From assembly GCA_003161615.1 (NCBI GenBank), contig PMOB01000007.1, forward strand, positions 33,828 to 97,827: a stretch of 64,000 nucleotides of DNA, in the 5' to 3' direction. This DNA is from Actinomycetota bacterium. GTDB taxonomy: Bacteria; Actinomycetota; Thermoleophilia; Gaiellales; Gaiellaceae. Positions within the stretch are counted from its first letter, which is position 1. Each line of letters opens with the position of its first letter. This document shows positions 1 to 64,000 of the stretch, one piece after another. The notes below the pieces were generated by a model. It made no database searches, had not been told where the DNA came from, and saw only the letters and a program-made list of their open reading frames with translations. The position numbers were made by a program, and so were the translations under genes.

Positions 1-591
1 CTCCAGCATGCCGGCGTCCGCTGGATCGTCGGCTGCGACGAGGGCGGTGCGCTCTACCGCGGCCGCGAGGGGCTCAACCCGGCGAAGCAGGAGTACGCCG
101 AGACGACGAATCCCGACAACCTGCAGGGGACGGCCGACGAGCTGCTCGAGGGAGTGGACGTGTTCATCGGCGTCTCCGTTCCCGGCGCGATCAGCGTCGA
201 GGGCGTGCGCCGGATGGCCCCGCGCGCGATCGTCTTCGCGATGGCGAACCCGAACCCGGAGGTCGACCCGGAGGCGATCGAGGGCTTCGCCGAGGTGATC
301 GCCACCGGCCGCAGCGACTACCCGAACCAGATCAACAACGTCCTTGCCTTCCCCGGTGTCTTCCGCGGCGCGCTCGACGTGCGGGCGAGCGAGATCAACG
401 CGGAGATGGAGCTCGCCGCGGCGCGCGCGATCGCCGGCGCGATCTCCGACGACGAGCTCTCGGCGGACTACGTGATCCCGAGCGTCTTCAACCGCGCGGT
501 CGCTCCGGCCGTCGCGGCGGCTGTCGCCGAGGCTGCGCAGCACAGCGGTGTGGCGCGAAAGTCCGCGCCGACACCTCAGACGCTTCCGTAG
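1..591 (+). CDS. NAD(P)-dependent malic enzyme, C-terminal part (5' end lies outside the window)
   Basis: Frame 1 is open from nt 1. The translation ...VDVFIGVSVPGAI...FAMANPNPE...TGRSDYPNQINNVLAFPGVFRGALD is the typical malic-enzyme NAD-binding domain. Confidence 0.85.
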   Translation, partial: LQHAGVRWIVGCDEGGALYRGREGLNPAKQEYAETTNPDNLQGTADELLEGVDVFIGVSVPGAISVEGVRRMAPRAIVFAMANPNPEVDPEAIEGFAEVIATGRSDYPNQINNVLAFPGVFRGALDVRASEINAEMELAAARAIAGAISDDELSADYVIPSVFNRAVAPAVAAAVAEAAQHSGVARKSAPTPQTLP

Positions 592-602
592 TTCCCGCGG
601 AT

Positions 603-1109
603 GTGAGCGCACCGGCGCCCAGCCAGCATTCCGGCATGGTCTACGCGCACCATCGCCCGGAGCTGCTCCCCGTTGCGTTCGACGCGGCCACGGTCGGCGA
701 CGCTATGAGCCGCGGCGTGATCAGCGTCCCGCCGGAGACGCCGCTCCGGGTGGTTGCGCGCATGATGACGACCTTCCACGTCCACGCGATCTTCGTCTTC
801 GAGCACGTGGACGAGGACGACGAGGCGCCGCGTCTCTGGGCCGTCGTCTCCGATCTCGACCTCGTTGCCGCGGCGCAGGGAGACATCGCCACCCAGACCG
901 CCGGCGCCACCGCGGTGACGCCGCTCGTGACCGTCTCGGCGAACAGCGCGCTGACGGACGCAGCCGGTCTGATGGCACAGCACGGGATCGCCCACCTCGC
1001 CGTCACCGACCCTGAGACCAGCCGGCCGATCGGCGTCATCTCGACGCTCGACATCGCCCAGGCCGTGGCTGCAGGCCACGACCCGGGCGAGACCTTCCCC
1101 TCGGCTTAA
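603..1109 (+). CDS. CBS domain pair protein
   Basis: 168-aa ORF with two CBS-like units (VGDAMSRGVISVPPETPL..., ...LMAQHGIAHLAVTDPETSRPIGVISTLDIAQAV). Confidence 0.8.
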   Translation: MSAPAPSQHSGMVYAHHRPELLPVAFDAATVGDAMSRGVISVPPETPLRVVARMMTTFHVHAIFVFEHVDEDDEAPRLWAVVSDLDLVAAAQGDIATQTAGATAVTPLVTVSANSALTDAAGLMAQHGIAHLAVTDPETSRPIGVISTLDIAQAVAAGHDPGETFPSA

Positions 1110-1114
1110 CCGCC

Positions 1115-1909
1115 TCAGGCCCGCTGGGCCCGGCGGTTCTGGAGGACGACGTTGGCGAGCATCGCCGTGACGGCGATGACGAAGAACCCGATCCCGATCA
1201 CGTTGATCTGCGGCGGCGTCGCTACGCGGGCGGCCCCCCAGACGAAGATCGGGAACGTCACGCGGGGGCCGGCGACGAAGTAGGTCACGACGAAGTCGTC
1301 GACCGAGATCGCGAAGCAGAGGAGCAGCGCCGCGAGGATCGCAGGTGCGATGAGCGGCAGGGTCACCTTCCTGAACGTCGTCCACTCGTTCGCGCCCAGG
1401 TCCATCGCCGCCTCCTCCAGATGGCGATCGAAGCCGACCAGCCGGGCCTTGACCGTGACGACCGCGAAGCTCACGCAGAACATCACGTGGGCGATGAGAA
1501 TCGTCCAGAAGCCGAGCGGCGTGCTGAAGTTGAGGAACAGCGTCAAGAGCGACGCGCCGAGGACGATCTCCGGGGTCGAGAGCGGCAGGAAGACGATGAA
1601 GTTCGTCGTCGCACGCCCGCGGAACCCGTAGCGCACGAGCGCGAGCGCCATGAGTGTCCCGAGCCCCGTGGCGAGGATGCTGGCGATCAGGGCGATCTCG
1701 AGCGACAGCTCGACCGCACTCTGGATACCCGGGATCGCGTTCCAGTGCGTCCAGTTCGACCAGGTGAAGCCTTCCCACGTGAAGTTGAAGCGACCCCTGG
1801 GCTGGTTGAAGGAGAACGCCGCGACGACCGCGATCGGGAGGAGCAGGTAGCCGAAGAAGAACAGCGACCAGACGGTCAGAACGTGCCGGCGGACGAACGC
1901 CAAGCTCAT
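1115..1909 (-). CDS. ABC transporter permease (PotC-like, polyamine type)
   Basis: Starts at MSLAFVRRHV (ATG 1909), overlapping the upstream stop as ATGA. Multi-TM protein with the EAA-like motif EEAAMDLGANEWTTFRKVTLPLI. The longer 498-aa ORF prefix is Arg/Pro-rich shadow sequence. Confidence 0.85.
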   Translation of the reverse strand: MSLAFVRRHVLTVWSLFFFGYLLLPIAVVAAFSFNQPRGRFNFTWEGFTWSNWTHWNAIPGIQSAVELSLEIALIASILATGLGTLMALALVRYGFRGRATTNFIVFLPLSTPEIVLGASLLTLFLNFSTPLGFWTILIAHVMFCVSFAVVTVKARLVGFDRHLEEAAMDLGANEWTTFRKVTLPLIAPAILAALLLCFAISVDDFVVTYFVAGPRVTFPIFVWGAARVATPPQINVIGIGFFVIAVTAMLANVVLQNRRAQRA

Positions 1910-2763
1910 CCCGTGAGCTTCTCCGTCCCGACGGCGCGGGCGTAGAGGAGGACCATCCCAAGGATGATCGCCATGAGGATGAACGACATCGCCGCGGCCG
2001 CCGGATAGTCGATCAGCTCGTTGAACTTCGAGTTGATGACGTTCCCGATCATGTGGCTCGTCGGCGATCCGAGCAGCTGGGCATTGATGAAGTCGCCCGC
2101 GGCCGGGATGAAGGTCAGCAGCGTTCCCGCGACGACGCCCGGCAGCGAGAGCGGGAACGTCACCCGCAGGAACGCGATCCACTTGCTCGCGTAGAGGTCT
2201 CCGGCGGCCTCGACGAGGCTCTGGTCGATCTGTTCCAGCGAGACGTAGAGCGGGAGCGCCATGAACGGCAGGAAGTTGTAGGTGATCCCCGCGACGACGG
2301 CCGTGCCGGTCGCCAGCACCCGGCCGCCCGGCGAGACGAGATGGATGTCCGTCAGCAGCCGGACGACGAACCCGTGGTCGGAGAGGATCGTCTCCCAGGC
2401 GAGCGTCCGGATCAGGTACGTGACGAAGAACGGCGCGACGATGAACAGCAGCAGAAGGTTCTTCCAGCGTCCGCCACGGAACGCGATCCAATAGGCCACC
2501 GGGTAGCTGACGACGAGCGCGATCACCGTGGCGAGGCCCGCGTACTCGAACGAGCGCTCGAACTCGCCGCGGTAGCCCTTGATCGCGCTCCAGTAGTTGC
2601 CCCACGCCCACGTGAACGCGTAGCCGAAGTCGATGTTGCCGGACTGCAGCGACTGGTAGACGAGGAAGCCCAGCGGTACGAGGAAGAAGGCCGCGAGCCA
2701 GAGCATCCCTGGCGCGAGCAGCAGGTACGGCGCGAGGCCTCGCCGCTGGTGGAGAAAACCCAT
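1906..2763 (-). CDS. ABC transporter permease (PotB-like)
   Basis: 285-aa multi-TM ORF with EAAGDLYASKWIAFLRVTFPL. Same operon as the neighbouring genes. Confidence 0.85.
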   Translation of the reverse strand: MGFLHQRRGLAPYLLLAPGMLWLAAFFLVPLGFLVYQSLQSGNIDFGYAFTWAWGNYWSAIKGYRGEFERSFEYAGLATVIALVVSYPVAYWIAFRGGRWKNLLLLFIVAPFFVTYLIRTLAWETILSDHGFVVRLLTDIHLVSPGGRVLATGTAVVAGITYNFLPFMALPLYVSLEQIDQSLVEAAGDLYASKWIAFLRVTFPLSLPGVVAGTLLTFIPAAGDFINAQLLGSPTSHMIGNVINSKFNELIDYPAAAAMSFILMAIILGMVLLYARAVGTEKLTG

Positions 2764-2773
2764 CAGCCGTTCC

Positions 2774-3943
2774 TCAGGCCGAGATCAGGTTCTGCCAGGT
2801 CGTCTGATACTTCTCGTTATTGAGTGCTGTCGGGTCGATCGTGTGCGCGTTGTCGAGCATCTGCTTCGTCGGGAAGATCAGGACGTTGTTCGCGATCGCG
2901 GGGTCCTTCTTCACCAGCACTTCCTTCGCCCCGAGCACCGGGCACACGTAGTTGACGTAGTCCTCGATCTCCGCGGCGATTCTCGGCGTGTAGACCCAGT
3001 TCATGTACACGCTCGCCGTGTAGACGTTGCCGCCCTTCGGGATCAACATGTTGTCGGTCCAGATGTCGCCGCCGGTGTCCGGCATCTGCCAGTGCAGATG
3101 CGAATTGTCGGCCTGGAGCTGGACGATGTCGCCCGACCACGCCATCGTCGCGGTGAGGTCGCCGTTCGCGAGGGCGCTCGCGTAGTCGTTGCCGTAGAAC
3201 TGGCGGATCTGACCGGCGTGCACCGCGCGCTGGATCACCGCGATCGCCTTGTTGAAGGTCTTGTCGGTGATGTGGCTCGGGTCGTCGCCGTTGTAGGCCA
3301 TGACGAGTGCGAGCGTGTCGGAGAACTCCGTGAGGAGCCCGACCTTGCCCCGGAGCTTCTTGCTGCCGAGCAGCTCGCCCATCGACGTGACGGGCTCCGT
3401 CAGCTTCGTGTTCCAACCGATCCCCGTGAAGCCGGACTGCCACGGCAGGCTGTAGTCGCGGTTCGGGTCCCAGTTCGGGTGCCGCTGCTGCGGGATGAGG
3501 TTCTTGATGTTGGGGATCGCGCTCTTGTCGAGCTTCTCGACCCAGCCCTTGTTGACGAGCAGGCTCGGGTACCGCGAGTTGTCCGTCATCACGATCAGGT
3601 CGCGTCCGGTCGACTGGCCGCGGGCGAGGTCGGGCTCGATCTTCGAGAAGAACGAGGCGTTGTCGTTGATGTCCTCGGTGTAGTCCACGTGGACGCCGTA
3701 CTTCTGCTGGAACTGGTTGAGCGACGGATGCTGGTTGCCCTTCTTGTCGATGTAGAGCGTCCAGTTCGAGAAGTGCAGGGTCTTCGCGAGGGTGTGAGCT
3801 TCGGTCGTGCCGCCTGCCGACGGCGAGCTGCCGCCGCAAGCGGCGAGCAGGCCGGGGACGGTGAGCACCGAGCCACTTACTGCGGCCCGGCGGAGAAAGA
3901 CCTTGCGACTGATGCGATCTGAGAAATCCGAGTACTCCGACAT
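2774..3943 (-). CDS. Polyamine-type periplasmic substrate-binding lipoprotein (PotD/PotF-like)
   Basis: N-terminus RRAAVSGSVLTVPGLLAAC (twin-Arg-like signal plus lipobox). The body resembles the spermidine/putrescine binding-protein family. Confidence 0.85.
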   Translation of the reverse strand: MSEYSDFSDRISRKVFLRRAAVSGSVLTVPGLLAACGGSSPSAGGTTEAHTLAKTLHFSNWTLYIDKKGNQHPSLNQFQQKYGVHVDYTEDINDNASFFSKIEPDLARGQSTGRDLIVMTDNSRYPSLLVNKGWVEKLDKSAIPNIKNLIPQQRHPNWDPNRDYSLPWQSGFTGIGWNTKLTEPVTSMGELLGSKKLRGKVGLLTEFSDTLALVMAYNGDDPSHITDKTFNKAIAVIQRAVHAGQIRQFYGNDYASALANGDLTATMAWSGDIVQLQADNSHLHWQMPDTGGDIWTDNMLIPKGGNVYTASVYMNWVYTPRIAAEIEDYVNYVCPVLGAKEVLVKKDPAIANNVLIFPTKQMLDNAHTIDPTALNNEKYQTTWQNLISA

Positions 3944-5050
3944 CTATGTGTCCTCCTGGGCGTCGACGACGAAGGTGCAGTCGGGGCTCCAGCCGAGCGT
4001 CAGCCGCTCGCCGTTCGCCACCTGCGCACCGAGCCGGTCGTTCTGGACGTAGACCGTCACTGGTCCAGCGGGCGTGTCGAGGATGTACTGAGTCGAGACC
4101 CCGATGTACGCGCTCTCGGCGACGGTTCCCGAGAGCGAGTTCTCTTCTCCTCCGCCGATCCGGAGCTTCTCCGGGCGAACGCCGATCTGGACGTTCCCCT
4201 GGCGCCCGGCCAGCGCGGCCGTCGGGACGCGAACCTCCGTCCCGTCCTGCAACTTCACGCGGTCGTCCCCGACGATCGTCCCGGAGAGGAGGTTCGAAAC
4301 GCCGAGGAAGCCGGCGACGAACGGCGTCCGCGGCTGTTCGTACAGCTCGCTCGGCTCGCCGACCTGCTCGATGTGGCCGCCGTTCATGATCACGATCCGG
4401 TCGGCCATGGTCATGGCCTCTTCCTGGTCGTGCGTGACGTGGACGAAAGTGATGCCGACCTCGTGCTGGATCCGCTTCAGCTCGAGTTGCATTTCCTTCC
4501 GCAGCTTGAGGTCGAGCGCGCCGAGCGGTTCGTCGAGGAGCAGGACGCGCGGGCGGTTGACGAGAGCGCGTGCAAGCGCGATCCGCTGCTGCTGGCCGCC
4601 GGAGAGCTGCCGCGGCTTGCGGCGATCGAGGCCTGCGAGCCCGACGAGCTCGAGGGCGTCGCCGACGCGCTTGCGCAGGTCGCCTCCCTTGATCCCTCGG
4701 CGCTTCAGGCCGAACGCGACGTTCTCGAAGATCGAGAGGTGCGGGAAGAGCGCGTACGACTGGAAGACCGTGTTGACGTCGCGTTTGTACGGCGGCAGCC
4801 GCGCCACGTCGACGCCGCCGAGCTCGATCCGGCCCTCGCTCGGCTCCTCGAAGCCACCGATCATCCGCAGCGTCGTCGTCTTGCCGCAGCCTGACGGGCC
4901 GAGGAGTGCGAAGAAGTGGCCGCGATCGATGTCGAGCGAGATGTTGTCGACCGCAACGACGTCGTCGAAGCGTTTCGTCAGTCCGATCAGGCGGATGTCG
5001 TACTCGGCCGTGGCGGGCGCCCCATCGGCGACAGGCGTGACGGCGGTCAT
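3944..5050 (-). CDS. ABC transporter ATP-binding protein (PotA-like)
   Basis: Walker [10 protein letters not shown], signature LSGGQQQR, Walker B LLLDEP. ATG at 5050 overlaps the upstream stop (ATGA). Confidence 0.9.
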
Positions 5051-6414
5051 TGCATCTCCTCCCAGGCCTCGGCAAGAACCTCGCCGAGGATCCCGGTCAT
5101 CTCGTCGAACTGCGCCTGCGTCGCGATGAGCGGTGGCGAGATCTGGATCACGGGGTCGCCGCGGTCGTCCGCGCGGCAGATCAGACCCTTCTCGAACAAC
5201 CGCGGCGAGAGGAAGCCGCGCAGGAGCGTGTCGCACTCCTCGTCGCTGAACGTCTCCCGCGTCTCCTTGTCCTTGACGAGCTCGATCGCGTAGAAGAAGC
5301 CGGCGCCGCGGAGATCGCCGACGATCGGCAGGTCGAGGAGCTGCGCGAGCGTGGCGCGGAAGGCGTCCTCGTTCTCGAGGACGTGCTCGTTGATCCGCTC
5401 CCGCTTCATGATCTCGATGTTCTTGAGCGCGATCGCGCACATCACGGGGTGGCCGCCGAACGTGATGCCGTGCGAGTACATCGCGCCGCTCTCGAGGAAC
5501 GGCTCCATCACCTTGTCGGTCGTGACGACGGCGCCGATGGCCGCGTACGAGGAGGACAGGCCTTTCGCGGACGTGACGATGTCCGGCCGGATGTCGTACC
5601 GCTCGGAGGCGAACCAGTGACCGAGGCGCCCGAAGGCGGTGATCACCTCGTCGGCGGAGAGAAGGATGTCGTAGCGGTCGCAGAGCTCGCGCACTCCGGC
5701 CCAGTAGCCCGCGGGCGGAACGAACGAGCCACCCGCGTTCTGGACGGGCTCCATGTGGACGAGGCAGACGGTTTCAGGATCCATCTCGAGGATCGTCCGC
5801 TCGAGCTCCTCGAGGAGGAATGCGGTGAACTCCGCCTCCGTCTCGCCGTCCGGCCGGTGGTAGCGGTTGGTGTTGCTCACGTGCCGGACCTCCGGCACGA
5901 GCGGCTCGAACGGCGCGCGCAGCGCCTCGATGCCGTTGATCGAGAGCGCGCCCATCGTCGTGCCGTGGTACGCGATGTCGCGGGCGATCGCCTTGTACTT
6001 CTTGCCGGGCTCGAGCCCGTCGCGGACGGAGAAGTACTGCCGGGCGAGCTTCCACGCCGCCTCGACCGCCTCGGAGCCGCCCGAGACGAAGAAGACGCGG
6101 TTCAGATCGCCCGGCGCCAGCGACGCGACCTCCGCAGAGAGCTCGATCGCGCGCGGATGTGCATACGTCCAGTTCGTGTAGAAGGGCAGCTCGCGCATCT
6201 GCTCGTGCGCCGCCTGCCCGATCTCCTCCCCGAAGCCGTAGCCGAGGTTGACGGAGAAGAGGCCCGCGAGCGCGTCGAGGTAGCGCTTGCCCTCTAAGTC
6301 CTCGAGATAGCAGCCGTCGCCGCGGACGATGATCGGCGGCGGGTGCCCGCCCATCTGGGTGAAGTGGAGCCAGAGATGGTCGGCGGCGAGCCGGCGCAGG
6401 TCAGTTGCCGCCAC
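5047..6414 (-). CDS. Class-III (omega/putrescine-type) aminotransferase
   Basis: 455 aa; ...[20 protein letters not shown]..., [18 protein letters not shown] (PLP-lysine region). Confidence 0.9.
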
Positions 6415-6922
6415 GTGTCCCCCAGTCGTAGAGCTGCTTCCTCATCTCGAGGTAGAGAAAGGTCTCGGTGGAGACGACGCCGTCGAGGGCGCGAATCCGG
6501 TTCGTGAGCCCGAGCAGCTCGGCGCGGTCGGAGGTGACGACCTCGACGACGACGTCGAACTGGCCGGCCGTGACGACGACGTAGTCGGCTTCGGGCCAGC
6601 GCGCGATCTCGTCCGCGACAACGCTCGGCGGGCCGGAGGTCTTGACGCCGACGAGCGCCTGCTCGAAGCCGAGGCCGAGCGGGTTCGTGACACCGACGAC
6701 CTGAAGGATCCCCTCGTCGGTCAGGCGTCCGTAGCGCGCGCGCACCGTAGCCTCCGAGACACCCACGCGTGCGGCAATGGCGCGGAACGACTCCCGTCCA
6801 TTTCGCTGCAATGCCTCGATGATCTGGCGGTCGAGGTCGTCGACGCGACGCTGCGGCGCAACCGCCCCCCGCTCCTGGCCTTCTCCTGCCAGCCGGAGTG
6901 AGTGGGCTTCGTCTCTGCGCAT
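6401..6922 (-). CDS. Lrp/AsnC family transcriptional regulator
   Basis: LDRQIIEALQRNGRESFRAIAARVGVSEATVRARYGRL HTH plus an RAM-like C-terminal domain. Start chosen at MRRDEA; 6961 is also possible. Confidence 0.8.
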   Translation of the reverse strand: MRRDEAHSLRLAGEGQERGAVAPQRRVDDLDRQIIEALQRNGRESFRAIAARVGVSEATVRARYGRLTDEGILQVVGVTNPLGLGFEQALVGVKTSGPPSVVADEIARWPEADYVVVTAGQFDVVVEVVTSDRAELLGLTNRIRALDGVVSTETFLYLEMRKQLYDWGTRGGN

Positions 6923-6999
6923 CGCGCGGGATTCGTACCATCCCGCTGCGCATTTCGTCAATCAGGAGGCGTCGAGGCTGCGCGTAGCGCGGCAGCGGC

Positions 7000-7674
7000 T
7001 CAGCGGATCAACTGGAGGCGCAGGGCCTTCGCCACCGCTTCGGTCCGCGTCGACGCGCCGAGCTTGGCCCGAGCGTTGCCGAGATGCGCGCGCACCGTGC
7101 CGGGCGAGATGTGGAGAAGGCGACCGGCGTTCTCGCTCGAGCAACCGTCGGCGAGAAGACGAAGCACATCGCGCTCGCGCTCGGACAGAGAGGGGGCCGG
7201 CTTTGCGGCGACCGCGCCCGACAGGAGCGGATCGACGTACGTGCCGCCCGCGGCGATCGCCTCGACCGCGCGCCGCAGGTCGGCGGGCGGAGTGTCCTTC
7301 TGCACGAAGCCCCGCACGCCGGCGTCCATCGCGTCCGCGAGCGCGGCACGGTCTCCGTAGCCGGTGAAGATGAGCACCCTGGTGCACGGAGAGACGCGCG
7401 AGGCGCCTCTGGCAAGGTCGATGCCGTCGAGCCCAGGCATCCGCAAGCCGACGACCGCAACATCCGGCTGGTGACGCTCGATCTTCGTGAGCGCCTCGTC
7501 GCCGGTGGCCGCAGTGGCCACCACGTGGATCGTCTCCGACTCGAGATAGACGCGGAAGAACTCGACGATCGCCGGATAGGGGTCCGCGACGACGCAGCGC
7601 ACCGTGGCGACCTCCTCCCGGGCCTCTCCGTTGCGAGCCGCCGCGCGAACATCGAGTTCCCTTGCTGTCGTCAC
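7000..7674 (-). CDS. NarL/LuxR-family response regulator with a degenerate receiver (no phospho-acceptor Asp)
   Basis: REC-like N-terminus plus the C-terminal LuxR HTH (LSERERDVLRLLADGCSSENAGRLLHISPGTVRAHLGNARAKLG). The usual ..D-L-R-M-P-G site reads VVGLRMPG. Confidence 0.85.
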   Translation of the reverse strand: MTTARELDVRAAARNGEAREEVATVRCVVADPYPAIVEFFRVYLESETIHVVATAATGDEALTKIERHQPDVAVVGLRMPGLDGIDLARGASRVSPCTRVLIFTGYGDRAALADAMDAGVRGFVQKDTPPADLRRAVEAIAAGGTYVDPLLSGAVAAKPAPSLSERERDVLRLLADGCSSENAGRLLHISPGTVRAHLGNARAKLGASTRTEAVAKALRLQLIR

Positions 7675-7838
7675 GAGTGCATCTCACTGCCCATCGTCCT
7701 CAGTAGGGCGCACCCAATCGGGGAATTCACGGACACACGCCGCGGCGAACCAGCAGCCGGCGATCACGAATGCGCAGGCAGGTCTGGACGTTGTGTGGAT
7801 CCGGGCGGCCGCCGGGGCGGCCGAAACAGGTCTTGCGA

Positions 7839-8150
7839 ATGACCGCCTACCCCGCTCCCGTCCACCTTCCGGCCACCTCGACACCGTCACGGCATAACGC
7901 TGCGACGGTGGCCCATCTCGTGGGCTGGCTCGCAGCCGCCGCGCTGGCCGCCGCAGTCTGGACCGCCGCTCCCTCGCTCACCGGCCAAGGCGCCCAGCAG
8001 CCTGTTACGGCCGGCGGCTTCGGGGGCGGAACCTATCCGGTGCGGCCCGTCGAGTACGCGCCCCAGCTCCCATCCGACAACCGGCTCGTCCAGGTGCGCT
8101 GCGCCGGCCGCGCGAGCAGCTCGCGTTCCTGCTGGGTCTCCCGGCCCTGA
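7839..8150 (+). CDS. Hypothetical small membrane protein (uncertain)
   Basis: Strong G/C bias at codon position 3 in this frame. One hydrophobic helix (VAHLVGWLAAAALAAAVWTAA). No recognisable family. Confidence 0.25.
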   Translation: MTAYPAPVHLPATSTPSRHNAATVAHLVGWLAAAALAAAVWTAAPSLTGQGAQQPVTAGGFGGGTYPVRPVEYAPQLPSDNRLVQVRCAGRASSSRSCWVSRP

Positions 8151-8280
8151 TTCGACAGCGGGCGGTTGATTTACCGCACGAGACGCACGGGGAAGTACGC
8201 GCTCCGCCTGCCCGCCGACGCCGATGCCTCTTCTTGTAACGCCCCTCTCGCAAGGGCGCATCGACTCAAGGAGGTCAGGC

Positions 8281-8871
8281 ATGAGAACCAAAGAGAAGCT
8301 GCTCCTCCCGCTCCTTGCGATCGGGTTGCTCAGCAGGGTATTGGCCCTCGGGATCTTCGGTGTCTTCTCGGCCACCACCCAGAACACGGGCAACGAGATC
8401 GTCTCCGGGACGGTCAGTTTCACGAACAACAGCGCCGGCCAGGCGATGTACAACATCACCGGCGCCAAGCCCGGCCAGACCCTGACGCGCTGCATCAAGG
8501 CGACGTATACGGGCTCGCTCGCGGCAACCGTCAAGCTCTATACGGATTCGACCGCGGGGCCGCTCGCCTCGTACCTCAACGTGACGGTCACGCAGGGCAC
8601 GGACGCGTCGACGAGCTTCCCGAACTGCGGGAGCTTTGTCGCCGACACGAACGGTCAGCTCTACAGCGGCACGCTGCAGAGCTTCGAGCAGACGTACACG
8701 AGCTACTCGAACGGCCTTTCGACCGGTCCTGGGGCCCCGGCCAACAACTGGACGACGGGCAGTGCGGTGGTCTACCAGTTCGTGATCACGCTGCAGTCCG
8801 GAGCCCCGGACTCGGCGCAGGGCACCTCGACGGGCGTCCACGACTTCATCTGGGAGGCGCATGACGCGTAG
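8281..8871 (+). CDS. TasA/camelysin-like secreted protein with a SipW-cognate-type signal peptide (paralog 1)
   Basis: AAGGAGG lies 5 nt before ATG 8281. N-terminus MRTKEKLLLPLLAIGLLSRVLALGIFGVFSATTQNTGNEIVSGTV. Conserved Cys pair (TRCIK / FPNC). Confidence 0.8.
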   Translation: MRTKEKLLLPLLAIGLLSRVLALGIFGVFSATTQNTGNEIVSGTVSFTNNSAGQAMYNITGAKPGQTLTRCIKATYTGSLAATVKLYTDSTAGPLASYLNVTVTQGTDASTSFPNCGSFVADTNGQLYSGTLQSFEQTYTSYSNGLSTGPGAPANNWTTGSAVVYQFVITLQSGAPDSAQGTSTGVHDFIWEAHDA

Positions 8872-8879
8872 CCGACGGC

Positions 8880-8898
8880 CGCCGGTGATCGACCGGCG
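8880..8898 (+). terminator. Hairpin after the first TasA-like gene (possible partial terminator)
   Basis: CGCCGGT-gatcg-ACCGGCG, a 7-bp stem followed by TCTTCTC. Confidence 0.35.
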
Positions 8899-8934
8899 TC
8901 TTCTCGCTACTCCGTCATCGGAAAGGACAGACAG

Positions 8935-9510
8935 ATGAGGACACAGACAAGAATCCTGATCACCATCGCGGTCGTCGGGGTGCTGGGAAGCCTCGCCGCC
9001 TTCGGAGCCTTCGCCTCGTTCAGCGCCACGACCCAGAACGCGGGGAACGAGCTGAGCGCTGGAACCGTCGCGATCGCGAACAACAGTGCCGGCCAGGCGA
9101 TGTTCAGCATCGCCACCGCCGACGACGGCTCGTGGACGCGCTGCATCAAGGTGACCTACGACGGCAGCCTGCCGGCGGACGTGCACCTGTATCTCGGCGG
9201 TACGCCGGGCGCCCTCGCGGCCTACCTGAACGTCAAGATCGAGGAGGGGACCGCATCGAGCTCCGACCCGTTCCCCGAGTGCACGACGTTCACGCCGGTG
9301 AACACGCTGTACGACGGCGCTGTCATCCCCGGTACCGGCAGCTACGACTACGGCCTGCCGACCTCCCCTGGCGGCGTCGCCGGACCATGGACGACGGGCA
9401 GCTCGACCGTCTACCGGATGACGATAACGCTCTCCGATAACGCCCCGAACAGCGCGCAAGGACAGTCGACCGGAATCCTCACCGCCTTCTGGAAAGCCCA
9501 CAATGAATGA
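8935..9510 (+). CDS. TasA/camelysin-like secreted protein (paralog 2)
   Basis: MRTQTRILITIAVVGVLGSLAAFGAFASFSATTQNAGNELSAGTV...; WTRCIKVTY, FPECTTF, NSAQGQSTGILTAFWKAHN. Confidence 0.85.
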   Translation: MRTQTRILITIAVVGVLGSLAAFGAFASFSATTQNAGNELSAGTVAIANNSAGQAMFSIATADDGSWTRCIKVTYDGSLPADVHLYLGGTPGALAAYLNVKIEEGTASSSDPFPECTTFTPVNTLYDGAVIPGTGSYDYGLPTSPGGVAGPWTTGSSTVYRMTITLSDNAPNSAQGQSTGILTAFWKAHNE

Positions 9511-9541
9511 CGGCTCCAGCGGCCTCGAAAGGACGGGAACG

Positions 9542-10120
9542 ATGACGAGATTCACGAAACTCCTGGTCACCACTGCGATCGTCGGGGTGCTGGGAAGCGT
9601 CGCCGCCTTCGGAGCCTTCGCGTCGTTCAGTGCGACGACCCAGAACGCGGGCAACGAGGTGAGCGCCGGCACCGTCGGTCTCTCCAACAACAGCGCGGGG
9701 CAGGCGCTCCTCAGTATCACCGGCGCCACCCCGGGCGGCTCGTGGACGCGCTGCATCAAGGTCACGTACAACGGCACCCTCCCCGCGGACGTGCGCACCT
9801 ATCTCGGTGGCACGACCGGCGCACTCGCCCCCTATCTGAGCCTCAAGATCGAGGAGGGAACGGCGTCGGGCAGCGACGTGTTCCCGCAGTGCACCACCTT
9901 CACGCCGGTCAACACGATCTACGACGGCCCTCTCAGCCCCGCCTACCACGACTACGCCAGCGGCCTGGTGACCTATCCAGGCGGCGTTGCCGGACCGTGG
10001 ACGACGGGCAGCTCGACCGTCTACCGGATCACGGCGAGCCTCTCCGCAAGCGCCCCCAACACCGGACAGGCCCAGTCGACTGGTGTCCTCACCGCCTTCT
10101 GGGAAGCCCACAACCAGTAG
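9542..10120 (+). CDS. TasA/camelysin-like secreted protein (paralog 3)
   Basis: MTRFTKLLVTTAIVGVLGSVAAFGAFASFSATTQNAGNEVSAGTV... Very similar to paralog 2 along its whole length. Confidence 0.85.
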   Translation: MTRFTKLLVTTAIVGVLGSVAAFGAFASFSATTQNAGNEVSAGTVGLSNNSAGQALLSITGATPGGSWTRCIKVTYNGTLPADVRTYLGGTTGALAPYLSLKIEEGTASGSDVFPQCTTFTPVNTIYDGPLSPAYHDYASGLVTYPGGVAGPWTTGSSTVYRITASLSASAPNTGQAQSTGVLTAFWEAHNQ

Positions 10121-10133
10121 AGGCGTGGTCGGG

Positions 10134-10667
10134 ATGCGCTCCATCAGTCGGAAGAACGTCGCTCGCGCTGCCGGCGCGGCCGTCGGCGTCGTCGCCGCAG
10201 TGGCGTTCCTCGTCGCGGCGCGCCCGGCCGCGAGGCTCGCGCCGCTACCGGCGAGCGTCAAGGTCACGCTCGCGCCGCCCGGCACGCTCGCGGTGACGCC
10301 CGCTCCGCCGGCGCCGCTGCTCGACGCCACCCGGCTCAGCCCAGGCGGAGCGCACGCCGTTGCGGCCTTCGCTGTCCGCAACCAGAGCGGGATCACGCTG
10401 CGGATCGGGCTCCGCGGCACTCCCGACTCGCACAGCCTCGACGGGCTCGTCCGTGTCCGGATCACGAGCGGCAAGACGCTCGTCGCCGACACGACGCTGC
10501 AAGGACTGAGGCACGGGACGACCGTGACGTTGCCCATCCGCTCAGGTGCGGAGCGACAGCTGCGGCTCGTCGCCTGGATCCCCGGCGTCGTCAGCAGCGG
10601 CTACGAGGGAAGGATCGTCAAGGTTTCGCTCGCCCTGACGACGCTCACCGCCGGAGCAGCGTCGTGA
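10134..10667 (+). CDS. Membrane-anchored beta-rich accessory protein of the TasA-like operon
   Basis: ATG 10134 lies 13 nt after the previous stop. N-terminal helix AAGAAVGVVAAVAFLVAA, then Val/Thr/Leu-rich beta-type sequence. Its stop overlaps the next start (GTGA). Confidence 0.6.
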   Translation: MRSISRKNVARAAGAAVGVVAAVAFLVAARPAARLAPLPASVKVTLAPPGTLAVTPAPPAPLLDATRLSPGGAHAVAAFAVRNQSGITLRIGLRGTPDSHSLDGLVRVRITSGKTLVADTTLQGLRHGTTVTLPIRSGAERQLRLVAWIPGVVSSGYEGRIVKVSLALTTLTAGAAS

Positions 10668-11215
10668 AGTCGCGCGCGCGCCGCGGGCTGCGGTTCGCCG
10701 CAACTGCGTCGGGATCGGCGATCGTCGCTTTCATCGTCGCGGTGTTCCTCGGCGCCGCAGGCCCGCTGGCCTTCGGCCTCCACTCCTACGTCCTACGAAC
10801 CGGGAGCATGCGGCCGACGATGAACCCGGGCGATGTCGAGGTCGTGCAGTCGATCTCGCCGCTCGCCGCGAGGATCGGGGAGATCGTCGCGTTCCGCGAT
10901 CCGCAGCTGCAGGGCGCGCTCGTCTCCCACAGGGTGCGCGCCGTCGAGCGTGTCGGGAACCGCGTCGACGTGATCACCCAGGGCGATGCCAATACCGGCC
11001 GCGAGCACTGGAGCGTGCCGGCCGGCGGGACGATCGGCCGCGTCGTCTACCGGATCCCGAAGCTCGGCTATGCGGTGGTCTGGCTCGGCTCGGCGCCCGG
11101 GCGCGCCGTGTTCATCATCCTCCCGGCGCTGCTTCTGATGGCTTCGCTTCTCAGACGACTGTGGCGGGAACGCTCGGGTGGCCAGCTGGTGACCTGGCAT
11201 GAACGCCATACGTGA
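10664..11215 (+). CDS. Signal peptidase I, Sec11/archaeal/SipW type (Ser/His)
   Basis: LRTGSMRPTMNPGD (Ser box), GEIVAFRDP...LVSHRVRAV (His box), ITQGDAN, C-terminal TM helix. Confidence 0.85.
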   Translation: MKSRARRGLRFAATASGSAIVAFIVAVFLGAAGPLAFGLHSYVLRTGSMRPTMNPGDVEVVQSISPLAARIGEIVAFRDPQLQGALVSHRVRAVERVGNRVDVITQGDANTGREHWSVPAGGTIGRVVYRIPKLGYAVVWLGSAPGRAVFIILPALLLMASLLRRLWRERSGGQLVTWHERHT

Positions 11216-12224
11216 CCGCTACGGAGGGCGGCGCAAAGTCCCCTTCATCTGGATCGCGATGGTCGCCGCTGCGGCGCTCGGGCTCGTCAGCCTGGGCGCC
11301 TTCGGCAGTGTCTGGGGCGTCTTCAAAGGCACGACGGCGAGCGCCGGCAACCAGGTCGCCGGCGCCTCCGACTGGGTAGCGCCAACGGCCGGGACGCCGA
11401 TCGTCCAGAAAGTCGCAGGGGGGACGCCCGGCTTCATCCGCGCAGGGGGCGCCTACCGCATCTACGTCAACGCCACCGATGCCGGCAATCCGGCGAGTGG
11501 CATCGCGAGCGTGACCGGAAACGCCGGCGCGATCACTTCCGGGCAGACGGCCGCCGCGCTCGCAAGCGGAACCTTCATGGTCTGGGGGCAGAGTTATGGC
11601 TTCGGAAGCTCGAGCCTGACTGCGGGCGCGGCGCTCGCCGCCGGCACGTATGGCTTCTCGCTCACCTCGACCGACAACGCGGGCAACGCGCGCACGCAGA
11701 CCGGCTACACCGTGGTGGTCGACAACACCGCGCCGACCGGATCGGACGTCCAGACGGCGAACGTCGCCGCGGGCACAGACGGCCTGGCCGAGCCCGGGGA
11801 CTCAATCACGTTCACCTTCAGCGAGCCGATAGACCCTGGCTCGATCGTCTCCGGCTGGACCGGCTCGGCGCCTGTGAACGCCGTCGTCCGACTCGGCGAC
11901 GGAGGGACGCACGACGACACCTTGGCCGTCTACAACGCGACGAACACGACCGAGTTCCCGCTCGGATCCGTCGACCTCGGGCGCAACGACTACACGAATA
12001 CCAACATCACGTTCGGGGCGACGGGCACGCCGTCGACGATCGCCCTCAGCGGCAACTCGCTCGTACTCACGCTCGGAACCGAATCCGCCGCGGCTCACAA
12101 AGCCATGGGCACGGGCACGATGAAATGGACGACCTCGCCGCCCGCCGGAGCCACCGACCGCGCCGGCAACCCGCTCACGGCCTCGCTTGTGACCGAGTCC
12201 GGCGCGGCCGTCAAGGCGTTCTGA
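11199..12224 (+). CDS. Ig-like-repeat surface protein carrying the same SipW-type signal motif
   Basis: N-terminus ...IWIAMVAAAALGLVSLGAFGSVWGVFKGTTASAGNQVAG. Body has VVVDNTAPTG and PGDSITFTFSEPIDPGS motifs typical of bacterial Ig-like domains. Overlaps the peptidase gene by 17 nt. Confidence 0.7.
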   Translation: MNAIRDRYGGRRKVPFIWIAMVAAAALGLVSLGAFGSVWGVFKGTTASAGNQVAGASDWVAPTAGTPIVQKVAGGTPGFIRAGGAYRIYVNATDAGNPASGIASVTGNAGAITSGQTAAALASGTFMVWGQSYGFGSSSLTAGAALAAGTYGFSLTSTDNAGNARTQTGYTVVVDNTAPTGSDVQTANVAAGTDGLAEPGDSITFTFSEPIDPGSIVSGWTGSAPVNAVVRLGDGGTHDDTLAVYNATNTTEFPLGSVDLGRNDYTNTNITFGATGTPSTIALSGNSLVLTLGTESAAAHKAMGTGTMKWTTSPPAGATDRAGNPLTASLVTESGAAVKAF

Positions 12225-12247
12225 GCGCGTTTTCGCGCTGCGGAATG

Positions 12248-12276
12248 TTGACGGCAGCCGGTCGCGCGCCTACGCT
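12248..12276 (+). promoter_or_regulatory. Sigma-70-like promoter candidate
   Basis: TTGACG, a 17-nt spacer, then TACGCT. Confidence 0.3.
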
Positions 12277-12314
12277 GGCCAGGTCCCGGTTCCGACGAGA
12301 GGAGGATTGAACAA

Positions 12315-12353
12315 ATGACTGCGCCTTTTGCCTCCTCGGTCTCGCTGACCTAG
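12315..12353 (+). CDS. 12-codon mini-ORF (MTAPFASSVSLT) in the rsgA leader (speculative)
   Basis: GAGGAGGA lies 8 nt upstream of the ATG. The same GAGGAGG can pair with CCTCCTC inside the mini-ORF. Confidence 0.2.
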   Translation: MTAPFASSVSLT

Positions 12354-12374
12354 CGCCGGGCGCTCCTTTCCATA

Positions 12375-12391
12375 GGGACGCACGGCGTCCC
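12375..12391 (+). terminator. Intrinsic-terminator-like hairpin upstream of rsgA
   Basis: GGGACGC-acg-GCGTCCC followed by ATCTTTC. Confidence 0.35.
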
Positions 12392-12414
12392 ATCTTTCGC
12401 GAAGGAGCTTTGCG

Positions 12415-13449
12415 TTGCCTGGATTCGATCTCGGCACACTCGGATGGAACGCCGAGTTCGCCGAACAACTAGAGCCCGGTCTTGTCCCGGGCCGCGTCGC
12501 CGCCGCTCACCGCGGCGCGTTCGACGTCTGGACGGAGGCCGACGCCGTCCGCGCAGGCCTGCCCGGGAGGCTGCTGCACGACCGCATCGATGTCGCGGTA
12601 GGCGACTGGGTCGGCATGGGCGACGGCCTGATCCGCTCAGTCCTGCCGCGCCGCAGCGCGATCGTCCGCAACGCGGCGGGGCTGACCACGTCGGCCCAGA
12701 CACTCGCCGCGAACGTCGACATCGCGTTTGTCGTCTCCTCGCTCGGCCCGGATCTCGAGCCGCGCAGGATCGAGCGCTATCTCGTCACGATCTGGGAGAG
12801 CGGCGCGACACCCGAGATCGTGCTCACGAAAGCCGACCGGCTCGAGGATCCGTGGGAGCTCGTGGCGGAGGTCGAGGCGGTCGCGCTCGGTGTCCCCGTC
12901 CACACGGTCTCGGCGCTCACCGGCCAGGGCTGCGACGCCCTGCGGGCGCGGATCGCCGACAGCACCACCGCCGTTCTCCTCGGCTCGTCGGGCGTCGGCA
13001 AGTCGACCCTCGTCAACCGCTGGCTCGGTTCGGACGTGATGGCGACGAAGGAGACGCGTGAGGATGACGACGAGGGCCGGCACACGACCAGCCACCGGCA
13101 GATGCTCGTGCTGCCGGGCGGCGGGCTCGTCATCGACACGCCGGGGCTGCGCGAGCTACAGCTCTGGGACGTCGGGGAGGCCGGTCTCGACGCGACGTTC
13201 TCCGACGTCGAGGAGCTCGCGGCGAACTGCCGGTTCGCCGACTGTTCGCACGAGCACGAGCCCGACTGCGCGGTGCTCGCTGCCGTCCAGTCCGGCGAGC
13301 TCCCGGAGGAGCGGTTCCACAGCTGGCGCAAGCTCCAGCGCGAACTGCGTGCGATGGCCGTGCGCCACGACGCGCTCTTGCGCAAGGCCGAGGTACGAAA
13401 GTGGAAGTTGCGAGCGCGCGAGGCGCAGGCGAGGACGCGGCTGCGCTAG
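12415..13449 (+). CDS. rsgA: Ribosome small-subunit-dependent GTPase A
   Basis: TTG start after GAAGGAG. LTKADR, GSSGVGKSTLVN, GRHTTSHRQM, DTPGLRE, C-terminal Cys/His zinc motif (FADCSHEHEPDCAV). Confidence 0.9.
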   Translation: MPGFDLGTLGWNAEFAEQLEPGLVPGRVAAAHRGAFDVWTEADAVRAGLPGRLLHDRIDVAVGDWVGMGDGLIRSVLPRRSAIVRNAAGLTTSAQTLAANVDIAFVVSSLGPDLEPRRIERYLVTIWESGATPEIVLTKADRLEDPWELVAEVEAVALGVPVHTVSALTGQGCDALRARIADSTTAVLLGSSGVGKSTLVNRWLGSDVMATKETREDDDEGRHTTSHRQMLVLPGGGLVIDTPGLRELQLWDVGEAGLDATFSDVEELAANCRFADCSHEHEPDCAVLAAVQSGELPEERFHSWRKLQRELRAMAVRHDALLRKAEVRKWKLRAREAQARTRLR

Positions 13450-13616
13450 GGAGGCTTGGTGGGACGGTGCTCGTCGCGGGGGCGCGATGGGCGTCGCGAG
13501 GCAAGGACGCAGGGAGCGCCGATAGCGGTGTTCTATCGGCGCGACTGAGGACGCCGCATCGCGGCGATCCAGCGCGTCATCCGCGGCACAGCCACTGTGC
13601 CGCCAAGCCTCCCTAT

Positions 13617-14063
13617 CTACATCGACATGCCCGGGCAACTACCGCCGAGCTTGACGAACAAGCCGCCGAGCTTGAGCGGGCACGTGCCCGCGACGAAGCC
13701 GGCGATCCGCTTTTGCAGCCAGGAGTGGACGATCGCGCTCCGCGTCCGCGACATGGAGGCCTCGTCCTTGCGGAGGATCCACGTCGCGTCGTGGTACAGC
13801 GCGGCCCGCAGGCCGGCAACCGTCCGGCCGGACATCGTGCTCGCGATTGCGGCGAGCGGATGTCCGGGATGCAGCTCGTGCTTTAGAGCAGGCAGCGACA
13901 TTCCGAGATACGCAGCCGAGGCGACGAGCAGGCTCTTGCCCTCGACGAGGCGCGGCGCCGTCGTGGCGCTGCCATGAGCGCGGGCCGCGAGCGCGCCGCC
14001 GGTCGCGCCTCCGGCGATCAGGAGGATGGCCGCGCCGACGATGACCTTCCGCTTCAGGCTCAT
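13617..14063 (-). CDS. Hypothetical secreted/membrane-anchored protein
   Basis: 148-aa ORF with an N-terminal helix KVIVGAAILLIAGGATGGALA. No family recognised. Confidence 0.55.
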   Translation of the reverse strand: MSLKRKVIVGAAILLIAGGATGGALAARAHGSATTAPRLVEGKSLLVASAAYLGMSLPALKHELHPGHPLAAIASTMSGRTVAGLRAALYHDATWILRKDEASMSRTRSAIVHSWLQKRIAGFVAGTCPLKLGGLFVKLGGSCPGMSM

Positions 14064-14106
14064 GTGAGGATTATGACGAGGCCGGGCGGGCTACGCCAAT
14101 TTCGCG

Positions 14107-15666
14107 CTAAGGCTTCGGAGCTGCTGCGGCGACGTTCGCGGGCGCATCCGCGTGCTTCGTCGCGAAGTTCTCCGCGAACATCCGGGCCAGATCGCGCGCC
14201 TTGCGGTCGTAGCGCTCCGGATCGGCCCACGTCGAACGCGGGTCGAGCAGAGACTCGTCCACGTCCGGCGCCGTGACGGGAACCTCGAAGCCGAAGACCG
14301 GATCCGTCCGGAACTCGCCTGCGTGGAGGTGGCCGGACAACACCGCGGCGAGCAGCGCGCGCGTCGCCTTGATCGGCATCCGGTGGCCCTCTCCGAACGG
14401 CCCGCCCGTCCAGCCGGTGTTGATCAGCCAGACCGTCGCGCCGTGCTCGGCGAGCTTCTGGCCGAGCAGCTCCGCGTAGACGGTCGGCGGCTGCGGCAGG
14501 AACGGCGCGCCGAAGCACGTCGAGAAGGTCGGCTGCGGCTCGGTCACGCCGAGCTCCGTGCCGGCGAGCTTCGACGTGTAGCCGGAGAGGAAGAAGAAGA
14601 GCGCCTGCTCGCGGCTGAGCCGCGCGATGGGCGGCAGGATCCCAAAGGCGTCGGCGGCGAGGAAGATCACGGAACGGGGATGGCCCGCGCGCTTCGCCGG
14701 GAGCATGTTCGCGATCCGCTCGAGCTTGTACGCGGCGCGCGTGTTCTCCGTCTTCGAATCGTCGTCGAGGTCGAGCTGGCCGCGCTCGTCGACGACGACG
14801 TTCTCGAGCACCGTCCCGAAGCTGTGCACCGCGCCCCAGATCTCCGGCTCGGCCTCGGCCGAAAGCCGAATCGTCTTCGCGTAGCAGCCGCCCTCGAAGT
14901 TGAAGACGCCCTCGTCACCCCAGCCGTGCTCGTCGTCGCCGATCAGCTTCCGCGACGGGTCGGCGGAGAGCGTCGTCTTCCCCGTGCCCGAGAGGCCGAA
15001 GAAGATCGCCACGTCCTTGCCGTCCTCCGAGACGTTGGCCGAGCAGTGCATCGGCATGACGCCCTGGAGCGGAAGCCGGTCGTTCATGACGGTGAAGACG
15101 GACTTCTTGATCTCGCCGCCGTAGAACGTGCCGCCGATCAGGACTTCGCCGCGCGTCGGGTGGAGGCAGACGAAGACGTTCGTGCGCGTGCCGTCCTGCT
15201 CCGGGTCGGCCTCGACCTCGGGCTCGTGGAGGACGAGCACGTCGGGCTCGAAGCCGTCGAGCTCGGCGTCGGCCGGGTCGATGAACATCGTCTTCGCGAA
15301 GAGTGCGTGGTACGGGTGGGTCGTGAGGACGCGGACGGCAAGGCGGTGCTTCGGGTCGGCGCCGCAGAAGGCGTCGATGACGTAGACGTCCGAGCGCTCG
15401 AGGTGCGCGACGACCTTCGCGCGCAAGCCGTCGAAGTTCTCCTCCGAGATCTCGGCGTTGACGTCGCCCCAGCCGATCCGGTCCTCGGAGCCGGGCTCGC
15501 GGACGATGAACTTGTCCTTCGGCGAGCGGCCGGTGAAGCGGCCGGTGTCGACGACGAGCGGCCCCGACTCGGCGAGGACGGCCTCGCCGCGCTCGAGCGC
15601 AGCGGTGTAGAGCTGAGAGGTGCTCGGATTGCGGAGCACGCGCCCCTCGACGCGCAGGCCGTGCAT
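14107..15666 (-). CDS. pckA: Phosphoenolpyruvate carboxykinase (ATP)
   Basis: TGRFTGRSPKDKF, kinase-1a GLSGTGKTTLS, ...YFLSGYTSKLAGTE. Start taken at MHGLRVEG (ATG 15666). Confidence 0.9.
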   Translation of the reverse strand: MHGLRVEGRVLRNPSTSQLYTAALERGEAVLAESGPLVVDTGRFTGRSPKDKFIVREPGSEDRIGWGDVNAEISEENFDGLRAKVVAHLERSDVYVIDAFCGADPKHRLAVRVLTTHPYHALFAKTMFIDPADAELDGFEPDVLVLHEPEVEADPEQDGTRTNVFVCLHPTRGEVLIGGTFYGGEIKKSVFTVMNDRLPLQGVMPMHCSANVSEDGKDVAIFFGLSGTGKTTLSADPSRKLIGDDEHGWGDEGVFNFEGGCYAKTIRLSAEAEPEIWGAVHSFGTVLENVVVDERGQLDLDDDSKTENTRAAYKLERIANMLPAKRAGHPRSVIFLAADAFGILPPIARLSREQALFFFLSGYTSKLAGTELGVTEPQPTFSTCFGAPFLPQPPTVYAELLGQKLAEHGATVWLINTGWTGGPFGEGHRMPIKATRALLAAVLSGHLHAGEFRTDPVFGFEVPVTAPDVDESLLDPRSTWADPERYDRKARDLARMFAENFATKHADAPANVAAAAPKP

Positions 15667-15756
15667 TGCGAGAGCTTCCTCTGGCAGGTCGGCGATCGTC
15701 ACGAGTTCCGCATCGTAATTGCCGGACTTCGGCTCTCGCCGCCGAACCTGGAGACG

Positions 15757-16425
15757 ATGAGCGCTGCCGTACCCGTCGCCAGCCTGAGGCAGCCGCTGCC
15801 CCGCGCGCTGCTCGTCCTCACGTTCACAACCGGGATCGTGGACGCCGTGAGCTTCCTCGGGCTCGGCCATGTCTTCACCGCGAACATGACCGGCAACGTC
15901 GTCCTGCTCGGCTTCGGGATCGCGGGCAGCGGCGGCCTGCCGATCGCGGCGCCGTTCGCCTCGCTCGGCGCCTTCGTCCTCGGCGCGGTCGCGGGCGGAC
16001 GCGTCACGCGGCGCGTCGAGGAGCGGCGGCTCCTGGCGACGGCGCTCGCGGTCGAGATCGCGGTGCTCACTGTGGCGGCTGCCATCGCCGGCGCGACGAC
16101 GATCGCGCCGGGCGCGGCGGCGGCGTATCTCCTCATCATTCTCCTCGCCTTCGCGATGGGGCTCCGCAGCACATGCGTGCGGAAGCTCGGCGTGCCGGAC
16201 CTCTCGACGGTCGTCCTGACGATGACGCTCGTCGGGCTCTCCGCCGACTCGCCGCCGGCGGGCGGCTCGGGCCTCGGCTCGCTGCGGCGGTTCAGCGCCG
16301 TGCTTCTAATGGGAGCGGGCGCACTGGCGGGAGCTCTCTTACTGCGCAAGGACGTCGCCCTCCCGCTCGCGATCGCGGCGGCTCTCGCTCTCCTCACGCG
16401 CCAGGGCTTTCGGGCGGCGCGGTAG
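15757..16425 (+). CDS. YoaK/DUF1275-family membrane protein
   Basis: LLVLTFTTGIVDAVSFLGLGHVFTANMTGNVVLLG is the family signature. Only the last 223 codons of the 757-aa ORF are credible. Confidence 0.75.
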   Translation: MSAAVPVASLRQPLPRALLVLTFTTGIVDAVSFLGLGHVFTANMTGNVVLLGFGIAGSGGLPIAAPFASLGAFVLGAVAGGRVTRRVEERRLLATALAVEIAVLTVAAAIAGATTIAPGAAAAYLLIILLAFAMGLRSTCVRKLGVPDLSTVVLTMTLVGLSADSPPAGGSGLGSLRRFSAVLLMGAGALAGALLLRKDVALPLAIAAALALLTRQGFRAAR

Positions 16426-16483
16426 CCGTTTCGTCACCGAACCGTTACCCCGGGCGGCACTGGCCCAGGAGTAATCTCATTCG

Positions 16484-18580
16484 ATGGCCACTCCGGTGCG
16501 GGCGCGCAAGCGAACTCGGGTCGCCCTCGAGCGGCTGATCAACCGCGAGCTCTCGTTCCTCGACTACGACGCGCGCTTGCTCGACCTCGCCGGCGACGAG
16601 ACGCTGCCGCTGCTCGAGCGCGTGTTCTTCCTCAAGGTCTTCTCCGAGATGCTGGACGAGTTCTTCATGGTGCGCGTGGCGGGCCTGACGGGACAGGCCG
16701 CCGCCGGCGTGAACGCGCGCTCGCCCGACGGACTGACGCCGCGCCAGACGCTCGTCGAGGCGCGCGGGCGCGTGCTCGACCTCTACCGGCGGCAGGCGGC
16801 GCTCTGGGCCGAGGAGCTCTGCCCCGCGCTCGCCGCAGAGGCGATCACGGTCACGAGCGTCGACGACCTGAACCACGAGGAGCGGGCGAGCCTGGACGAG
16901 CGCTTCGAGCGCGAGGTCTATCCGGTGCTCACGCCGCTGGCCGTCGGCCCGGGCCAGCCGTTCCCGTACATCTCCCCGCTTTCGGTCAGCCTCGCGCTCT
17001 TCGTCGCCGACCCGGACACAGGGGAGGAGCGCTTTGCGCGAGTCAAGGTTCCCGAGGGACTGCCGCGCTTCCTGCCGCTCGGCCTGCGAGGCCGCTTCGT
17101 GCCGCTCGAGCAGGTGCTCGCGCACTACCTGCCGCGCCTCTACCCCGGCATGGACGTGCGGGAGTGGTCGCTCTTCCGCGTCACACGCGACGCCGACCTC
17201 GAGGTCTCCGACGAGGCGGACGACCTGCTCGAGGCGGTCGAGCTCGAGCTGCGGCGGGCGCGATTCGGCGAGGTGACGCGGCTCGAGGTCGCGTCCTCGA
17301 TGTCCCAGCCGATGCGCGAGGAGCTGCAGCAGGGGCTCCGCGTCTCCGACGACCTGGTCTACCCGCTCGACGGGCTGCTCGATCTCGCCGACGTCGGGGA
17401 GATCGCGCAGCTCGACCGGCCGGACCTGAAGAACGACCGCTGGGTGCCCGTCGCGCGGCCGCCGTGGAACTCGATCGAGACCGCGGCGGAGCAGTTCGCG
17501 GCGATCCGCGCCGGCGATCTCCTCGTCCACCATCCCTACGACTCCTTCGTGAGCAGCTTCGAGTCGTACATCGACCGCGCCGCCTCCGACCCGGAGGTGA
17601 TCGCGATCAAGTCGACCGTGTACCGGACGAGCGACGACACGCCGCTTGTGCCGGCGCTGATCGAGGCAGTGGAACGCGGCAAGCAGAGCGTCTGCCTCGT
17701 CGAGATCAAGGCGCGGGGCGAAGAGCGGCGGAATGTCGAGTGGTCGCGCGCGCTGGAGCAGGCGGGCGTGCACGTCGTCTACGGCTTCCCGACGCTCAAG
17801 ATCCACGCAAAGACGACGCTCGTCGTCCGCCGCGAAGCGGGTCGCCTGCGGCGCTACGTCCACATCGGAACCGGCAACTACAACGCGGTCACCGCGCGCT
17901 CCTATGAGGACTTCGGCCTCTTCACCGCGGACGAGGAGATCGCCGACGACGTCGCCGACCTCTTCAACCACCTGACGGGATTCGGTCGGCCGGCGCAGTT
18001 CCGCAAGCTCCTCGTCGCGCCGTACACACTGCGCCAGCGGCTCGTCGAGGAGATCCGCGCCGTCGCGGACGCTGCGCATGACGGGAAGAAGGCGCGCATC
18101 CGGATCAAGGTCAACGGCCTGACCCATCCGGAAATCATCGAGGAGCTCTACGCCGCCTCTCAGGCGGGCGCGAAGATCGACCTCCTCGTGCGCGGCGTCT
18201 GCTCGCTGCGGCCGCACGTGCCGAAACTGAGCGAGAGGATCCGCGTTCGGAGCGTCCTCGGCCGCTACCTCGAGCACAGCCGCGTCTTCCACTTCGAGGC
18301 GGGCGACCACAGCATCTACTTCATAGGCAGCGCCGACCTGATGCCGCGGAACCTCGACCATCGCGTCGAGGTGCTGGCGCCGGTGGAGGATCCCGCTCTC
18401 CAGTCAGAGCTCTCCGCGAGCCTCGACGCGCTGTGGAGCGACAACGACACCTCGTTCGAGCTCGACGCGAAGGGGAACTGGGAGCGGGTGCGGCCGAAGA
18501 AGGACGACCGGCCGCGTTCCGGCCAGCAGGTCCTGATGCGGCGGGCCCGCCGCCGCTTGTCGCTGGCGCGCTCGCGCTAG
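16484..18580 (+). CDS. ppk1: Polyphosphate kinase 1
   Basis: 698 aa; N-terminus LINRELSFLDYDARLL, ...FFMVRVAGL..., PLD-like HxK region IHAKTTLV. Confidence 0.95.
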   Translation: MATPVRARKRTRVALERLINRELSFLDYDARLLDLAGDETLPLLERVFFLKVFSEMLDEFFMVRVAGLTGQAAAGVNARSPDGLTPRQTLVEARGRVLDLYRRQAALWAEELCPALAAEAITVTSVDDLNHEERASLDERFEREVYPVLTPLAVGPGQPFPYISPLSVSLALFVADPDTGEERFARVKVPEGLPRFLPLGLRGRFVPLEQVLAHYLPRLYPGMDVREWSLFRVTRDADLEVSDEADDLLEAVELELRRARFGEVTRLEVASSMSQPMREELQQGLRVSDDLVYPLDGLLDLADVGEIAQLDRPDLKNDRWVPVARPPWNSIETAAEQFAAIRAGDLLVHHPYDSFVSSFESYIDRAASDPEVIAIKSTVYRTSDDTPLVPALIEAVERGKQSVCLVEIKARGEERRNVEWSRALEQAGVHVVYGFPTLKIHAKTTLVVRREAGRLRRYVHIGTGNYNAVTARSYEDFGLFTADEEIADDVADLFNHLTGFGRPAQFRKLLVAPYTLRQRLVEEIRAVADAAHDGKKARIRIKVNGLTHPEIIEELYAASQAGAKIDLLVRGVCSLRPHVPKLSERIRVRSVLGRYLEHSRVFHFEAGDHSIYFIGSADLMPRNLDHRVEVLAPVEDPALQSELSASLDALWSDNDTSFELDAKGNWERVRPKKDDRPRSGQQVLMRRARRRLSLARSR

Positions 18581-18660
18581 CCGTGCCGTTACAGAGACGT
18601 TTCCGGTTCGTCACCAGGTGTTTGCTGCGTCGGCCGACGGCGGACCTACACTCGGTGGTG

Positions 18661-19509
18661 ATGCGCGTCGGTGTCATCGACGTCGGCTCGAACACGACCC
18701 GCCTGCTTGTTGCGAGCGCCGGGCCTGATGGCGTCGTCCCGCTAGAAACCGAGAAGGTGCGCCTTTCGCTCGGCGGGGAGATCGAGCGCTTCGGCAGCGT
18801 CTCCGACGTTCACATCGTGGCCGCGGCCAAGGCAGTCCGCAAGATGGCCGCCACCGCGCGCCGTAATCGGGCGGTGTCGCTCGACGTCTTCCTCACGGCG
18901 CCCGGCCGCCAGGCTGCCAACGCGGCTGAGCTCGTCAGCGCCCTCTCCCGCGCCGCCGGAGTGCAGGCCCGCGTGCTCACGAAGGAGGAGGAGGGCACGC
19001 TCGCCTACCGCGGCGCCGTCCTCACCGCCGACATCGAGCTGCCCGAGCGGGTCGCCGTCTGTGACATCGGCGGCGCCTCGACCGAGGTCGCGATCGGCAA
19101 CCCGGGCGCCGAGCCGGACTGGATCGAGTCGGTCGACCTGGGTTCCGTCCGCCTGACTGCACGCGCCGGCCAGATGGCCGCTGAGGCCGCTGACGCGTTC
19201 CGGACGCTCGCGCCGCCGCACGTGGAAGCCGCGCTCGCAGTCGGCGGCAGCGCCCGCGCGACGCGCCGGCTCGTCGGCTCGAAGCTCGGTGAGCAGGAGC
19301 TGGCCGAGGCCTTGCGGCTCGTCGAGGCGAAGACGCCGCGGCAAATCTCCCGCCGCTTCGGCGTCGACCGCGCCCGCGCCGAGATCCTGCCCGCCGGAGT
19401 CGTCCTCCTCGCCGAGGTGCAGCGTCACCTGGGCGTCCCGCTCAACGTCTGCAACGGCGGCATCCGCGAGGGCGCCGTCCTCGCGTCGCTCGAAGCGCTC
19501 GCGGCTTAG
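18661..19509 (+). CDS. Ppx/GppA-family phosphatase (N-terminal ASKHA domains only)
   Basis: MRVGVIDVGSNTTRLLV..., CDIGGASTEV. Confidence 0.85.
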   Translation: MRVGVIDVGSNTTRLLVASAGPDGVVPLETEKVRLSLGGEIERFGSVSDVHIVAAAKAVRKMAATARRNRAVSLDVFLTAPGRQAANAAELVSALSRAAGVQARVLTKEEEGTLAYRGAVLTADIELPERVAVCDIGGASTEVAIGNPGAEPDWIESVDLGSVRLTARAGQMAAEAADAFRTLAPPHVEAALAVGGSARATRRLVGSKLGEQELAEALRLVEAKTPRQISRRFGVDRARAEILPAGVVLLAEVQRHLGVPLNVCNGGIREGAVLASLEALAA

Positions 19510-19516
19510 CTATCAG

Positions 19517-19951
19517 CTAGTCGGGACGCGGGATCTCGCGCGCGACGACGCCGTCGCGCAGGACTACCGACGCGGCTTTCTTCAGGCCGCGGCCGAGAAT
19601 GTCAAAGACCACATCGCCATGCGTGCACGCCGCGACGCCGTCCTCGCGCAGCAGCTCGACTGCCGCGCGGCCCGCTCCTTCCGCGAGTCGCACGTCGAGT
19701 TCGACCGCGACGCCGAGCGCCGCCGCGAGCGGCTCGACGGTCTCGACGCAGCGGACGTAAGGGCTCGAGACGACACGCCGCACCCCGAGCGGGAGAAGGA
19801 GCTCGATGAGAGCCGCCGCCTGCCGCCGGCCGCGCGTGTCGAGCGGCCGCAGCCGGTCGTCGCCGTCCCAGTCGCGCCGGTCGCCCGCCGAGGCATGACG
19901 GACGAGGACGCTCAGAGCGCCTTGCGCAGCTTCTTCCACGTCTCCGGCCAC
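19517..19951 (-). CDS. Histidine phosphatase family protein (SixA-like)
   Basis: LVRHASAG (RHG-type motif) ...VSSPYVRCVETV...CTHGDV. The start is uncertain because the ORF overlaps the upstream stop by 40 nt. Confidence 0.7.
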   Translation of the reverse strand: MAGDVEEAAQGALSVLVRHASAGDRRDWDGDDRLRPLDTRGRRQAAALIELLLPLGVRRVVSSPYVRCVETVEPLAAALGVAVELDVRLAEGAGRAAVELLREDGVAACTHGDVVFDILGRGLKKAASVVLRDGVVAREIPRPD

Positions 19952-21294
19952 GCGGCCCGGGCCTCTTCACGCCGCGTCTCCTCGCGCTCGATCAGCCGTC
20001 CCGCCGCCACGGCTTGCTCGGCCGTCCCGCGAGCTGCGAGCTCGCGGAGACGCTCGACGGCGACGACGGCGTCCTGGTGCTCGCCGAGGGCGTCCTGCAG
20101 CCGCTTCGCGCGCTGCACGACCTTGCTCTGACCCGCGAGCTCCGCGGCGTAGCGCGCCCGCTTGCCCTTCTTGCGCACCGCGTGGAGCTCGTCGTCGGCG
20201 GGATCCTGCGGCAGCTCACGCACGGCCTTCCGCAGCTTGCCCGCCGCCTTCGCCGCGAGCTCGTCAAGCGTGATGTCCGCACCGCTTGGCTGCAGCATCG
20301 CGATCGTCCGCTCCGTGTCGTCGAGGAGCGCGAGATAGGCGTCGGAGCGGAGCGTCGCAAGCAAGCGGCTCCGTTTGCGCGAGCGTTCGCTGCGCAGCGA
20401 CGCGAGGAGAGCCTTCGCTTGCTTCGCATCCTCGCCGGCGAGCTCGGCGGCCTCGCTGCCGAGCCGCTCGAGCAGGACGTCGAGGTCGCGGACGCCGCCG
20501 AGGACACCGCCGAGATCCTTGAGCCGGCCGTCGAGCTCGGAGGTGTCGGTGGCGACGAGATCCCGTCCCGCACGGAGAAGCGCGCGCAGACGGCGGACGC
20601 CGACGCGCATGTCGTGGAGGCTCTCCGGATCGCGGCCGAGCCGCGTCCCGGGATCGTGCCGCTCGATCTCGCGCAGCTGCTCGCGCAGGCGCGAGCGCAG
20701 AGCCGCGAAGGGAGAATCGGCGCCGGGCTCGGCGTTGGGGTCGTAGTCGAGCGCCCGGAAGAGCTTCGGCAAGCCGTGCCCCTCCTCCGCCCCGGCCTCC
20801 GCGAGCTCTTTCGCGAGTGCGTTCAGTTGACCCGGGCTGCCGGCCCGCAGCTCGACCTCGACCTCGACGAACCGGTCGCGGACGCGACGCGCGTCCATCA
20901 CGGCGACCTCGTCCACCGTCACCTCGGCGGTCGTCCCGTCGCGTGCTACGAGCTCGCCGCGCCGGCGTGTCCGCAGCTCGGCGACCTTCTCCAGCGGCCC
21001 GTGGCGGAGGTGCGCCTGCAAGAGCTCGAGCAGTTCCTTCGGCGGCCTCGCTGGCCGACCTTCCACCTCGAGCTCGAGCCGGAAATCGTCCGAGGGAAGC
21101 TTCAGCTGCCAGACGCTGCGGCCGTGCTCGGTGCGCCGCCGAAGTGTGATCCCCACGGCCGCGAGCGAGCCGCCGGGGACGTCGTAGTAGACGGAGGTGA
21201 AGACGCGCGACTCGAGCGGGCTGCCGCCGAGCTCGGGAAGCCGGAAGCCAACCGGCGCGTCGAGCTTCCGCTCGTACTCGGCCGTGGCGCGCAT
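19912..21294 (-). CDS. CYTH (triphosphate tunnel) + CHAD domain protein
   Basis: Starts MRATAEYERKLD. The CYTH ExExK-type N-terminus is followed by helical CHAD repeats (HDMRVGVRRLRALLR, LHAVRKKGKRARY). Confidence 0.85.
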   Translation of the reverse strand: MRATAEYERKLDAPVGFRLPELGGSPLESRVFTSVYYDVPGGSLAAVGITLRRRTEHGRSVWQLKLPSDDFRLELEVEGRPARPPKELLELLQAHLRHGPLEKVAELRTRRRGELVARDGTTAEVTVDEVAVMDARRVRDRFVEVEVELRAGSPGQLNALAKELAEAGAEEGHGLPKLFRALDYDPNAEPGADSPFAALRSRLREQLREIERHDPGTRLGRDPESLHDMRVGVRRLRALLRAGRDLVATDTSELDGRLKDLGGVLGGVRDLDVLLERLGSEAAELAGEDAKQAKALLASLRSERSRKRSRLLATLRSDAYLALLDDTERTIAMLQPSGADITLDELAAKAAGKLRKAVRELPQDPADDELHAVRKKGKRARYAAELAGQSKVVQRAKRLQDALGEHQDAVVAVERLRELAARGTAEQAVAAGRLIEREETRREEARAAWPETWKKLRKAL

Positions 21295-21298
21295 AGGG

Positions 21299-21344
21299 CG
21301 ACGATACCGGCGCGACCCAGACTCGAGGCGCGCCGGTATCGTCG
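21299..21344. promoter_or_regulatory. 16-bp perfect inverted repeat filling a divergent intergenic region
   Basis: CGACGATACCGGCGCG, a 14-nt spacer, then CGCGCCGGTATCGTCG. It lies between ATG 21294 (-) and ATG 21352 (+). Confidence 0.4.
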
Positions 21345-21351
21345 TGGCAGG

Positions 21352-21768
21352 ATGGCCGACTGGAACGAGCAGATCATCGAGGAGTTCCACTCGAACGAAG
21401 GACGCGTCGGCGGACCGTTCGAGGGCCGCACACTCCTTCTTCTCCACCATCGCGGCGCCAAGACCGGTACGGAGCGGGTCAACCCGCTCGCCTACCAGCG
21501 ACTGTCGGACGACTCCGTCGCGGTGTTCGCGTCGGCCGGCGGCGCGCCGAAGACCCCCGACTGGTTCCACAACCTCGTCGCGAATCCCGACGTCACGGTC
21601 GAGATCGGCACGGAGACGTTCCCCGCGCGGGCGCATGTCGCGGACGAGGGCGAGCGCGAGCCGATCTGGGAACGGCAGAAGCGTGAGTGGCCCGGCTTCG
21701 CCGACTACGAGGTGAAAACAGCGGGGATCAGGGAGATTCCCGTCGTCGTGCTCGACCTCGCTGCCTAG
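21352..21768 (+). CDS. Deazaflavin (F420)-dependent nitroreductase-family protein (Ddn/DUF385-like)
   Basis: WNEQIIEEFHSNEGRVGGPFEG..LLLLHHRGAKTGTERVNPL...PDWFHNLVANPDVTVE. Confidence 0.8.
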   Translation: MADWNEQIIEEFHSNEGRVGGPFEGRTLLLLHHRGAKTGTERVNPLAYQRLSDDSVAVFASAGGAPKTPDWFHNLVANPDVTVEIGTETFPARAHVADEGEREPIWERQKREWPGFADYEVKTAGIREIPVVVLDLAA

Positions 21769-23318
21769 AGCACCGGGCGGTGCCGCTCGACGATGGCGGC
21801 GACGTCGATCATGCGCGGGAGCGTCCCGTAGGCCGAGCCCGTCCGCGCGCGGAAGGCGTCCGCAACCGCCGCCGGAGCGTGGCGGATGAGGAGCGAAGCC
21901 TGTAGAGCGAGTGCGAGCCGCTCCACCGCGTACCGGGCGCCCGCCTCGTCCGCCTCGGCGGCCGCCTGCTCGGCGGCGTTGCTTAGGTCGGCATCGCCGG
22001 CGAGTGCGATCTCGCCGAGCAGCGCCTCGAGCGACTCCGGCTCCCGCTGCAGCGCACGGAGGACGTCGAGACAGACGACGTTCCCGGATCCTTCCCAGAT
22101 CGACTGGAGCGGCTGCTGCCGGTAGAGCCGCGGCATGCCGGACTCCTCGACATAACCGTTGCCGCCGAGACATTCGAGCGCTTCCGCTGCGTGGCCGGGG
22201 CCGCGCTTGCAGACCCAGTACTTCGCAATCGCCGTCGCGATCCGGGCGAACGCCGCTTCGCGCGCGTCCGTCGCGCGCCGGTCGTAGGCGCGTGCGAGAC
22301 GCAGCGCCGTCACCGTCGCAGCCTCGGACTCGACACAGAGGTCGGCGAGGACGTTCTGCATCAACGGCTGCTCGACGAGTAGCGCGCCGAACGCCGCCCG
22401 GTGCGCGGCGTGGTGCGTCGCGTGCTCGACCGCCTGCCGCATCGCCGCCGCCGTCCCGAGCACGCAGTCGAGCCGCGTCTGGACGACCATCTCGACGATC
22501 GTCCGGACTCCGCGTCCCTCCTCGCCGACGAGCCGCGCCAACGCTCCCTCAAGCTCGATCTCACTCGAGGCGTTCGAGCGGTCGCCGAGCTTGTCCTTCA
22601 GTCGCTGGATGTGGAAGCCCTCCCCGCGCGGCATCAGGAAGCAGGAGAGTCCGCCTGGCGCCTGCGCGAGAACGAGGAAGATTTCGCTCATCGGCGCCGA
22701 GCAGAACCACTTCGCGCCGTCGAGCGCGTACTCGTCGCCGCCGACCGGCCGTGCGGAAGTCGTGTTGACGCGGACGTCCGAGCCGCCCTGCCGCTCGGTC
22801 ATCGCCATCCCGCAGAGCGCGCCCTCGCCGTAGGCCGTCGACGTGAGGAGCGGCTCCCACTCGGCCGCGAGCTGGGGCGCGGCGGTGCGCAGCGCCGGCA
22901 CTGCCGCGTGCGTCATCGAGACAGGACAGCCGTGTCCCGCCTCCACCTGGCCGGCCAGCATGAAGAGCGCGGCGCGCGCGACGTGCGCGCCTTCGCGCTC
23001 CTCCGTCCACGAGAGCGAGTGGAGGCCGTGCGCGAGCGAGAGCCGCATCAGCTCGTGCCACGCGGGATGGAACTCGACCTCGTCGATGCGCTCGCCGTAG
23101 CGGTCGTGCGTGCGCAGCTTCGGCGGGTTCTCGTTCGCGAGCCTCCCCCACTCGAGCGGCTCGCCCGTGAGGATCCGGCCGAAGCTCGAGCACCGCTCGG
23201 CCGCCCAGCCGGCGCCCTCGCGCTCGAGCGCCTCCAGGAGGGGACGGTTGCACTCGAAGAGGTCGTGCCCCGCGAGCGGCGGCACCTGGTTCGCGGCCGA
23301 CGACGGGATCGTCGCCAT
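21765..23318 (-). CDS. Acyl-CoA dehydrogenase family protein (AidB-like)
   Basis: 517 aa; ...THDRYGERIDEVEFHPAWHELM..., MTERQGGSDV, IWEGSGNV. Confidence 0.85.
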   Translation of the reverse strand: MATIPSSAANQVPPLAGHDLFECNRPLLEALEREGAGWAAERCSSFGRILTGEPLEWGRLANENPPKLRTHDRYGERIDEVEFHPAWHELMRLSLAHGLHSLSWTEEREGAHVARAALFMLAGQVEAGHGCPVSMTHAAVPALRTAAPQLAAEWEPLLTSTAYGEGALCGMAMTERQGGSDVRVNTTSARPVGGDEYALDGAKWFCSAPMSEIFLVLAQAPGGLSCFLMPRGEGFHIQRLKDKLGDRSNASSEIELEGALARLVGEEGRGVRTIVEMVVQTRLDCVLGTAAAMRQAVEHATHHAAHRAAFGALLVEQPLMQNVLADLCVESEAATVTALRLARAYDRRATDAREAAFARIATAIAKYWVCKRGPGHAAEALECLGGNGYVEESGMPRLYRQQPLQSIWEGSGNVVCLDVLRALQREPESLEALLGEIALAGDADLSNAAEQAAAEADEAGARYAVERLALALQASLLIRHAPAAVADAFRARTGSAYGTLPRMIDVAAIVERHRPVL

Positions 23319-23340
23319 ACGAAAACCTTACGGGCCGCAG

Positions 23341-25166
23341 GTGTTTGGCGCGCCGGCCGTGGGTACGCCACGGATCGTGCTTCGCCCGGTCTCGAGGCTG
23401 CTGGCTCTGCTTCTCCTCCTTGCGCTGGCCGGAGCGGCCGCCGCACAGGCCAAGACGCGGCCGACGCTCGCGCAGCTCGCCGCGAAGAAGCTCGGCCTCA
23501 CCTGCGCGAAGGTCACGACGGCGGACAAGGTCTCGTACGAGAAGTGCACGGGCCAGATCGCGACCTTCGACGGGCTCGGCCTCGACACCGACGTCTCCAT
23601 CCCGCTCGGCGCGAGTAAGGCGCGCCCGGCCCTCGTGATGCTGCACGGCTGGTCGCAGGACAAGACCTACTGGGAAGCCGCGACGAAGGCCGGCAACGGC
23701 GCCGACACATGGCACTGGAACAACGTCTTCTTCGTCGCGAAGGGCTGGGTCGTCGTCAACTACACGGCGCGCGGCTTCCAGCAGTCCTGCGGGATGACCG
23801 ACCAGGACTCGAACTGCACGCCGAACGGCTACACGCATCTCGCAGACCGGCGCTTCGAGACGTGGGACACGCAGACGCTGCTCGGGAAGCTCGTCGACGC
23901 CGGCATCGCGAAGCGGCGCGAGCTCGCCTCCACCGGTGACTCGTACGGCGGCGGGCAGACCTGGCTGCTGGCCACCTCGCTGCCGTGGAAGAGCCCGAAG
24001 GGCGTCCGGCTCCAGCTCGCCGCCGGGGTGGCGAAGTACCCATGGACGGACCTGCTCGGCTCGCTCGCGCCGAACGGCCGGGCCACGCCTGCAGTCAAGC
24101 AGCCTGCGCAGCCGAATTACCCGTACGGGATCGCGAAGGAGAGCTACATCTCCGGCCTTTGGGCGGTCGGGCGGGCGGAGGCGAACGGCCGCTATGACGC
24201 GAACCCGACCGACTACGGCACGAATCTCGACTCGCAACTCGAGCGCGTCCAGCAGGGCGAGCCGTACGACCCGAGCACCGATCCAGGGCTCAAGGCGACG
24301 ATCGACTCGTTCACGTACCGCTCCGCGTATGACGCGACCGCGTACTTCAAGCGGTGCCGGTGCTCTCGATCCAGGGCTGGACGGACCCGCTGTTCCCCGT
24401 GGTGCAGACGCTCCAGATGTTCCGCAAGCTGAAGGCGGCAGATCCCGGCTACCCGATCCAGATGGTGTTCGGCGACATCGGCCATTCGAACGCCCAGAAC
24501 CCGTCCTGGCAGTGGCGACCGATCAACGCGCAGGCGTACCGGTTCCTCGCAGCGCACGTTCTCGGGAAGACGAGCCTCGCGCCGCGGGCGCAGGCGTCGT
24601 CGTTCCAGACCGAGTGCGCCGGTACTGCTCACCCGGCGCCGACCACCGGAGCCTGGGGATCGCTCGCGACCGGAACGGTGGAGCTGGCGTCGACCACGGC
24701 GGCGACGACGACGTCGGCCGCCCCCAACCCTGCCGACGGCGCGGCGAGCGATCCGATCGCGAACAGCGGCTGCCTCCACGAGGACGCGAACACGACCGAT
24801 CCGGGCGCCGCCTACTACACGTTCGCCAACCCCAAAGCGACGCATCTGCTGGGACTCCCGACGCTGAGCCTCGCCTATGCACTGACCGGGCAGGACGCCA
24901 CCGTCGCGTTCAAGCTCTGGGACGAGGCGCCGGACGGCTCGAAGACGCTCGTCACGCGCGGCGAGTACCGCCTCTCGACCGCGGCCGGCGACAAGGCCGC
25001 CGGCAATCTGAACACGTACCTCTACGGCAACGACTGGGTCTTCCCGGCCGGCGACAAGATCGTCCTCCAGGTGACGCAGAACGACGCTCCGTACCTACGC
25101 CCGGACAACGAGCCGTCGTCGATCGCCTGGTCGAAGGTCACGCTGAACCTGCCGACGCGCGGTTAG
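23341..25166 (+). pseudogene. Secreted alpha/beta hydrolase of the CocE/NonD (S15 X-Pro dipeptidyl-peptidase) type, interrupted by a 1-nt frameshift near 24351
   Basis: Signal-like N-terminus and the nucleophile motif GDSYGG. The reading frame switches between ...ATAYFKR (23110-frame ORF) and VPVLSIQGWTDPLFP (24354-frame ORF). Confidence 0.7.
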
Positions 25167-25228
25167 TGAGAGGTTGCGAGCTCACAGCGCATGAGATTCG
25201 GGCGTAAGTAGTTTCCCGCAACGTTTAG

Positions 25229-27214
25229 GTGGTGTTCGCGGCGTCCCTCGTCGCGGCTTCGGACGATCCTTCGCGGGTGGCGACGGTTCATCCCAAGCAT
25301 GGTGCGAATGGTCTGGCTCCGCGGTCATCGGATTCGGTTCGGACCCAGCCGGGCCGTGCCGCGGTCGACAGGGCGGAGCAGTTGGCCCGCACCGGTACCT
25401 GGGAGTGGGATCTCGAGTCCGACGAGCTGATCTGGTCGGAGAACATGTACCGCCTGCTCGGTGTCCAGCCGGGCGAGGTCACGCCGTCGCCGGAGTATGT
25501 GTTGTCGCGGATGCATTCCGCCGACCGGGACCGGGTTGCGGGGGAGCTCGACGCGGCGCGGCGGGACGGCCGATTGCCGAACGTGACATATCGGATTACT
25601 CGGCCCGATGGCGGCGTCCGCTGGCTGCGCTCGCTCTCCGAGCTTGCCGAGACGAAGGACGGGCACCCCTTGCGCATGGTTGGCGCTGTGCAGGACGTCA
25701 CCGAGCTTGTGGAGGCGCAGCGCGCGACGGCCGAATCGTTGACGCTCGTCGAGGCGCTGCAGGAGAGCGCGCCGATCGGGTTTGCCTTGGTCGACCGTGA
25801 GCTGCGCGTCGTGCGGATGAACCGCGTTCTGGCCGAGATCAACGGCGCGCCGGTCGAGGAGCAGATCGGCCGGCCCGTCGCCGAGCTGGTTCCGGATATC
25901 TGGTCGCAGATGGAGGCCGTGTATCGGCGCGTGCTCGACACGGGCGAGGCGGTGGTCAACCTGGAGGTTGATCGTGTGCGGGCGTTGACGCAGGATCGCC
26001 GGCACTGGCTGGCCAGCTATTACCCCGTGGTGGTCGACGACGAGGTCATCGGCGTGGGGGTGGTTGTGACGGACGTGACCGAGCGCGCGGAGGCCGAACA
26101 CTTCCGCTCGACGATGATGGACACGATGGTCGAGGGCCTCTATGCCCTGGACGACGAAGGTCGTGTCGCCTTCATGAACTCTGCTGCAGAGCGCATCCTC
26201 GGGTGGACCGAGGACGAGCTGCGCGGCAAGCCGCTGCACGACATCGTCCATTTCCAGCATGCAGACGGATCGCCTCATCCGGCGGAGGACTGCCCGCTGC
26301 TGCGGGTCCGCCAGCAGGGCAAGCCCACGCGGAGGAGCAACGAGGCGTTCACGCGCAAGGACGGGACGATCTGTCCTGTTTCCTACTCGGCCGCGCCGCT
26401 GCGCAACGGCTGGAAGGCCAACGGGGTCGTGGTCGTCTTCCGCGACACGAGCGATGAGCAGGATGAGCAAGAGCGGATCCGTCGCGAACTCGACACACTT
26501 GCATGGGTCGGACGGATCAGGGATGCCATCGACGAGGACCGGCTGGTGCTCTTCTCGCAGCCGATCATTCCTCTTGCCGGGGGGCAGCCTGGTCAGGAGC
26601 TTTTGCTGCGGATGATCGGCGCCAACGGCGAAGTCATCGCGCCCGGCAGCTTCCTGCCGGTGGCCGAGAAGTTCGGGATGATCGCCGAGATCGACCGCTG
26701 GGTGATCAGCCAGGCCGCCCGCATCGCCGGGAGCGGCCAACGCGTCGAAGCCAACCTCTCCGCGGACTCGATCAGCGACCTCAGCCTGCTGGCCTTCATC
26801 GAACACGAGCTGCGCGACGCCGGCGCGGAACCCGCGAACCTCGTCTTCGAGATCACAGAAACCGCCCTTACGAAGGATCTAGAAGCCGGAAAGGCTTTCA
26901 TCACCGGGCTCACGGACATCGGCTGCCGCGTTGCCCTCGACGACTTCGGCACCGGGTTCGCCAGCTTTACGTACCTCAAGACCTTCAACCTCGCATATCT
27001 GAAGATCGACGTTGACTTCGTGCAGAACCTGCCCGCCGACACGTCCAACCAGCACCTCGTCAGAGGCATCGCACGGCTGGCCAAGGACTTCGGCTACGAG
27101 ACGATCGCCGAGGGCGTCGAGGACGCAGAGACCCTGGCCATGCTCGTCGATTACGGCGTCGACTTCGCCCAGGGCTTCCACACCGGCCGCCCGTTGCAAA
27201 CCACCAGCTCCTAA
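25229..27214 (+). CDS. Multi-PAS sensor protein with an EAL (c-di-GMP phosphodiesterase) domain
   Basis: Repeated PAS/PAC units (WEWDL..., ...DVTE...). EAL domain with QELLLRM, EITE, DDFGTGFAS, KIDVDF, EGVE. Confidence 0.85.
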   Translation: MVFAASLVAASDDPSRVATVHPKHGANGLAPRSSDSVRTQPGRAAVDRAEQLARTGTWEWDLESDELIWSENMYRLLGVQPGEVTPSPEYVLSRMHSADRDRVAGELDAARRDGRLPNVTYRITRPDGGVRWLRSLSELAETKDGHPLRMVGAVQDVTELVEAQRATAESLTLVEALQESAPIGFALVDRELRVVRMNRVLAEINGAPVEEQIGRPVAELVPDIWSQMEAVYRRVLDTGEAVVNLEVDRVRALTQDRRHWLASYYPVVVDDEVIGVGVVVTDVTERAEAEHFRSTMMDTMVEGLYALDDEGRVAFMNSAAERILGWTEDELRGKPLHDIVHFQHADGSPHPAEDCPLLRVRQQGKPTRRSNEAFTRKDGTICPVSYSAAPLRNGWKANGVVVVFRDTSDEQDEQERIRRELDTLAWVGRIRDAIDEDRLVLFSQPIIPLAGGQPGQELLLRMIGANGEVIAPGSFLPVAEKFGMIAEIDRWVISQAARIAGSGQRVEANLSADSISDLSLLAFIEHELRDAGAEPANLVFEITETALTKDLEAGKAFITGLTDIGCRVALDDFGTGFASFTYLKTFNLAYLKIDVDFVQNLPADTSNQHLVRGIARLAKDFGYETIAEGVEDAETLAMLVDYGVDFAQGFHTGRPLQTTSS

Positions 27215-27287
27215 GGTGCTCTCACCACGAGTCAGACCGAATTGGCCTCCGGCCGATGCCCTACTTCTTGAAGAGCTACAACAGGAA

Positions 27288-27360
27288 TGGAGCTAGTCGG
27301 ACTCGAACCGACGACCTCCTGGGTGCGATCCAGGCGCTCTCCCAACTGAGCTATAGCCCC
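27288..27360 (-). tRNA. tRNA-Ala (anticodon CGC)
   Basis: The reverse complement GGGGCTATAGCTCAGTTGGGAGAGCGCCTGGATCGCACCCAGGAGGTCGTCGGTTCGAGTCCGACTAGCTCCA folds as a cloverleaf. G3:U70 is present. CCA is not encoded. Confidence 0.9.
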
Positions 27361-27373
27361 GCGGCGGCGAAGT

Positions 27374-27646
27374 CTAGCCGCGCTTTTCGTTCAGCTTGCC
27401 GTCCCGGATCGTCCGCTCCATGTCCTTCGACTGCTCGCGGTACCAGCTCCCATCCTCGAACTGGATGTCCGGATAAAGGCGCTGTCCCGTGCCGTCGAAA
27501 ACGGCTTCACGCTTCGCCTTGCCGAGCGGCCCGGGGACGCGCTCGTACTCGATGCCCATGTCCATGAGCGCCTTCTCGACCCGCCAGCAAGGGTGTCCTT
27601 TGATCTTCACCCACTGGCTCGAGCAACGGTGGAGCTTCACAGCCAT
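27374..27646 (-). CDS. Glutaredoxin/GST-N-like thioredoxin-fold protein
   Basis: 90 aa; KGHPCWRVEKALMDMGIEYERV...GQRLYPDIQFEDGSWYRE. Confidence 0.65.
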   Translation of the reverse strand: MAVKLHRCSSQWVKIKGHPCWRVEKALMDMGIEYERVPGPLGKAKREAVFDGTGQRLYPDIQFEDGSWYREQSKDMERTIRDGKLNEKRG

Positions 27647-27681
27647 GGTGCCTCCTCGTTTGGGGGACCTACGATACGCCC

Positions 27682-28626
27682 GTGCGCGCGACGTTCGTCA
27701 TCACGCCGCCGGGCTGGGGAGAGACGCTGGCCGTCCTGCAGTCGGTGAGCCTGCCGGAGGTGTCGTCCGACGTGCGGGCGCAAGTCGTCGAGGTGGACGG
27801 CGAGCGCGTTACGGTCGAGTTCCCGTCGCTCGAGGGGGAGACTTCGGCAGAGCAGCTCCTCGCGGCGTGCATCGCGGGGGAGTGGGCGGATCGCGGCGAC
27901 TTCGAGTCGTGCCGACTCGTCGAGGTGGAGTGGCCGGACGGATTGCCGGGGCCGGCGTTCCCCGCCGCGCACGGTGTCTCGGTCGGCGCGATCGTCAAGC
28001 CGGCGCTCGGCCTCTCGCCGCGGGAGACTGCCGCGGTAGCGGCTGAGCTCGCAGCGGGTGGTGCCGTCCTCGTCAAGGACGACGAGCTGCAGCGCTCGTC
28101 GCCGGAGCGCGTGCGCGCGATCCACGCCGCGATCCCGGAGCACGTCCTCTACGCGGCGAACGTGACGGGAATCGACGCCGACGCGATCGTCGCGGCCGGG
28201 GCACGGGCGTTGATGGTCAACGCCTTCCTCGCCGGGCTCGGCTCGATCGGTCGCCTGCGCGAGTACGGCTTGCCGCTCTTCGTCCACCGCGTCGGCTCGG
28301 CATTCCTCCGTCGCGGTGGCCCGGTCTCGGTCTCCGCCGGCGTACTCGTGGAGCTGACCCGGCTGCTCGGCGCCGACTACGTCCAGGTCGGCTCCTTCTC
28401 CCCGCGCGTCTTCGACACCGACGAGGAGGTGCGGGAGCAGGTCGCGGCGGCGCAGCCCGCGACCGCGGTGATCGGCGGAGGCGTCGGGCCGGAGAACGCG
28501 GCCGAGCAGCTCGCCAAGGCGGGAACGCGCGACGGCGTGATGCTCCTGCTCGGCTCCGCGGCGTACGCGCACCGAGACGGCGTGCGCGCCGGCGTCGCCG
28601 CAACCGTCGAGGCGATCTCGGCCTAA
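27682..28626 (+). CDS. Short RuBisCO large-subunit-like protein (form-IV-like RLP, 314 aa)
   Basis: IVKPALGLSPRE, GGAVLVKDDE, YAANVTG, LFVHRVGSAF, GADYVQVGS, IGGGVGPEN and LLLGSAAYAH align with the RuBisCO barrel motifs KPKLGLS, GGLDFTKDDE, YLNATAG, HIHRAMHA, GGDHIHAGT, SGGIH, QFGGGTLGH. Confidence 0.7.
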   Translation: MRATFVITPPGWGETLAVLQSVSLPEVSSDVRAQVVEVDGERVTVEFPSLEGETSAEQLLAACIAGEWADRGDFESCRLVEVEWPDGLPGPAFPAAHGVSVGAIVKPALGLSPRETAAVAAELAAGGAVLVKDDELQRSSPERVRAIHAAIPEHVLYAANVTGIDADAIVAAGARALMVNAFLAGLGSIGRLREYGLPLFVHRVGSAFLRRGGPVSVSAGVLVELTRLLGADYVQVGSFSPRVFDTDEEVREQVAAAQPATAVIGGGVGPENAAEQLAKAGTRDGVMLLLGSAAYAHRDGVRAGVAATVEAISA

Positions 28627-29291
28627 GCGGCGAAGAGCGTCAGGTCCGGCTCGCGCTCGCCGCGGAGGACCGCGAGCTCGACCGCGACCGCCCGCATCCC
28701 GCGAGACTCGGCGAGTGCGACCGCTTGCGGTTTCAACCGCTCTGCGACGAGGATGCCGCGGCAGCCGGTCTTCGCCGGGTCTTCCCGGATGAACGCGAGG
28801 TAGCGCGTCAGCTGCTCGACGGCCTCGATCGTCCCGATCCGCTTCACCTCGACGGCGACCCACTCGCCACCGGCGTCCTTGCACATCAGGTCGACCGGCC
28901 CGATCTCGGTCGCCCACTCGCGCTTGACGAGCGTCAGCGGCTCGCCGAGCGCCTCGGGCGTCGCCGCGAGCGCCTCCTGCAGGTCGCGCTCCACGCCGTC
29001 CTTCTGCAGCGCCGCGGACTCGCCCATGTCGTGCTCGACGTCGCTCAGCACCTCGATGAGCCGGATCTCGAGCTGATCCTCGGTCTTCGGCTTCGTCACA
29101 ACGAGCTTGTCTCCCTCGTCGGCCACGAAGGTGGGCGCGGTCATCCAGTTGAGCGGCTTGAACCCGCCGGCGTCGTCGTGGACGAGCACGGAGCCGTCCG
29201 ACTTGAGGATCAGGAGCCGCACCGCCTCGGGCAGGACGGCGGAGACACGGCCGGAATAGACCACCTCGCAGCGGGCGACGATTAAACGCAC
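28623..29291 (-). CDS. nucS: Endonuclease NucS (EndoMS mismatch-specific nuclease)
   Basis: MRLIVARCEVVYSGR...LLILKSDGSVLVHDD...IGPVDLMCKD..GEWVAVEVKR. Confidence 0.9.
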   Translation of the reverse strand: MRLIVARCEVVYSGRVSAVLPEAVRLLILKSDGSVLVHDDAGGFKPLNWMTAPTFVADEGDKLVVTKPKTEDQLEIRLIEVLSDVEHDMGESAALQKDGVERDLQEALAATPEALGEPLTLVKREWATEIGPVDLMCKDAGGEWVAVEVKRIGTIEAVEQLTRYLAFIREDPAKTGCRGILVAERLKPQAVALAESRGMRAVAVELAVLRGEREPDLTLFAA

Positions 29292-29327
29292 CGGCGGACC
29301 GTACTGTCCGTTTCGGACGTGTCTTTC

Positions 29328-30002
29328 TCAGGCGCGCTCGACGCGCGAGCCGCCGACGATCGCGTCCGTCCCGTCGTCGAAGCGCACCCAGGCCTTGCCC
29401 TTGCCGTCGTAGTCGGGCGACCAGACGACGAGCGCCGCGTCCCGGCCGGCGACGCGCACGCGCTCCGTCCCCTCCGACACCGCGCCGCTCCAGACCCGGA
29501 CGAAAGGATTCGCCTCGCGCTCGCGGCCGATCGTCGTCTCCTCGGTGTGGCCGGGCAGGACGACCAGCGTGTCCGGCAGTGCGAGGAGGACGTTCATCAC
29601 GGAGCTCCGCACCTGCGGAAGGTCGCCGCCGCCGACCGCGTCGCGGAACAGGACGTCGCCCGTCGCAACGACCTCGTCGCCCACGACGAAGGAGACGTGG
29701 TCGTCGGAGTGACCCGGCGTCGCGAGACCGCGCACGCGCAGTCCCTCCCACTCCCATTCGCCGGGCTCGGCGACGACCGGAATCTCGTAACGGCCGGCGA
29801 GCTCGTCCTCGTTGACCACGTGGTCGGGGTGCGCGTGCGTTCGCAGCAGCGCGACCGGCCGTGCGCCCCAGCTCTCGACCGCTGCGACGAGCGGCTCGAT
29901 GTCGGCGCCGGAGTCGACGAAGACGGCCGGCCCTCCCTCCTCCGCGGCGAGCGCGTAGGCGTTCGAGAGCCAATCCGGATGCATGCTCCTCGCGACGAGC
30001 AT
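29328..30002 (-). CDS. MBL-fold metallo-hydrolase
   Basis: THAHPDH motif, TPGHSDDH, LPGH. Confidence 0.85.
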   Translation of the reverse strand: MLVARSMHPDWLSNAYALAAEEGGPAVFVDSGADIEPLVAAVESWGARPVALLRTHAHPDHVVNEDELAGRYEIPVVAEPGEWEWEGLRVRGLATPGHSDDHVSFVVGDEVVATGDVLFRDAVGGGDLPQVRSSVMNVLLALPDTLVVLPGHTEETTIGREREANPFVRVWSGAVSEGTERVRVAGRDAALVVWSPDYDGKGKAWVRFDDGTDAIVGGSRVERA

Positions 30003-30022
30003 CGGCCGCTAGGCTAGTCGTC

Positions 30023-30805
30023 ATGGCCGGACTCATGGGACGCACAGCGCTCGTCGTCAAGTCGAAGTACTCGAAGCTGCTCAACCGGGCGGAGAACCCG
30101 ACCGAGACGCTCGACTACTCGTACGAGCAGATGCTCGAGCAGCTCCAGAACATGAAGCGCGGCGTCGCCGACGTCGTTACCGCGAAGAAGCGGATCGAGT
30201 TGCAGCAGCAGAAGCTCGAGCAGAACGTCGTCACGCTCGAGACGCAGGCGAAGCAGGCCGTCGCGGCGAACCGCGACGACCTCGCGACCCAGGCGCTCCA
30301 GCGCAAGGCCGTCGCGCAGCAGCAGCTGCAGGACATGGACGGCCAGGTCAAGCAGCTCCAGGATCAGCAGGAGAAGCTCATCGCCGCCGAGCAGCAGCTC
30401 GAGACGAGGATCGAGTCCTTCCGCTCCCAGAAGGAAGTCCTCAAGGCGCAGTACACGGCCGCCGAGGCGGAGGTCAAGGTCGGCGAGGCTGCAACCGGGA
30501 TCGGCTCGCATATGGCCGACACGGGCCTCGCGATCCAGCGCGCGAAGGACAAGACCGAGGAGATGCAGGCGCGCGCGGGCGCGATCGACGAGCTCACGTC
30601 CAGCGGTGCACTCGAGGACTTTTCGGCCGGCGACCAGGATCAGCTGACCCGGGAGCTTTCGCAGGTTTCGGCCGCATCGCAGGTGAACGACGAGCTCGCG
30701 AAGCTCAAGGCGGAGGTCGGCTCCGGCGACGCGCCGAAGGAGATCCCGGCTTCCGGCGACGACGCAGCCGCCGCGCCGAGCTCCGACGACGCCGCGAAAA
30801 CCTGA
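30023..30805 (+). CDS. pspA: PspA/IM30 family protein
   Basis: Coiled-coil protein: ...ENPTETLDYSYEQMLEQLQNMKRGVADVVTAKKRIELQQQKLE... Confidence 0.9.
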   Translation: MAGLMGRTALVVKSKYSKLLNRAENPTETLDYSYEQMLEQLQNMKRGVADVVTAKKRIELQQQKLEQNVVTLETQAKQAVAANRDDLATQALQRKAVAQQQLQDMDGQVKQLQDQQEKLIAAEQQLETRIESFRSQKEVLKAQYTAAEAEVKVGEAATGIGSHMADTGLAIQRAKDKTEEMQARAGAIDELTSSGALEDFSAGDQDQLTRELSQVSAASQVNDELAKLKAEVGSGDAPKEIPASGDDAAAAPSSDDAAKT

Positions 30806-31386
30806 GCCGCTTCGGCAACATCCTCTTCGGCCGCAAGCAGCTCAAGCAGCCGGCTGCGGAGAGGCTGTTCGCGCTCTCGACCGCTGCGGTGACCCTCGAC
30901 ACCGAGTGCTCGCTCAAGCCGACCGGCGATTCCGCGCTGATCTTCAAGCCGATGTCCGCCGGCGAGTTCACCTCGACGGAGAACGACGCCGAGGAGCTCC
31001 TGCGCGGGGTCGCGCGCGGCTCCGGCTCCGAGATCGACCGCAAGACCGACTCGTTCGGGTTCGAGTGGGTCATCGTCCGCGATCCCCAGCTCGACGACCA
31101 GGTCGCGGGCGTCCACGCACTCGCCTCGGAGCTCGAAGAGCACGGCTTCGGTGGCCAGCTCCTCGCCGCCGCGTTCCGCTTCGACGGCAGCGCGTTCGGC
31201 AACGGCCATCCCGTCTACTGGATCTACGGCTTCAAGACGGGAACGTGGTGGCCGTTCATCCCGACGGGCGAGAAACAGGAACGCGACAACGCGCAGGAGC
31301 TAGAGCTGAAGGCGAAGCTCGAACCAGAGCTTCCGATCGAGCCGGATCTGTCGAAGTGGCTCGCGCTCTTCGACGCTCCCATTTGA
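30802..31386 (+). CDS. PspA-associated protein (PspAB-like); start uncertain, possibly CTG overlapping the pspA stop
   Basis: The ATG/GTG-based ORF begins at 30889. However, the in-frame upstream sequence SRFGNILFGRKQLKQPAAERLFALSTAAV looks like the conserved family N-terminus as I recall it. C-terminus: ...ERDNAQELELKAKLEPELPIEPDLSKW. Confidence 0.55.
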   Translation: MSRFGNILFGRKQLKQPAAERLFALSTAAVTLDTECSLKPTGDSALIFKPMSAGEFTSTENDAEELLRGVARGSGSEIDRKTDSFGFEWVIVRDPQLDDQVAGVHALASELEEHGFGGQLLAAAFRFDGSAFGNGHPVYWIYGFKTGTWWPFIPTGEKQERDNAQELELKAKLEPELPIEPDLSKWLALFDAPI

Positions 31387-31913
31387 CCGATCTCCGCACC
31401 GAGCGTTTGCTGTTGCGGCAGTGGCGGGACGACGACCGCGAGCCGTTCGCGGAGTTGAATGCCGACCCCGAGACGATGCGCTACTTCCCAGCGACGCGGA
31501 CCCGCGAGCAGTCTGACGCGATGGTCGACTGGGCGAGCGGCCTGATCGACGAGCGCGGCTGGGGGCTCTGGGCGGTCGAGGCGGTGGATCTCGCCCCGTT
31601 CGTCGGCTTCGTCGGACTGAACGTCCCGCGCTTCTGGCCGGAGGTGACGGAAGTCGGCTGGCGCCTGCGGCGCGAGCACTGGGGGAACGGCTACGCGACG
31701 GAGGCCGCCCGCGAAGCGTTGCGCTACGGCTTCGAAGAGCTCGGCCTCGACGAGATCGTCGCGTTCACGACAGTGTCGAACGCGCCTTCCCGGCGAGTGA
31801 TGGAGCGAATCGGGATGACGCACGACCCGTCACGCGACTTCGACCACCCGAACGCCCCAGCCGGACCGCTCAAGCGCCACGTGCTGTACGCGACCAGGCC
31901 GCCGACTAGCTGA
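31383..31913 (+). CDS. GNAT family N-acetyltransferase
   Basis: TTG start overlapping the previous stop (TTGA). TERLLLRQWRDDDREPFAELNADPETMRY..., EHWGNGYATEAAREAL. Confidence 0.8.
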   Translation: MTDLRTERLLLRQWRDDDREPFAELNADPETMRYFPATRTREQSDAMVDWASGLIDERGWGLWAVEAVDLAPFVGFVGLNVPRFWPEVTEVGWRLRREHWGNGYATEAAREALRYGFEELGLDEIVAFTTVSNAPSRRVMERIGMTHDPSRDFDHPNAPAGPLKRHVLYATRPPTS

Positions 31914-32787
31914 CGGGCTTGCCCATCTCGCGGGCAATCTCTGCGAGGGCGGCTAAGCGCTTTTCGAGCGGTGGGTGATCCGAGAAGAGCGAGATCAGTG
32001 CCGCCTCCGTCGGGACGATGCAGAAGACGTTCGCTGCCCTCAAGTCCTCATGCGGAATCTCAGACGCACCACTTGAGAGCTTGGTCAAAGCGCTCATCAG
32101 CTCCTCCGGCGCGCCGGTCAACATCGCCGAGCCGCGGTCGGCTGCGAACTCGCGGCAACGGGAGACGATCAGCGTCAGTAACAGGCCGACGAAATACACA
32201 GGAATCGCGAGCGGCCAGATGATCAACCAGACGAGGCCAAGCGTCGTCCCGCCGGCGTCCCCGATCATCACCTCCCCGAGTGTCCGGGGCGCGGCAACGG
32301 CCGTCATGACGGCAGCGTCTCGGTTGGCGATGTGCGAGAGCTCATGGGCGACGACCGCCTCGAGCTCGGGACCCGTGAGCCGCTGCCGCAGGCCCTTGGT
32401 CAAGACGACGACGGCGTCCTTCCTCCTGAAGCCAACGGTGAAGGCGTTCGCGGCGTCGGTCTGCGCCAGCGCGAGCTGCGGGGACGGAATGTCCGCGAGC
32501 GCGGCGAGCCGCTTGAACAGCGCGTCCAGTTCCGGGTACTGACGCGGCTCCACGATCTCCGCGTGAGCGGCGCGAAGCAGGCTCCGATTGGCGCTTCGGT
32601 AGCGCCCCGCGAGCGCCGCTCCCAACGCCACCGCCACGACGATCCAATACGGCCAGGCTCGCGGGAATGCCCGGAACAGCTCGAAGACGCCGAAGGCGAG
32701 GGTCGCGTAGGTCAACGCGAGCAATGCCAGCGCGATCACCATCCGCGCCGTGAGCGCCCCACTGCGGCCGACGGCGCGCCTCTTCAC
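31906..32787 (-). CDS. htpX: Zinc metalloprotease HtpX (M48), copy 1
   Basis: HELSHIANRD (HExxH), multi-TM, C-terminus DHPPLEKRLAALAEIAREMGKPVS. Confidence 0.85.
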   Translation of the reverse strand: MKRRAVGRSGALTARMVIALALLALTYATLAFGVFELFRAFPRAWPYWIVVAVALGAALAGRYRSANRSLLRAAHAEIVEPRQYPELDALFKRLAALADIPSPQLALAQTDAANAFTVGFRRKDAVVVLTKGLRQRLTGPELEAVVAHELSHIANRDAAVMTAVAAPRTLGEVMIGDAGGTTLGLVWLIIWPLAIPVYFVGLLLTLIVSRCREFAADRGSAMLTGAPEELMSALTKLSSGASEIPHEDLRAANVFCIVPTEAALISLFSDHPPLEKRLAALAEIAREMGKPVS

Positions 32788-32797
32788 GGGAGAAAGA

Positions 32798-33745
32798 CTA
32801 CGAAACCGGCTTGCCCATCTCGCGGGCGATTTCCGCGAGGGCGGCGAGGCGCTTCTCGAGCGGCGGGTGATCCATCATCCACTCGCTCATGTTCGACTTC
32901 CAGTTGGTCGGGATGATGAAGAAGGCGTTCATCCCCTGCACCTCGCGCAGGTCGCGCTGCGGGATCTGCGTGATGCCGCTCGAGATCTTCTGGAGCGCGC
33001 TCATCAGGTTCTCCGGCGCGCCGGTGATCAGCGCCGAGCCGCGGTCGGCCGCGTACTCGCGATAGCGGGAGATCGTCCGGATCAGGATGAAGCTGATCGC
33101 GTAGACGACCATCGAGACGACGAGGACGATCAGCCAGACGGGCACCTGATTGTTGTTGTTGTTGTTGCTCCGGTTGCCGCCGTAGCCGCCACCGAAGCCG
33201 CCGAACATCCCGGCGTAAAGACCAAAGCGGGTCAGCATCGCGGCGAGCATCGCGAAGAAGCTCGCGATCGTCATCACGAGCACGTCGCGGTTCGCGATGT
33301 GGGAGAGCTCGTGGGCGAGCACTGCCTCGGCCTCCTGCGGCTCGAGCCTGCTCCAGAGCCCGCTCGTCACCGCGACCGCGGCGTGCTTCGGGTTCCGGCC
33401 GGTCGCGAAGGCGTTCGGGACGTCGCTGTTGACGATCGCGATCCGCGGCTTCGGCAGGTCGGCCATCGCGCACAGCCGCTCGACCATGGCGTGCAGCTCG
33501 GGCGCCTCGTCCGCCGAGACGATCTTCGCGCCCGCCGCCCGGAGGGCGAGCTTGTCCGAGGTGTAGTACTGGAAGAACGCGAGCCCAATCACGATTACGA
33601 GCATCGGCGCCAGCCCGACTTTCAGAACGCTGAAGAGGACGACGGCGAAGATGACGTAGAGGAGGCCGAGCAGCGTGCTCGTGAAGAGCATCCGCAGCGA
33701 GAGCCCTCTATCGCGACCGAACGATCTGCGATTCATGCGAGCCAT
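32798..33745 (-). CDS. htpX: Zinc metalloprotease HtpX (M48), copy 2, with a Gly/Asn-rich insertion
   Basis: AHELSHIANRD. The C-terminus is identical to copy 1 (DHPPLEKRLAALAEIAREMGKPVS). Insertion: GGFGGGYGGNRSNNNNNNQ. Confidence 0.85.
   Translation of the reverse strand: MARMNRRSFGRDRGLSLRMLFTSTLLGLLYVIFAVVLFSVLKVGLAPMLVIVIGLAFFQYYTSDKLALRAAGAKIVSADEAPELHAMVERLCAMADLPKPRIAIVNSDVPNAFATGRNPKHAAVAVTSGLWSRLEPQEAEAVLAHELSHIANRDVLVMTIASFFAMLAAMLTRFGLYAGMFGGFGGGYGGNRSNNNNNNQVPVWLIVLVVSMVVYAISFILIRTISRYREYAADRGSALITGAPENLMSALQKISSGITQIPQRDLREVQGMNAFFIIPTNWKSNMSEWMMDHPPLEKRLAALAEIAREMGKPVS
33150..33167. repeat. Trinucleotide microsatellite (TTG)6 / (AAC-type) inside htpX copy 2
   Basis: ttgttgttgttgttgttg. 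It encodes the poly-Asn run on the minus strand. Confidence 0.9.
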
Positions 33746-33814
33746 GGTACTGAGGCGGACGAGGCTGCCGGTACCCGCGCCCGTGGTCTTAGCGCTTCAT
33801 TAGAGTCTCCGCCG

Positions 33815-34225
33815 GTGCGTCGGATCGTTCTCATCGCAGCCGCTCTCCTCGGCGGGGTCGTGCTCGCGGGCTGCGGCGCGGAGGGAGTCGCCTCCCCGCT
33901 GCCGAAGACGGTTGTCGGGACGACGCCGACCACGCCAACCACGACGTTCCCGATCGTCCCCGCCTTCCACAAGAAGGGCGACCCGACGAAGGGGAAGGCG
34001 ATCTTCGTCGCGAACTGCAGCAGCTGCCACACGCTCGCCGCCGCGAACGCGACCGGCACCACCGGCCCGAACCTCGACCAGCTCAAGCCGGATTTCCAGG
34101 CGGCCACCGCGCAGGTGACGAACGGCGGCGCCTCGATGCCGCCCTTCAAGTCCTCGCTCTCGACGCAGGACATCGCCGACGTCGCCGCGTTCGTCGTCAC
34201 GTCCACTGGCGGCAAAGCGCCGTAG
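33815..34225 (+). CDS. Class-I c-type cytochrome lipoprotein
   Basis: GTG start. Signal plus lipobox (VLAGC). Heme motif CSSCH, distal ...GGASMPPF. Confidence 0.75.
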   Translation: MRRIVLIAAALLGGVVLAGCGAEGVASPLPKTVVGTTPTTPTTTFPIVPAFHKKGDPTKGKAIFVANCSSCHTLAAANATGTTGPNLDQLKPDFQAATAQVTNGGASMPPFKSSLSTQDIADVAAFVVTSTGGKAP

Positions 34226-34308
34226 CAGTCGAGCTCCCGGCGACCTTCCCGCGGCCTGTCGCCGCCTTCGCGCTCGACCTCGACCGGACGCTGATCGCGG
34301 AGGACGGC

Positions 34309-35055
34309 GTGCTGCGGCCGCGCACGCGCGACGCGCTCGAGCGGGTTCGAGCGAGCGGCGCGCACGTGATCGTCGTCACCGGCCGGATGTTCCGCGCCGT
34401 GCGCCCGTACCTCGAGCAGGCGGGACTGGACGACCCGGTCGTCTGCTACCAGGGTGCCGTCGTCGCCGATCCCGCGAACGGCGAGTTCTTCCTCCACCTC
34501 CCGATCCCGCTGGCCGAGGCGCACGAGGCGATCGACACCGTGATCGCCGCCGGCTTCCACCTCAACTGCTACGTCGACGACCTCCTCTACGTCGCCGAGG
34601 TGACGCCGGAAGCGCGCCGCTACGCCGACTTCCAGCACCTTGACATCCATGCCGTCGGAGACCTGCGCGCCTGGCTCGACCGCCCACCGACAAAGCTCGT
34701 CGCCGTCGGGGATCCGCCCGCGTTGGACAAGCTCGAGGCGGAGTTGAAGCCGCGCTTCGCGGGGCGCCTGTTCATCTCCAAGTCGCTGCCGTACTTCCTC
34801 GAGTTCGCGCACCCGGACGTGAGCAAGGGGAGCGGGCTCGCCTTCGTCGCCGACCGGCTCGGCTTCTCGGCCGCCGAGACGGTCGCCTGCGGCGACGGCG
34901 AGAACGACCGCGAGCTGCTCGACTGGGCCGGCTTCGGCGTCGCCGTCGCAAACGCGCACGACGACGTGCTCGCGCGCGCCGACCTCGTCGTCCCGCCGGT
35001 CCAGGAGGAAGGCGTGGCCCTTCTGCTGGAGAGCTACTTAGACTCACTCCCATGA
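34309..35055 (+). CDS. Cof-type HAD-IIB hydrolase (the annotated start excludes its own catalytic motif; see finding)
   Basis: VVTGRMF, ...GDGENDRELL. The first canonical start is GTG 34309, but the in-frame FALDLDRTLI (HAD motif I) lies at 34267-34296. Confidence 0.7.
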   Translation: MLRPRTRDALERVRASGAHVIVVTGRMFRAVRPYLEQAGLDDPVVCYQGAVVADPANGEFFLHLPIPLAEAHEAIDTVIAAGFHLNCYVDDLLYVAEVTPEARRYADFQHLDIHAVGDLRAWLDRPPTKLVAVGDPPALDKLEAELKPRFAGRLFISKSLPYFLEFAHPDVSKGSGLAFVADRLGFSAAETVACGDGENDRELLDWAGFGVAVANAHDDVLARADLVVPPVQEEGVALLLESYLDSLP

Positions 35056-36251
35056 TCGACGCCCGCGCCGCTCGCAACGAGCCGGAGGAGTTCCGCCGCC
35101 GCCTGGCGCGCAAAGGCGCCGGCGACGCGTTCGACGCCTGGCTCGCCGCCGACGAACGCTGGCGCGAGCTCGTGCCGCGCGTAGACGAGCTCCGCTCCCG
35201 CACGAAGCTGAAGGGCAAGCCGACGCCCGAGGAGCTCGAAGAACTGCGCGGCGTCAAGGAGGAGCTGCAGCAGGCCGAGCGCGAGCTCACGGAGGCGGAG
35301 GCGACGCGCGACGAGGTCGGCCTCCGAATCCCGAACCCGCCTGCCGACGACGTCCCGGACGGCGCAACCGAGGACGACGTCCGCGTCGAGCGGCTCGTCG
35401 GCGAGCCGCCGCAGCTCGCGGATCCGAAGGAGAGCCTCGAGCTCGGGCGCTTCGACATGGACCGCGCGGCGCGGATGAGCGGCGCGCGCTTCGGCTACTG
35501 GATCGGCGACACCGCGCGCCTCGCGCTCGCGCTGTACCGCTACGCGCTCGACCGGCTCGCGGCGAAGGGCTTCGTCACGATCCTGCCGCCGGTGCTCGTG
35601 CGCGAGGAAGCGCTCTACGGAACGGGCCACTTCCCGTCCGATGCGGACAGCGTCTACGCGATCTCGGCGGACGGGCTCTACCTCTCCGGCACGGCGGAGA
35701 TCCCGGTCTCGAGCCTCCACGCCGGCGAGATCCTCGACGCCGACGCGCTGCCGCTCCGCTACGTCGCCTTCTCCCCCTGCTTCCGCCGCGAGGCGGGCGC
35801 CGCGGGCAAGGACACGCGCGGCATGTTCCGCGTCCACCAGTTCAACAAGGTGGAGCAGTTCTCCCTCGCCTTGCCGGAGACCTCGTGGGACGAGCATGAG
35901 CTCCTGCTCGCGAACACCGAAGAGCTCGTGCAGGGGCTCGGCGTGCCGTACCGCGTCGTCACCCTGCCCGCCGGGGACATGTCCTCCGCGGCTGCGAAGA
36001 CGTACGACCTCGAGATCTGGTTCCCGAGCGCCGGCCGCTACCGCGAGACGGCGTCGATCTCGAACACCACCGACTTCCAGGCCCGGCGGCTGGGGATCCG
36101 TTACCGCGACGGCAAGAGCGTGGAGCCGCTGCACCTGCTCAACGGAACGGCAGTCGTCGACCGGATGGCGCTGGCGGTTCTCGAGAACCTGCAGGGCGAG
36201 GTGCCGGACGTGCTGCGCGAGTACGGCGCGCCCGAGCGCGTCACTCCTTAG
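35052..36251 (+). CDS. serS: Serine--tRNA ligase
   Basis: N-terminal coiled coil. Class-II motifs FRREAG, GMFRVHQFNKVEQF, NGTAVVDRMALAVLEN. ATGA overlap with the previous gene. Confidence 0.95.
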   Translation: MIDARAARNEPEEFRRRLARKGAGDAFDAWLAADERWRELVPRVDELRSRTKLKGKPTPEELEELRGVKEELQQAERELTEAEATRDEVGLRIPNPPADDVPDGATEDDVRVERLVGEPPQLADPKESLELGRFDMDRAARMSGARFGYWIGDTARLALALYRYALDRLAAKGFVTILPPVLVREEALYGTGHFPSDADSVYAISADGLYLSGTAEIPVSSLHAGEILDADALPLRYVAFSPCFRREAGAAGKDTRGMFRVHQFNKVEQFSLALPETSWDEHELLLANTEELVQGLGVPYRVVTLPAGDMSSAAAKTYDLEIWFPSAGRYRETASISNTTDFQARRLGIRYRDGKSVEPLHLLNGTAVVDRMALAVLENLQGEVPDVLREYGAPERVTP

Positions 36252-36627
36252 CGAGCCACTCCTTGGCCAAGCGCTTCTGCGCGCGCGTCAGCCACGCCTC
36301 CTCGACGAGGTCGCGCAACTCCTCTCGGTCGAGCTGCGCGAGATCGGGGATCCGGACGAGCACCGCCGCATAGCCGTCCCAGTGCGGCGTCGTGAAGTAG
36401 ATCCCGCGCGCGTCAGAGACGAGCATCTCCTTGACGCCGAGGTCGGCGACGCGGAAGGCGACGACGTCGTCGAGCCGCTCACCCGTCTCCGGATCGACCG
36501 CGTCCGGACGCTGCCGGCGGTGGAAACAGAAGTGCTTGCCGTGGACGCGATATGTCGGACGGCCGTCCTCCGAGACCTCTTTCGTCACCTCGGGCAGCGC
36601 GAGCGCGAGCTTGTCGAGATCCTTCAT
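36241..36627 (-). CDS. MmcQ/YjbR family DNA-binding protein
   Basis: Starts MKDLDKLALALPEV. ...FCFHRRQRPD...YFTTPHWDGY. The longer ORF prefix runs antisense through the tRNA. Confidence 0.75.
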   Translation of the reverse strand: MKDLDKLALALPEVTKEVSEDGRPTYRVHGKHFCFHRRQRPDAVDPETGERLDDVVAFRVADLGVKEMLVSDARGIYFTTPHWDGYAAVLVRIPDLAQLDREELRDLVEEAWLTRAQKRLAKEWLAKE

Positions 36628-36658
36628 GGTCGCCACGGCTGCGACACTAATCGGACGC

Positions 36659-36743
36659 GGCGGGGTGCCGGAGCGGTCTAACGGGTCGGTCTTGAAAACC
36701 GATGAGCCTTCGGGCTCCGTGAGTTCAAATCTCACCCCCGCCG
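36659..36743 (+). tRNA. tRNA-Ser (anticodon UGA)
   Basis: GGCGGGG acceptor, anticodon arm TCGGT-CTTGAAA-ACCGA, long variable arm, T arm GTGAG-TTCAAAT-CTCAC, CCCCGCC-G. Confidence 0.9.
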
Positions 36744-36756
36744 CTCGTCTGTAGCG

Positions 36757-37236
36757 TTGTCCGCGATGGTTGCGGGAGACGACCTACGCGGTCTGATGCG
36801 GCTCTGGCCGCACGGCGTCTCGATCCTCAGCGTCGACGTCGACGGCGACCGGATGGGCGTCACCGTCTCCTCCCTCGTCTCGCTCTCGCTCGAGCCGCCG
36901 CTGATCGGTGTCTCGATCGGCAAGGACGCCTCGTGCTACGAGCTCCTGCGCGCCGCCGGCCGCTTCGCGATCAGCCTCCTCGGCTCCGACCAGGAGGAGC
37001 TCGCGCGCCGCTTCGCCGCCGGCTATCCGCCAATCGTCCACTGGGAAGGAGTCCCGACGCGCGAGGCCACGATCGCGCCGCTGATCGACGGCGCGCTCGG
37101 CTGGATGGAGGCGGAGACCCGCACCGAGGTCGACGCCGGCGACCACACGTTCTTCATCGCCGACGTCCTCTCGCTCGCACACGGCCCGTCCCGCAACGCG
37201 CTCGTCTACCGCGAGAGCACCTACCACTCCGTTTGA
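36757..37236 (+). CDS. Flavin reductase family protein
   Basis: ...GVTVSSLVSLSLEPPLIGVSI..., DHTFFIADV. Confidence 0.85.
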   Translation: MSAMVAGDDLRGLMRLWPHGVSILSVDVDGDRMGVTVSSLVSLSLEPPLIGVSIGKDASCYELLRAAGRFAISLLGSDQEELARRFAAGYPPIVHWEGVPTREATIAPLIDGALGWMEAETRTEVDAGDHTFFIADVLSLAHGPSRNALVYRESTYHSV

Positions 37237-37883
37237 TCGAAGCCGTCGTCTTCGACCTCGACGGCGTGCTGCTCCAGTCGGAGGAGGTCTGGGACGCGGT
37301 GCGCGAGCACTACGTCCGCGAGCGCGGCGGACGGTACGACGAGCGGGTGCAGCGGGCGATGATGGGGATGAGCGCGCCGGAGTGGTCGCGCTACCTCCAC
37401 GACGACGCGGGCGTTCCCGACGAGCCGGAGACGATCAACCGCGAGGTCGTCCGGCTGATGCTCGAGGCGTACGCGCGCGAGCTTCCTCTCCTGCCCGGCG
37501 CGGTCGAAGCCGTTCGGGGGATCGCCGCCGAGTTCCCGCTCGCGCTCGCGTCCTCGTCCAACCGCACGATCTTCGAGGAGGTGCTCGAGCTCGCCGGGAT
37601 CGCGGACTGCTTTGCCGCGACAGTCTCGTCGGAGGAGGTCGAGCGCGGCAAGCCGGCGCCGGACGTCTATCTCGAGGCGGCGCGGCGGCTCGGCGTCGCG
37701 CCGGAGAACTGCGCTGCGGTCGAGGACTCGCACGCCGGAATCCGCTCGGCGCATGACGCCGGGATGCGCGTCATCGCGATCCCGAACGCGAGCTATCCGC
37801 CTGATGAAGAGGCCCTCGCGCTCGCCGACGTGACGTTCGCGTCGCTAGATGAGCTGACGGTCGGAGCCGTCAAAGGCGCGTAG
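37233..37883 (+). CDS. HAD-IA family hydrolase (beta-phosphoglucomutase-like)
   Basis: TTG start overlapping the previous stop. VVFDLDGVLL, SSSN, KPAPDVY, EDSHAGIRSA. Confidence 0.8.
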   Translation: MIEAVVFDLDGVLLQSEEVWDAVREHYVRERGGRYDERVQRAMMGMSAPEWSRYLHDDAGVPDEPETINREVVRLMLEAYARELPLLPGAVEAVRGIAAEFPLALASSSNRTIFEEVLELAGIADCFAATVSSEEVERGKPAPDVYLEAARRLGVAPENCAAVEDSHAGIRSAHDAGMRVIAIPNASYPPDEEALALADVTFASLDELTVGAVKGA

Positions 37884-38471
37884 GCCCGGCGCGATCGCCG
37901 GGTCGAAGTCCTCGCGGAACAGGGTGTAGATCGTGACGTCGCGGAGCGGCCCGCCGGCGCGACCGGGCAGCCGCCGCCGCAGCGTCGCCTCCTCCGTGAA
38001 GCCGAGCTTGAGCGGCACGCCCTTGCTCGCCTCGTTCTCGGGATCGATCCGGATCTCGATCCGGTCGGCCGCGCAGATCTCGAAGCCGACGCGCGTGAGC
38101 GCCGCGGTCGACTCCGTGACGAGCCCCTGCCGCGTCGCGCTCGCGCGGATGAAGTAGCCGATCTCGAGCCCGCCCTGCTCGACCCGCGGATGGAGGCCCG
38201 AACCGCCGAGCTGCTCGGTCTCGTCCGCGGAGAAGATCCCCATGACGAAGTTGTCGCCCGTGTCGAACTGGGCGCGGAACGACTTCAGCAGGTCGGTCTT
38301 CTCCTCGAGCGTCTGCGGCTCGAGCTCGACCCACGGCATCCATGGCCGCAGGTGGTCGAGGCTCGAGTCGATCGCGTCCTTGGTCAGCGGCGCGTCGCGC
38401 GGCTCGTAGCAGCGGACGACCAGCCGCTCGGTCTCGATGCGGTACGGCGCCGGCGGTCCCTCCCACGCCAT
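37845..38471 (-). CDS. GNAT family N-acetyltransferase (RimJ/RimL-like)
   Basis: Starts MAWEGPPAPYRIETERLVVR. ...GLVTESTAALTRVGF... The ATG shares one nt with the upstream stop (TGATG). Confidence 0.8.
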   Translation of the reverse strand: MAWEGPPAPYRIETERLVVRCYEPRDAPLTKDAIDSSLDHLRPWMPWVELEPQTLEEKTDLLKSFRAQFDTGDNFVMGIFSADETEQLGGSGLHPRVEQGGLEIGYFIRASATRQGLVTESTAALTRVGFEICAADRIEIRIDPENEASKGVPLKLGFTEEATLRRRLPGRAGGPLRDVTIYTLFREDFDPAIAPGLRAFDGSDRQLI

Positions 38472-39085
38472 CAAACCCTCCTGATCATCGTCAGGCCGTC
38501 GCGGATCGGGACGAGGACGCTCTCGACCCGCTCGTCCGCGCTGACGTGCTCGTTGAAGCGCACGATTCCCTCGTTGCCGTCGAGGGCGCCGAGTGTGTTG
38601 TCGGCAAGGATCAGCCCGTCGGGCGCGAGCTTCGGCAGGACGGCCTCGTAGTAGTCGACGTAGTCGGGTTTCCAGGCGTCGATGAAGACGAGGTCGAACG
38701 GCGGCCCCTCGAGCGCGGCGATCGTTTGGCCCGCATCTCCGACGATGTAGTCGATTCGGTCGGCGACGCCCATCTCCTCGGCGTAGCGCCGGGCGATCGC
38801 GGTCGTCTCCTCGTTCACGTCGAGCGCAATGAGCTTCCCGCCGGCGGGCAGCCCACGGGCGATCTCGATCGACGACCAGCCTGTGAAGACACCGATCTCG
38901 AGCACCCGCTGCGGCTTCATCAGCGTGACGAGAAAGCGCAGGAAAGCGCCCTCGTTCGGGCCGAGCGACATCTGCGGCGCGTCCTGCGTCGCCTCCGTCT
39001 CCTCTCCGAGCCGCCGGAGCGGATCGGCCGGCGGCGTCGTGTGCGACTCCGCGTATGTCTGAACTTCCTCGAAGTCGTAACTCAC
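38471..39085 (-). CDS. Class-I SAM-dependent O-methyltransferase (caffeoyl-CoA OMT-like)
   Basis: GTG start after GGGAGGA, overlapping the fabF stop (GTGA). VLEIGVFTGWSS, FDLVFIDA. Confidence 0.85.
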   Translation of the reverse strand: MSYDFEEVQTYAESHTTPPADPLRRLGEETEATQDAPQMSLGPNEGAFLRFLVTLMKPQRVLEIGVFTGWSSIEIARGLPAGGKLIALDVNEETTAIARRYAEEMGVADRIDYIVGDAGQTIAALEGPPFDLVFIDAWKPDYVDYYEAVLPKLAPDGLILADNTLGALDGNEGIVRFNEHVSADERVESVLVPIRDGLTMIRRV

Positions 39086-40347
39086 GCAATCCTCCCTACG
39101 AGTACGCAGCCGTTGTGGCCGCCGAGGCCCATCGCGTTCGAGAGCGCCACGTCCACCTGCGCCTGCCGCGCCTCGTTCGGAACGTAGTCGAGATCGCAAT
39201 CCGGGTCGGGATGGACGTAGTTCATCGTCGGCGGCAGGACGCCGTCGCGGACCGCGAGGACGCACATCATCGCCTCGATCGCGCCGGCCGCTCCGAAGCA
39301 GTGACCGGTGACGGACTTCGTGGAAGAGACCGCGAGCTTGTAGGCGTGGTCACCGAAGACGGCCTTGATCGCATTCGTCTCGGCGAGGTCTCCCTGCGGC
39401 GTCGAGGTGCCGTGCGCGTTGATGTAGCCGACGCGTTCCGGCTCGACCCCGGCGCGCTCGAGCGCGTGCCGCATCATCTCCGCGACGCCGAGGGACTCGG
39501 GATCGGGTTGCGCGAGATGGTGCGCGTCGTTCGAGGCGCCATAGCCGAGAATCTCCGCGTAGATCGTGGCGCCGCGACGCTCGGCAGCCTCCAGCTCCTC
39601 GAGCACGAGGACGCACGCGCCCTCGCCCATCACGAAGCCCGCACGCGTCGCGTCGAACGGACGGGAGGCGCGGGGAGGGTGCTCCTCCTCGGCAGCCAGC
39701 CCGCGCATCGCGCAGAAGCCGGCGAGGATCAGCGGTGTGATGCACGCCTCGGAGCCGCCGGCGAGGACGGCGTCCGCATCGCCACGCTTGATCAGCTCCG
39801 CCGCCTCTCCCACCGCAGTCGAGCCGGTCGCGCAGGCGGAGACAGGCGCGTAGTTCGGGCCGCGGAAGCCGGTTGCGATCGCGAGCTGCCCGCTCGCGGT
39901 GTCGACGAGAACGTTGGGGATGAAGGTCGGCGCGACGCGGCCGGGGCCGCGTTCGCGCAGCACGTCGACCTGCTCGACGATCCCTGCGATCCCGCCGATC
40001 GCGGTGCCGAAGAGGATCCCGACCCGGTCCGGCGTGTACGCGCCGTCGAGCTTCGCGTCCGCCACCGCCTCACGCGCCGCTCCCAGCGCGAGCAGGACGT
40101 TGCGGTCGAGCCGGCGCGCCTCCTTCGGCGGCGCCACGGCGGATGGGTCGAAGTCCTTCACCTCGGCAGCGACCCGGACGGGGAAATCGCTCGCGTCGAA
40201 GGAGCTGATCCAGTCGATGCCGCTCTCTCCCGCGACGGCCGCGCGCCACGTCGACGGCGCATCGCCGCCGATCGGCGTCACCGCTCCGAGCCCCGTGACC
40301 ACAACCCTCCGCACATGTGCTCCTTCAGTTGATGTTTCTGCGTTCAT
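39082..40347 (-). CDS. fabF: Beta-ketoacyl-ACP synthase II
   Basis: RRVVVTGLGAVTPIG. Active-site Cys region (PVSACATGS), HGTSTPQGD, GHCFGAAG. Confidence 0.9.
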   Translation of the reverse strand: MNAETSTEGAHVRRVVVTGLGAVTPIGGDAPSTWRAAVAGESGIDWISSFDASDFPVRVAAEVKDFDPSAVAPPKEARRLDRNVLLALGAAREAVADAKLDGAYTPDRVGILFGTAIGGIAGIVEQVDVLRERGPGRVAPTFIPNVLVDTASGQLAIATGFRGPNYAPVSACATGSTAVGEAAELIKRGDADAVLAGGSEACITPLILAGFCAMRGLAAEEEHPPRASRPFDATRAGFVMGEGACVLVLEELEAAERRGATIYAEILGYGASNDAHHLAQPDPESLGVAEMMRHALERAGVEPERVGYINAHGTSTPQGDLAETNAIKAVFGDHAYKLAVSSTKSVTGHCFGAAGAIEAMMCVLAVRDGVLPPTMNYVHPDPDCDLDYVPNEARQAQVDVALSNAMGLGGHNGCVLVGRIA

Positions 40348-40492
40348 GGCGAGCGAAAAGCGAGCGAGGACGCCGCCTCGCGACGCTTTGCAGCCGCCAG
40401 GGACGCGGAGGGCATCTGCTGAAGGAGCACCAGTCGAGGTTACATTCGGGCCCGTGCCCGACGCCCCCGGCCCCAACGTCCCGTTCCCGCCG

Positions 40493-41476
40493 ATGGAGGC
40501 GGAGCTCGTCTCCGAGCTGCCGGTCGGAGGCGGCTGGCGCTACGAGCCGAAGTGGGACGGCTTCCGCGGCGTGCTCGAGAACGACGGCGGCGAGCTCGCG
40601 CTCTGGTCGCGCAACGGCCGGCCGCTGCTCCGCTACTTCCCGGAGCTGCGCGAGGTCGGCGAGCTGCTGCCGCCGCACTCCGCGCTCGACGGCGAGATCG
40701 TGATCGCGCGCGGCGGCGCACTCGACTTCGACGCGATGCAGATGCGCCTCCATCCGGCCGAGAGCCGCGTCCGCAAGCTCGCGGCGGAGATCCCCGCGAC
40801 GTTCGTCGCCTTCGACCTCCTGCTGTGGAAGGGGAAGCCGGTGCACGAGAAGCCGATCGAGAAGCGGCGCGCCGAGCTGGAGAAAGTCGCGGCCGGAACC
40901 GTCCAGCTCTCGCCCGTCTCCGACGATGTCGAGCAGGGACGCGAGTGGCTGCAGACGCTGCAGGCCGCCGGCTTCGACGGAGTCGTCGCCAAGCGGCTGG
41001 GACTGCCCTATCTACCCGGCTCGCGCGACGGCGTCGTCAAGGTCAAGCCGCACAAGACCGCGGACTGCGTCGTCGCCGGCATCCGCTGGAAGAAGGGCGG
41101 CCGCGAGACGATCGCCACGCTGCTTCTCGGCCTCTACGACAAGGACGGCAAACTGAACTACGTCGGCTCTGCGGCGGTCGGCGCGAAGAACCAGGCGGAG
41201 ATCGCCGCGAAGGTGCTCCCGCTGCTCGACAAGAAGAGCGACCGGCGCTTCAGCGAGCCGAACCGCTGGGGAACGGGCGAGCTCGAGGAGGCGCCGCTCA
41301 AGCCGAAGCTCGTCGTCGAGGTGCGCTTCGACAAGCTCGAGAAGCACCGCTTCCGGCACGGGACGCGTCTAATCCGGTTCCGCGAGGACAAGGACCCGGC
41401 CCAGTGCACCTGGCGCGAGGTTCGCCCGGCCCGAAGGCCGGACGACCTCGCTGTGGAGGATCTCCTCCGGAACTAG
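40493..41476 (+). CDS. ATP-dependent DNA ligase (LigC / LigD-ligase-domain type)
   Basis: Adenylation motif YEPKWDGFR, ...DGEIV..., FDGVVAKR, VKVKP. Confidence 0.9.
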   Translation: MEAELVSELPVGGGWRYEPKWDGFRGVLENDGGELALWSRNGRPLLRYFPELREVGELLPPHSALDGEIVIARGGALDFDAMQMRLHPAESRVRKLAAEIPATFVAFDLLLWKGKPVHEKPIEKRRAELEKVAAGTVQLSPVSDDVEQGREWLQTLQAAGFDGVVAKRLGLPYLPGSRDGVVKVKPHKTADCVVAGIRWKKGGRETIATLLLGLYDKDGKLNYVGSAAVGAKNQAEIAAKVLPLLDKKSDRRFSEPNRWGTGELEEAPLKPKLVVEVRFDKLEKHRFRHGTRLIRFREDKDPAQCTWREVRPARRPDDLAVEDLLRN

Positions 41477-42144
41477 ACGGTCGTCGCGGCCGGCGCGTCG
41501 GCCGTCCGCTGCACGAGCAGGAGACTCGAGAGCGCGACCCAGACCGCGAAGACGATGAAACCGATCAGCCCCATCCCGCCGCTGATCGAGAAGAAGCCCT
41601 TGCTCTTGACGGCGATGCCCGCGAGCAGGAACACGACGGAGCCGACGAGAGTCAGCCACGCGTACCAGTCCGGCAGCGCCTTCGAGCGCTTCGTCGCGAG
41701 CCAGCTTGCGAGCCCGAGTGCGGCGAGAGCCCAGAAGACCCGGCCGTACAGCCACGCATCGACGCCGTAGAGCGCCCTGACGGTGTTCGGATCGGTCGTG
41801 TACGAGAGCTTCTCGAGCGCGACGAGGATGCCGTCCGCAATCGCCGCGATCGCCACGGTCGCGACGCCCGCGCCGTAGACGATCGTCGCCAGCCGGCCCT
41901 GCCCTGCCTCGCGGAACATCCCGGCGAAGCTGGCGAGGAACCAGAGGAAGAGGATGTAGCCGACGCCGAAGAGCACCGCGCCGATCAGCAGTTCCTTGTG
42001 CTTCCCCTGCAGATAGGACTGGATGTCGCCGGCCGAGGCGTTCCATTTCTTCGGGCTGCCCGGCAACAAGTTGCCGACGACGAGCAGGATCGCGAACGCG
42101 AGACCCGTCGACGCCGCCCACCGCTCCACTGACCACTTGTTCAT
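41473..42144 (-). CDS. Hypothetical multi-pass membrane protein
   Basis: 223 aa with about six hydrophobic helices. No family recognised. Confidence 0.6.
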   Translation of the reverse strand: MNKWSVERWAASTGLAFAILLVVGNLLPGSPKKWNASAGDIQSYLQGKHKELLIGAVLFGVGYILFLWFLASFAGMFREAGQGRLATIVYGAGVATVAIAAIADGILVALEKLSYTTDPNTVRALYGVDAWLYGRVFWALAALGLASWLATKRSKALPDWYAWLTLVGSVVFLLAGIAVKSKGFFSISGGMGLIGFIVFAVWVALSSLLLVQRTADAPAATTV

Positions 42145-42189
42145 CTATCCCTCCCGGTTTGTGACCGATGGCACGATTCGGGTGGAGGG

Positions 42190-43236
42190 TCAGGACTCCT
42201 TCCGCGCGCGCGAGGGCTGGACGCGCTTCGGCTCGCCGGGCATCTTCGGGAAGTTCGGCGGATACGGCGCCTCGCCGACGCCTTCGGCCTCCTCCCGTTC
42301 CACCCACTCGAAGAGCTTGCGGAGGTCGCAGAGCGAGTCGTCGATCCCGGCCTGGACGTCGCCGAGCTCGGCGAACCGCGCCGGCATTGTGGCCATGGTG
42401 AAGTCCTCGGTCACGAGGCCGTCGAGCTCGTCCCAGCGGAACGGCGCGGAGACGGTCGCGTCGGGGCGAGCGCGGACGGAGTAGGCGGAGGCGATCGTCC
42501 GGTCGCGCGCGTTCTGGTTGTAGTCGATGAAGACGCGCTTGCCGCGCTCCTCCTTCCACCACGCGGTCGTCACGAGCTTCGGCGCGCGCCGCTCGATCTC
42601 GCGTGCGAAAGCGAGCGCGCAGCGGCGCACCTCGCGGAAGCCCCACTTCGGCTCGATCCGGCAGGCGATATGGATGCCGCGGTTTCCCGACGTCTTCGGC
42701 CAGCCGGCGAAGCCGAGCTCGTCGAGCGCCTCCTGCACGATCGCCGCGACCTGCTTCGCGTGTTTGAAAGTGGTGCCTGGCTGCGGGTCGACGTCGATCC
42801 GCAGCTCGTCGGGATGCTCGACATCCTTGCGCCGCGACGGCCACGGGTGGAAGTCGATCGTGCCGAGGTTCGCCGCCCACGCGACGTGCGCGAGCTCGGT
42901 GACGCAGAGTTCGTCGGCGGTGCGGCCGGAGGGAAACGTCACGGTCGCGGTCTCGATCCAGTCCGGCCGGTGCTGCGGCACGCGCTTCTGGTAGATCGCC
43001 TCGCCCTCCGCGCCGTCGGGGTGCCGCTTCAGCTGAGTCGGTCGCTCGTAGAGCGCGCGCACGATCCCGTCGCCGACCGAAAGGTAGTACTGGACGAGGT
43101 CGAGCTTCGTCTCCTTCCGCTTCCGGAAGAAGAGCTTGTCCGGGTTCGTCACCTTGACGGTGCGCTTCCCGACCTCGAGCTCGACAAAAGGGGAGTCGGC
43201 CATCTGCGGAGTATTCTGGCGGTCGTGTTGGAGCAT
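42190..43236 (-). CDS. NHEJ DNA polymerase/primase (LigD polymerase domain, stand-alone)
   Basis: VTNPDKLFF, ...DFHPWPSR..., RIDVDP, KTSGNRGIHI, FIDYNQNARDRT. An alternative start is MADSPF at 43203. Confidence 0.85.
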   Translation of the reverse strand: MLQHDRQNTPQMADSPFVELEVGKRTVKVTNPDKLFFRKRKETKLDLVQYYLSVGDGIVRALYERPTQLKRHPDGAEGEAIYQKRVPQHRPDWIETATVTFPSGRTADELCVTELAHVAWAANLGTIDFHPWPSRRKDVEHPDELRIDVDPQPGTTFKHAKQVAAIVQEALDELGFAGWPKTSGNRGIHIACRIEPKWGFREVRRCALAFAREIERRAPKLVTTAWWKEERGKRVFIDYNQNARDRTIASAYSVRARPDATVSAPFRWDELDGLVTEDFTMATMPARFAELGDVQAGIDDSLCDLRKLFEWVEREEAEGVGEAPYPPNFPKMPGEPKRVQPSRARKES

Positions 43237-43515
43237 CCGCGTCCCACCAGACTCGCGCTAGAGCCGCTAGACGACTTCGTCGTCGTCGAGTACGCCGAGG
43301 AGGAGGCTGAGACGCGCGCCGGGCTGATCCTGCCGGCAAGCCTCGAGGCGCACTGCCGCAGTGGCATCGTCATCGCGGCCGGTCCGGAGGCGGAGGGCGT
43401 GTCGCCCGGCGACAAGGTGCTCTTCCCGAAGGACGCCGGCTACGACGTCCGGCTCGGCGGGACATCGCAGAAGGTGCTGAAGCGCGAGCACCTCATCGCC
43501 CGCATCCTCGACTGA
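43225..43515 (+). CDS. GroES/Cpn10-like small protein (orphan; no groEL follows)
   Basis: GTG/TTG start. LEPLDDFVVVEYAEEEAETRAGLILPAS...GIVIAAGP...PGDKVLFPKDAGYDV follows the Cpn10 pattern. Confidence 0.6.
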   Translation: MLEHPRPTRLALEPLDDFVVVEYAEEEAETRAGLILPASLEAHCRSGIVIAAGPEAEGVSPGDKVLFPKDAGYDVRLGGTSQKVLKREHLIARILD

Positions 43516-43523
43516 GGGTGCGA

Positions 43524-43542
43524 GGCCCGGCCTAGCCGGGCC
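43524..43542 (+). terminator. Hairpin after the GroES-like gene
   Basis: GGCCCGGC-cta-GCCGGGCC, an 8-bp perfect stem. Confidence 0.4.
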
Positions 43543-43550
43543 ACGCGAAG

Positions 43551-43639
43551 CGGAGAGGAAGGGATTTGAACCCTCGAGGCACGTTTCCGCACCCACGCGA
43601 TTTCCAGTCGCGCTCCTTCGACCGCTCGGACACCTCTCC
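43551..43639 (-). tRNA. tRNA-Ser (anticodon GGA)
   Basis: The reverse complement starts GGAGAGGTGTCCGAGCGG... Anticodon arm CGCGA-CTGGAAA-TCGCG, long variable arm, T arm GAGGG-TTCAAAT-CCCTT, CCTCTCC-G. Confidence 0.9.
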
Positions 43640-43691
43640 GAGAGCGCCTCAGGGTATCGGCACAGGCGCGCAGGCGAATGGCGGAGCAACC

Positions 43692-43724
43692 CGGGCGGGC
43701 GGCAGGAGCAAAGCCGCCCGCCCG
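43692..43724 (-). terminator. Strong hairpin downstream of the HTH-TPR gene
   Basis: CGGGCGGGCGGC-aggagcaaa-GCCGCCCGCCCG, a 12-bp perfect stem. Confidence 0.5.
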
Positions 43725-43822
43725 CTCTCTCGCTGCGCCGCAAGCTACGACGAGAAGGCTAAGTCGTGTGCCTGTCTCTAGTCAACACCGATAGTAGCGA
43801 CGTTGACTTGAGTGCGTTGCCG

Positions 43823-45100
43823 CTACTCGGCGATGTCCGTTGCGGCCTTGAGCACCCGCAGCGCGCCTGACGTGTCGCCGTCGGCCTCGAGGAGATCGGC
43901 GAGCCTCCGGGAGGCCGAGAGGAGGTAGGGCTTCCCGTACTCCTTCAGCAGGTCGATTCCCCGCTGGTAGAGGCTTTTGGCCTGTTTGCCGTCCCCGACT
44001 GCGGCGAAGAGGTCTCCAAGGGTGACATAGGCGCGCCCGCGATCGCCGGGATCGATCCAGTCGATCAGCGCGAGCGCCTTCGCGCCGGCCTTCGCGGCCT
44101 GACTCCGGCGGCGGAGCAGCATGAGCGCCCGCGCCTCCTCGAGCGCGAACTTCGCTTCGTCGCGAGGGCTCATCTCGGCGCCGAAGAGCTCGCGGCCCTT
44201 CTGCAAGAGGCCGAGAGCAGCTTCCGCATTCCCGGCTTCGATCTCGGAGAAGGCCAGGAGGTGATAGGCCATTGCGACGTACGCGTCGTTTTCGGTTCGC
44301 TCGAGAATGTCGAGCGCCCGCCTCGCGTATCGCGCCGCGAGCTGCGGCTCGCTCCGGAGAGCATGCAGTCGAGACTGCGACCAGTAGAGGCGAGCCTCGA
44401 CGAGGGGGTCCTCGAGCTCGCTCGCGAGCTGGATCACGCCGGCCAGCGTTTCCTCGGCGTCGCCGAGCGTGCCGTGGTCGATGAGGGCATTCGCGAGCAG
44501 GACGGCGAAGCGCAACTCCTCGAGCCGGGCCGACGCGGCCTTGGCCGCCTCGAGCGCCTGACTGAAGAGCGCGATCGCGCTTTCGCGGTCTCCCGCGGTC
44601 GCGTAGGCACGGCCGAGCGTCTCGACGGCACCTGGATCGATGAGGAAGGAGCGCTCGCGCACCTTGAGCGCGTGCTCCAGATAGTCGATCGCCTCGGCCA
44701 CACGCTCCTCGCGAAAGGCGATCTGGCCAAGGCCGGCCAGCGCGGCGGCGTAGGCGGGATCCGAGGGCCGCAGGCGGGCCTGGAAGAGCTGGCGCGCCTC
44801 GTCGAGATCCCCGAGGCGGGCCGCGACCTCGGCATCGAGGATCTCGGCGGGATTCTCTCCGCCGAGCTGTTCCACTCCGGCTGCAAGCCATTCCGGCGAG
44901 ACGCCGAGCCTCCGTGCCAGCTCGTGGATCAGCTGTAGGGACGGAACACGCGCGCCGGCCTCGATGCGGCTGATGTAAGGGGCGGTGCAGTTCGGGAACG
45001 AGAGCTCGCGCTGCGTCATCCCGGCGTTCTCGCGGGCCAGGCGCAGCCGGATCGCCAACTGTTTCGGACCGTCGACGTGGGTGGCTGGGGCGCGGGGCAC
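43823..45100 (-). CDS. XRE-family HTH + TPR-repeat transcriptional regulator
   Basis: GTG start. LRLARENAGMTQRELSFPNCTAPYISRIEAGARVPSLQLIHELARRLGV (HTH_XRE), followed by about 330 aa of TPR-like helical repeats. Confidence 0.85.
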   Translation of the reverse strand: MPRAPATHVDGPKQLAIRLRLARENAGMTQRELSFPNCTAPYISRIEAGARVPSLQLIHELARRLGVSPEWLAAGVEQLGGENPAEILDAEVAARLGDLDEARQLFQARLRPSDPAYAAALAGLGQIAFREERVAEAIDYLEHALKVRERSFLIDPGAVETLGRAYATAGDRESAIALFSQALEAAKAASARLEELRFAVLLANALIDHGTLGDAEETLAGVIQLASELEDPLVEARLYWSQSRLHALRSEPQLAARYARRALDILERTENDAYVAMAYHLLAFSEIEAGNAEAALGLLQKGRELFGAEMSPRDEAKFALEEARALMLLRRRSQAAKAGAKALALIDWIDPGDRGRAYVTLGDLFAAVGDGKQAKSLYQRGIDLLKEYGKPYLLSASRRLADLLEADGDTSGALRVLKAATDIAE

Positions 45101-45121
45101 GACTCCATCTTAGTTCCCAGT

Positions 45122-45133
45122 TAAGGCGCCTTA
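45122..45133. promoter_or_regulatory. Perfect 12-bp palindrome in the divergent promoter region (operator candidate)
   Basis: TAAGGCGCCTTA, 22 nt upstream of the regulator's GTG and 111 nt upstream of the mini-gene's GTG. Confidence 0.35.
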
Positions 45134-45243
45134 CTCGCGTAACTGTCCCTGCCAGTCGGGTTTGCCAGATAGGCGACCCGCACGAACAATGTCCGAACCC
45201 CCGGGGGCTCGCTCATTCACTTCGAACTCAAAGGAGCAGCCCC

Positions 45244-45330
45244 GTGCGTCGTTTCCTCTTGCCTGCTGTCCTAGCCGTGCTCGTGATCGCCGGCTCGATG
45301 TTTCTCGCCTCCGGGCCGTACTGGCCGTAG
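45244..45330 (+). CDS. 28-aa signal-peptide-like mini-protein MRRFLLPAVLAVLVIAGSMFLASGPYWP (candidate pro-peptide or small membrane protein)
   Basis: AAGGAG lies 7 nt upstream of GTG 45244. G/C-rich third positions. TAG stop at 45328-45330, followed 14 nt later by a 12-bp hairpin. Confidence 0.4.
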   Translation: MRRFLLPAVLAVLVIAGSMFLASGPYWP

Positions 45331-45344
45331 GAAGCTCGCGACCT

Positions 45345-45372
45345 CGCGGGTGGCGGTTCTCCGCCACCCGCG
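45345..45372. terminator. Bidirectional terminator-like hairpin
   Basis: CGCGGGTGGCGG-ttct-CCGCCACCCGCG. It lies between the convergent mini-gene and the REC-EAL gene. Confidence 0.5.
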
Positions 45373-45399
45373 GCGGTTCGACTACTCCCCCGCTCCGGC

Positions 45400-46560
45400 T
45401 CAGCCCGGCAGCGGCGCGGGTGGCCCGAGATACATCCCCTGGCCGAGGCCGACGCCGAGCTCCCGCAGAGTTGTGAGTTGCGCCTGCGTCTCGATCCCCT
45501 CGGCGACGATCGCGATCCCCAACTCGTCGGCGAAGCCGATCAGCCCTCGTGCGAGCGCACGGCGGCGCGGGTCGTGATCGATGCTCTGGGTGAGTGACAG
45601 GTCGAGCTTGATGTAGTCCGGCTCGAGCTCGAGCACGTGCCGGAAGCTTGCAAAGCCGGCGCCGGCGTCGTCCACCGCGAAGCGTACGCCGGAACTGCGG
45701 AACGCGGCTATCCCGGCCATCACCTCTTCGTAGTCCTCGATCACGGCATTTTCGGTGACTTCGATCATCAAGCGTGGGCCGAGCCAGACCCCGAGCTCTG
45801 CCACAGCCGCGATGCTGTTTGGGGAGGCGTTGACGGCGAGACCCTCGGGCCCTCCGTAGGCCCGGAATGCGGCAAGCGCCGCCTCCGCGGCCGCCAGCTC
45901 GAGCTCGGCGCGCAGGCCGATCGCCGCCGCGTCGGCGAACCACCGCCCCGGCGGCACCGCGGGCTCGCTCGGGAAGCGACTGAGCGCTTCGTACCCAACG
46001 AGCCGCGACGTCTCGAGCTCGAAAATCGGCTGAAACACAGGACGCAGCAATCTGCGGTCGAGCACCTGCCGGATCCGTTCTCGTTGCCGGCCGGCTTCCT
46101 CGTCTGCTCTTCCGCGCGTCTCGAGGTGAGCTGCGAACGTGCCGAGCACATCCTCCGCGACCTGCGCCGCGAGGATGCTCTCGCCACTGGCGGCGCGGAC
46201 AACCGCCTCAACGATCGCCTCGGGGCTCAAGCCTTTGACGAGATAGCTTCCTGCGCCGGCACGCAGCATCGCCAGCGTGGTCTCGGGATCGGCCGATCCC
46301 GAGAGCGCAACGACCCTGGTCGCAGGCGAGACGGCCAAGATCGCCCGCACGGTCCGCTCGCCGCCACCGGGCATGCGGAAGTCGACCAGCGCGACGTTCA
46401 GTTGCGTCTCCTCCGCCAGCCGCGCTGCGCTCTCGCCATCCGCCGCCAAGCCGACGACGACGATTCCGTCAACCCCGTCGAGCTGCTGAGCGAGGACGGT
46501 GCGCACGTCGCGGTCGTCGTCCGCGATCAGCACGGTGATGCCCGCAGTGGCCACGCTCAA
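45400..46560 (-). CDS. Response regulator with an EAL (c-di-GMP phosphodiesterase) output domain
   Basis: REC: VLIADDDRDV...VALVDFRMPGG...LVKG. EAL: FQPIFEL...GYEALSRF, EVTE, DDAGAGFAS, KLDLSL, EGIE. TTG 46560 overlaps the kinase stop (TTGA); GTG 46554 is also possible. Confidence 0.85.
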   Translation of the reverse strand: MSVATAGITVLIADDDRDVRTVLAQQLDGVDGIVVVGLAADGESAARLAEETQLNVALVDFRMPGGGERTVRAILAVSPATRVVALSGSADPETTLAMLRAGAGSYLVKGLSPEAIVEAVVRAASGESILAAQVAEDVLGTFAAHLETRGRADEEAGRQRERIRQVLDRRLLRPVFQPIFELETSRLVGYEALSRFPSEPAVPPGRWFADAAAIGLRAELELAAAEAALAAFRAYGGPEGLAVNASPNSIAAVAELGVWLGPRLMIEVTENAVIEDYEEVMAGIAAFRSSGVRFAVDDAGAGFASFRHVLELEPDYIKLDLSLTQSIDHDPRRRALARGLIGFADELGIAIVAEGIETQAQLTTLRELGVGLGQGMYLGPPAPLPG

Positions 46561-48455
46561 CGATCCGACGGCTGATCGAGGACGCCGCGGATCGTCCGAG
46601 CGAGTTCGTCGGGGAGGAACGGCTTCTCGATGAACGTCGCGGGCGAGTCGGCGATCCCCGGGCGCAGCCTGTCCGCCGGATACCCGGATGTGAACAGCAC
46701 CTTCAGGCCCGGCCTCCGCGCGAGAAGGCGATCGGCAAGCTCGCGACCGTTCATCCCGGGCATGATGACATCTGTCAACAACAGGTCGATGTGCGGCTCG
46801 GTCCTGTCGACAAGGGCAAGCGCGTCCTCGGCGCCTGCTGCCACGAGAACCTCGTAGCCGTACGACTGCAGCGTCGAGGCGACGAGTCCCCGCAGCACGC
46901 CGTCGACGACGAGGATAACCTCGTCCCCCTCGTATGGCCCGACGCCAGCCGCGCTTGCTGTCACCACCGGAGCACCGCCCGTAACCGGGAAGTAGAGCTT
47001 GAACGTCGTTCCCAGCCCCCGCTCGCTGGAGAACGAGATGTGACCGCCGCTCTGCCTGACAACTCCGTAGACGGCGGCCAAGCCCAACCCGGTTCCGTCC
47101 TGCTTCGTCGTGAAGTACGGGTCGAAGGCATGCGAGCGGGTCTCCTCGTCCATCCCGGTTCCGGAGTCCGTGATCCGCAACAGGACGTAGCGTCCCGGGG
47201 GCAACTCCCCCCATCGTTCTGTCTCTGTTACGTCGTTGGCGGAGGACTGGATCTCGAGGGTCCCGCCATCCGGCATCGCGTCGCGCGCGTTGATCGCGAG
47301 GTTGAGAATCGCGTTCGAGACCTCGCTCCTGTCCGCAAGCACTGCGCCGAGGTCGGATTCGAGATCCGCGGTGATCACGACGTCCTCTCCGAGGCTCCGC
47401 TGGAGCAGTGCGAGCGTCTCGGTCACGATCTCGTTGAGATCGACCGGCTCGATCCGGAGTACGCGCTGGCGCCCGAAAGACAGCAGCTGCCCCGTGAGCT
47501 CGCTCGCCCGCTCAGCGGCGGTGTCGATGTGCTCCGCGTACTCGCGCTGCTCGCCCTTGAGTCGCCCGAGCAGGAGGTCGCTGTTGCCGCGGATCACGAC
47601 GAGGAGGTTGTTGAAGTCGTGCGCGATCCCGCCGGCAAGGCGGCCAATCGCGTCCATCTTCTGCGTCTGGCGAAGCTCGCCCTCGAGCCCGCGCTGCGCG
47701 GTGACGTCCTGAGCGAGGACGAGCCGAGCCGGCCGCCCCTCGAACGGAACGCCGCGCCCGGAGGCGCAGACGACAAGATGCGTGCCGCCCTTCGTGACGT
47801 GCCGTACCTCGTTCGAGAGGACGGACTCAGGCACCACCTCGGCGATCACGCGCCGGAGGTCATCCCTGTCCTCGGGCTGCCAGATCTCCTCGATCGTCAT
47901 GGCGAGGAACTCATCCTCCGTCCAGCCATACGCCTCGACCATCGCCTCGTTGACCGCGAGGAAGCGGAACGACGCCGGGCCGTAGACGAACATCGGCGCC
48001 GGATGCCGCTCGAAGAGGAGGCGGTAGTTCTCCTCCGACTGGCGCAGCAACGCCGCGGCGGAGAGCTGTTCGCGGATGTCGCGCGCTATCGACGACGCGC
48101 CCACGACGCGGCCCGCGTCGTCGCGGATCGGCGAGATCGTGAGCACGACGTCAAACCGTGTCCCGTCCTTGTGCGCCCGAACCGTCTGAAGCCGCTCGAT
48201 TCGCTCGCCCGCGCCGATCCGGGCAAGGAATTCCGCAATCTCACTGCGCTTTTCGGGCGGAGCCACGATGTCGATCGACCGGCCGACGGCCTCCTCGGCG
48301 GAGTAGCCGTACATCTCCTCCGCCGCCCGGTTCCAGCTCGTGATGGTGCCGTCGAGACGCTTGCCGATAATCGCGTCGTTCGACGACTCGACAATCGCCG
48401 CGAACTCACCGAGCCGCGCCGCAACGTCATCCACTCCAGCCATCGCCTCCACCAA
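46557..48455 (-). CDS. PAS/PAC sensor hybrid histidine kinase (two PAS, HisKA, HATPase, C-terminal receiver)
   Basis: H-box GGIAHDFNNLL, N box NLAINARDA, G boxes DSGTGM / GTGLGL. Receiver ...IDLLLTDVIMPGMNG...LFTSGY. Confidence 0.9.
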   Translation of the reverse strand: MVEAMAGVDDVAARLGEFAAIVESSNDAIIGKRLDGTITSWNRAAEEMYGYSAEEAVGRSIDIVAPPEKRSEIAEFLARIGAGERIERLQTVRAHKDGTRFDVVLTISPIRDDAGRVVGASSIARDIREQLSAAALLRQSEENYRLLFERHPAPMFVYGPASFRFLAVNEAMVEAYGWTEDEFLAMTIEEIWQPEDRDDLRRVIAEVVPESVLSNEVRHVTKGGTHLVVCASGRGVPFEGRPARLVLAQDVTAQRGLEGELRQTQKMDAIGRLAGGIAHDFNNLLVVIRGNSDLLLGRLKGEQREYAEHIDTAAERASELTGQLLSFGRQRVLRIEPVDLNEIVTETLALLQRSLGEDVVITADLESDLGAVLADRSEVSNAILNLAINARDAMPDGGTLEIQSSANDVTETERWGELPPGRYVLLRITDSGTGMDEETRSHAFDPYFTTKQDGTGLGLAAVYGVVRQSGGHISFSSERGLGTTFKLYFPVTGGAPVVTASAAGVGPYEGDEVILVVDGVLRGLVASTLQSYGYEVLVAAGAEDALALVDRTEPHIDLLLTDVIMPGMNGRELADRLLARRPGLKVLFTSGYPADRLRPGIADSPATFIEKPFLPDELARTIRGVLDQPSDR

Positions 48456-48678
48456 AGCTTGACTTGACTGAAGTAAATGATAGATCGCCGCTAGACGTCC
48501 CCCTGTTGGGTGACTGCTCCTCCAGGCGCAGCCGCCGAGCGGCGGCGTTCCAGCTCGTGATCGTGCCGTCGAGCGTCTTGCCGATGATTGCGTCGTTCGA
48601 AGACTCGACGATCGCCGCGAGCTCGCGTAGGTGCCGCTTCACGTCGCCAGCAGATTGTTCCGGCCCCTGAGACCTCAT
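48427..48678 (-). pseudogene. Remnant of a paralogous PAS-kinase 5' end
   Basis: Only the first ~47 codons (...LRELAAIVESSNDAIIGKTLDGTITSWNAAA) resemble the kinase N-terminus (FAAIVESSNDAIIGKRLDGTITSWNRAA). The rest is non-homologous and runs into the kinase start. Confidence 0.5.
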
Positions 48679-48753
48679 GAGTCCCCCCTTGCAACGTACT
48701 AGACTCTACGGGTAACCGTTTCCACGATAACTAACCCTCGGGGTGCTGCGCAA

Positions 48754-50220
48754 GTGTACGATTGGCGCTTGATGCATTTTCGTCACGAGGGTCTGATCTA
48801 CGAGTCGGAACAGGCGCTTACGGATGTTTTGACTCCCGTTCTGCTGGAGGCCGCCGAGGCACAGCAGCCGATGCTCGTTGCCCTCCCCCCCGAGCAGACG
48901 GAGCATCTGCGTGCACGCCTCGGCGGAGCTGCGGACCGCGTCACCTTCCTCGACCACGACGCGTGGTACACACGCCCTGGACTTGCATGCGTCGCGTGGG
49001 CGAATGCCGTCGACGCCGCGCTCGAGACGGGCGCCAGCATGGTTTGCGCCGTCGGCGAGCCACCGCTCGCGCGCGATGTGGGTCGCGAAGGACGCTGGAC
49101 GCGCTACGAATCGCTCTTCAACCAGCTCTACACCGACCGTCCTGTCCGGTTCATCTGCCCGTACGACGCGCGGACGCTCTCCGACGAGGGGCTCGCGGTC
49201 TGCCGCCACACGCATCCGACGCTGGCGACAAGCGGGGGACGGACGGCGAGCGCTGAGTACTTCGCCGGACATTTTCGCCCGACCTTCGCGCCGCTGCTCG
49301 ACTCGGGGCGCGCGGACGCGAGCACGGCGACCGCCACAGTGCCGGCCGAGGCCGTCAGCCTGCGTGTGCCCATCGTGTGGGCTGCGTACGAGCTCCGTCT
49401 CTCGATTGCGGACGCCCAGGACCTGGCTCTCGCCGTGACCCAGCTCGCCCACTGGGCGCTCGCGGCCGGGAGCGGCCCTGTGAAAGGGCGGGCGTCGAAG
49501 CAGGCGTTCGGTCTGGTGTGCGAGGTCGCGCTCTCGGGCACGAGCGCGACGAGCCTTACCTCCGGAGAGGGCCGTTTTGCGCTCGCCGTGGGCGGCATCG
49601 TCGCCGACCGGGTCGAGTTCGGCGACGACGAGAACGGCGGGCTGGTCCGCTTCGTCGTCTCGCTGCCAGAGCTCGGGCCGCGCGAGCGGATCCTCGCCGC
49701 GGCGCAGGAACTCTTCAGCCGCGAGGGCATGAGGCGCACGAGCGTGAACGCGATCGCGGCGCGCGCCAACGTCGCCAAGGCGACCTTTTACTCGCTCTTC
49801 CCCTCGAAGGACGAGCTCATCCGAGAGTCGCTCCGCCGCGGGATCGAGCAGTGGGACACGTACGCGCGGGCCGAGGTCGAGGAGCGCGCGGAGTCGCCGC
49901 GCGACCGGATCCTCGCCTGGTTCGACGTGCTCGCAGAGTGGGCGGAGCTCGACGTAAGCGCGGTGTCGTCGCGCCTGCGGATCTGGAGCGAGGTGCAGGA
50001 TCCGCTTCATCCCGGGCGGGAGCAGCAGGCGGAGAGCACCGAGGCGGTACGCGACTACCTCCGCGACCTCGCGAGCGCCTGTGCAGTCGACCCCGAGGTC
50101 CTTTCCCAGGAGCTTCAACTCCTCGCGTCCGGTGCGCTCCTCGAGACGATCTATCTCGGCTCGGCCAAGCCGATCCGGGTGGCCGGCGCTGCGGCCGCGA
50201 AGCTCCTCGCGTCCGCCTAG
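48754..50220 (+). CDS. MEDS domain + central anti-sigma/ATPase-like region + C-terminal TetR-type HTH regulator (unusual fusion)
   Basis: N-terminus HFRHEGLIYESEQAL...VRFICPYD...CRHTHP (MEDS pattern). Residues ~305-350 are RERILAAAQELFSREGMRRTSVNAIAARANVAKATFYSLFPSKDELI (TetR HTH). Confidence 0.75.
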   Translation: MYDWRLMHFRHEGLIYESEQALTDVLTPVLLEAAEAQQPMLVALPPEQTEHLRARLGGAADRVTFLDHDAWYTRPGLACVAWANAVDAALETGASMVCAVGEPPLARDVGREGRWTRYESLFNQLYTDRPVRFICPYDARTLSDEGLAVCRHTHPTLATSGGRTASAEYFAGHFRPTFAPLLDSGRADASTATATVPAEAVSLRVPIVWAAYELRLSIADAQDLALAVTQLAHWALAAGSGPVKGRASKQAFGLVCEVALSGTSATSLTSGEGRFALAVGGIVADRVEFGDDENGGLVRFVVSLPELGPRERILAAAQELFSREGMRRTSVNAIAARANVAKATFYSLFPSKDELIRESLRRGIEQWDTYARAEVEERAESPRDRILAWFDVLAEWAELDVSAVSSRLRIWSEVQDPLHPGREQQAESTEAVRDYLRDLASACAVDPEVLSQELQLLASGALLETIYLGSAKPIRVAGAAAAKLLASA

Positions 50221-50278
50221 CGGGCCGGGCCGCGGGTGCCCCGGGGCCGATCGCCCGCATGGCTGTTGGCTCGGTGAG

Positions 50279-50335
50279 CGGAGGGGGAGGGATTTGAACC
50301 CTCGATCCGCCTAACGACGGATAACGGTTTTCGAG
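50279..50335 (-). pseudogene. Truncated tRNA-Ser(CGA) copy: anticodon loop to 3' end only
   Basis: CGGAGGGGGAGGGATTTGAACCCTCGATCCGCCTAACGACGGATAACGGTTTTCGAG parallels 54955-55009 of the intact gene. The 18-nt block CGGATAACGGTTTTCGAG is identical. No matching 5' half follows. Confidence 0.6.
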
Positions 50336-50656
50336 GCTTGCGCGGCTTGCGGCTCAAGGGGCTTGTTCAAGCCGATTCGGTTGTGGGTGCGTGCCGTGCG
50401 CGCCGGTCCGCGCGCCGGCCCGGACGCGCCGGCGCCTCGGACCAGAGCCTGCGGTGACGGCTGAACGAGCATCCTCGCCTGCGCGAGCGCGCCTCTCATC
50501 CGACGTGAAGGCACCTGAAGTGTCTCGCAGGCGTCGTTGCGGCGGACGGGACACCCGCGGGACGCCTTTCCGGCGGACGCCTAGCGGCGCGCGAGGCGAC
50601 GATCGAGCCATGACGGGACGGCTCGGCGCTTGTCCAAAGCGCTGGCGATGGACGTC

Positions 50657-51055
50657 TCAGGCACCGCGTGGAGCTTCGTCGTCGATCGCGAGCCGCATCA
50701 GATCCCGGATCGAGACGATGCCCACTGGCTTGTCGCCGTCGAGCACCGGCAGGTGTCGGAAGCCGCCGCGGAGCATGATCGCAGCGGCGTGCCCGGGCCG
50801 CTCGTCCGGCCCGATCGTCTCCGGATCGTGAGTCATCCAGGCGCCGACCCTCGTTCCCTCGACTTGTCCGCTCGCCACCGCGTGGAGGATGTCGCGCTCG
50901 GTGAGTATCCCGGAGAGCCGCTCACCGTTCAGCACGAGAGCCGCTCCCACTCGGCGCGCGTCCATCTGCGCGGCCGCGTCCGTCAGCGTCGCGGTTGCCT
51001 CCACGGTCAGGAGAGTCGTCGACATCAAGTCGCGCACAGTCGCCATCCCAGTCAC
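50657..51055 (-). CDS. CBS domain pair protein
   Basis: VRDLMSTTLLTVEATATL..., ...GFRHLPVLDGDKPVGIVSIRDLMR. Confidence 0.8.
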   Translation of the reverse strand: MTGMATVRDLMSTTLLTVEATATLTDAAAQMDARRVGAALVLNGERLSGILTERDILHAVASGQVEGTRVGAWMTHDPETIGPDERPGHAAAIMLRGGFRHLPVLDGDKPVGIVSIRDLMRLAIDDEAPRGA

Positions 51056-51483
51056 CCGGCTCTCTCCAGTACCGCCCGAAGGGCGGCTTCAAGGTTGCTC
51101 GTACCCAAGAAACGCGGTAAGTCCATAATCGACACGGCCCAAGTCTACGGCCGTCGACCGCGCCCCACGGCCGTGACGACGCCCGCATGTTTCGCGTTCC
51201 CCGCTCAGGGACGGGTCGGACTACCAAGTGGCGTTGCCGGGCGGCGAGAGCTGGCTCAACAGGCACTGGGCAATACCAGGGACCACTTCGACCACTCGCC
51301 CAGGCGAGCGGCCTACTGCATGAGCCGGAGGCTGGAGAGAGCGTGCCGTCGGCGTACTGCGCAAGCGGTTTGCGGGCTTTGACATTTCTCCGGCCGCACG
51401 TCGCCCGCCCGCGCTCAAGTGAGAGGGGGCACTCGCCCACGCGACGTAACCTTTTGCACGCTGCCACGCTCTTTAGTAGTGCA

Positions 51484-51990
51484 ATGGGGAATGTCATGGC
51501 TCAGAAGGCCATCGAGCAGGCGTACCACGATCACGCCACCCAGCTTTGGCGAGGCGTCTATGCGGTCTCGGGCGGCCGTCGGGACATTGCCGACGACGCC
51601 GTAGCCGAAGCGTTTGCTCGTGCCATCGAGCACGCCGAGCAGATCCGAGCTCCGCTGCCCTGGCTCTACCGCGTCGCCCTGCGTGAGGCCGCAGCGCTCT
51701 TGCGCAAAGAGCAGGCAGGCAGCGACTCGCAAGCCGTCGTTCACCTCGATGCTCACGAGTCCGTTCCGAACGAGGCGCTTGCCCTGCTTCGGACGCTTTC
51801 ACCGAAACAGCGCGCCGTCATCTTCCTCTTCTACTACGCCGATTTCTCGATTGCCGATATCGCCCGCGCCACCGGATCCAGTCAGTTAGCGGTGCGGGTG
51901 CAGATGTATCGCGCGCGCGAGGCCCTGCGCCAGAGTTATGGCAGCGCCACCGCGTTGCGAGAGGAAATGTCTCCAGGAGGTTCCACATGA
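51484..51990 (+). CDS. ECF-type sigma-70 family sigma factor
   Basis: Region 2 (DDAVAEAFARA...PWLYRVALREA) and region 4 (LSPKQRAVIFLFYYADFSIADIARATGSSQLAVRVQMYRAREAL). Start at ATG 51484 or 51496. Confidence 0.8.
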   Translation: MGNVMAQKAIEQAYHDHATQLWRGVYAVSGGRRDIADDAVAEAFARAIEHAEQIRAPLPWLYRVALREAAALLRKEQAGSDSQAVVHLDAHESVPNEALALLRTLSPKQRAVIFLFYYADFSIADIARATGSSQLAVRVQMYRAREALRQSYGSATALREEMSPGGST

Positions 51991-52676
51991 GCGTGAACTT
52001 GCGTAACGAACTTCAGGCACTCGATGACGTTCAGCCCATCCGCGACCTCTGGGCGGACGCCCTAGCACGGGTGGGCTCCAGCGAGCGCCTCCGTCCGCCT
52101 CATCGGCCGCTTACGACCGTAATCTGGAACGCCAAGCTCGCCTTGGTCGCAGTCGTCGTCGCAGCCGCGGCCGTCGCTCTGGTTCCCGTAGGCGGCGCGA
52201 GCATCGGAGCTCGTGCGGTGGCTGGCATCGAGAGCCTTTGGACTACGCAGAATGTTCTTGACGGTGCGGCGGATGATGCGCGGAGCATCGCCGGCAGCTA
52301 CTTCACCGGGGACGCTGTCCATCCCGACGCAAACACGGTGGACATCTATCTCAAAGCAGCACCCCAGTCAGTGATCGACCAGCTGAATGCGCAACATCCG
52401 GGCATCTACGTGATCCACAACGATGCTCCGAATACGAGCGCGACGCTGCGCAAGCTCACGGCCACCTTCGACCCGAAGCCTTTGGAGGCGCACGGCATAC
52501 AAGTAGACGAGTGGGGGCCGACCCCGGACGGTTACTTCCAAGTGGGGGTGACCGCTGACGTCGCAACCGCCCAGGCGATACTCGACAAGATCTACGGCCC
52601 AAACGTCGTCCGTGCCGACAAGGCGCAGCCGACCGAGCTCTGGGCCAGGCGAAGCTCCCCCCGCACGACCAAGTGA
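51987..52676 (+). CDS. Putative single-pass anti-sigma factor / membrane protein
   Basis: ATGA overlap with the sigma gene. One TM helix (LALVAVVVAAAAVALVPV), then an extracytoplasmic domain. Confidence 0.6.
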   Translation: MSVNLRNELQALDDVQPIRDLWADALARVGSSERLRPPHRPLTTVIWNAKLALVAVVVAAAAVALVPVGGASIGARAVAGIESLWTTQNVLDGAADDARSIAGSYFTGDAVHPDANTVDIYLKAAPQSVIDQLNAQHPGIYVIHNDAPNTSATLRKLTATFDPKPLEAHGIQVDEWGPTPDGYFQVGVTADVATAQAILDKIYGPNVVRADKAQPTELWARRSSPRTTK

Positions 52677-52701
52677 CATTCCCGCGTACTGGCCCACCCG
52701 A
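52673..52701 (+). repeat. 29-nt islet motif, copy 1
   Basis: GTGACATTCCCGCGTACTGGCCCACCCGA. Confidence 0.7.
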
Positions 52702-52710
52702 CTCAGGTGC

Positions 52711-53073
52711 TCAGAAGTCGGTAACCCACGCTATGAAGCTGGTGAGGCGGTGTTTCGTTCGCGGGGCCTTGAACAGCGCACAGGTCGCCGCGACGGAGCC
52801 AAGCCCCACGAGGAGACGCCACCATCCGGGAGGAGCGAGCGCCGCCGCGCCTAGCCCAACCGTGAGCAGGATTCCGAGCACGGCTAGGCGGGTGGCGTTC
52901 AGGATGCGGGTGACCGAGAGGTCGACCGGCTTCCCTTCGACCGAGAATCGCCCCGGCGCGACCTTCATCTCGTAATGCCGAAGCTCGTCAGGCACGACTT
53001 GAGTGTCACTCGGTGACCGGACGTTGGACTCCACCTCCCCGGGGCGCTTCGTTCGGGTGACATTCCCGAGCAC
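52711..53073 (-). CDS. Hypothetical membrane protein (start uncertain)
   Basis: Two C-terminal hydrophobic helices. The first codons (MLGNVT) lie inside motif copy 2, so GTG 53034 may be the true start. Confidence 0.45.
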   Translation of the reverse strand: MLGNVTRTKRPGEVESNVRSPSDTQVVPDELRHYEMKVAPGRFSVEGKPVDLSVTRILNATRLAVLGILLTVGLGAAALAPPGWWRLLVGLGSVAATCALFKAPRTKHRLTSFIAWVTDF

Positions 53074-53085
53074 TGGGGCAGGCGA
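53057..53085 (+). repeat. 29-nt islet motif, copy 2
   Basis: GTGACATTCCCGAGCACTGGGGCAGGCGA. Confidence 0.7.
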
Positions 53086-53115
53086 TTACCCTCGGCGCCT
53101 GCCGGACGCGAAGGG

Positions 53116-53823
53116 CTAGCCGGCGGGTGCAGTCCAGGTGGCGACGACGTCGCCGTTCACGTCGCGTCCGACGATGGACGCGAGCTCGGAGCCACCCGGA
53201 ACCGCGCCGAGGAAGAGATGCTCGGCGACAGGAAGCGTGGTGGTCTGACCGTCCGTCAGCGTCACGGCGAGCGTCGTTTCAGATCCTGTGACGGAACCGA
53301 CGATGACCGTGTAGGAGGGGTGGCTCGCCTCGTTGTACGTGCTCGGGGCGATGGGCGAAAGGCCGAGCGCGCAGCCGCCGTTGCCGATCGCTTGGTCAGC
53401 CGTCAATTCGGACTCCCAGCCGACGAACCAGCACGTCCCGCTTCCGTCCAACTCGGGAGCTGCCCACAGGTCGAGCGGCCCGTCGGCGGTCTGCAGCTGG
53501 AAGACACCGTGAGCCTGGCTCGCGTCCGCGTTGGGGACGTGTGTCACGAAAGCTCCGGTTTGAGGGTTCATCACGACCAAGTTCGCATTTCCCGCGTTCA
53601 ACTGGACGAAGTCCTGCTCGATCGAGTGCGGTGCCGGCGTGCCCTCGAACGCGCCGAAGCCAGCCGCAACCGCGACGCCCGCGCTCGCAAGCGCCACCAG
53701 AGCTACGGCCAGACCAAGCACCGGCCTCCGGGAGCGCGCGCGCACCGGCTCCGGAAGATGGAGAGGGTCGTTGTGCGGGACGGGGTTCGCCGCCGCTAGG
53801 CGGCTGATCAGATCGTTTCTCAT
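53116..53823 (-). CDS. Putative single-pass anti-sigma factor / exported protein
   Basis: ATGA overlap with the upstream ECF sigma gene. N-terminus ...LAAANPVP..., TM helix VLGLAVALVALASAGVAVAA. Confidence 0.6.
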   Translation of the reverse strand: MRNDLISRLAAANPVPHNDPLHLPEPVRARSRRPVLGLAVALVALASAGVAVAAGFGAFEGTPAPHSIEQDFVQLNAGNANLVVMNPQTGAFVTHVPNADASQAHGVFQLQTADGPLDLWAAPELDGSGTCWFVGWESELTADQAIGNGGCALGLSPIAPSTYNEASHPSYTVIVGSVTGSETTLAVTLTDGQTTTLPVAEHLFLGAVPGGSELASIVGRDVNGDVVATWTAPAG

Positions 53824-54305
53824 CTCGTCACTTCCTTCGGCTTGGGACTAGAGGAGGCAGCAGGTTCGAGCCGGGACGCGAGCCGTGACTTCGCCCGGTG
53901 ATACCGAACTCGGCAAGCGACGCCGGAGCATCCAAGGACTGTCGCTGCATCGGTGAGTGACAGCCCCTCCCAGGCGACAAGCCGGAGGACTTCCCGGTCC
54001 TTCTCGCTCAGGCGATTGAACGCGGCAGCGAGGACGCCGTCGCCGACGGGCTCGGGCTCGACGACGAGCCGCAACTCGCTTGGCGTGATCGGCGCCCGCT
54101 TTCGCCGCTCGTTCGCCAGCGTTTTCCTGGCGACCGCATACAGCCAGGGCAAGGGCTCAGCCGGGACTCGGTCGATCTTCCGCAGGCAGACGACGAACGT
54201 CTCCGACACTACGTCGTCGACCACCGGCTCGGGGGCCCTGCGCCTCACGTACGCGCGAACCGCCTCGCAGTGCTCCGCGTAGATCTGCTCGAACCGCTGC
54301 TCCAT
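53820..54305 (-). CDS. ECF sigma factor
   Basis: FEQIYAEHCEAVRAYVRRR...DDVVSETFVV...PWLYAVARKTL; region 4 LSEKDREVLRLVAWEGLSLTDAATVLGCSGVACRVRYHRAKSRL. Confidence 0.85.
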   Translation of the reverse strand: MEQRFEQIYAEHCEAVRAYVRRRAPEPVVDDVVSETFVVCLRKIDRVPAEPLPWLYAVARKTLANERRKRAPITPSELRLVVEPEPVGDGVLAAAFNRLSEKDREVLRLVAWEGLSLTDAATVLGCSGVACRVRYHRAKSRLASRLEPAASSSPKPKEVTR

Positions 54306-54368
54306 CTCTCACCCTGTCTATGTCGCGAGCGACGCACACGTTACGGCGAGTTCCCACCGCGCCTTCAG

Positions 54369-54397
54369 GGGACATTCCCGAGCACTGGCCCAGGCGA
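54369..54397 (+). repeat. 29-nt islet motif, copy 3
   Basis: GGGACATTCCCGAGCACTGGCCCAGGCGA. Confidence 0.7.
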
Positions 54398-54415
54398 GTC
54401 ACCTACTCTGAGGTC

Positions 54416-54649
54416 ATGCCAGCGGTCCTCTCGTTCTTCCGACGCACGCCCGGCGCCGTCAGGATCGCCGCGACGGACAAGCGCATTCCGAGGCCGCTCA
54501 GGTGGTTGGCGACTCTCGGTCTGCTGCCGATCCCCGGACCGTTCGACGAAGCCCTTTTGATCCTCGTCGCCGTGCCGCTCGCCTTGTTCTATCGCCGCCC
54601 CCTTGCCGAAGCTTGGGCGAGAGCCGGCGACGCGCGTCTGCCGGGGTAA
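54416..54649 (+). CDS. Small membrane protein (DUF1232/YkvA-like, tentative)
   Basis: MPAVLSFFRR...LATLGLLPIPGPFDEALLILVAVPLALFY. The longer 54320 start would read through motif copy 3. Confidence 0.4.
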   Translation: MPAVLSFFRRTPGAVRIAATDKRIPRPLRWLATLGLLPIPGPFDEALLILVAVPLALFYRRPLAEAWARAGDARLPG

Positions 54650-54662
54650 CGCCTCCGCTCAA

Positions 54663-54691
54663 GTGACGTTCCCGAGCACTGGCCCAGGCGG
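54663..54691 (+). repeat. 29-nt islet motif, copy 4
   Basis: GTGACGTTCCCGAGCACTGGCCCAGGCGG. Confidence 0.7.
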
Positions 54692-54954
54692 CGCTCTGCG
54701 CTCGCCGACGGCTGGCGAGGGCGTGGTGTCGGTGTCGGCCAGCCTAGGGGAAGCGACGGCGACGGCGGCCGGAGACGGGCACTCGCCGGGGCCGACGTCG
54801 CGCGGCGCCGCGCGACCGGCGCGCGCCGGTCGCGCGCCGGTCCGGGGGAGTCTCAGGGGGTCCCGGCGCCCCTCGGTGCGCTCGGCGGCCTGCTGGAGGG
54901 ACGCCAGAGAATGCGCGAGAGCCGATTGCTGGGATCGGCTCCGGCTTGGTAGAG

Positions 54955-55041
54955 CGGAGGGGAGAGGATTTGAACCTCCGATCCGCTTGCACGGATAACG
55001 GTTTTCGAGACCGCCGCATTCGACCGCTCTGCCACCCCTCC
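54955..55041 (-). tRNA. tRNA-Ser (anticodon CGA)
   Basis: The reverse complement is GGAGGGGTGGCAGAGCGGTCGAATGCGGCGGTCTCGAAAACCGTTATCCGTGCAAGCGGATCGGAGGTTCAAATCCTCTCCCCTCCG. Anticodon arm GCGGT-CTCGAAA-ACCGT. Confidence 0.9.
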
Positions 55042-55074
55042 GCGGGTGGGCGCGACCCGCGGGCGCCGCGCTAG

Positions 55075-55165
55075 CGGAGAAGGAGGGATTCGAACCCTCG
55101 ATGGAGCCATTCAGCCCCATAACGCCTTAGCAGGGCGCCGCCTTCAGCCACTCGGCCACTTCTCC
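55075..55165 (-). tRNA. tRNA-Ser (anticodon GCU)
   Basis: The reverse complement starts GGAGAAGTGGCCGAGTGG... Anticodon arm GCGCC-CTGCTAA-GGCGT, long variable arm, T arm GAGGG-TTCGAAT-CCCTC, CTTCTCC-G. Confidence 0.9.
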
Positions 55166-55189
55166 GAATTCGGGACAGGTTAGCGAGGC

Positions 55190-55396
55190 TCAACCAAAGA
55201 AGTTGATGGCCGCGACCATCAGCCCGAACATCACGAGCGACGCGATGACGAAGACGCTCAGGCCGGCCGGGCCGGGAAAGTCCGGCTTGTAGCGCGGCAC
55301 GAGGAACGACGACGCGAGCGCGAAGACGATGAACGCGGCCGCGACGACGATCAGCGCGATCTTGTGGCCGGTCGTGAGGTCTGCGGCGAGCAGCAC
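55190..55396 (-). CDS. Small two-helix membrane protein
   Basis: 68 aa; KIALIVVAAAFIVFALASSFLV and LSVFVIASLVMFGLMVAAINFF. Confidence 0.45.
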   Translation of the reverse strand: MLLAADLTTGHKIALIVVAAAFIVFALASSFLVPRYKPDFPGPAGLSVFVIASLVMFGLMVAAINFFG

Positions 55397-55414
55397 GACC
55401 GGTATTCCAGCAGA

Positions 55415-56695
55415 TCAGGCGCTCCCGAGCAGGGCCTTCTCGCCACGCCGCCGCCGCTCGCGCGCCAGCCCCCAGCCGAGACCGCCGAGAATGACGAACG
55501 GGCTGGCGACGATGAGCGCGTAGAGGACGATGATCCCCTCGAGCCCGAGGAAGTTCCCGGCGTTGCCGAGCAGCCGGCCGAGGCGTCCCTGCTTGTGGTG
55601 GACAGTCACGAACGCATGCTGGTTCGTCGTCAGCGTCAGCTGGATGTCGGCCGTCGCCGCCGAGGCGACGGTGTGGCTGCGCGCCTTGCGCTGCGAGTTG
55701 AGCGCGTGCTCGGCGCTCGAGAGGCGGATCTGCACCTCGACCCGCTGGGAGCCGGACACCGAGCCGCTGTTCAGCGCCTGCTGATAGATCGCGATCGCGC
55801 GCTTCAGCGAGCCGATCGTGTCCGTCTGCTGCCGGAATTGCTGCTGGAGATCCTGCGTCGAGACCTGCTGCGAGCTGAGCTGGCCGAGAGCGCCGAGCCT
55901 GCCGATCGCCGTCTCCGCCTTGCCGACGGGGACGCGCAGGTCGAGATAGGCGTTCCCGTAGCCCTTGCGCGAGGCCTGGTACTGGACGCTCTGCGCGTAG
56001 CCACCGAGCCTGGTGACGATCTGAGTCGCGTTGTTCGTCGCGCTCGTGAGCGCCGCGTGATCCTTGACGACGACCTGCATCGACGCGTCCGCGTGGACGA
56101 GCCGGTTCGACGGGATCGTGACGGCGCTGTACGCCTGCACCGTCGAGACGGGGTTGTCGCCTGCCAGCGGGCCAAGGGCCCGCGGAGCGTTCGGGACGCG
56201 CTTGGCGGTCTGGTCGGAGAGCGCCAGGGTCCCCTTGGACTGCGCCGCCGTGGGGGTGCCGAACGCCTTCCCGGCGGTGGTGTGGGCCTTGGCGAACGCG
56301 CCGTTCGCGGCCGGCGCGTGCGTGACTGCCTTCAAGTTCTGCTGGAACTTGGCCTTTCCATGGAACACGCTCCGCGTAGCGACATTTGCAGCCAACGGGT
56401 TGGAGCCGGAGGAGAAAGCGCCGTGAATCAACGCCGCCCCTACCGCGAGGCACGCGGCGACCGGCACGACGACGAGGACGAGCCGCCTCCGCGGCATGGA
56501 CGTCCGCCGCCGCCGCGCCGCCCCCGGCGCCGCCGCGAGCACGCTCTGCCGCAGCGTCTCGGGAGCATCGAGCGTCCCGGCGCGCAGCTCCGAAAGCATC
56601 GACGCGCGCTGCTTCTCGTCCAACGTCCGCGGCTCCTCGCCGCGCAGCAGAGCCTCGAGCCGCTCGAACGGCATGTCAGTCGCGGACATCTCCAA
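55415..56695 (-). CDS. Anti-sigma-like membrane protein with a DUF4349-type extracytoplasmic domain
   Basis: Cytoplasmic N-terminus, TM helix LVLVVVPVAACLAVGAALI, Gln-rich coiled segment, C-terminal TM helix. Lies immediately downstream of an ECF sigma gene. Start at 56695, 56689 or 56674. Confidence 0.7.
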   Translation of the reverse strand: MEMSATDMPFERLEALLRGEEPRTLDEKQRASMLSELRAGTLDAPETLRQSVLAAAPGAARRRRTSMPRRRLVLVVVPVAACLAVGAALIHGAFSSGSNPLAANVATRSVFHGKAKFQQNLKAVTHAPAANGAFAKAHTTAGKAFGTPTAAQSKGTLALSDQTAKRVPNAPRALGPLAGDNPVSTVQAYSAVTIPSNRLVHADASMQVVVKDHAALTSATNNATQIVTRLGGYAQSVQYQASRKGYGNAYLDLRVPVGKAETAIGRLGALGQLSSQQVSTQDLQQQFRQQTDTIGSLKRAIAIYQQALNSGSVSGSQRVEVQIRLSSAEHALNSQRKARSHTVASAATADIQLTLTTNQHAFVTVHHKQGRLGRLLGNAGNFLGLEGIIVLYALIVASPFVILGGLGWGLARERRRRGEKALLGSA

Positions 56696-57218
56696 CCTCC
56701 TCTTCCAATCGGTTCAACGCCCGGCTGAGCCGGGTCGAGCAAGCTGTTTGGCTGATCCCGAGAACGCGCGCGGCGCTCGGCCCGTCGAGCTCGAGCAGCA
56801 CCCGCAGAGCGACGACCTCGCGCTCGGCCGGCGTCAGCCGGTGCAGCGCGCGCTCGAGGTCCGGCGAGAGCCCGTCGGAGAAGACCGACTCCTCGAGCAT
56901 CTCGGCGTCGAGCATGTACGTCTCCTCGCGCCGCTGCCGCCGCGCCTCGGCGCGGAACCAGTCGACGGCGACGGAATGGGCGATGCGGCAGAGCCACGTC
57001 CGGGGCGCGCCGCGATGCGGATCGAAACGGCGCCAGCCGCGGAAGGCCTTCTCGAACGTCTCCGCCGCGAGATCCTCAGCCGCCACCCGGTCGCCCGTGA
57101 GGTAGACGAGATAGCGGTAGACCGCGTCGAGGTTCTCCGAAACGACCTCGGAGAAAGGCTGTGCACGACCGGAACGGGAAGCGGCGAGAGCCGCCGGCAT
57201 TGCGTTCACGAGCTTCAT
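56676..57218 (-). CDS. ECF sigma factor
   Basis: Region 2 ...AEDLAAETFEKAFRGWRRFD...TWLCRIAHSVAVDW; region 4 LTPAEREVVALRVLLELDGPSAARVLGISQTACSTRLSRALNRL. Confidence 0.85.
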   Translation of the reverse strand: MKLVNAMPAALAASRSGRAQPFSEVVSENLDAVYRYLVYLTGDRVAAEDLAAETFEKAFRGWRRFDPHRGAPRTWLCRIAHSVAVDWFRAEARRQRREETYMLDAEMLEESVFSDGLSPDLERALHRLTPAEREVVALRVLLELDGPSAARVLGISQTACSTRLSRALNRLEEEVGDVRD

Positions 57219-57277
57219 ACGGCACCGACCGGTCGAAATGTCACAGCGGAACCGTAGGCTCAACGATCGTGCGCCGC

Positions 57278-58420
57278 ATGCTCCTTCTCGTCAGCGCCCT
57301 CGTCTGGGTGGACACGATGCTCTACGCGGCGCTGACGCCGCTCCTCCCCCACTTCGCGCAGACGCTCCACCTCTCGAAAACCGGGGCGGGAGCGCTCGTC
57401 GGCGCCTACGCGGCCGGAGCGCTCGTCGGTGGATTGCCCGGCGGAGCGGCGGCGGCGCGACTCGGCCCCCGGCGCGCCGTCCTTGTCGGGCTGACGCTGA
57501 TGGGGCTCGCGAGCCTCGGCTTCGCGTTCGCGCACGGCTTCGGAGCGCTCGCAGCTGCGCGCTTCCTGCAGGGGTGCGGCAGCGCCTTCACCTGGGCCGG
57601 CGCCTTCGCCTGGCTGCTCGCCGCAGCTCCGCGTGAACGCCGCGGCGAGATGATCGGGAGCGCGATGGGCGCCGCCATCTTCGGCGCGCTCTTCGGCCCG
57701 GTGGTCGGCGGCGCGGCCGCACTGCTCGGCCGCGCGCCCGTCTTCGCCACGCTCGCCGGGCTCGCGGTGGTGCTGGCCTGGCTGACGCTGCAGATCGAGC
57801 CAACTCCGCCGGAACGGCCCTCCACCGAAGCCATCGCGCGCGCCATCCGCAACAGGACATTCGTGGGCGGGCTTCTCCTGATGGGGCTTCCCGCCCTGTT
57901 GTTCGGCGTCCTGTCGACGCTCGCGCCGCTTCGCCTCCACGCTGCCGGCTGGGGTGCCCTCGGGATCGCCGCAGTCTGGATCGTCGGCGCGTACTTCGAA
58001 GGGACGCTCTCCCCGCTCGTCGGCCGCTTCCTCGACCGCCGTGGCGCCTTCCTGCCGATCCAGCTCTCGCTCGCCGCCGCCGTCGCCTTCTCGGTCGGGC
58101 TCGCGCTCGGCCCGCGGCCGCTCGCCTACGTGCCGCTGATCGTCTGCGCCGCGGCGGCGTACGGCGTCCTCTTCACGCCGGCCTTCGCTCTCATCGCCGA
58201 GGGCGCGGAGCAGAGCGCGCTGCCGCAGGGGATGGCCTTCGGGCTGATGAACGCCGCCTGGGCGACCGGCGCTCTCCTCGGCCCGGCTGCGGGAGGAGCG
58301 GTGGCCGCCGCGTCCGGCGACGTCGTCCCGTTCCTCGTCTCCGCAGGCCTTTGCGCAGTGGCGTTCGTAGCGGTGCGGCGCGCGAGACGGCGGCTAGAAT
58401 CCGCCGCCCAGGGCGCGTAG
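57278..58420 (+). CDS. MFS transporter
   Basis: About 12 hydrophobic helices. The ...GPRRAVLVGL... loop is typical of MFS motif A. GTG 57269 is an alternative start. The 3' end overlaps the tRNA-Val by 10 nt. Confidence 0.85.
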   Translation: MLLLVSALVWVDTMLYAALTPLLPHFAQTLHLSKTGAGALVGAYAAGALVGGLPGGAAAARLGPRRAVLVGLTLMGLASLGFAFAHGFGALAAARFLQGCGSAFTWAGAFAWLLAAAPRERRGEMIGSAMGAAIFGALFGPVVGGAAALLGRAPVFATLAGLAVVLAWLTLQIEPTPPERPSTEAIARAIRNRTFVGGLLLMGLPALLFGVLSTLAPLRLHAAGWGALGIAAVWIVGAYFEGTLSPLVGRFLDRRGAFLPIQLSLAAAVAFSVGLALGPRPLAYVPLIVCAAAAYGVLFTPAFALIAEGAEQSALPQGMAFGLMNAAWATGALLGPAAGGAVAAASGDVVPFLVSAGLCAVAFVAVRRARRRLESAAQGA

Positions 58421-58482
58421 CTCAGCGGGAGAGCACTCGCTTCACACGCGAGGGGTCGCTGGTTCGATCCCAGCCGCGCCCA
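58411..58482 (+). tRNA. tRNA-Val (anticodon CAC)
   Basis: GGGCGCGTAGCTCAGCGGGAGAGCACTCGCTTCACACGCGAGGGGTCGCTGGTTCGATCCCAGCCGCGCCCA. Confidence 0.9.
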
Positions 58483-58549
58483 CTTCCGCGACGCCCGCAC
58501 GTGCGCAATCCGTGCGAAATTCCAGGGTCGCATCCCGTAGGGTTGGCCG

Positions 58550-59350
58550 GTGGAAATTCCGGCGGATGTGCGGCGGCAGGCATTGCATCCTTTTCAGGAG
58601 CTGTTGCTCCCTGTCGGTTGGAAGCGGGTCGAGGGCGCGCACGTGGCTATCTGTTTCCACACGTATCCGATCGCTCAGGTCGTCGAGCCGACAAACATTG
58701 GCCCTGCCGACGTCGACGACGCCGTCGCGGAGGCGCGCGAGCTCGTGCGCGCCGAAGGCAAGGATCGTCTCGTTTGGTGGGTCGAGCCCGCCTACGAGTG
58801 GCTCGGGCCTGAACTCGAACAGCGCGGGCTCCTGAATGAGGAGACGCCCGGCTTCGAGGCGGTCGAGAACGCGATGGCGCTTGTCGAGCCCCCGGCGGGC
58901 AACACACCGGACGGCGTCACTGTCGGCCTCGTCGAGACCATTGACGACCTCGCGGCCTCGGACCACGTCACTGTTGAAGCGTTCGGGATGGGGCCTGAGG
59001 CTGCGGCGGAGATGGACGGGGATCGGGTCAAGCGCTACGCCGAGTACACGACGGCCGGCAACTCGGCACTGCAGTTCATTGCGTCACTCGACGGAGAGGT
59101 CGTTGGCACTGCGGCCGCGGTCATCGGCAACTCCGGGATCAACCTCTTCGCCGCCGGCGTGCTTCCCGATGCGCGCGGACGCGGCGTATACCGCGCCATG
59201 ATTCGCGCCCGCTGGGACCTCGCAGTCGAGCGCGGCACACCGGCGCTGACGGTGCAAGCCGGTCAGATGTCGCGGCCGGTTCTTGAGAGCGCCGGGTTCT
59301 CGTTCATCGCGGCGGCGAGGATGTACGTCGGCGATCTCGCCGCTCTTTAG
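58550..59350 (+). CDS. GNAT family N-acetyltransferase (two-lobed)
   Basis: C-terminal half ...GVLPDARGRGVYRAMIRARWDLAVERG... (acetyl-CoA binding Q/RxxGxG/A pattern). Confidence 0.75.
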   Translation: MEIPADVRRQALHPFQELLLPVGWKRVEGAHVAICFHTYPIAQVVEPTNIGPADVDDAVAEARELVRAEGKDRLVWWVEPAYEWLGPELEQRGLLNEETPGFEAVENAMALVEPPAGNTPDGVTVGLVETIDDLAASDHVTVEAFGMGPEAAAEMDGDRVKRYAEYTTAGNSALQFIASLDGEVVGTAAAVIGNSGINLFAAGVLPDARGRGVYRAMIRARWDLAVERGTPALTVQAGQMSRPVLESAGFSFIAAARMYVGDLAAL

Positions 59351-59370
59351 CCTCGCCAGCCTGCTCCTCC

Positions 59371-60249
59371 CTACGTCACCTCCACCGGCTCCACACTCTC
59401 GCGCGCGAGCGCGCCCCCAACCTGCACGGTGGCGAGCGCCGCCGCTCCTCCACCGGTCGCGAGGATCCCGATGACGAGCCCGGCCAGCCGGAGCGGCGAG
59501 CTCGGCCACCACTCGTGCGCGAGCAGCGGCGCCAGCGCCACCGGAATGAACGTCGTCAGCGCGAAGATGAGCGGCCCCACGTGCGTCACGGGCCGGCTCT
59601 GCAGGGCCGACATCTCGCCAAGCGTGCCGAGAATCCCGGCCAGGGCCATGAGCACGAGCCAGCCGACTGCCCCGGCCCAGACTCGGGTGGTGTAGTCGTC
59701 CGCCACGAATTTGGTCGCAAGACCTTCGAGCGCGAAGGCGAGGCCGGCACCGAACGGCACGAGAAGACTCGCGCTGCGGGCGGCGCCGCGCAGGCCGAGC
59801 GGCACGAGCGATAGAGCCGCGAGGACGGCGAGCGTCGTCCAGAGGCGCGCGCCGCCGCTGTGGCTGGCATGGCGGGCGGGAGTCGTGAGCGCGAGGAGTG
59901 GCACTCCCCCGGCGACCGCGAGCGCGGCGAACGCCTCGCGCCGGCCGACGTGCTCGCCGAGCTGGCGCATCGCCACGAAGAGGAGGAACACGAGCGTCGT
60001 TCCGAGCAGCGGCTGGACGAGCGTCAGCGGCGCCTTCGTCAGCGCGTAGGCCTGGCAGACCCAGCCGAGGATGCCCAGCGCCGCTCCGGCCACCCAGCGA
60101 GGCCGCCGCACGAGGCGCATGAAGAGCGAGAAGCGAAGCGCACGCTCGACCGACTCCTGCCGCGCCTCGTACGTCTGCAGTCCCATCGCAAGCGCGAACA
60201 GCGCCGAGGCGCCGAGGGCAGCGAGAACGCCGATGGCGAGTGCAGGCAT
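59371..60249 (-). CDS. Multi-pass membrane protein (DMT/NIPA-like, tentative)
   Basis: 292 aa with 8-9 hydrophobic helices. Confidence 0.6.
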   Translation of the reverse strand: MPALAIGVLAALGASALFALAMGLQTYEARQESVERALRFSLFMRLVRRPRWVAGAALGILGWVCQAYALTKAPLTLVQPLLGTTLVFLLFVAMRQLGEHVGRREAFAALAVAGGVPLLALTTPARHASHSGGARLWTTLAVLAALSLVPLGLRGAARSASLLVPFGAGLAFALEGLATKFVADDYTTRVWAGAVGWLVLMALAGILGTLGEMSALQSRPVTHVGPLIFALTTFIPVALAPLLAHEWWPSSPLRLAGLVIGILATGGGAAALATVQVGGALARESVEPVEVT

Positions 60250-60281
60250 GACCTGCTTAAGACCTTAGAGGGAGAGCCGCT

Positions 60282-60632
60282 CTAGGCGGCGGCGAACGAC
60301 TGCGGCGTGAGCAGCCGGTCGACGGCGCCGGCGAACTGCTCGACGCTGAACGGCTTGGCGAGATACGAGACCGGCCCGAGGCCGAGCTCCTCCGCCTCGT
60401 CGGGGAGGATGCTCACGCAGAGGATCGGCAGGTCGGGCGACTCGGAGCGCACGGCGCGAGCCGATGCGACACCCTCACCCGAGGCGGGCTCGATCACAAG
60501 CAGGTCGAGCTCCCGAGTGGGGGTACCCGGGAGCACGACCTCATGACCCGACCGCTCCAGTAGCAGCCGCAGTAGCCACCGGACGTCAGGGTCAATCTCA
60601 CTCAAAAGGATCCGCGCCACGGGGCTAAACAT
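60282..60632 (-). CDS. Stand-alone receiver-like domain with Glu at the phospho-acceptor position
   Basis: ILLSEIDPDVRWLL...LDLLVIEPASGEG...ILCVS...YLAKPF. Start taken at MFSPVARI. Confidence 0.6.
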   Translation of the reverse strand: MFSPVARILLSEIDPDVRWLLRLLLERSGHEVVLPGTPTRELDLLVIEPASGEGVASARAVRSESPDLPILCVSILPDEAEELGLGPVSYLAKPFSVEQFAGAVDRLLTPQSFAAA

Positions 60633-60687
60633 CTCGCCGCGGCGGATGAAACCGGGCAGCCGCTCGGTATGAAGAACGTATGAATGC

Positions 60688-61725
60688 TCAGCCGCGGGCC
60701 GGCAGCACGCGTCCGCGCACCTCGCCGAGCTCGATCCCGTTCGCCGCACGCCCGCGCAAGGCGATCTCGTCGCCGTCCGCGAGGAACCGCTCGCCGTGGA
60801 AGAGCTCGATCATCGAGCCCTCCGTCCCCGGCTCGGCGCCGGAAATCGTCCCGCTCGCCATCAAGTCGCCGGTGCGCAACGGCGCGCCGTTCGAGGTCGC
60901 GTGGGCGAGTTGCTGCGGCATCGTCCAGTAGAGCGTGCGCGCGTTGCCACGGGAGATCGTCTCGCCGTTCAGCTCCACCTCGAGCGCGACGTCGAGTCCC
61001 CAGTTCCCGCCACCGTGGAGATGTGAGAGCGGCGGCGGATCCTGCTGCGGCGCCTCGACCCGCGCCTCCTCGAGCAGCGCGAGCGGCGTCACCCAGGCCG
61101 AGATCGAGGTCTGGAACGACTTGCCGAGGAACGGGCCGAGCGGTTGGTACTCCCACGCCTGGATGTCACGCGCGCTCCAGTCGTTGACGAGGACGACGCC
61201 GAAGACGTGACGGGCGAAGTCCTCGACCGGCACCGGCTCGCCGAGCTCGCTGCCGACTCCGACGACGAAACCGAGCTCGAGCTCGAAGTCGAGGCGACGG
61301 CTCGGGCCGAACGTCGGCGCGCCTTCGTCCGGCGCCTTCCGCTGCCCCAGCGGGCGCACGACGTCGGTGCCACTGACGACGACGCTGCCCGCGCGGCCGT
61401 GGTAACCGACCGGCAGCCAGCGCCAGTTCGGCAAGAGCGGCTCCTGGTCGGGCCTGAACATCCGCCCGAGATTCGTCGCGTGCTCGAGCGAGGAGTAGAA
61501 GTCGACGTAGTCCGCGACCGTAAACGGGAGCCGCGCTCCGGCGAGCGGCGCGCGCGGGCCGTCGTGGTCGCGCGCCGCGGCGATCGCGTCCTTCCACGCT
61601 GCGGGACCGCTCGCCAGCAGCGCATTCAGCGTCGGCTGCGCGAAGACGTCGCCGAGGCCGGCCAAGTCGACCGCCTCGTCACCGTCCCGCCAGAGCAGGC
61701 CGCTTTCGCCGGCGCCAAAGCTCAC
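60688..61725 (-). CDS. Fumarylacetoacetase (FAH family)
   Basis: ...VADYVDFYSSLEHATN..., FELELGFVVG, VLVNDWSARDIQAWEYQPLGPFLGKSF, TGDLMASGTISG. Confidence 0.85.
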   Translation of the reverse strand: MSFGAGESGLLWRDGDEAVDLAGLGDVFAQPTLNALLASGPAAWKDAIAAARDHDGPRAPLAGARLPFTVADYVDFYSSLEHATNLGRMFRPDQEPLLPNWRWLPVGYHGRAGSVVVSGTDVVRPLGQRKAPDEGAPTFGPSRRLDFELELGFVVGVGSELGEPVPVEDFARHVFGVVLVNDWSARDIQAWEYQPLGPFLGKSFQTSISAWVTPLALLEEARVEAPQQDPPPLSHLHGGGNWGLDVALEVELNGETISRGNARTLYWTMPQQLAHATSNGAPLRTGDLMASGTISGAEPGTEGSMIELFHGERFLADGDEIALRGRAANGIELGEVRGRVLPARG

Positions 61726-62327
61726 AGAATCCCCAGCGCTTCGAGCTCGCCGACCGGCTCGAAGAACGAGCAGCTGCCGATCGAATGGAAGAGCGATGCG
61801 CGGACGCCGCCGAGCTGCTCTGCGGACGCCGCGCGGTCGCGCCAGCGGAACGACTCGCTGTCGAGCTCGAACGCGCCCGGGCCTTCGCGCAGCGCCTCCT
61901 CCTCGTCACCGAAGACGGCCGCAGCGAGCACGTTGAGGAAGCCGTGCTCGCCCGCGGCGGTCGGGTAGGCGTGATGCAATCCCGCGGTCGCTTTGAAGAG
62001 GACGCCGTCCTCGCGGCACCGCCGGATGAACGCCCCGAGCTCCTCCACCGGCGGGATCGCCGCGCCGCCGCAGCGGAGCTTCGAGACGCCCTCGACGAAG
62101 ACGAGATCTCCCTGCCGTTCCCGGCCGTCGCCGACGACCGCGAGCTCGCGTCCCTCGACCTCGGTCCCTTCCGGCACGACGAAGCGGCCAAGGAGCCACG
62201 CGTGCGAGCTGGTCTGCGCGCGGCCGTCCTCGGCAAGCGCCTCCGGAAGCGCCAGGTTCGCGGGCGGGAACATCGGCGCGTGGTCGAAGAGCCGCGTCAG
62301 CAGGGCTCGGCGGGCGTCGTCGGCCAT
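61722..62327 (-). CDS. Conserved hypothetical protein co-transcribed with the FAH gene
   Basis: 201-aa ORF with good codon bias. Its stop overlaps the FAH start (ATGA). Confidence 0.55.
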   Translation of the reverse strand: MADDARRALLTRLFDHAPMFPPANLALPEALAEDGRAQTSSHAWLLGRFVVPEGTEVEGRELAVVGDGRERQGDLVFVEGVSKLRCGGAAIPPVEELGAFIRRCREDGVLFKATAGLHHAYPTAAGEHGFLNVLAAAVFGDEEEALREGPGAFELDSESFRWRDRAASAEQLGGVRASLFHSIGSCSFFEPVGELEALGIL

Positions 62328-62345
62328 CGCGCGGGAGGCTACCCT

Positions 62346-62452
62346 TCCTGCGGGTCAGGCCCCGCGCGATGGGAGTCTGCGAACCGCGTCAGATCCGGGA
62401 GGAAGCAGCGCTAAGTAGTCCCTCTCAGGCGTGCGGTGTGCCTGACCCTCTG
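62346..62452 (+). ncRNA. ffs: Signal recognition particle RNA (small/4.5S type); ends approximate
   Basis: GTCAGATCCGGGAGGAAGCAGC matches the conserved SRP domain-IV motif (GGUCAGGUCCGGAAGGAAGCAGC in E. coli). The closing helix GGGTCAGGC/GCCTGACCC is present. Its position just upstream of dnaX is the classic synteny. Confidence 0.7.
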
Positions 62453-62465
62453 CTTGAATCGTCTC

Positions 62466-64000
62466 GTGGCCGCTCTCTACCGGAAGTACCGCCCCCAGAA
62501 CTTCGCAGAGGTCGTCGGGCAGGAGGCGGTCGTCCGGACGCTGACGAACGCGATCACGACCGACGCGGTGCGCCAGGCGTACCTCTTCGCAGGCCCGCGC
62601 GGGACAGGCAAGACGTCGATGGCGCGCATCCTCGCCAAGTGCCTCAACTGCGCGCAGGGGACGACGACGACGCCGGACGGCACCTGCCACGCGTGCCAGG
62701 CGATCGCCGCCGGCAACTCTCTCGACGTCGTCGAGATGGACGCCGCCTCGCAGCGGGGCATCGACGACATCCGGGAGATCCGCGACCGCGTCGTCCTGCA
62801 GCCGGTCGAGGGGCGCTACAAGGTCTACATCCTCGACGAGGCGCACCAGCTGACCGACGCCGCCTGGAACGCGCTCCTGAAGCTGATCGAGGAGCCCCCG
62901 CCGCACCTCGTCTTCGTCTTCTGCACGACCGACCTCTCGAAGGTGCTGCCGACCGTCCGCTCGCGCTGCCAGACGTTCGTCTTCCAGCGGCCGCGCCTGC
63001 AGGATCTCGTCAAGAAGCTCCGCGTCATCGCCGACGCCGAGGGGATCGAGGTGACCGACCAGGCGCTCGCCCTCGTCGCGCGCGGCGCGCGCGGGGCGTA
63101 CCGCGACGCCGAGTCGGCGCTCGACCAGCTCGCCTCCTCCACCGGCAACAACGTCACGGTTCAGGCCGTGCTCGAGCTGCTGGGGACCGTCGAGGAGGAG
63201 GCGCTCTTCCGGCTCTGCAGCCTCGTCATCGACCGCGACACCGCCGGCGCGCTCACCTTTGTCGAGGAGCTTTCGGAGCGCGGCCACGATCTCGGCCGTC
63301 TCGTCCTCGACGTGATCGAGCACCTGCGCCAGCTGATGATCGTCCAGCACCTCGGCGAGGTTCCCGAGGCGCTGCCGGTGACGGAGGAGACGCGCGAGCG
63401 GCTCCTCGCGCAGGCGAACCAGATCGGCGAGGAGACCGTTCTGCGGCTGATCGACCTGCTTGCCGTCGCAGTCGACGACATGCGCCAGGGAGGCGACCCG
63501 CGCCTGCCGCTCGAGCTTGCGCTCGTCAAGGTGACGCGGCCGGCCGCGGATCTCTCCCGCGAGTCCGTCGCCTTCCGCTTGGAGCGGCTCGAGCAGGGTC
63601 AGGTCGTAGCGCCGGCGCAGCCCGTCGTCGTCCCGCAGACGCAGCCGGAAGCGCCCGGACCGACCGCGGCCGCCCCGCCGGCAGCTGAGCCGAGCGCGCC
63701 GAATCTCGAGCTCTCGCAGCTGCAGGAGGCGTGGTCGCGCACCGTCATGGCTGCCGTTGAGGAGCGCGGCGGCATCCCGACAGCCTCGCTCCTGCGCGAG
63801 GCGCATCCGTCCGGCCTCCACGGCGACACGCTGACGCTCGAGTTTCCGCCCACGGCGCAGTTCCACCTCGACCTCGCGCGCGACCCGAAGAACGCGACGC
63901 TCCTCGCGGACGCGCTCTACGACGTCACGGGGCGCCGCCTCGAGGTCTCGTTCGAGATCGGCGAAGAGCGGGAGGCAGCGCCCGCCGCGGCAGAGGAGCC
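62466..64000 (+). CDS. dnaX: DNA polymerase III subunit gamma/tau (3' end lies outside the window)
   Basis: GTG start; MAALYRKYRPQNFAEVVGQE, GPRGTGKTS, Zn module CLNC..C.AC, YILDEAH, SRC. The frame stays open to nt 64000, so it is absent from the ORF track. Confidence 0.9.
   Translation, partial: MAALYRKYRPQNFAEVVGQEAVVRTLTNAITTDAVRQAYLFAGPRGTGKTSMARILAKCLNCAQGTTTTPDGTCHACQAIAAGNSLDVVEMDAASQRGIDDIREIRDRVVLQPVEGRYKVYILDEAHQLTDAAWNALLKLIEEPPPHLVFVFCTTDLSKVLPTVRSRCQTFVFQRPRLQDLVKKLRVIADAEGIEVTDQALALVARGARGAYRDAESALDQLASSTGNNVTVQAVLELLGTVEEEALFRLCSLVIDRDTAGALTFVEELSERGHDLGRLVLDVIEHLRQLMIVQHLGEVPEALPVTEETRERLLAQANQIGEETVLRLIDLLAVAVDDMRQGGDPRLPLELALVKVTRPAADLSRESVAFRLERLEQGQVVAPAQPVVVPQTQPEAPGPTAAAPPAAEPSAPNLELSQLQEAWSRTVMAAVEERGGIPTASLLREAHPSGLHGDTLTLEFPPTAQFHLDLARDPKNATLLADALYDVTGRRLEVSFEIGEEREAAPAAAEE

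Follow-up and report, generated by a model that had tools for sequence, protein, structure and literature searches.

Six co-directional open reading frames (8281-12224, + strand), found in a 64,000-nucleotide stretch of actinobacterial DNA (hereafter the window), probably encode a self-contained extracellular fibre of the TasA superfamily, a bundling pilus or biofilm-matrix filament that would be held together by donor strands and served by its own signal peptidase. The first three genes, g1 (8281-8871, 196 aa), g2 (8935-9510, 191 aa) and g3 (9542-10120, 192 aa), specify predicted TasA-like fibre subunits, g1 and g2 representing a 'position-1' and a 'position-2' orthogroup respectively. They are followed by g4 (10134-10667, 177 aa), a single-pass membrane protein of an orphan family, g5 (10664-11215, 183 aa, GTG start), a signal peptidase I of the Sec11/archaeal/SipW type, and g6 (11199-12224, 341 aa), a secreted protein with Ig-like domains of Big_13 type. 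A TasA-type fibre with its own archaeal/eukaryote-type peptidase is known from Bacillus and archaea, and it is most likely such a system that is seen here in Actinomycetota. The interpretation of the region as a fibre module had been put forward in an initial annotation of the sequence and was supported by our analysis; every testable element held, and polymerisation and the accessory roles are what we infer.

Spacing between the genes is 63 nt (g1/g2), 31 nt (g2/g3) and 13 nt (g3/g4), while g4 and g5 overlap by 4 nt (GTGA) and g5 and g6 by 17 nt; the 17-nt overlap is also present in the Patulibacter locus L021. Shine-Dalgarno-like sequences precede g1 (AAGGAGG) and both g2 and g3 (GAAAGGA). 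Independent gene calls on a 290,835-bp public contig gave the identical six products with identical lengths, and the co-directional layout, the gaps and both overlaps were recovered by ORF checking exactly as first described. A stem-loop overlapping the g6 stop codon (12216..12248, + strand; RNAfold -20.0 kcal/mol) is a possible operon-end terminator devoid of a U-tract; a scan for consensus terminators made no call there. One hydrophobic segment, located N-terminally, is found in each of g1-g3, g4 and g6, and g5 has both an N-terminal and a C-terminal one.

The host is a soil actinobacterium from Solirubrobacterales, an order of the class Thermoleophilia in the phylum Actinomycetota; its relatives fall in this order too, in agreement with the actinobacterial-type genome recognized at the outset. 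In a gene-neighbourhood survey, homologues of all four gene types occurred in the same order in 37 of 41 related genome loci, mainly from Solirubrobacterales and including the cultured Patulibacter americanus. The conserved order comprises one to three subunits, then g4, g5 and g6; the flanking genes are not conserved. Fusions of the peptidase and tip genes were found in P0122 and in Kineosporia (L041:6449-7786), the latter with a Laminin_G_3 domain.

The three paralogues share the N-terminal stretch F-S-A-T-T-Q-N-x-G-N-E-x-S-x-G-T-V that had drawn attention to them, and g2 and g1 are, respectively, 72% and 47% identical to g3. In a neighbour-joining tree, g1 grouped with the subunits encoded first at loci that have two subunit genes, and g2 was sister to g3, of which it is a recent tandem duplicate. 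The g1-type and g2/g3-type proteins form two conserved orthogroups, which probably correspond to major and minor subunits. The signal peptide of g1 is of Sec type, with predicted cleavage at about G27|V28. In g3 it spans residues 1-27 and is followed by a predicted donor strand (residues 28-47, nt 9623-9682) and by a beta-sandwich (residues 47-191) with a Cys71/Cys117 pair that is invariant in the family alignment. The mature subunits are about 165 aa long.

The relationship of these proteins to the TasA/camelysin family, as initially proposed, was supported by profile comparison and through their relatives. Matches to Pfam PF12389 were obtained for g1 (18.3 bits, E 0.0022) and g3 (20.0 bits), below the gathering threshold of 22.5, and no match was found for g2 in the Pfam scan. 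Strict Pfam membership thus fails for all three. Homology is nevertheless supported transitively, since 35 of 44 close relatives match PF12389 at E <= 0.01 (best 7.6e-8) and longer relatives exceed the cut-off with 23.7-24.7 bits. Ten of the 44 relatives also match the TasA model NF046066, and weak matches to TIGR04088 or TIGR04090 were seen in a few. When the family profile was searched against 177,635 PDB sequences, the TasA chains 5of1 and 8aur took ranks 1-2, at E 0.4. When the subunit family was aligned to TasA by hhalign, 76 columns (columns 5-82) matched with a probability of 89% and E 2.2e-6; the match is limited to the N-terminal ~76 residues, which hold the signal peptide and the initial strands. 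Residues 36-79 of the TasA sequence used here agree with the PDB alignment. In this alignment the stretch that follows the SipW-type signal peptide corresponds to the TasA N-terminal A-F-x-D ... G-T-L, and TasA A27|A28-F29 is paired with g3 A27|S28-F29.

A fold relationship to TasA, also anticipated in the initial annotation, was found in an AF2 monomer model of g3 (pLDDT 81.7), which comprises a helix (residues 3-21), a disordered region (17-36) and strands from residue 47 onwards. The sole Foldseek match of this model in the PDB at E <= 0.001 was 8aur_A, the TasA fibre (E 3.5e-5, probability 1.00). The TM-scores were modest (0.48 and 0.41), with a jelly-roll/beta-sandwich superposable on that of TasA. 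The next matches were the donor-strand filament proteins CanA (9hdi), the Saci_0406 thread (7pnb) and AbpA (7ueg). In TasA the donor strand consists of residues 28-38, to which the N-terminal segment of the g3 family corresponds (PMC9674648); the putative donor segment is unstructured in the g3 monomer model. Taken with the model, these correspondences suggest that g1-g3 may polymerise by donor-strand complementation.

It is improbable that g1-g3 are instead beta-sandwich proteins that undergo SipW-type processing and stay monomeric or associated with the cell wall, for example as coat, matrix or antimicrobial proteins (the first description of TasA) or as camelysin-like proteases, with the cassette acting as a secretion and processing unit and g6 as an independent adhesin. 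The ties of g1-g3 to TasA consist of the fold and the N-terminal motif only, and the soluble TasA monomer is itself stable (PMC9674648). Against this, conservation in the family peaks in a 20-residue segment at residues 26-47 (0.74, compared with 0.54 in the core), the stretch that serves TasA as its donor strand. The top fold matches of g3 are likewise all donor-strand filaments, and g6 copies the donor stretch without the acceptor domain, an arrangement hard to explain if the proteins were soluble and unrelated. As to a protease, PF12389 was named for a reported metalloprotease activity, but neither an HExxH motif nor any conserved His is present in the subunit family. Two homologues, P0003 and P0045, bear the JGI name 'predicted ribosomally synthesized peptide with SipW-like signal peptide', which would make g1-g3 peptide precursors with SipW-like leaders. 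This reading is effectively refuted by the confident model of a folded beta-sandwich domain of ~165 aa; moreover, Pfam and NCBIfam scans found no modification enzymes in the cassette, and the JGI name is merely that of the TIGR04088 signal-peptide model.

The assignment of g5 to the Ser/His class of Sec11, archaeal and SipW peptidases was confirmed. The protein has the motifs GSMRPT (Ser48), SHRV (His89) and GDAN (Asp108), together with Glu114, and scores 71.2 bits against TIGR02228, the archaeal/ER-type signal peptidase I (cut-off 51.85). Its boxes are Ser/His and not the Ser/Lys of LepB, and the score against the LepB-type TIGR02227 was 22.8 bits, under the cut-off of 47. The best PDB matches were SEC11A, in first place, and SEC11C; Ser48 (GSMRP) and His89 (SHRV) align with GSMEP and HRV of SEC11A, and both boxes are kept in the 41 loci. 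At the sixth position after the GDxN Asp, identified by counting across a loop with HMMER gaps, g5 has Glu114 and SEC11A has Asp122. Every Solirubrobacterales locus has Glu at this position, whereas those of Acidimicrobiia and Kineosporia have Asp. By this count Glu occupies the place of the catalytic Asp of Sec11, so that the triad assignment is not exact. The score against the SipW equivalog NF046067 was 49.7 bits, well under its cut-off of 190; to judge from its sequence, g5 would work like SipW without being a SipW orthologue.

In g6, a signal peptide is followed by a donor motif like that of the subunits, at residues ~41-56 (nt 11319-11366), with Ig-like domains after it; the stretch VFKGTTASAGNQVAG resembles the N-terminal motif of the subunits, as had been noticed initially. 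A donor HMM of 26 columns, built solely from the N-terminal segment of the subunits, matched g6 at residues 37-54 with 14 bits (E 7.7e-4 among 440 ORFs of the window), the best unrelated ORF scoring 2.9 bits and g2 about 50 bits. The same HMM matched the N-termini of 84 of 121 members of the g6 family. Pfam and NCBIfam scans of g6 gave weak Ig-like matches alone (e.g. Big_13, Big_5 and an OmpL47-type domain), a Big_13 domain is present in 29 of 33 family members, and the family profile matched the SiiE BIg domains of 2yn3 in the PDB (E 8.8e-6). Homology to TapA was not found in the Pfam and NCBIfam scans, nor did the PDB profile search return TapA (6HQC). The likeness detected by the donor HMM is of another kind: as in TapA, whose N-terminus resembles the TasA donor strand (PMC9674648), the N-terminus of g6 resembles the donor strand of the subunits. 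By this analogy, g6 is predicted to be a nucleator or tip adhesin like TapA or TafC.

A membrane-anchored, beta-rich protein after the subunits was likewise borne out. The AF2 model of g4, of moderate confidence (pLDDT 66.6), has one transmembrane helix (~10-28), a Pro/Ala-rich linker (~30-50) and a beta-sandwich (52-172). The protein had no sequence match in Pfam, NCBIfam or the PDB, and its model no Foldseek match at E <= 0.001, the matches being non-significant generic beta-sandwiches. No relation to the subunits was detected by hhalign, and the donor motif is absent. In 37 of the 41 loci the gene lies after the subunit genes and before that of the peptidase. By analogy, g4 is a candidate fibre anchor or terminator, or else an accessory subunit of the peptidase. 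In the latter case, a fibre system would still be encoded, with the fibre released to the matrix or held in some other way, and g4 would be a non-catalytic partner of the Sec11-type peptidase comparable to eukaryotic SPC22/23 (SPCS3; type II anchor plus beta-sandwich) or to the archaeal DUF5305/TafG 'SPase-accessory' proteins. We consider this unlikely, if somewhat less so than monomeric subunits. It would fit the translational coupling of g4 to g5 through the GTGA overlap, the constant position of g4 directly upstream of g5, its N-terminal transmembrane segment and beta-sandwich, and the presence of SPase-accessory proteins next to TasA-superfamily loci (bioRxiv 10.64898/2026.01.04.697558; PMC12337348). 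However, g4 has no sequence match to DUF5305 or to any other family, and SPCS3 (in 7p2p) is absent from its best 50 fold matches. [quoted passage not shown] At the level of architecture only, g4 conforms to this TafF-like pattern, in which a protein of the fibre locus combines one membrane helix with a domain resembling a jelly-roll.

The cassette shares three features with tapA-sipW-tasA of Bacillus subtilis (8AUR; PMC9674648, PMC10151520): a secreted subunit with a beta-sandwich, in which cleavage frees an N-terminus that acts as the donor strand (here predicted); a dedicated Ser/His signal peptidase within the operon; and an accessory protein, TapA there and g6 here, with an N-terminus that mimics the subunit donor strand. 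It differs in having three subunit genes in two orthogroups rather than one gene, an additional membrane-anchored beta-sandwich protein (g4) and the order subunits-g4-peptidase-g6. The subunits are shorter than TasA, with the invariant Cys pair and without the C-terminal extension; g6 has Big_13 domains in place of TapA homology; and g5 departs from SipW in its equivalog score and, by position count, in the Glu at the second acidic position. CalY/camelysin of Bacillus cereus and BsaA of Clostridium perfringens, which occur with SipW (PF12389; TIGR04088, TIGR04090), give family-level sequence signals, whereas the window proteins lie under the curated cut-offs, in another phylum and with other accessory genes.

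A parallel layout is found in the locus of the haloarchaeal Tat-fimbriae (Tafi), with the TafC tip, TafA/E pilins, the TafD peptidase and TafF with its transmembrane segment and jelly-roll domain (PMC11821415, PMC12337348). Between g4 and TafF, and between g6 and TafC, the likeness is one of architecture only; Laminin_G_3 tip domains in relatives of the window family are matched by a laminin-G-like domain in TafC. The host is bacterial and the signal peptides are of Sec type, whereas Tafi uses Tat, and no homologue of DUF5305/TafG or TafB was detected in the cassette. Archaeal AbpA/AbpX, CanA and Saci_0406 threads, donor-strand-complemented jelly-roll filaments among the top fold matches of g3, are much more distant, with no sequence similarity and other accessory sets; some such filaments are paired with a TIGR02228 peptidase (AbpX preprint).

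These data are consistent with the following assembly route. The subunits and g6 would be made with Sec-type signal peptides, which are evident in their sequences, and g5, with two transmembrane segments and Ser48/His89, Asp108 and Glu114, would cut them just before x-F-S-A-T-T. In g3 the cut would fall at A27|S28, because this bond is aligned with the known TasA site A27|A28. The exposed N-terminus of ~20 residues would then enter the following subunit and serve its beta-sandwich as a donor beta-strand, as the homology of the fold to that of the TasA fibre leads one to expect, giving a non-covalent, chaperone-free polymer with the g1-type and g2/g3-type proteins as its major and minor subunits. 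The g6 protein, which has the donor-like N-terminus but Ig-like adhesin domains in place of a TasA-like acceptor domain, may start the chain by giving its first donor strand and be located at the distal tip, a role that has been proposed for TapA and TafC. More speculatively, g4 might take the donor strand of the last subunit and hold the fibre at the membrane in TafF-like fashion, or aid the peptidase.

Surveys had previously recorded TasA homologues in Actinobacteriota (PMC9245690; bioRxiv 10.64898/2026.01.04.697558), so that the novelty is smaller than the initial annotation implied when it described these counterparts as uncharacterized; that view stood insofar as our literature searches found no experimental study of an actinobacterial TasA-type system. 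In a more far-reaching reading, which we consider less likely than not, a monoderm bacterium would build a pilus without sortase, chaperone or usher, tip-first from a first strand given by g6 and two kinds of TasA-like subunit; g4, a type II membrane beta-sandwich, would accept the last donor strand and tether the pilus to the cytoplasmic membrane. Such a pilus would be the counterpart in bacteria of the archaeal Tafi, and the g4 tether would add a third principle of pilus anchoring in Gram-positive bacteria, beside those of sortase pili and type IV pili. If g4 were instead an Spc3-like partner of the Sec11-type peptidase, the cassette would encode a bacterial two-subunit signal peptidase complex.

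The initial annotation described six tightly packed co-directional genes, and this layout was reproduced. On the forward strand, three genes for TasA-like subunit paralogues, g1 (8281-8871, 196 aa), g2 (8935-9510, 191 aa) and g3 (9542-10120, 192 aa), are followed by g4 (10134-10667, 177 aa), encoding a membrane-anchored β-sandwich protein, g5 (10664-11215, 183 aa, GTG start), encoding a signal peptidase, and g6 (11199-12224, 341 aa), encoding an Ig-like protein. The spacings are +63, +31, +13, -4 (GTGA) and -17 nt, and good ribosome-binding sites (AAGGAGG, GAAAGGA) precede g1-g3. Independent gene calls on the public contig contain the same six products at equal lengths. They are unnamed in the public record, where relatives are labelled 'hypothetical protein', 'signal peptidase' or 'Ig-like domain-containing protein'. 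Overlapping the stop codon of g6 is a GC-rich stem-loop without a U-tract (12216-12248, -20 kcal/mol), possibly an actinobacterial-type terminator at the end of the operon. The G+C content is 64-72% across the whole window.

In each of g1-g3, a basic N-terminus leads into ~20 residues of hydrophobic segment, followed by the shared motif [SV]-F-S-A-T-T-Q-N-x-G-N-E-x-x-x-G-T-V. Identity to g3 is 72% for g2 and 47% for g1. By locus position the subunit genes form two orthogroups in a kept order, the g1 type preceding the g2/g3 type; g2 and g3 represent a recent tandem duplication of the latter, and a separate clade of related loci has a single subunit gene. Residues G43, V45, G65, C71, G106, C117, F120 and W153 are invariant in the family, and the C71/C117 pair suggests a disulfide. 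The family is large, as an exhaustive profile search recovered 4,526 clusters at 50% identity (E ≤ 0.001), with 561 at E ≤ 1e-30. A metalloprotease reading of the subunits was rejected as unlikely, because neither an HExxH motif nor a conserved His was found in the family.

Comparison with the Pfam TasA/camelysin model (Peptidase_M73, PF12389), proposed in the initial annotation as a check, succeeded for the family and fell short for the window's own proteins: g1 (18.3 bits) and g3 (20.0 bits) scored below the cut-off of 22.5 bits and g2 gave no match, while 35 of 44 individually scanned relatives matched (E ≤ 0.01, best 7.6e-8). Many of the 97 relatives obtained by database search carry a precomputed PF12389 assignment. 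The NCBIfam TasA model was matched weakly by 10 of the 44 relatives, and an NCBIfam scan of the window's subunits returned nothing relevant, only a spurious YhcN signal-peptide match. Searching the PDB by sequence with g3 alone gave only chance matches to legume lectins, which were discarded. With a profile of the 44 relatives, the TasA entries 5of1 and 8aur ranked first among 177,635 PDB sequences, but at E 0.4. Sequence search alone was therefore insufficient, and the link to TasA needed fold and profile-profile comparisons.

The AlphaFold2 monomer model of g3 (pLDDT 81.7, pTM 0.72) consists of a signal-peptide helix (3-21), a low-confidence stretch (17-36, pLDDT < 50) and a β-sandwich (47-191). 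When this model was compared with the PDB using Foldseek, the single match at E ≤ 0.001 was the cryo-EM TasA fibre, 8aur_A (E 3.5e-5, probability 1.00, TM 0.48/0.41). Filament proteins ranking after it were CanA, the Saci_0406 thread and AbpA, all of them archaeal TasA-superfamily filaments built by donor-strand complementation. TLP-1a (9ikj), another of the fold matches, was rejected as a named TasA-like protein, being an environmental pond fibril from a CryoSeek study.

Profile-profile alignment by hhalign of the subunit family with Bacillus subtilis TasA, using a TasA sequence that was partly checked against the PDB alignment, gave 89% probability (E 2.2e-6, 76 columns). The alignment runs from the signal peptide through the segment after the cleavage site and the first two strands, and pairs TasA A27|A28-F29 with g3 A27|S28-F29. 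The TasA donor strand, the N-terminal segment that inserts into the sandwich of the next subunit, comprises residues 28-38 (PMC9674648). The most conserved 20-residue window of the family falls at residues 26-47 (0.74, as compared with 0.54 in the core), which include the cleavage site and the segment matching the TasA donor strand. The paralogues are thus TasA-like in fold and in family profile, as first proposed.

The g5 product passed the NCBIfam model for archaeal-type signal peptidase I (TIGR02228; 71.2 bits, cut-off 51.85), while scoring only 22.8 bits against the bacterial LepB-type model (cut-off 47) and 49.7 bits against the SipW equivalog model, far below its cut-off of 190 bits. Its best PDB matches were human SEC11A and SEC11C, with GSMRP aligned to GSMEP, SHRV to HRV and GDAN to GDNN. 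It has one N-terminal and one C-terminal hydrophobic segment. Ser48, His89 and Asp108 are kept in all 41 related loci found by a genome scan. These results bear out the assignment to the Ser/His chemistry of ER, archaeal and SipW peptidases rather than that of LepB. Since TIGR02228 was passed, the SipW equivalog was failed and the Ser/His boxes are present, we conclude from the sequence that g5 is a Ser/His enzyme, SipW-like in its working and not a SipW orthologue. Six residues after Asp108, in a loop where the HMMER alignment has gaps, g5 has Glu114 (codon 11003-11005), which by position count corresponds to the catalytic Asp122 in SEC11A. All Solirubrobacterales loci share this Glu with the window, and those of Acidimicrobiia and Kineosporia have Asp; this distribution points to a lineage-specific Ser-His-Glu variant or to the use of another acidic residue.

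A 26-column HMM built from the N-termini of the subunits matched g6 at residues 37-54 (14 bits; E 7.7e-4 in a search of 440 ORFs of the window), and the best unrelated ORF after it reached 2.9 bits. The same HMM matched the N-termini of 84 of 121 g6-family proteins, whose alignment conserves V-W, then G-N, then A-x-D-W-x-A-P in the donor-like segment. The remainder of g6 is Ig-like: Big_13 was found in 29 of 33 family members, and the g6 profile matched SiiE, a Salmonella adhesin, in its BIg domains (2yn3, E 8.8e-6). The earlier description of g6 as an Ig-like protein carrying the signal motif of the subunits thus holds. No homology of g6 to TapA was found.

The 17-nt overlap of g5 and g6 is also present in Patulibacter americanus, and a natural fusion of the peptidase with a g6 homologue exists (P0122, 512 aa). 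In Kineosporia aurantiaca JCM 3230, a single 445-aa ORF (L041:6449-7786) joins the peptidase to a second signal-like helix, the motif A-Q-F-S-G-T-T-A-T-S and a Laminin_G_3 domain (E 8.2e-20). Both fusions provide Rosetta-stone-type support for a functional link between peptidase and tip, and raise the possibility of self-cleaving precursors. Other relatives combine a TasA-like domain, above the PF12389 cut-off, with Laminin_G_3.

The AlphaFold2 model of g4 (pLDDT 66.6) shows a TM helix (10-28), a Pro/Ala-rich low-confidence linker and a β-sandwich (52-172). The g4 sequence had no match in Pfam, NCBIfam or the PDB, and Foldseek returned nothing significant, the best hits being generic β-sandwiches, some pilins included. 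The subunit N-terminal HMM detected no donor motif in g4, and hhalign against the subunit family gave 0.9% probability; with no significant fold, Pfam or PDB match, a reading of g4 as a divergent TasA-like subunit was rejected as unsupported. In 37 of 41 loci a g4 homologue nevertheless separates the subunit genes from the peptidase gene. Speculatively, g4 might be an accessory subunit of the peptidase instead of an anchor. [quoted passage not shown] TafF has been proposed to accept the last donor strand and tether the fibre. By analogy, and again speculatively, g4 as an anchor would do the same.

The 41 loci were carried by Solirubrobacterales MAGs, Patulibacter americanus DSM 16676, Thermoleophilaceae, two Acidimicrobiia and Kineosporia, the relatives being almost all Solirubrobacterales (Thermoleophilia, Actinomycetota). 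A survey of neighbourhood conservation, suggested with the initial annotation, showed the order of one to three subunits, g4, g5 and g6 in 37 of them. The cultured type strain P. americanus DSM 16676 (NZ_ATUD01000003.1 39947-52528) has a complete cassette with two subunits. Flanking genes were not conserved in the related loci, and the 600 nt upstream of g1 showed no DNA conservation even in the closest, L033; the six-gene unit therefore behaves as a cassette. In 26 of the 41 loci a seventh gene in the same orientation comes immediately after the g6 homologue. Its product (for example L016:8727-9620, ~297 aa) has a signal peptide and an N-terminal stretch of TasA-like appearance (AFVSGAFTLSN...LAPG...GSVTLRNTG), and ends in RTX calcium-binding repeats (HemolysinCabind, E 1.2e-11). 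The gene, absent from the window, where rsgA comes next, may be linked to calcium-dependent fibres of the TasA superfamily (AbpX, CanA).

The intergenic region upstream of g1 (7675-8280) is unusually long, at about 600 nt. No sigma-70-like promoters were found in it, and an Rfam search of the region and the operon for riboswitches or known RNAs gave only one sub-threshold chance match. A 126-aa ORF within it (7770-8150) belongs to no family and is probably not a gene. Further upstream lie a divergent LuxR/NarL-type response regulator (7000-7674, reverse strand) and an AsnC/Lrp regulator (6401-6961, reverse strand); in ten other loci a multi-PAS histidine kinase is found upstream instead (e.g. 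L036:2848-5091, reverse strand). Neither regulator is kept beside the cassette in the other loci; the LuxR-type one was therefore rejected as a conserved partner, and regulation of the cassette seems lineage-specific. Downstream are rsgA (12415-13449, forward strand; RsgA_GTPase E 7.9e-50) and an ORF (14107-15870, reverse strand) that, judged by eye, resembles GTP-dependent PEP carboxykinase. These housekeeping flanks indicate a chromosomal location rather than an obvious mobile element.

Together, these data confirm the observation made in the initial annotation and support its interpretation as a module for assembling a TasA-superfamily extracellular fibre. They show the gene set, the type of peptidase, the TasA-like fold, the N-terminal motif held in common and the conserved synteny. 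In such a module g5 would cleave the subunits at about A27|S28 (g3 numbering), and the N-terminal strand thereby exposed on each would complete the sandwich of the following subunit, as it does in TasA (PMC9674648). Having a donor motif without an acceptor domain, g6 would donate the first strand and sit at the distal end as an adhesin, the role proposed for TapA (PMC9674648, PMC10151520) and for the Tafi tip protein TafC (PMC11821415).

TasA homologues in Actinobacteriota were noted earlier in PF12389 surveys (PMC9245690), and a recent preprint assigns sequences from Actinomycetota to the central TasA cluster (bioRxiv 10.64898/2026.01.04.697558). For archaeal Tafi, a layout combining pilins and a peptidase with a tip protein and a membrane anchor is already on record. 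A literature search for experimental or structural work on an actinobacterial TasA system found none. To our knowledge, accessory proteins comprising an orphan g4 family together with a Big_13 donor-mimic protein, the two-orthogroup subunits with an invariant Cys pair, and the Glu variant of the peptidase have no prior description.

TasA-type donor-strand fibres are emerging as a cross-domain way to build biofilm matrices, with experiments limited to Bacillota and a few archaea. The locus defines a Thermoleophilia version that is compact, widely conserved and distinct in its accessory set, which consists of an Ig-like donor-strand mimic and an orphan membrane-anchored β-sandwich. With P. americanus DSM 16676 as a cultured carrier and experimental entry point, this set makes fibre nucleation, termination and attachment in a monoderm bacterium directly testable, and likewise the applicability of the archaeal Tafi model to bacteria. 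If a monoderm bacterium were confirmed to build a donor-strand pilus that is anchored in the membrane and assembled tip-first, the locus would gain in significance. It would also assign a function to several hundred proteins that are annotated as 'hypothetical' in abundant soil Actinomycetota.

Follow-up and report, generated by a model that had tools for sequence, protein, structure and literature searches.

A conserved mini-gene coupled to an HTH-TPR regulator in Gaiellales, a candidate peptide-signalling cassette

A 28-codon mini-gene in DNA from an Actinomycetota bacterium (69% GC) is a real, conserved protein-coding gene, and it is genetically coupled to a gene for an HTH-TPR regulator. 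By analogy with SHP/Rgg, PrgQ/PrgX and PapR/PlcR, we lean towards reading the two genes as a pro-peptide/cytoplasmic-receptor cassette that would work like these systems on an unrelated, canonical TPR scaffold. Judged from its sequence, the cassette is a strong candidate for Firmicutes-style peptide signalling beyond Firmicutes.

The whole stretch of DNA that was analysed (the window, 64 kb) carries the regulator gene at 43823..45100 on the minus strand. This ORF starts with GTG, and its 425-aa translation is a candidate cytoplasmic peptide receptor and transcription factor. Divergent from it, and separated from its start by 143 nt, the mini-gene (45244..45330, plus strand) runs from GTG 45244 to TAG 45330; its translation, VRRFLLPAVLAVLVIAGSMFLASGPYWP, is a candidate pro-peptide. 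A sequence-only reading of the window had described the regulator, the mini-ORF, its ribosome-binding site, a hairpin and a palindrome, and all of these features and their coordinates match the sequence.

The mini-gene is conserved and coupled to the regulator

The mini-ORF had been taken for a genuine gene, a view that absence or frameshifting in relatives would have undermined. Of 80 related loci, all from Gaiellales/Thermoleophilia MAGs, about 70 have an in-frame ORF of 25-35 codons adjoining the regulator gene, and the pairing is kept for regulators as low as ~30% identity. The two genes are divergent in 59 of the 80 loci and co-directional in 9. We counted signal-like mini-ORFs ending in W-x(0-2) in a divergent position 100-600 nt from the regulator; this pattern occurs only ~24 times elsewhere in 925 kb, both strands, so ~0.5 would be expected by chance in the divergent position, compared with the 59 of 80 loci observed. 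An initial, general search for small hydrophobic ORFs had already given peptides with YWP, PWW and similar endings divergent from the regulator.

The pairing of HTH-TPR genes with small hydrophobic ORFs, which the sequence-only reading had suggested looking for in relatives, also survives gene rearrangement. The nine co-directional mini-ORFs lie directly upstream of regulators ~40% identical to that of the window, one locus (L070) has three mini-ORF copies in tandem, and a regulator subfamily of ~30% identity has mini-ORFs ending in …VQWGP (L083) and …GVGWGP (L084). Among the closest relatives of the window, L082 keeps the ORF with one conservative and one synonymous change, and in L081 the core has diverged and the GPYWP tail is unchanged. 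The mini-ORF was never found apart from the regulator in the loci examined. The regulator and mini-ORF occur together in places that lack a gene for an NlpC/P60 cell-wall hydrolase, namely the window, the co-directional clade and distant clades, and in L036-L044 the mini-ORF is deleted while the regulator and NlpC/P60 genes are still together. On this gene order, the regulator is the apparent hub of the cassette. The loss of the mini-ORF from one subclade that keeps the regulator was counted against the peptide reading. The cassette occupies conserved chromosomal neighbourhoods amid housekeeping and cell-envelope genes, not mobile contexts.

The encoded peptides follow one plan. The N-terminus is basic, the core consists of ~15-19 hydrophobic residues without charge, and the short tail carries a near-invariant Trp and takes the forms …A-D-x2-4-Y-W-P, …PWW and …PWGP among relatives. 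All 70 distinct peptides have R or K within the first 6 residues, the core is without charge in 66 and Trp is among the last 4 residues in 68; an acidic residue stands 4-9 positions before the C-terminus in 47, and the median of the best 15-residue hydropathy is 2.37. In a codon-level alignment Trp27 and Pro28 never vary. The conserved codons for Ala, Asp and Pro differ at third positions, and entropy is lowest at position 2, a coding signature. The C-terminal tail, whose conservation had been singled out as worth checking, is the best-conserved part of the mini-protein. Its sequence follows the regulator clade, with close relatives differing at single positions (DATYWP/DTTYWP/DITYWP and DFPTYWP/DFPTWWP/DFPTSWP). 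The C-terminal xxGPYWP is presumed to be the active part of the window pro-peptide.

Could the unit instead act chiefly as a structured small RNA (~180 nt) that has a hairpin at its 5' and 3' ends and in which the ORF is incidental? Hairpins are indeed conserved at both ends, and Pfam and NCBIfam models gave no meaningful match to six representative peptides. This explanation is nevertheless barely credible, as reading frame, 25-35-codon length, Shine-Dalgarno sequence and residue classes persist despite nucleotide divergence, the conserved codons vary at third positions, and Rfam gave no match to the intergenic region, to the mini-gene or to any of seven related loci.

Three origins or sorting routes for the peptide were rejected. 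The N-terminal Arg-Arg of the window peptide, which might have suggested a Tat signal, is not kept, and many relatives begin with MSR, MCR or MRY. No Cys is present near the hydrophobic/tail junction in 31 aligned main-clade peptides, so there is no lipobox and a lipoprotein signal was discarded. Descent of the mini-ORF from a duplicated NlpC/P60 signal peptide is unsupported (local alignment score 23.1, compared with 19.4 +/- 4.5 for shuffled peptides). Residue -3 of the tail junction is mostly F, L or I, a poor fit to a classic Ala-X-Ala signal-peptidase site. The window peptide is without the Asp that most relatives have, and in none of the clades examined does the cassette have a linked gene for an exporter, a protease or an oligopeptide permease. 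These three observations were counted against the peptide reading.

Most relatives have the gene for the NlpC/P60 hydrolase, which is secreted, next after the mini-ORF, and in the main clade the mini-ORF is directly upstream of this gene on the same strand. No NlpC/P60 homologue was found in the 64-kb window, where the gene after the mini-gene is a convergent REC-EAL gene. The cassette had been described as lying beside a PAS hybrid histidine kinase and a REC-EAL protein; both are its neighbours in the window, but the REC-EAL gene is confined to the window's own lineage. These neighbourhoods bear on a further possibility, that the mini-protein is a lasting single-pass membrane protein with a partner outside the cytoplasm, such as NlpC/P60, which it might anchor, activate or inhibit. 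The HTH-TPR protein would then be no more than the local transcription factor and would sense something else. An uncharged core of 15-19 hydrophobic residues could span the membrane, the poorly matching cleavage site would suit a protein that stays there, the main-clade position ahead of the hydrolase gene would suit such a partner, and the TPR domain resembles a small-molecule sensor, MalT domain III. We consider it unlikely, given that the mini-ORF adjoins the regulator even without a nearby NlpC/P60 gene, that conservation is highest in the short tail and not in the span, and that the tandem triplet of L070 is easier to reconcile with a signal that depends on dosage than with a stoichiometric partner.

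The regulator and its sensor domain

The regulator had been said to combine an HTH with TPR-like repeats, and Pfam confirmed this plan. Its XRE-type helix-turn-helix DNA-binding domain (aa 14-72; 44885..45061, minus strand) matches HTH_31 (7.6e-11) and HTH_3 (9.7e-10), with scores above the cut-offs for the XRE-family HTH models PF01381 and PF13560 (HTH_31 42.6 bits, cut-off 27; HTH_3 38.8 bits, cut-off 23). The remainder is a TPR superhelix of ~8 repeats, the presumed ligand-binding domain (aa 85-424; 43829..44848, minus strand), which matches TPR_12 (3e-22) and TPR_MalT (PF17874; 8.8e-18, 65.1 bits, above the gathering threshold of 45); together with TPR_2 and other TPR families, these matches cover aa 85-420. 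The AF2 model of the regulator has a pLDDT of 87.8, and its TPR part consists entirely of helix pairs (~8). We recovered ~1,900 homologues, of which the best 120 show 59-97% identity, and those at E<=1e-30 form 152 clusters at 50% identity. Invariant residues of the regulator include N203, W239, Q241, R243, H245, Y257, R259/R260 and E266-N270. The NsdA family of Streptomyces (NCBIfam NF053720) was rejected as an assignment, as the regulator scored 46 bits where the cut-off is 75 and matched over aa 251-424 alone. A scan of IMG/VR viral contigs found no relatives of the regulator, so there is no phage link.

An N-terminal XRE-type HTH and a C-terminal sensor of TPR-type helical repeats are the marks of RRNPP(A) proteins, and the regulator has both, the latter by Pfam and the AF2 model. 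The HTH is found in every RRNPP(A) subfamily except Rap. The sequence-only reading had called the module RRNPP-like, which holds for the architecture but not for homology to any RRNPP family. No RRNPP-specific Pfam family matched the regulator at E<=0.1. Against the PDB, the family profile matches the HTH domains of PlcR, C.AhdI and SinR; among the 60 sequences listed, that of PlcR is the sole RRNPP segment (E=1.6e-6, residues 13-67), and no RRNPP chain aligned beyond the HTH. The comparison of the TPR domain with RRNPP receptors that had been proposed therefore came out negative, with PlcR matched over its HTH alone and folds of the generic TPR/MalT domain III kind. In a Foldseek search with the regulator model, LGN/Pins TPRs were best by E-value and MalT domain III had the best TM-score (TMq 0.62), and none of PlcR, NprR, Rap, AimR, Rgg and PrgX was in the top 50 matches in PDB or BFVD. 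We rejected RRNPP membership by homology because the sensor domain has no profile or fold match to a known subfamily; with no detectable homology to these families, RRNPP-like denotes architecture and not membership.

Of the sequence families, TPR_MalT fits the whole domain best (E=8.8e-18), and MalT domain III (PDB 1hz4) is the best match by TM-score (0.62), but MalT itself, a maltotriose sensor, is a STAND ATPase whose HTH is of the LuxR type, and it has neither an XRE HTH nor a cognate mini-gene. The NOD/AAA ATPase module of STAND/MalT-type regulators is absent from the 425-aa regulator, which shows HTH and TPR matches alone. Because MalT domain III binds a sugar, the ligand of the regulator's TPR domain need not be a peptide; this likeness, along with the lack of an RRNPP-specific signature or fold match, was counted against the peptide reading. 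The TPRs of LGN bind extended peptides in their inner groove, which was counted for it, although LGN is a eukaryotic scaffold without an XRE HTH or a cognate mini-gene.

Promoters, operator-like palindrome and RNA elements

A -10-like hexamer, TAAGAT (45107..45112, minus strand), lies 6 nt from the regulator GTG. In 53 of the 61 related loci with a match starting at ATG or GTG, the last base of a TANNNT hexamer falls 4-8 nt ahead of the start codon, and from this spacing the regulator mRNA is probably leaderless. Between the two genes is an operator-like palindrome, GTTAAGGCGCCTTAC (45120..45134), with a perfect 12-bp core, TAAGGCGCCTTA, at 45122-45133. The core is a single site in the 64-kb window, its own reverse-strand reading aside, and no further copies that would mark a regulon were found within this 64 kb. 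The palindrome is identical in L082, and the site proposed from the window sequence has equivalents at the same place in other relatives: GTCAA-N5-TTGAC, GTCAGGCGCCTGAC and TCCGGGCGCCCGGA. Of 22 matches to GTCA[AC]N4-6[GT]TGAC in 925 kb, 15 fall <=80 nt from a regulator start. Because the palindrome overlaps the regulator's own predicted leaderless promoter and lies ~70 nt upstream of the predicted start of the peptide mRNA (near 45197), its position would suit both autorepression and control of the peptide promoter.

A consensus scan identified a promoter-like site for the mini-gene (45162..45190, plus strand; TTGCCA, 17 nt, AACAAT), and the aligned position in relatives reads TTGnnn, 17-18 nt, AnnAAT. 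Minimum free energy folding of the 5'UTR predicted an element at 45198..45243 (plus strand), a C5G5 run (45198-45207) followed by a hairpin in which 45204-45214 pairs with 45234-45243. This hairpin encloses the Shine-Dalgarno sequence AAGGAG (45231..45236, plus strand; 7 nt ahead of the GTG) and ends at the start codon of the mini-gene. In 35 aligned relatives 96% of cells pair, compared with 28-49% in slid controls, and 3 of 8 pairs show compensatory double changes. AAGGAG or GAGGAG is almost invariant among relatives, and the co-directional clade has a matching 5'UTR design.

Occlusion of the ribosome-binding site by a 5'UTR hairpin is a common restraint on the translation of toxins, and the size and hydrophobicity of the mini-protein suit a small membrane toxin. 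The mini-protein might thus be a small hydrophobic toxin of the type-I kind, or a bacteriocin-like peptide, repressed by the adjacent XRE regulator. We regard this as very improbable: neither an antisense RNA nor an immunity gene is evident, the settings are chromosomal and conserved with no mobile contexts or IMG/VR viral-contig relatives, a simple repressor needs no 340-residue TPR sensor domain, and selection acts on the short polar/aromatic tail and not on the membrane span.

A GC-rich terminator-type hairpin (45345..45372, plus strand; 12-bp stem, 4-nt loop, no U tract) begins 14 nt past the mini-ORF stop. A strong hairpin occurs <=70 nt from the stop in 56 of 58 related loci, with a mean dG of -40.9 kcal/mol compared with -26.4 for random 70-mers (p=4e-25). 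This very stable structure, the 5'UTR hairpin that points to translational control, and an invariant W-P-stop end that recalls arrest peptides would all suit a cis-acting leader peptide, on which a ribosome at Trp-Pro-stop sets termination or read-through as in TnaC, trp-type attenuation or a secretion-capacity monitor. The clean loss of the ORF and hairpin in L036, which joins the promoter to the NlpC/P60 leader, likewise suggests one transcription unit. Several observations make a leader peptide rather improbable. The gene that follows in the window is convergent and leaves nothing to attenuate, and in nine loci the mini-ORF is followed by the regulator, with its own -10 element and leaderless start. 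The stop-to-hairpin distance varies widely among relatives. A trpL/TnaC-type attenuator has a short ORF, a terminator and then co-directional genes, with the peptide body unconstrained, an arrangement that the window does not share; the basic N-terminus and uncharged core of 15-19 residues, which a leader peptide does not need, are kept in 70 of 70 sequences. Finally, a 28-residue chain stays within the ribosome tunnel at termination, which makes co-translational sensing of translocation impossible.

A proposed peptide/receptor circuit

Several known systems come close to the preferred pro-peptide/receptor reading. In the SHP/Rgg and ComS/ComR systems of streptococci, the product of an ORF of ~17-35 codons has a hydrophobic body behind a basic N-terminus, the pheromone is the C-terminal 7-9 residues, often from a conserved Asp or Glu, and some ComS peptides have a Trp-Trp motif; an SHP/Rgg-type ORF is typically divergent from a cytoplasmic receptor of XRE-HTH + TPR type, with targets beside the peptide gene (PMC7564271, PMC5131891, PMC9765709). 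Most Gaiellales tails begin at Asp and end in YWP, with some clades ending in PWW, and the acidic residue near the C-terminus of 47 of the 70 peptides recalls mature SHP pheromones. In contrast, the receptor here is ~425 aa with ~8 canonical TPRs, whereas Rgg is ~285-300 aa with degenerate repeats. The HMMs of Rgg and ComR give no signal in the regulator, the cassette has no linked genes for PptAB, Eep or Opp, and the host phylum is Actinomycetota.

The ORF for PrgQ (iCF10) of the enterococcal plasmid pCF10 is likewise signal-peptide-like, with ~23 codons, and its C-terminal heptapeptide is the ligand. As with the mini-ORF and the regulator gene, this ORF and the gene for its HTH receptor, PrgX, point away from each other with an operator region between them (reviewed in PMC6540685). 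The PrgX/PrgQ pair is plasmid-borne, controls conjugation and is found in enterococci alone (PMC9765709). The Gaiellales cassette, in contrast, lies on the chromosome and is ancestral to an order, and viral contigs lack it. The Bacillus cereus group has the PapR/PlcR and NprX/NprR pairs, in which the ligand of an HTH + TPR receptor is the C-terminal hepta- or octapeptide of an adjacent exported pro-peptide, and receptor dimers of this type bind a palindromic box. Unlike the mini-protein, those pro-peptides have 40-48 residues and a separate Sec signal and are encoded downstream on the same strand, and the TPR domain of the Gaiellales regulator shows no detectable homology to PlcR/NprR.

We propose that the 28-residue product would insert into or cross the membrane with its basic N-terminus in the cytoplasm and its tail outside. 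A signal peptidase or intramembrane protease would then cut near the conserved (G/A)-A|D/E junction and free 6-9 residues with (Y/F/P)-W-(P/G/W) at the C-terminus, in the window about SGPYWP. This peptide would build up outside the cell, be re-imported and bind the concave face of the TPR superhelix, and binding may alter the occupancy of the palindrome by the regulator dimer. The NlpC/P60 hydrolase would be the likely output in most Gaiellales, this neighbour having apparently been swapped for the convergent REC-EAL gene in the window's lineage. Taken in full, the hypothesis is that Gaiellales use a Trp-Pro-ending pheromone of ~6-9 residues, sensed by a cytoplasmic XRE-TPR receptor with an origin separate from that of the Firmicutes RRNPP receptors, that the circuit is ancestral to the order, has pherotype-like variants and mostly controls NlpC/P60; we advance this fuller version only tentatively.

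Intracellular HTH-TPR peptide signalling is treated as limited to Bacillota and their mobile elements, and Actinomycetota are portrayed as users of small molecules (PMC10075063, PMC9765709, PMC12700828, PMC4748050). That such a circuit would be new outside Firmicutes had been surmised from the window, and these four surveys describe no such system beyond Bacillota. Published RRNPPA HMMs run on 13,513 genomes matched Firmicutes alone (PMC9765709), and we found no comparable cassette in Actinomycetota described in the literature. If true, this would be the first peptide quorum sensing with an intracellular receptor outside Bacillota.

A cassette of like logic in a deep actinobacterial order would mean that the circuit evolved more than once, or that it is both far older and more divergent than thought. 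To our knowledge, ORFs of 87 nt go unreported by common gene callers; because the mini-gene is likely below their size limit, whole signal families may be missing from annotated genomes. The hypothesis is directly testable, as the candidate ligands are short, unmodified and synthesisable, an operator-like site is defined and the regulator folds confidently (AF2). Gaiellales are among the commonest soil Actinomycetota, and the circuit, if true, would give a lead on how cell-wall remodelling is coordinated in abundant, poorly cultivable soil bacteria.

The mini-gene and its coding signature

Every element described by the sequence-only reading, which had proposed an RRNPP-like peptide-signalling module at this locus, was present in the sequence where that reading had placed it. 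In the window (G+C 69%), the 425-aa regulator, an XRE-HTH and TPR protein, is encoded on the minus strand from 45100 to 43823, and the divergent 28-codon mini-ORF, 143 nt away on the plus strand, runs from GTG 45244 to TAG 45330 and encodes VRRFLLPAVLAVLVIAGSMFLASGPYWP. A Shine-Dalgarno sequence (AAGGAG, 45231-45236, plus strand) lies 7 nt 5' of the GTG, and a GC hairpin with a 12-bp stem and a 4-nt loop follows the ORF (45345-45372, plus strand). The mini-ORF is in none of the listed gene calls of the contigs retrieved; the minimum ORF of common gene callers probably exceeds 87 nt, the length of the mini-gene.

We compared 80 regulator loci (L001-L080) from species-representative genomes, almost all of them labelled as Gaiellales, Gaiellaceae, Thermoleophilia or unclassified Actinomycetota. 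A first, deliberately generic screen, which accepted every hydrophobic ORF of 18-70 codons within 500 nt upstream of the regulator, gave peptides such as MYRFTSLAALATLAAVAAFLADLGPYWP, …AADLVTYWP, …GADFPTYWP and …AALNAGLPWW. A refined search placed a mini-ORF divergent from the regulator in 59 of the 80 loci. Because the same ORF pattern occurs elsewhere about 24 times in 925 kb (both strands), only about 0.5 would be expected in this position. Nine further loci, whose regulators share about 40% identity with that of the window, carry a co-directional mini-ORF 76-108 nt upstream of the regulator. Variant tails, the short C-terminal ends after the hydrophobic core, occur in L066 and L071, and the copy in L031 is decayed or frameshifted. 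In a more distant regulator subfamily (about 30% identity), divergent mini-ORFs are present too and end in …VQWGP and …GVGWGP.

The sequence-only reading had proposed to look in syntenic relatives for a missing or out-of-frame ORF; the ORF is present and in frame in about 70 of 80 relatives. L082, whose regulator is 97% identical to that of the window, carries one amino-acid replacement and a single synonymous change in its mini-ORF; in L081 (regulator 76% identical, other gene neighbourhood) the core has diverged and the GPYWP end is kept. Across the 27 distinct 87-nt versions, Trp27 and Pro28 never vary, the conserved codons for Ala9, Ala21, Asp22 and Pro28 vary at third positions, and entropy is lowest at codon position 2 (21.3 vs 29.7 at position 1 and 29.9 at position 3). 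Set against this coding signature, a non-coding RNA, for which the conserved hairpins of the unit might speak, is hardly credible.

The 70 distinct peptides are 25-35 residues long (median 28). All 70 have Arg or Lys within the first six residues, 66 have a core without charge, 68 have Trp among the last four residues, and 47 have an acidic residue 4-9 positions before the C-terminus. The peptides match no curated protein family. Their size and hydrophobicity would suit a small membrane toxin; with the conserved tail, we consider a toxin very improbable.

Palindrome, predicted promoters and mRNA hairpins

The intergenic alignment contains an inverted repeat at a fixed place beside the regulator start. 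In the window it includes a perfect palindrome, TAAGGCGCCTTA (45122-45133), whose extended form, GTTAAGGCGCCTTAC, is common to the window and L082 and is a single site in the whole window. Many main-clade loci, in which the pair is divergent, have GTCAA-N5-TTGAC, while L060 and L062 have GTCAGGCGCCTGAC and L051 has TCCGGGCGCCCGGA. The pattern GTCA[AC]N4-6[GT]TGAC matched 22 times in 925 kb, and a regulator start is no more than 80 nt away from 15 of these matches. In 53 of 61 loci, the regulator start codon is preceded by a TANNNT hexamer that ends 4-8 nt 5' of it (TAAGAT in the window, 45098-45112 region), so the regulator mRNA is probably leaderless; the inspected stretches upstream of regulator starts (L001-L080 and the window) contain no Shine-Dalgarno sequence. 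Toward the mini-ORF, a consensus scan gave one promoter-like site (TTGCCA, 17 nt, AACAAT; 45162-45190). Judged by consensus positions, the palindrome would overlap the presumed -35 region of the regulator and lie about 70 nt upstream of the predicted start of the peptide mRNA.

The 5'UTR of the mini-gene (45198-45243) opens with a nearly invariant C5G5 run, CCCCCGGGGG, in which the C-run is unable to pair with the adjacent G-run. Next comes a hairpin with the Shine-Dalgarno sequence inside it, formed by GGGCUGUC…GACAGCCC in most loci and by GGGGCU-GCUC…GAGCAGCCCC in the window; it reaches the start codon or stops 2-4 nt short of it. An alignment of 35 sequences had 96% of cells paired (28-49% in slid controls), with compensatory double changes at 3 of 8 pairs. 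Divergent members form an equivalent hairpin from different sequences, and the co-directional clade shares this design. Its conservation with compensatory changes suggests that the translation or stability of the peptide mRNA is controlled. In 56 of 58 loci, a very stable hairpin lies 3' of the stop codon (mean dG -40.9 kcal/mol vs -26.4 for random 70-mers, p=4e-25). No Rfam family matched the palindrome region, 5'UTR or terminator elements of the unit.

A motif conserved as CACCTTTCGGGGGATGCGAT or CTTTTCGGGGGAGGCG occupies the space after the mini-ORF terminator and before the NlpC/P60 gene, at 5686-5760 (minus strand) of L007 and at the corresponding place in about 20 loci of the main clade. 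It has no Rfam match and could be a leader, a processing site or an anti-termination site.

Regulator fold and gene neighbourhood

The regulator family is well defined and comprises about 1,900 homologues and 152 clusters (50% identity) with E<=1e-30. The best 120 of these homologues share 59-97% identity, and the named ones among them come from Gaiellaceae or Thermoleophilia MAGs. In Pfam, residues 14-72 match HTH_31/HTH_3 and residues 85-420 match several TPR families (TPR_12, 3e-22; TPR_MalT, 8.8e-18, above the curated cut-off). An AlphaFold2 model (20-sequence alignment; pLDDT 87.8, pTM 0.73) runs from an N-terminal HTH through a low-confidence linker (77-81) into about eight helix-pair repeats. 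Foldseek matched it best, within the PDB, to designed consensus TPRs and to the TPR domains of LGN/Pins, which hold extended peptides in the inner groove; MalT domain III has the top TM-score (0.62).

RRNPP proteins, the HTH-TPR peptide receptors of Firmicutes, are absent from the top 50 of these matches, and a BFVD search returned generic viral TPR proteins only, not AimR. A family profile matched PlcR among PDB sequences over the HTH only (residues 13-67), Pfam gave no RRNPP-specific family at E<=0.1, and NCBIfam gave sub-threshold TPR matches only, such as NsdA. Because profile and fold searches detected no homology in the sensor domain, we rejected membership of the RRNPP family, although the architecture is alike. 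The term "RRNPP-like" of the sequence-only reading therefore describes architecture; that reading is supported in its architecture and genetics, and had to be corrected for homology and for the EAL context.

In the main clade, the mini-ORF is followed, away from the regulator on the opposite strand, by an NlpC/P60 hydrolase of about 480 aa that has a signal peptide, often by a PAS hybrid kinase, and then by a DegT aminotransferase. The window keeps the kinase in inverted orientation and has no NlpC/P60 homologue anywhere within its 64 kb; a convergent REC-EAL gene takes that place, followed on this flank by the PAS/HisKA/HATPase/REC hybrid kinase and a MEDS-TetR protein, with a LigD primase-polymerase gene on the other flank. 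The REC-EAL context that the sequence-only reading had stressed was seen only in the window and L082; L081 has other neighbours.

L036 has cleanly lost the 5'UTR, mini-ORF and terminator (5880-5960), which fuses the peptide promoter to the NlpC/P60 leader, and in a sister subclade (L037, L040, L041, L044) the regulator is directly divergent from NlpC/P60 without a mini-ORF. These five loci are receptor-only, "eavesdropper-like" variants. The regulator and mini-ORF are also kept as a pair in lineages without NlpC/P60, the regulator and NlpC/P60 in lineages without the mini-ORF, and a mini-ORF without a regulator was never found among the loci examined. Given these three patterns, the regulator is the hub of the locus, and no partner accompanies it more constantly than the mini-ORF; in most lineages the likely output is NlpC/P60. 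A cis-acting leader peptide or attenuator would suit the hairpins and the position before NlpC/P60; weighed with the convergent gene that follows the mini-ORF in the window, it seems quite improbable.

The cassette is chromosomal and vertically inherited, and IMG/VR viral contigs contain no relatives of it. Distant-clade neighbours are housekeeping genes such as those for P5C reductase, a glyoxalase-fold protein and PFOR, with no transporter among them.

Several side observations concern these genomes. Some MAGs carry two cassettes. The two loci of SMAG_U13887 (L025 and L059) comprise a divergent-type cassette (…DFPTWWP) and a co-directional one (…AAEGSIWPGI), and thus suggest that paralogous systems coexist in a single genome. 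The two loci of MFD04967.bin.3.124 (L024 and L031) share synteny and may instead represent two strains in one bin. The 4.8-kb contig of L037 (JAICUZ010000207.1) carries a typical Gaiellales-type regulator in a MAG labelled Burkholderiales, probably a binning error. In the window, the 488-aa protein at 48754-50220 (plus strand) joins an N-terminal MEDS sensory domain to a TetR_N HTH, and is also found in L082. NHEJ-type repair genes are split over separate ORFs (39899-43236), with a LigD primase-polymerase domain protein at 42190-43236 (minus strand) and an ATP-dependent DNA ligase at about 40500-41476 (plus strand). At its listed start (39899), the ligase ORF overlaps a ketoacyl synthase encoded on the opposite strand, so the true start is probably later.

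The pro-peptide/receptor reading

The two genes are coupled, and the pair unites coding constraint, a signal-like peptide plan, a conserved tail, an operator-like palindrome and a TPR receptor. The best-supported reading, which we favour with moderate confidence, is that they form a pro-peptide/receptor cassette similar in operation to SHP/Rgg, PrgQ/PrgX or PapR/PlcR. By the positive-inside rule, the product would insert N-in into the membrane. Cleavage near the junction between (G/A)-A and D/E would release a 6-9-residue peptide ending in (Y/F/P)-W-(P/G/W), which may be re-imported and bind in the TPR groove of the regulator, altering occupancy of the palindrome.

The tail follows the regulator clade, and close relatives differ in it at single positions (DATYWP/DTTYWP/DITYWP; DFPTYWP/DFPTWWP/DFPTSWP/DFPTPWP). 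One genome (L070) has amplified the peptide gene into three tandem mini-ORFs that lie 143-530 nt upstream of the regulator; each has a separate ribosome-binding site, and all end in LNGSGPWVP. For both reasons a signal fits better than a structural membrane protein; a resident small membrane protein acting with the hydrolase, as the main-clade gene order might suggest, is unlikely. Several points count against the pro-peptide reading. F, L or I usually stands at position -3 of the junction, unlike the Ala-X-Ala of a classic signal-peptidase site, and the peptide of the window lacks Asp. The cassette has no linked genes for export, processing or import, and the similarity to MalT leaves room for a non-peptide ligand.

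RRNPP_detector was applied to Firmicutes and viruses only, and its authors note that Actinomycetota typically use enzyme-made small molecules (PMC10075063). HMMs of seven RRNPPA subfamilies matched only Firmicutes among 13,513 complete bacterial genomes (Felipe-Ruiz et al., PMC9765709), and a 2025 structural phylogeny likewise assigns the family to Bacillota (PMC12700828). A review of actinobacterial quorum sensing includes no peptide/TPR-receptor system (PMC4748050), and our full-text literature searches gave no account of such a cassette in Actinomycetota. The mini-gene/HTH-TPR pairs are an order-wide new family, and the circuit is of a known kind, here predicted in a phylum where none was known.
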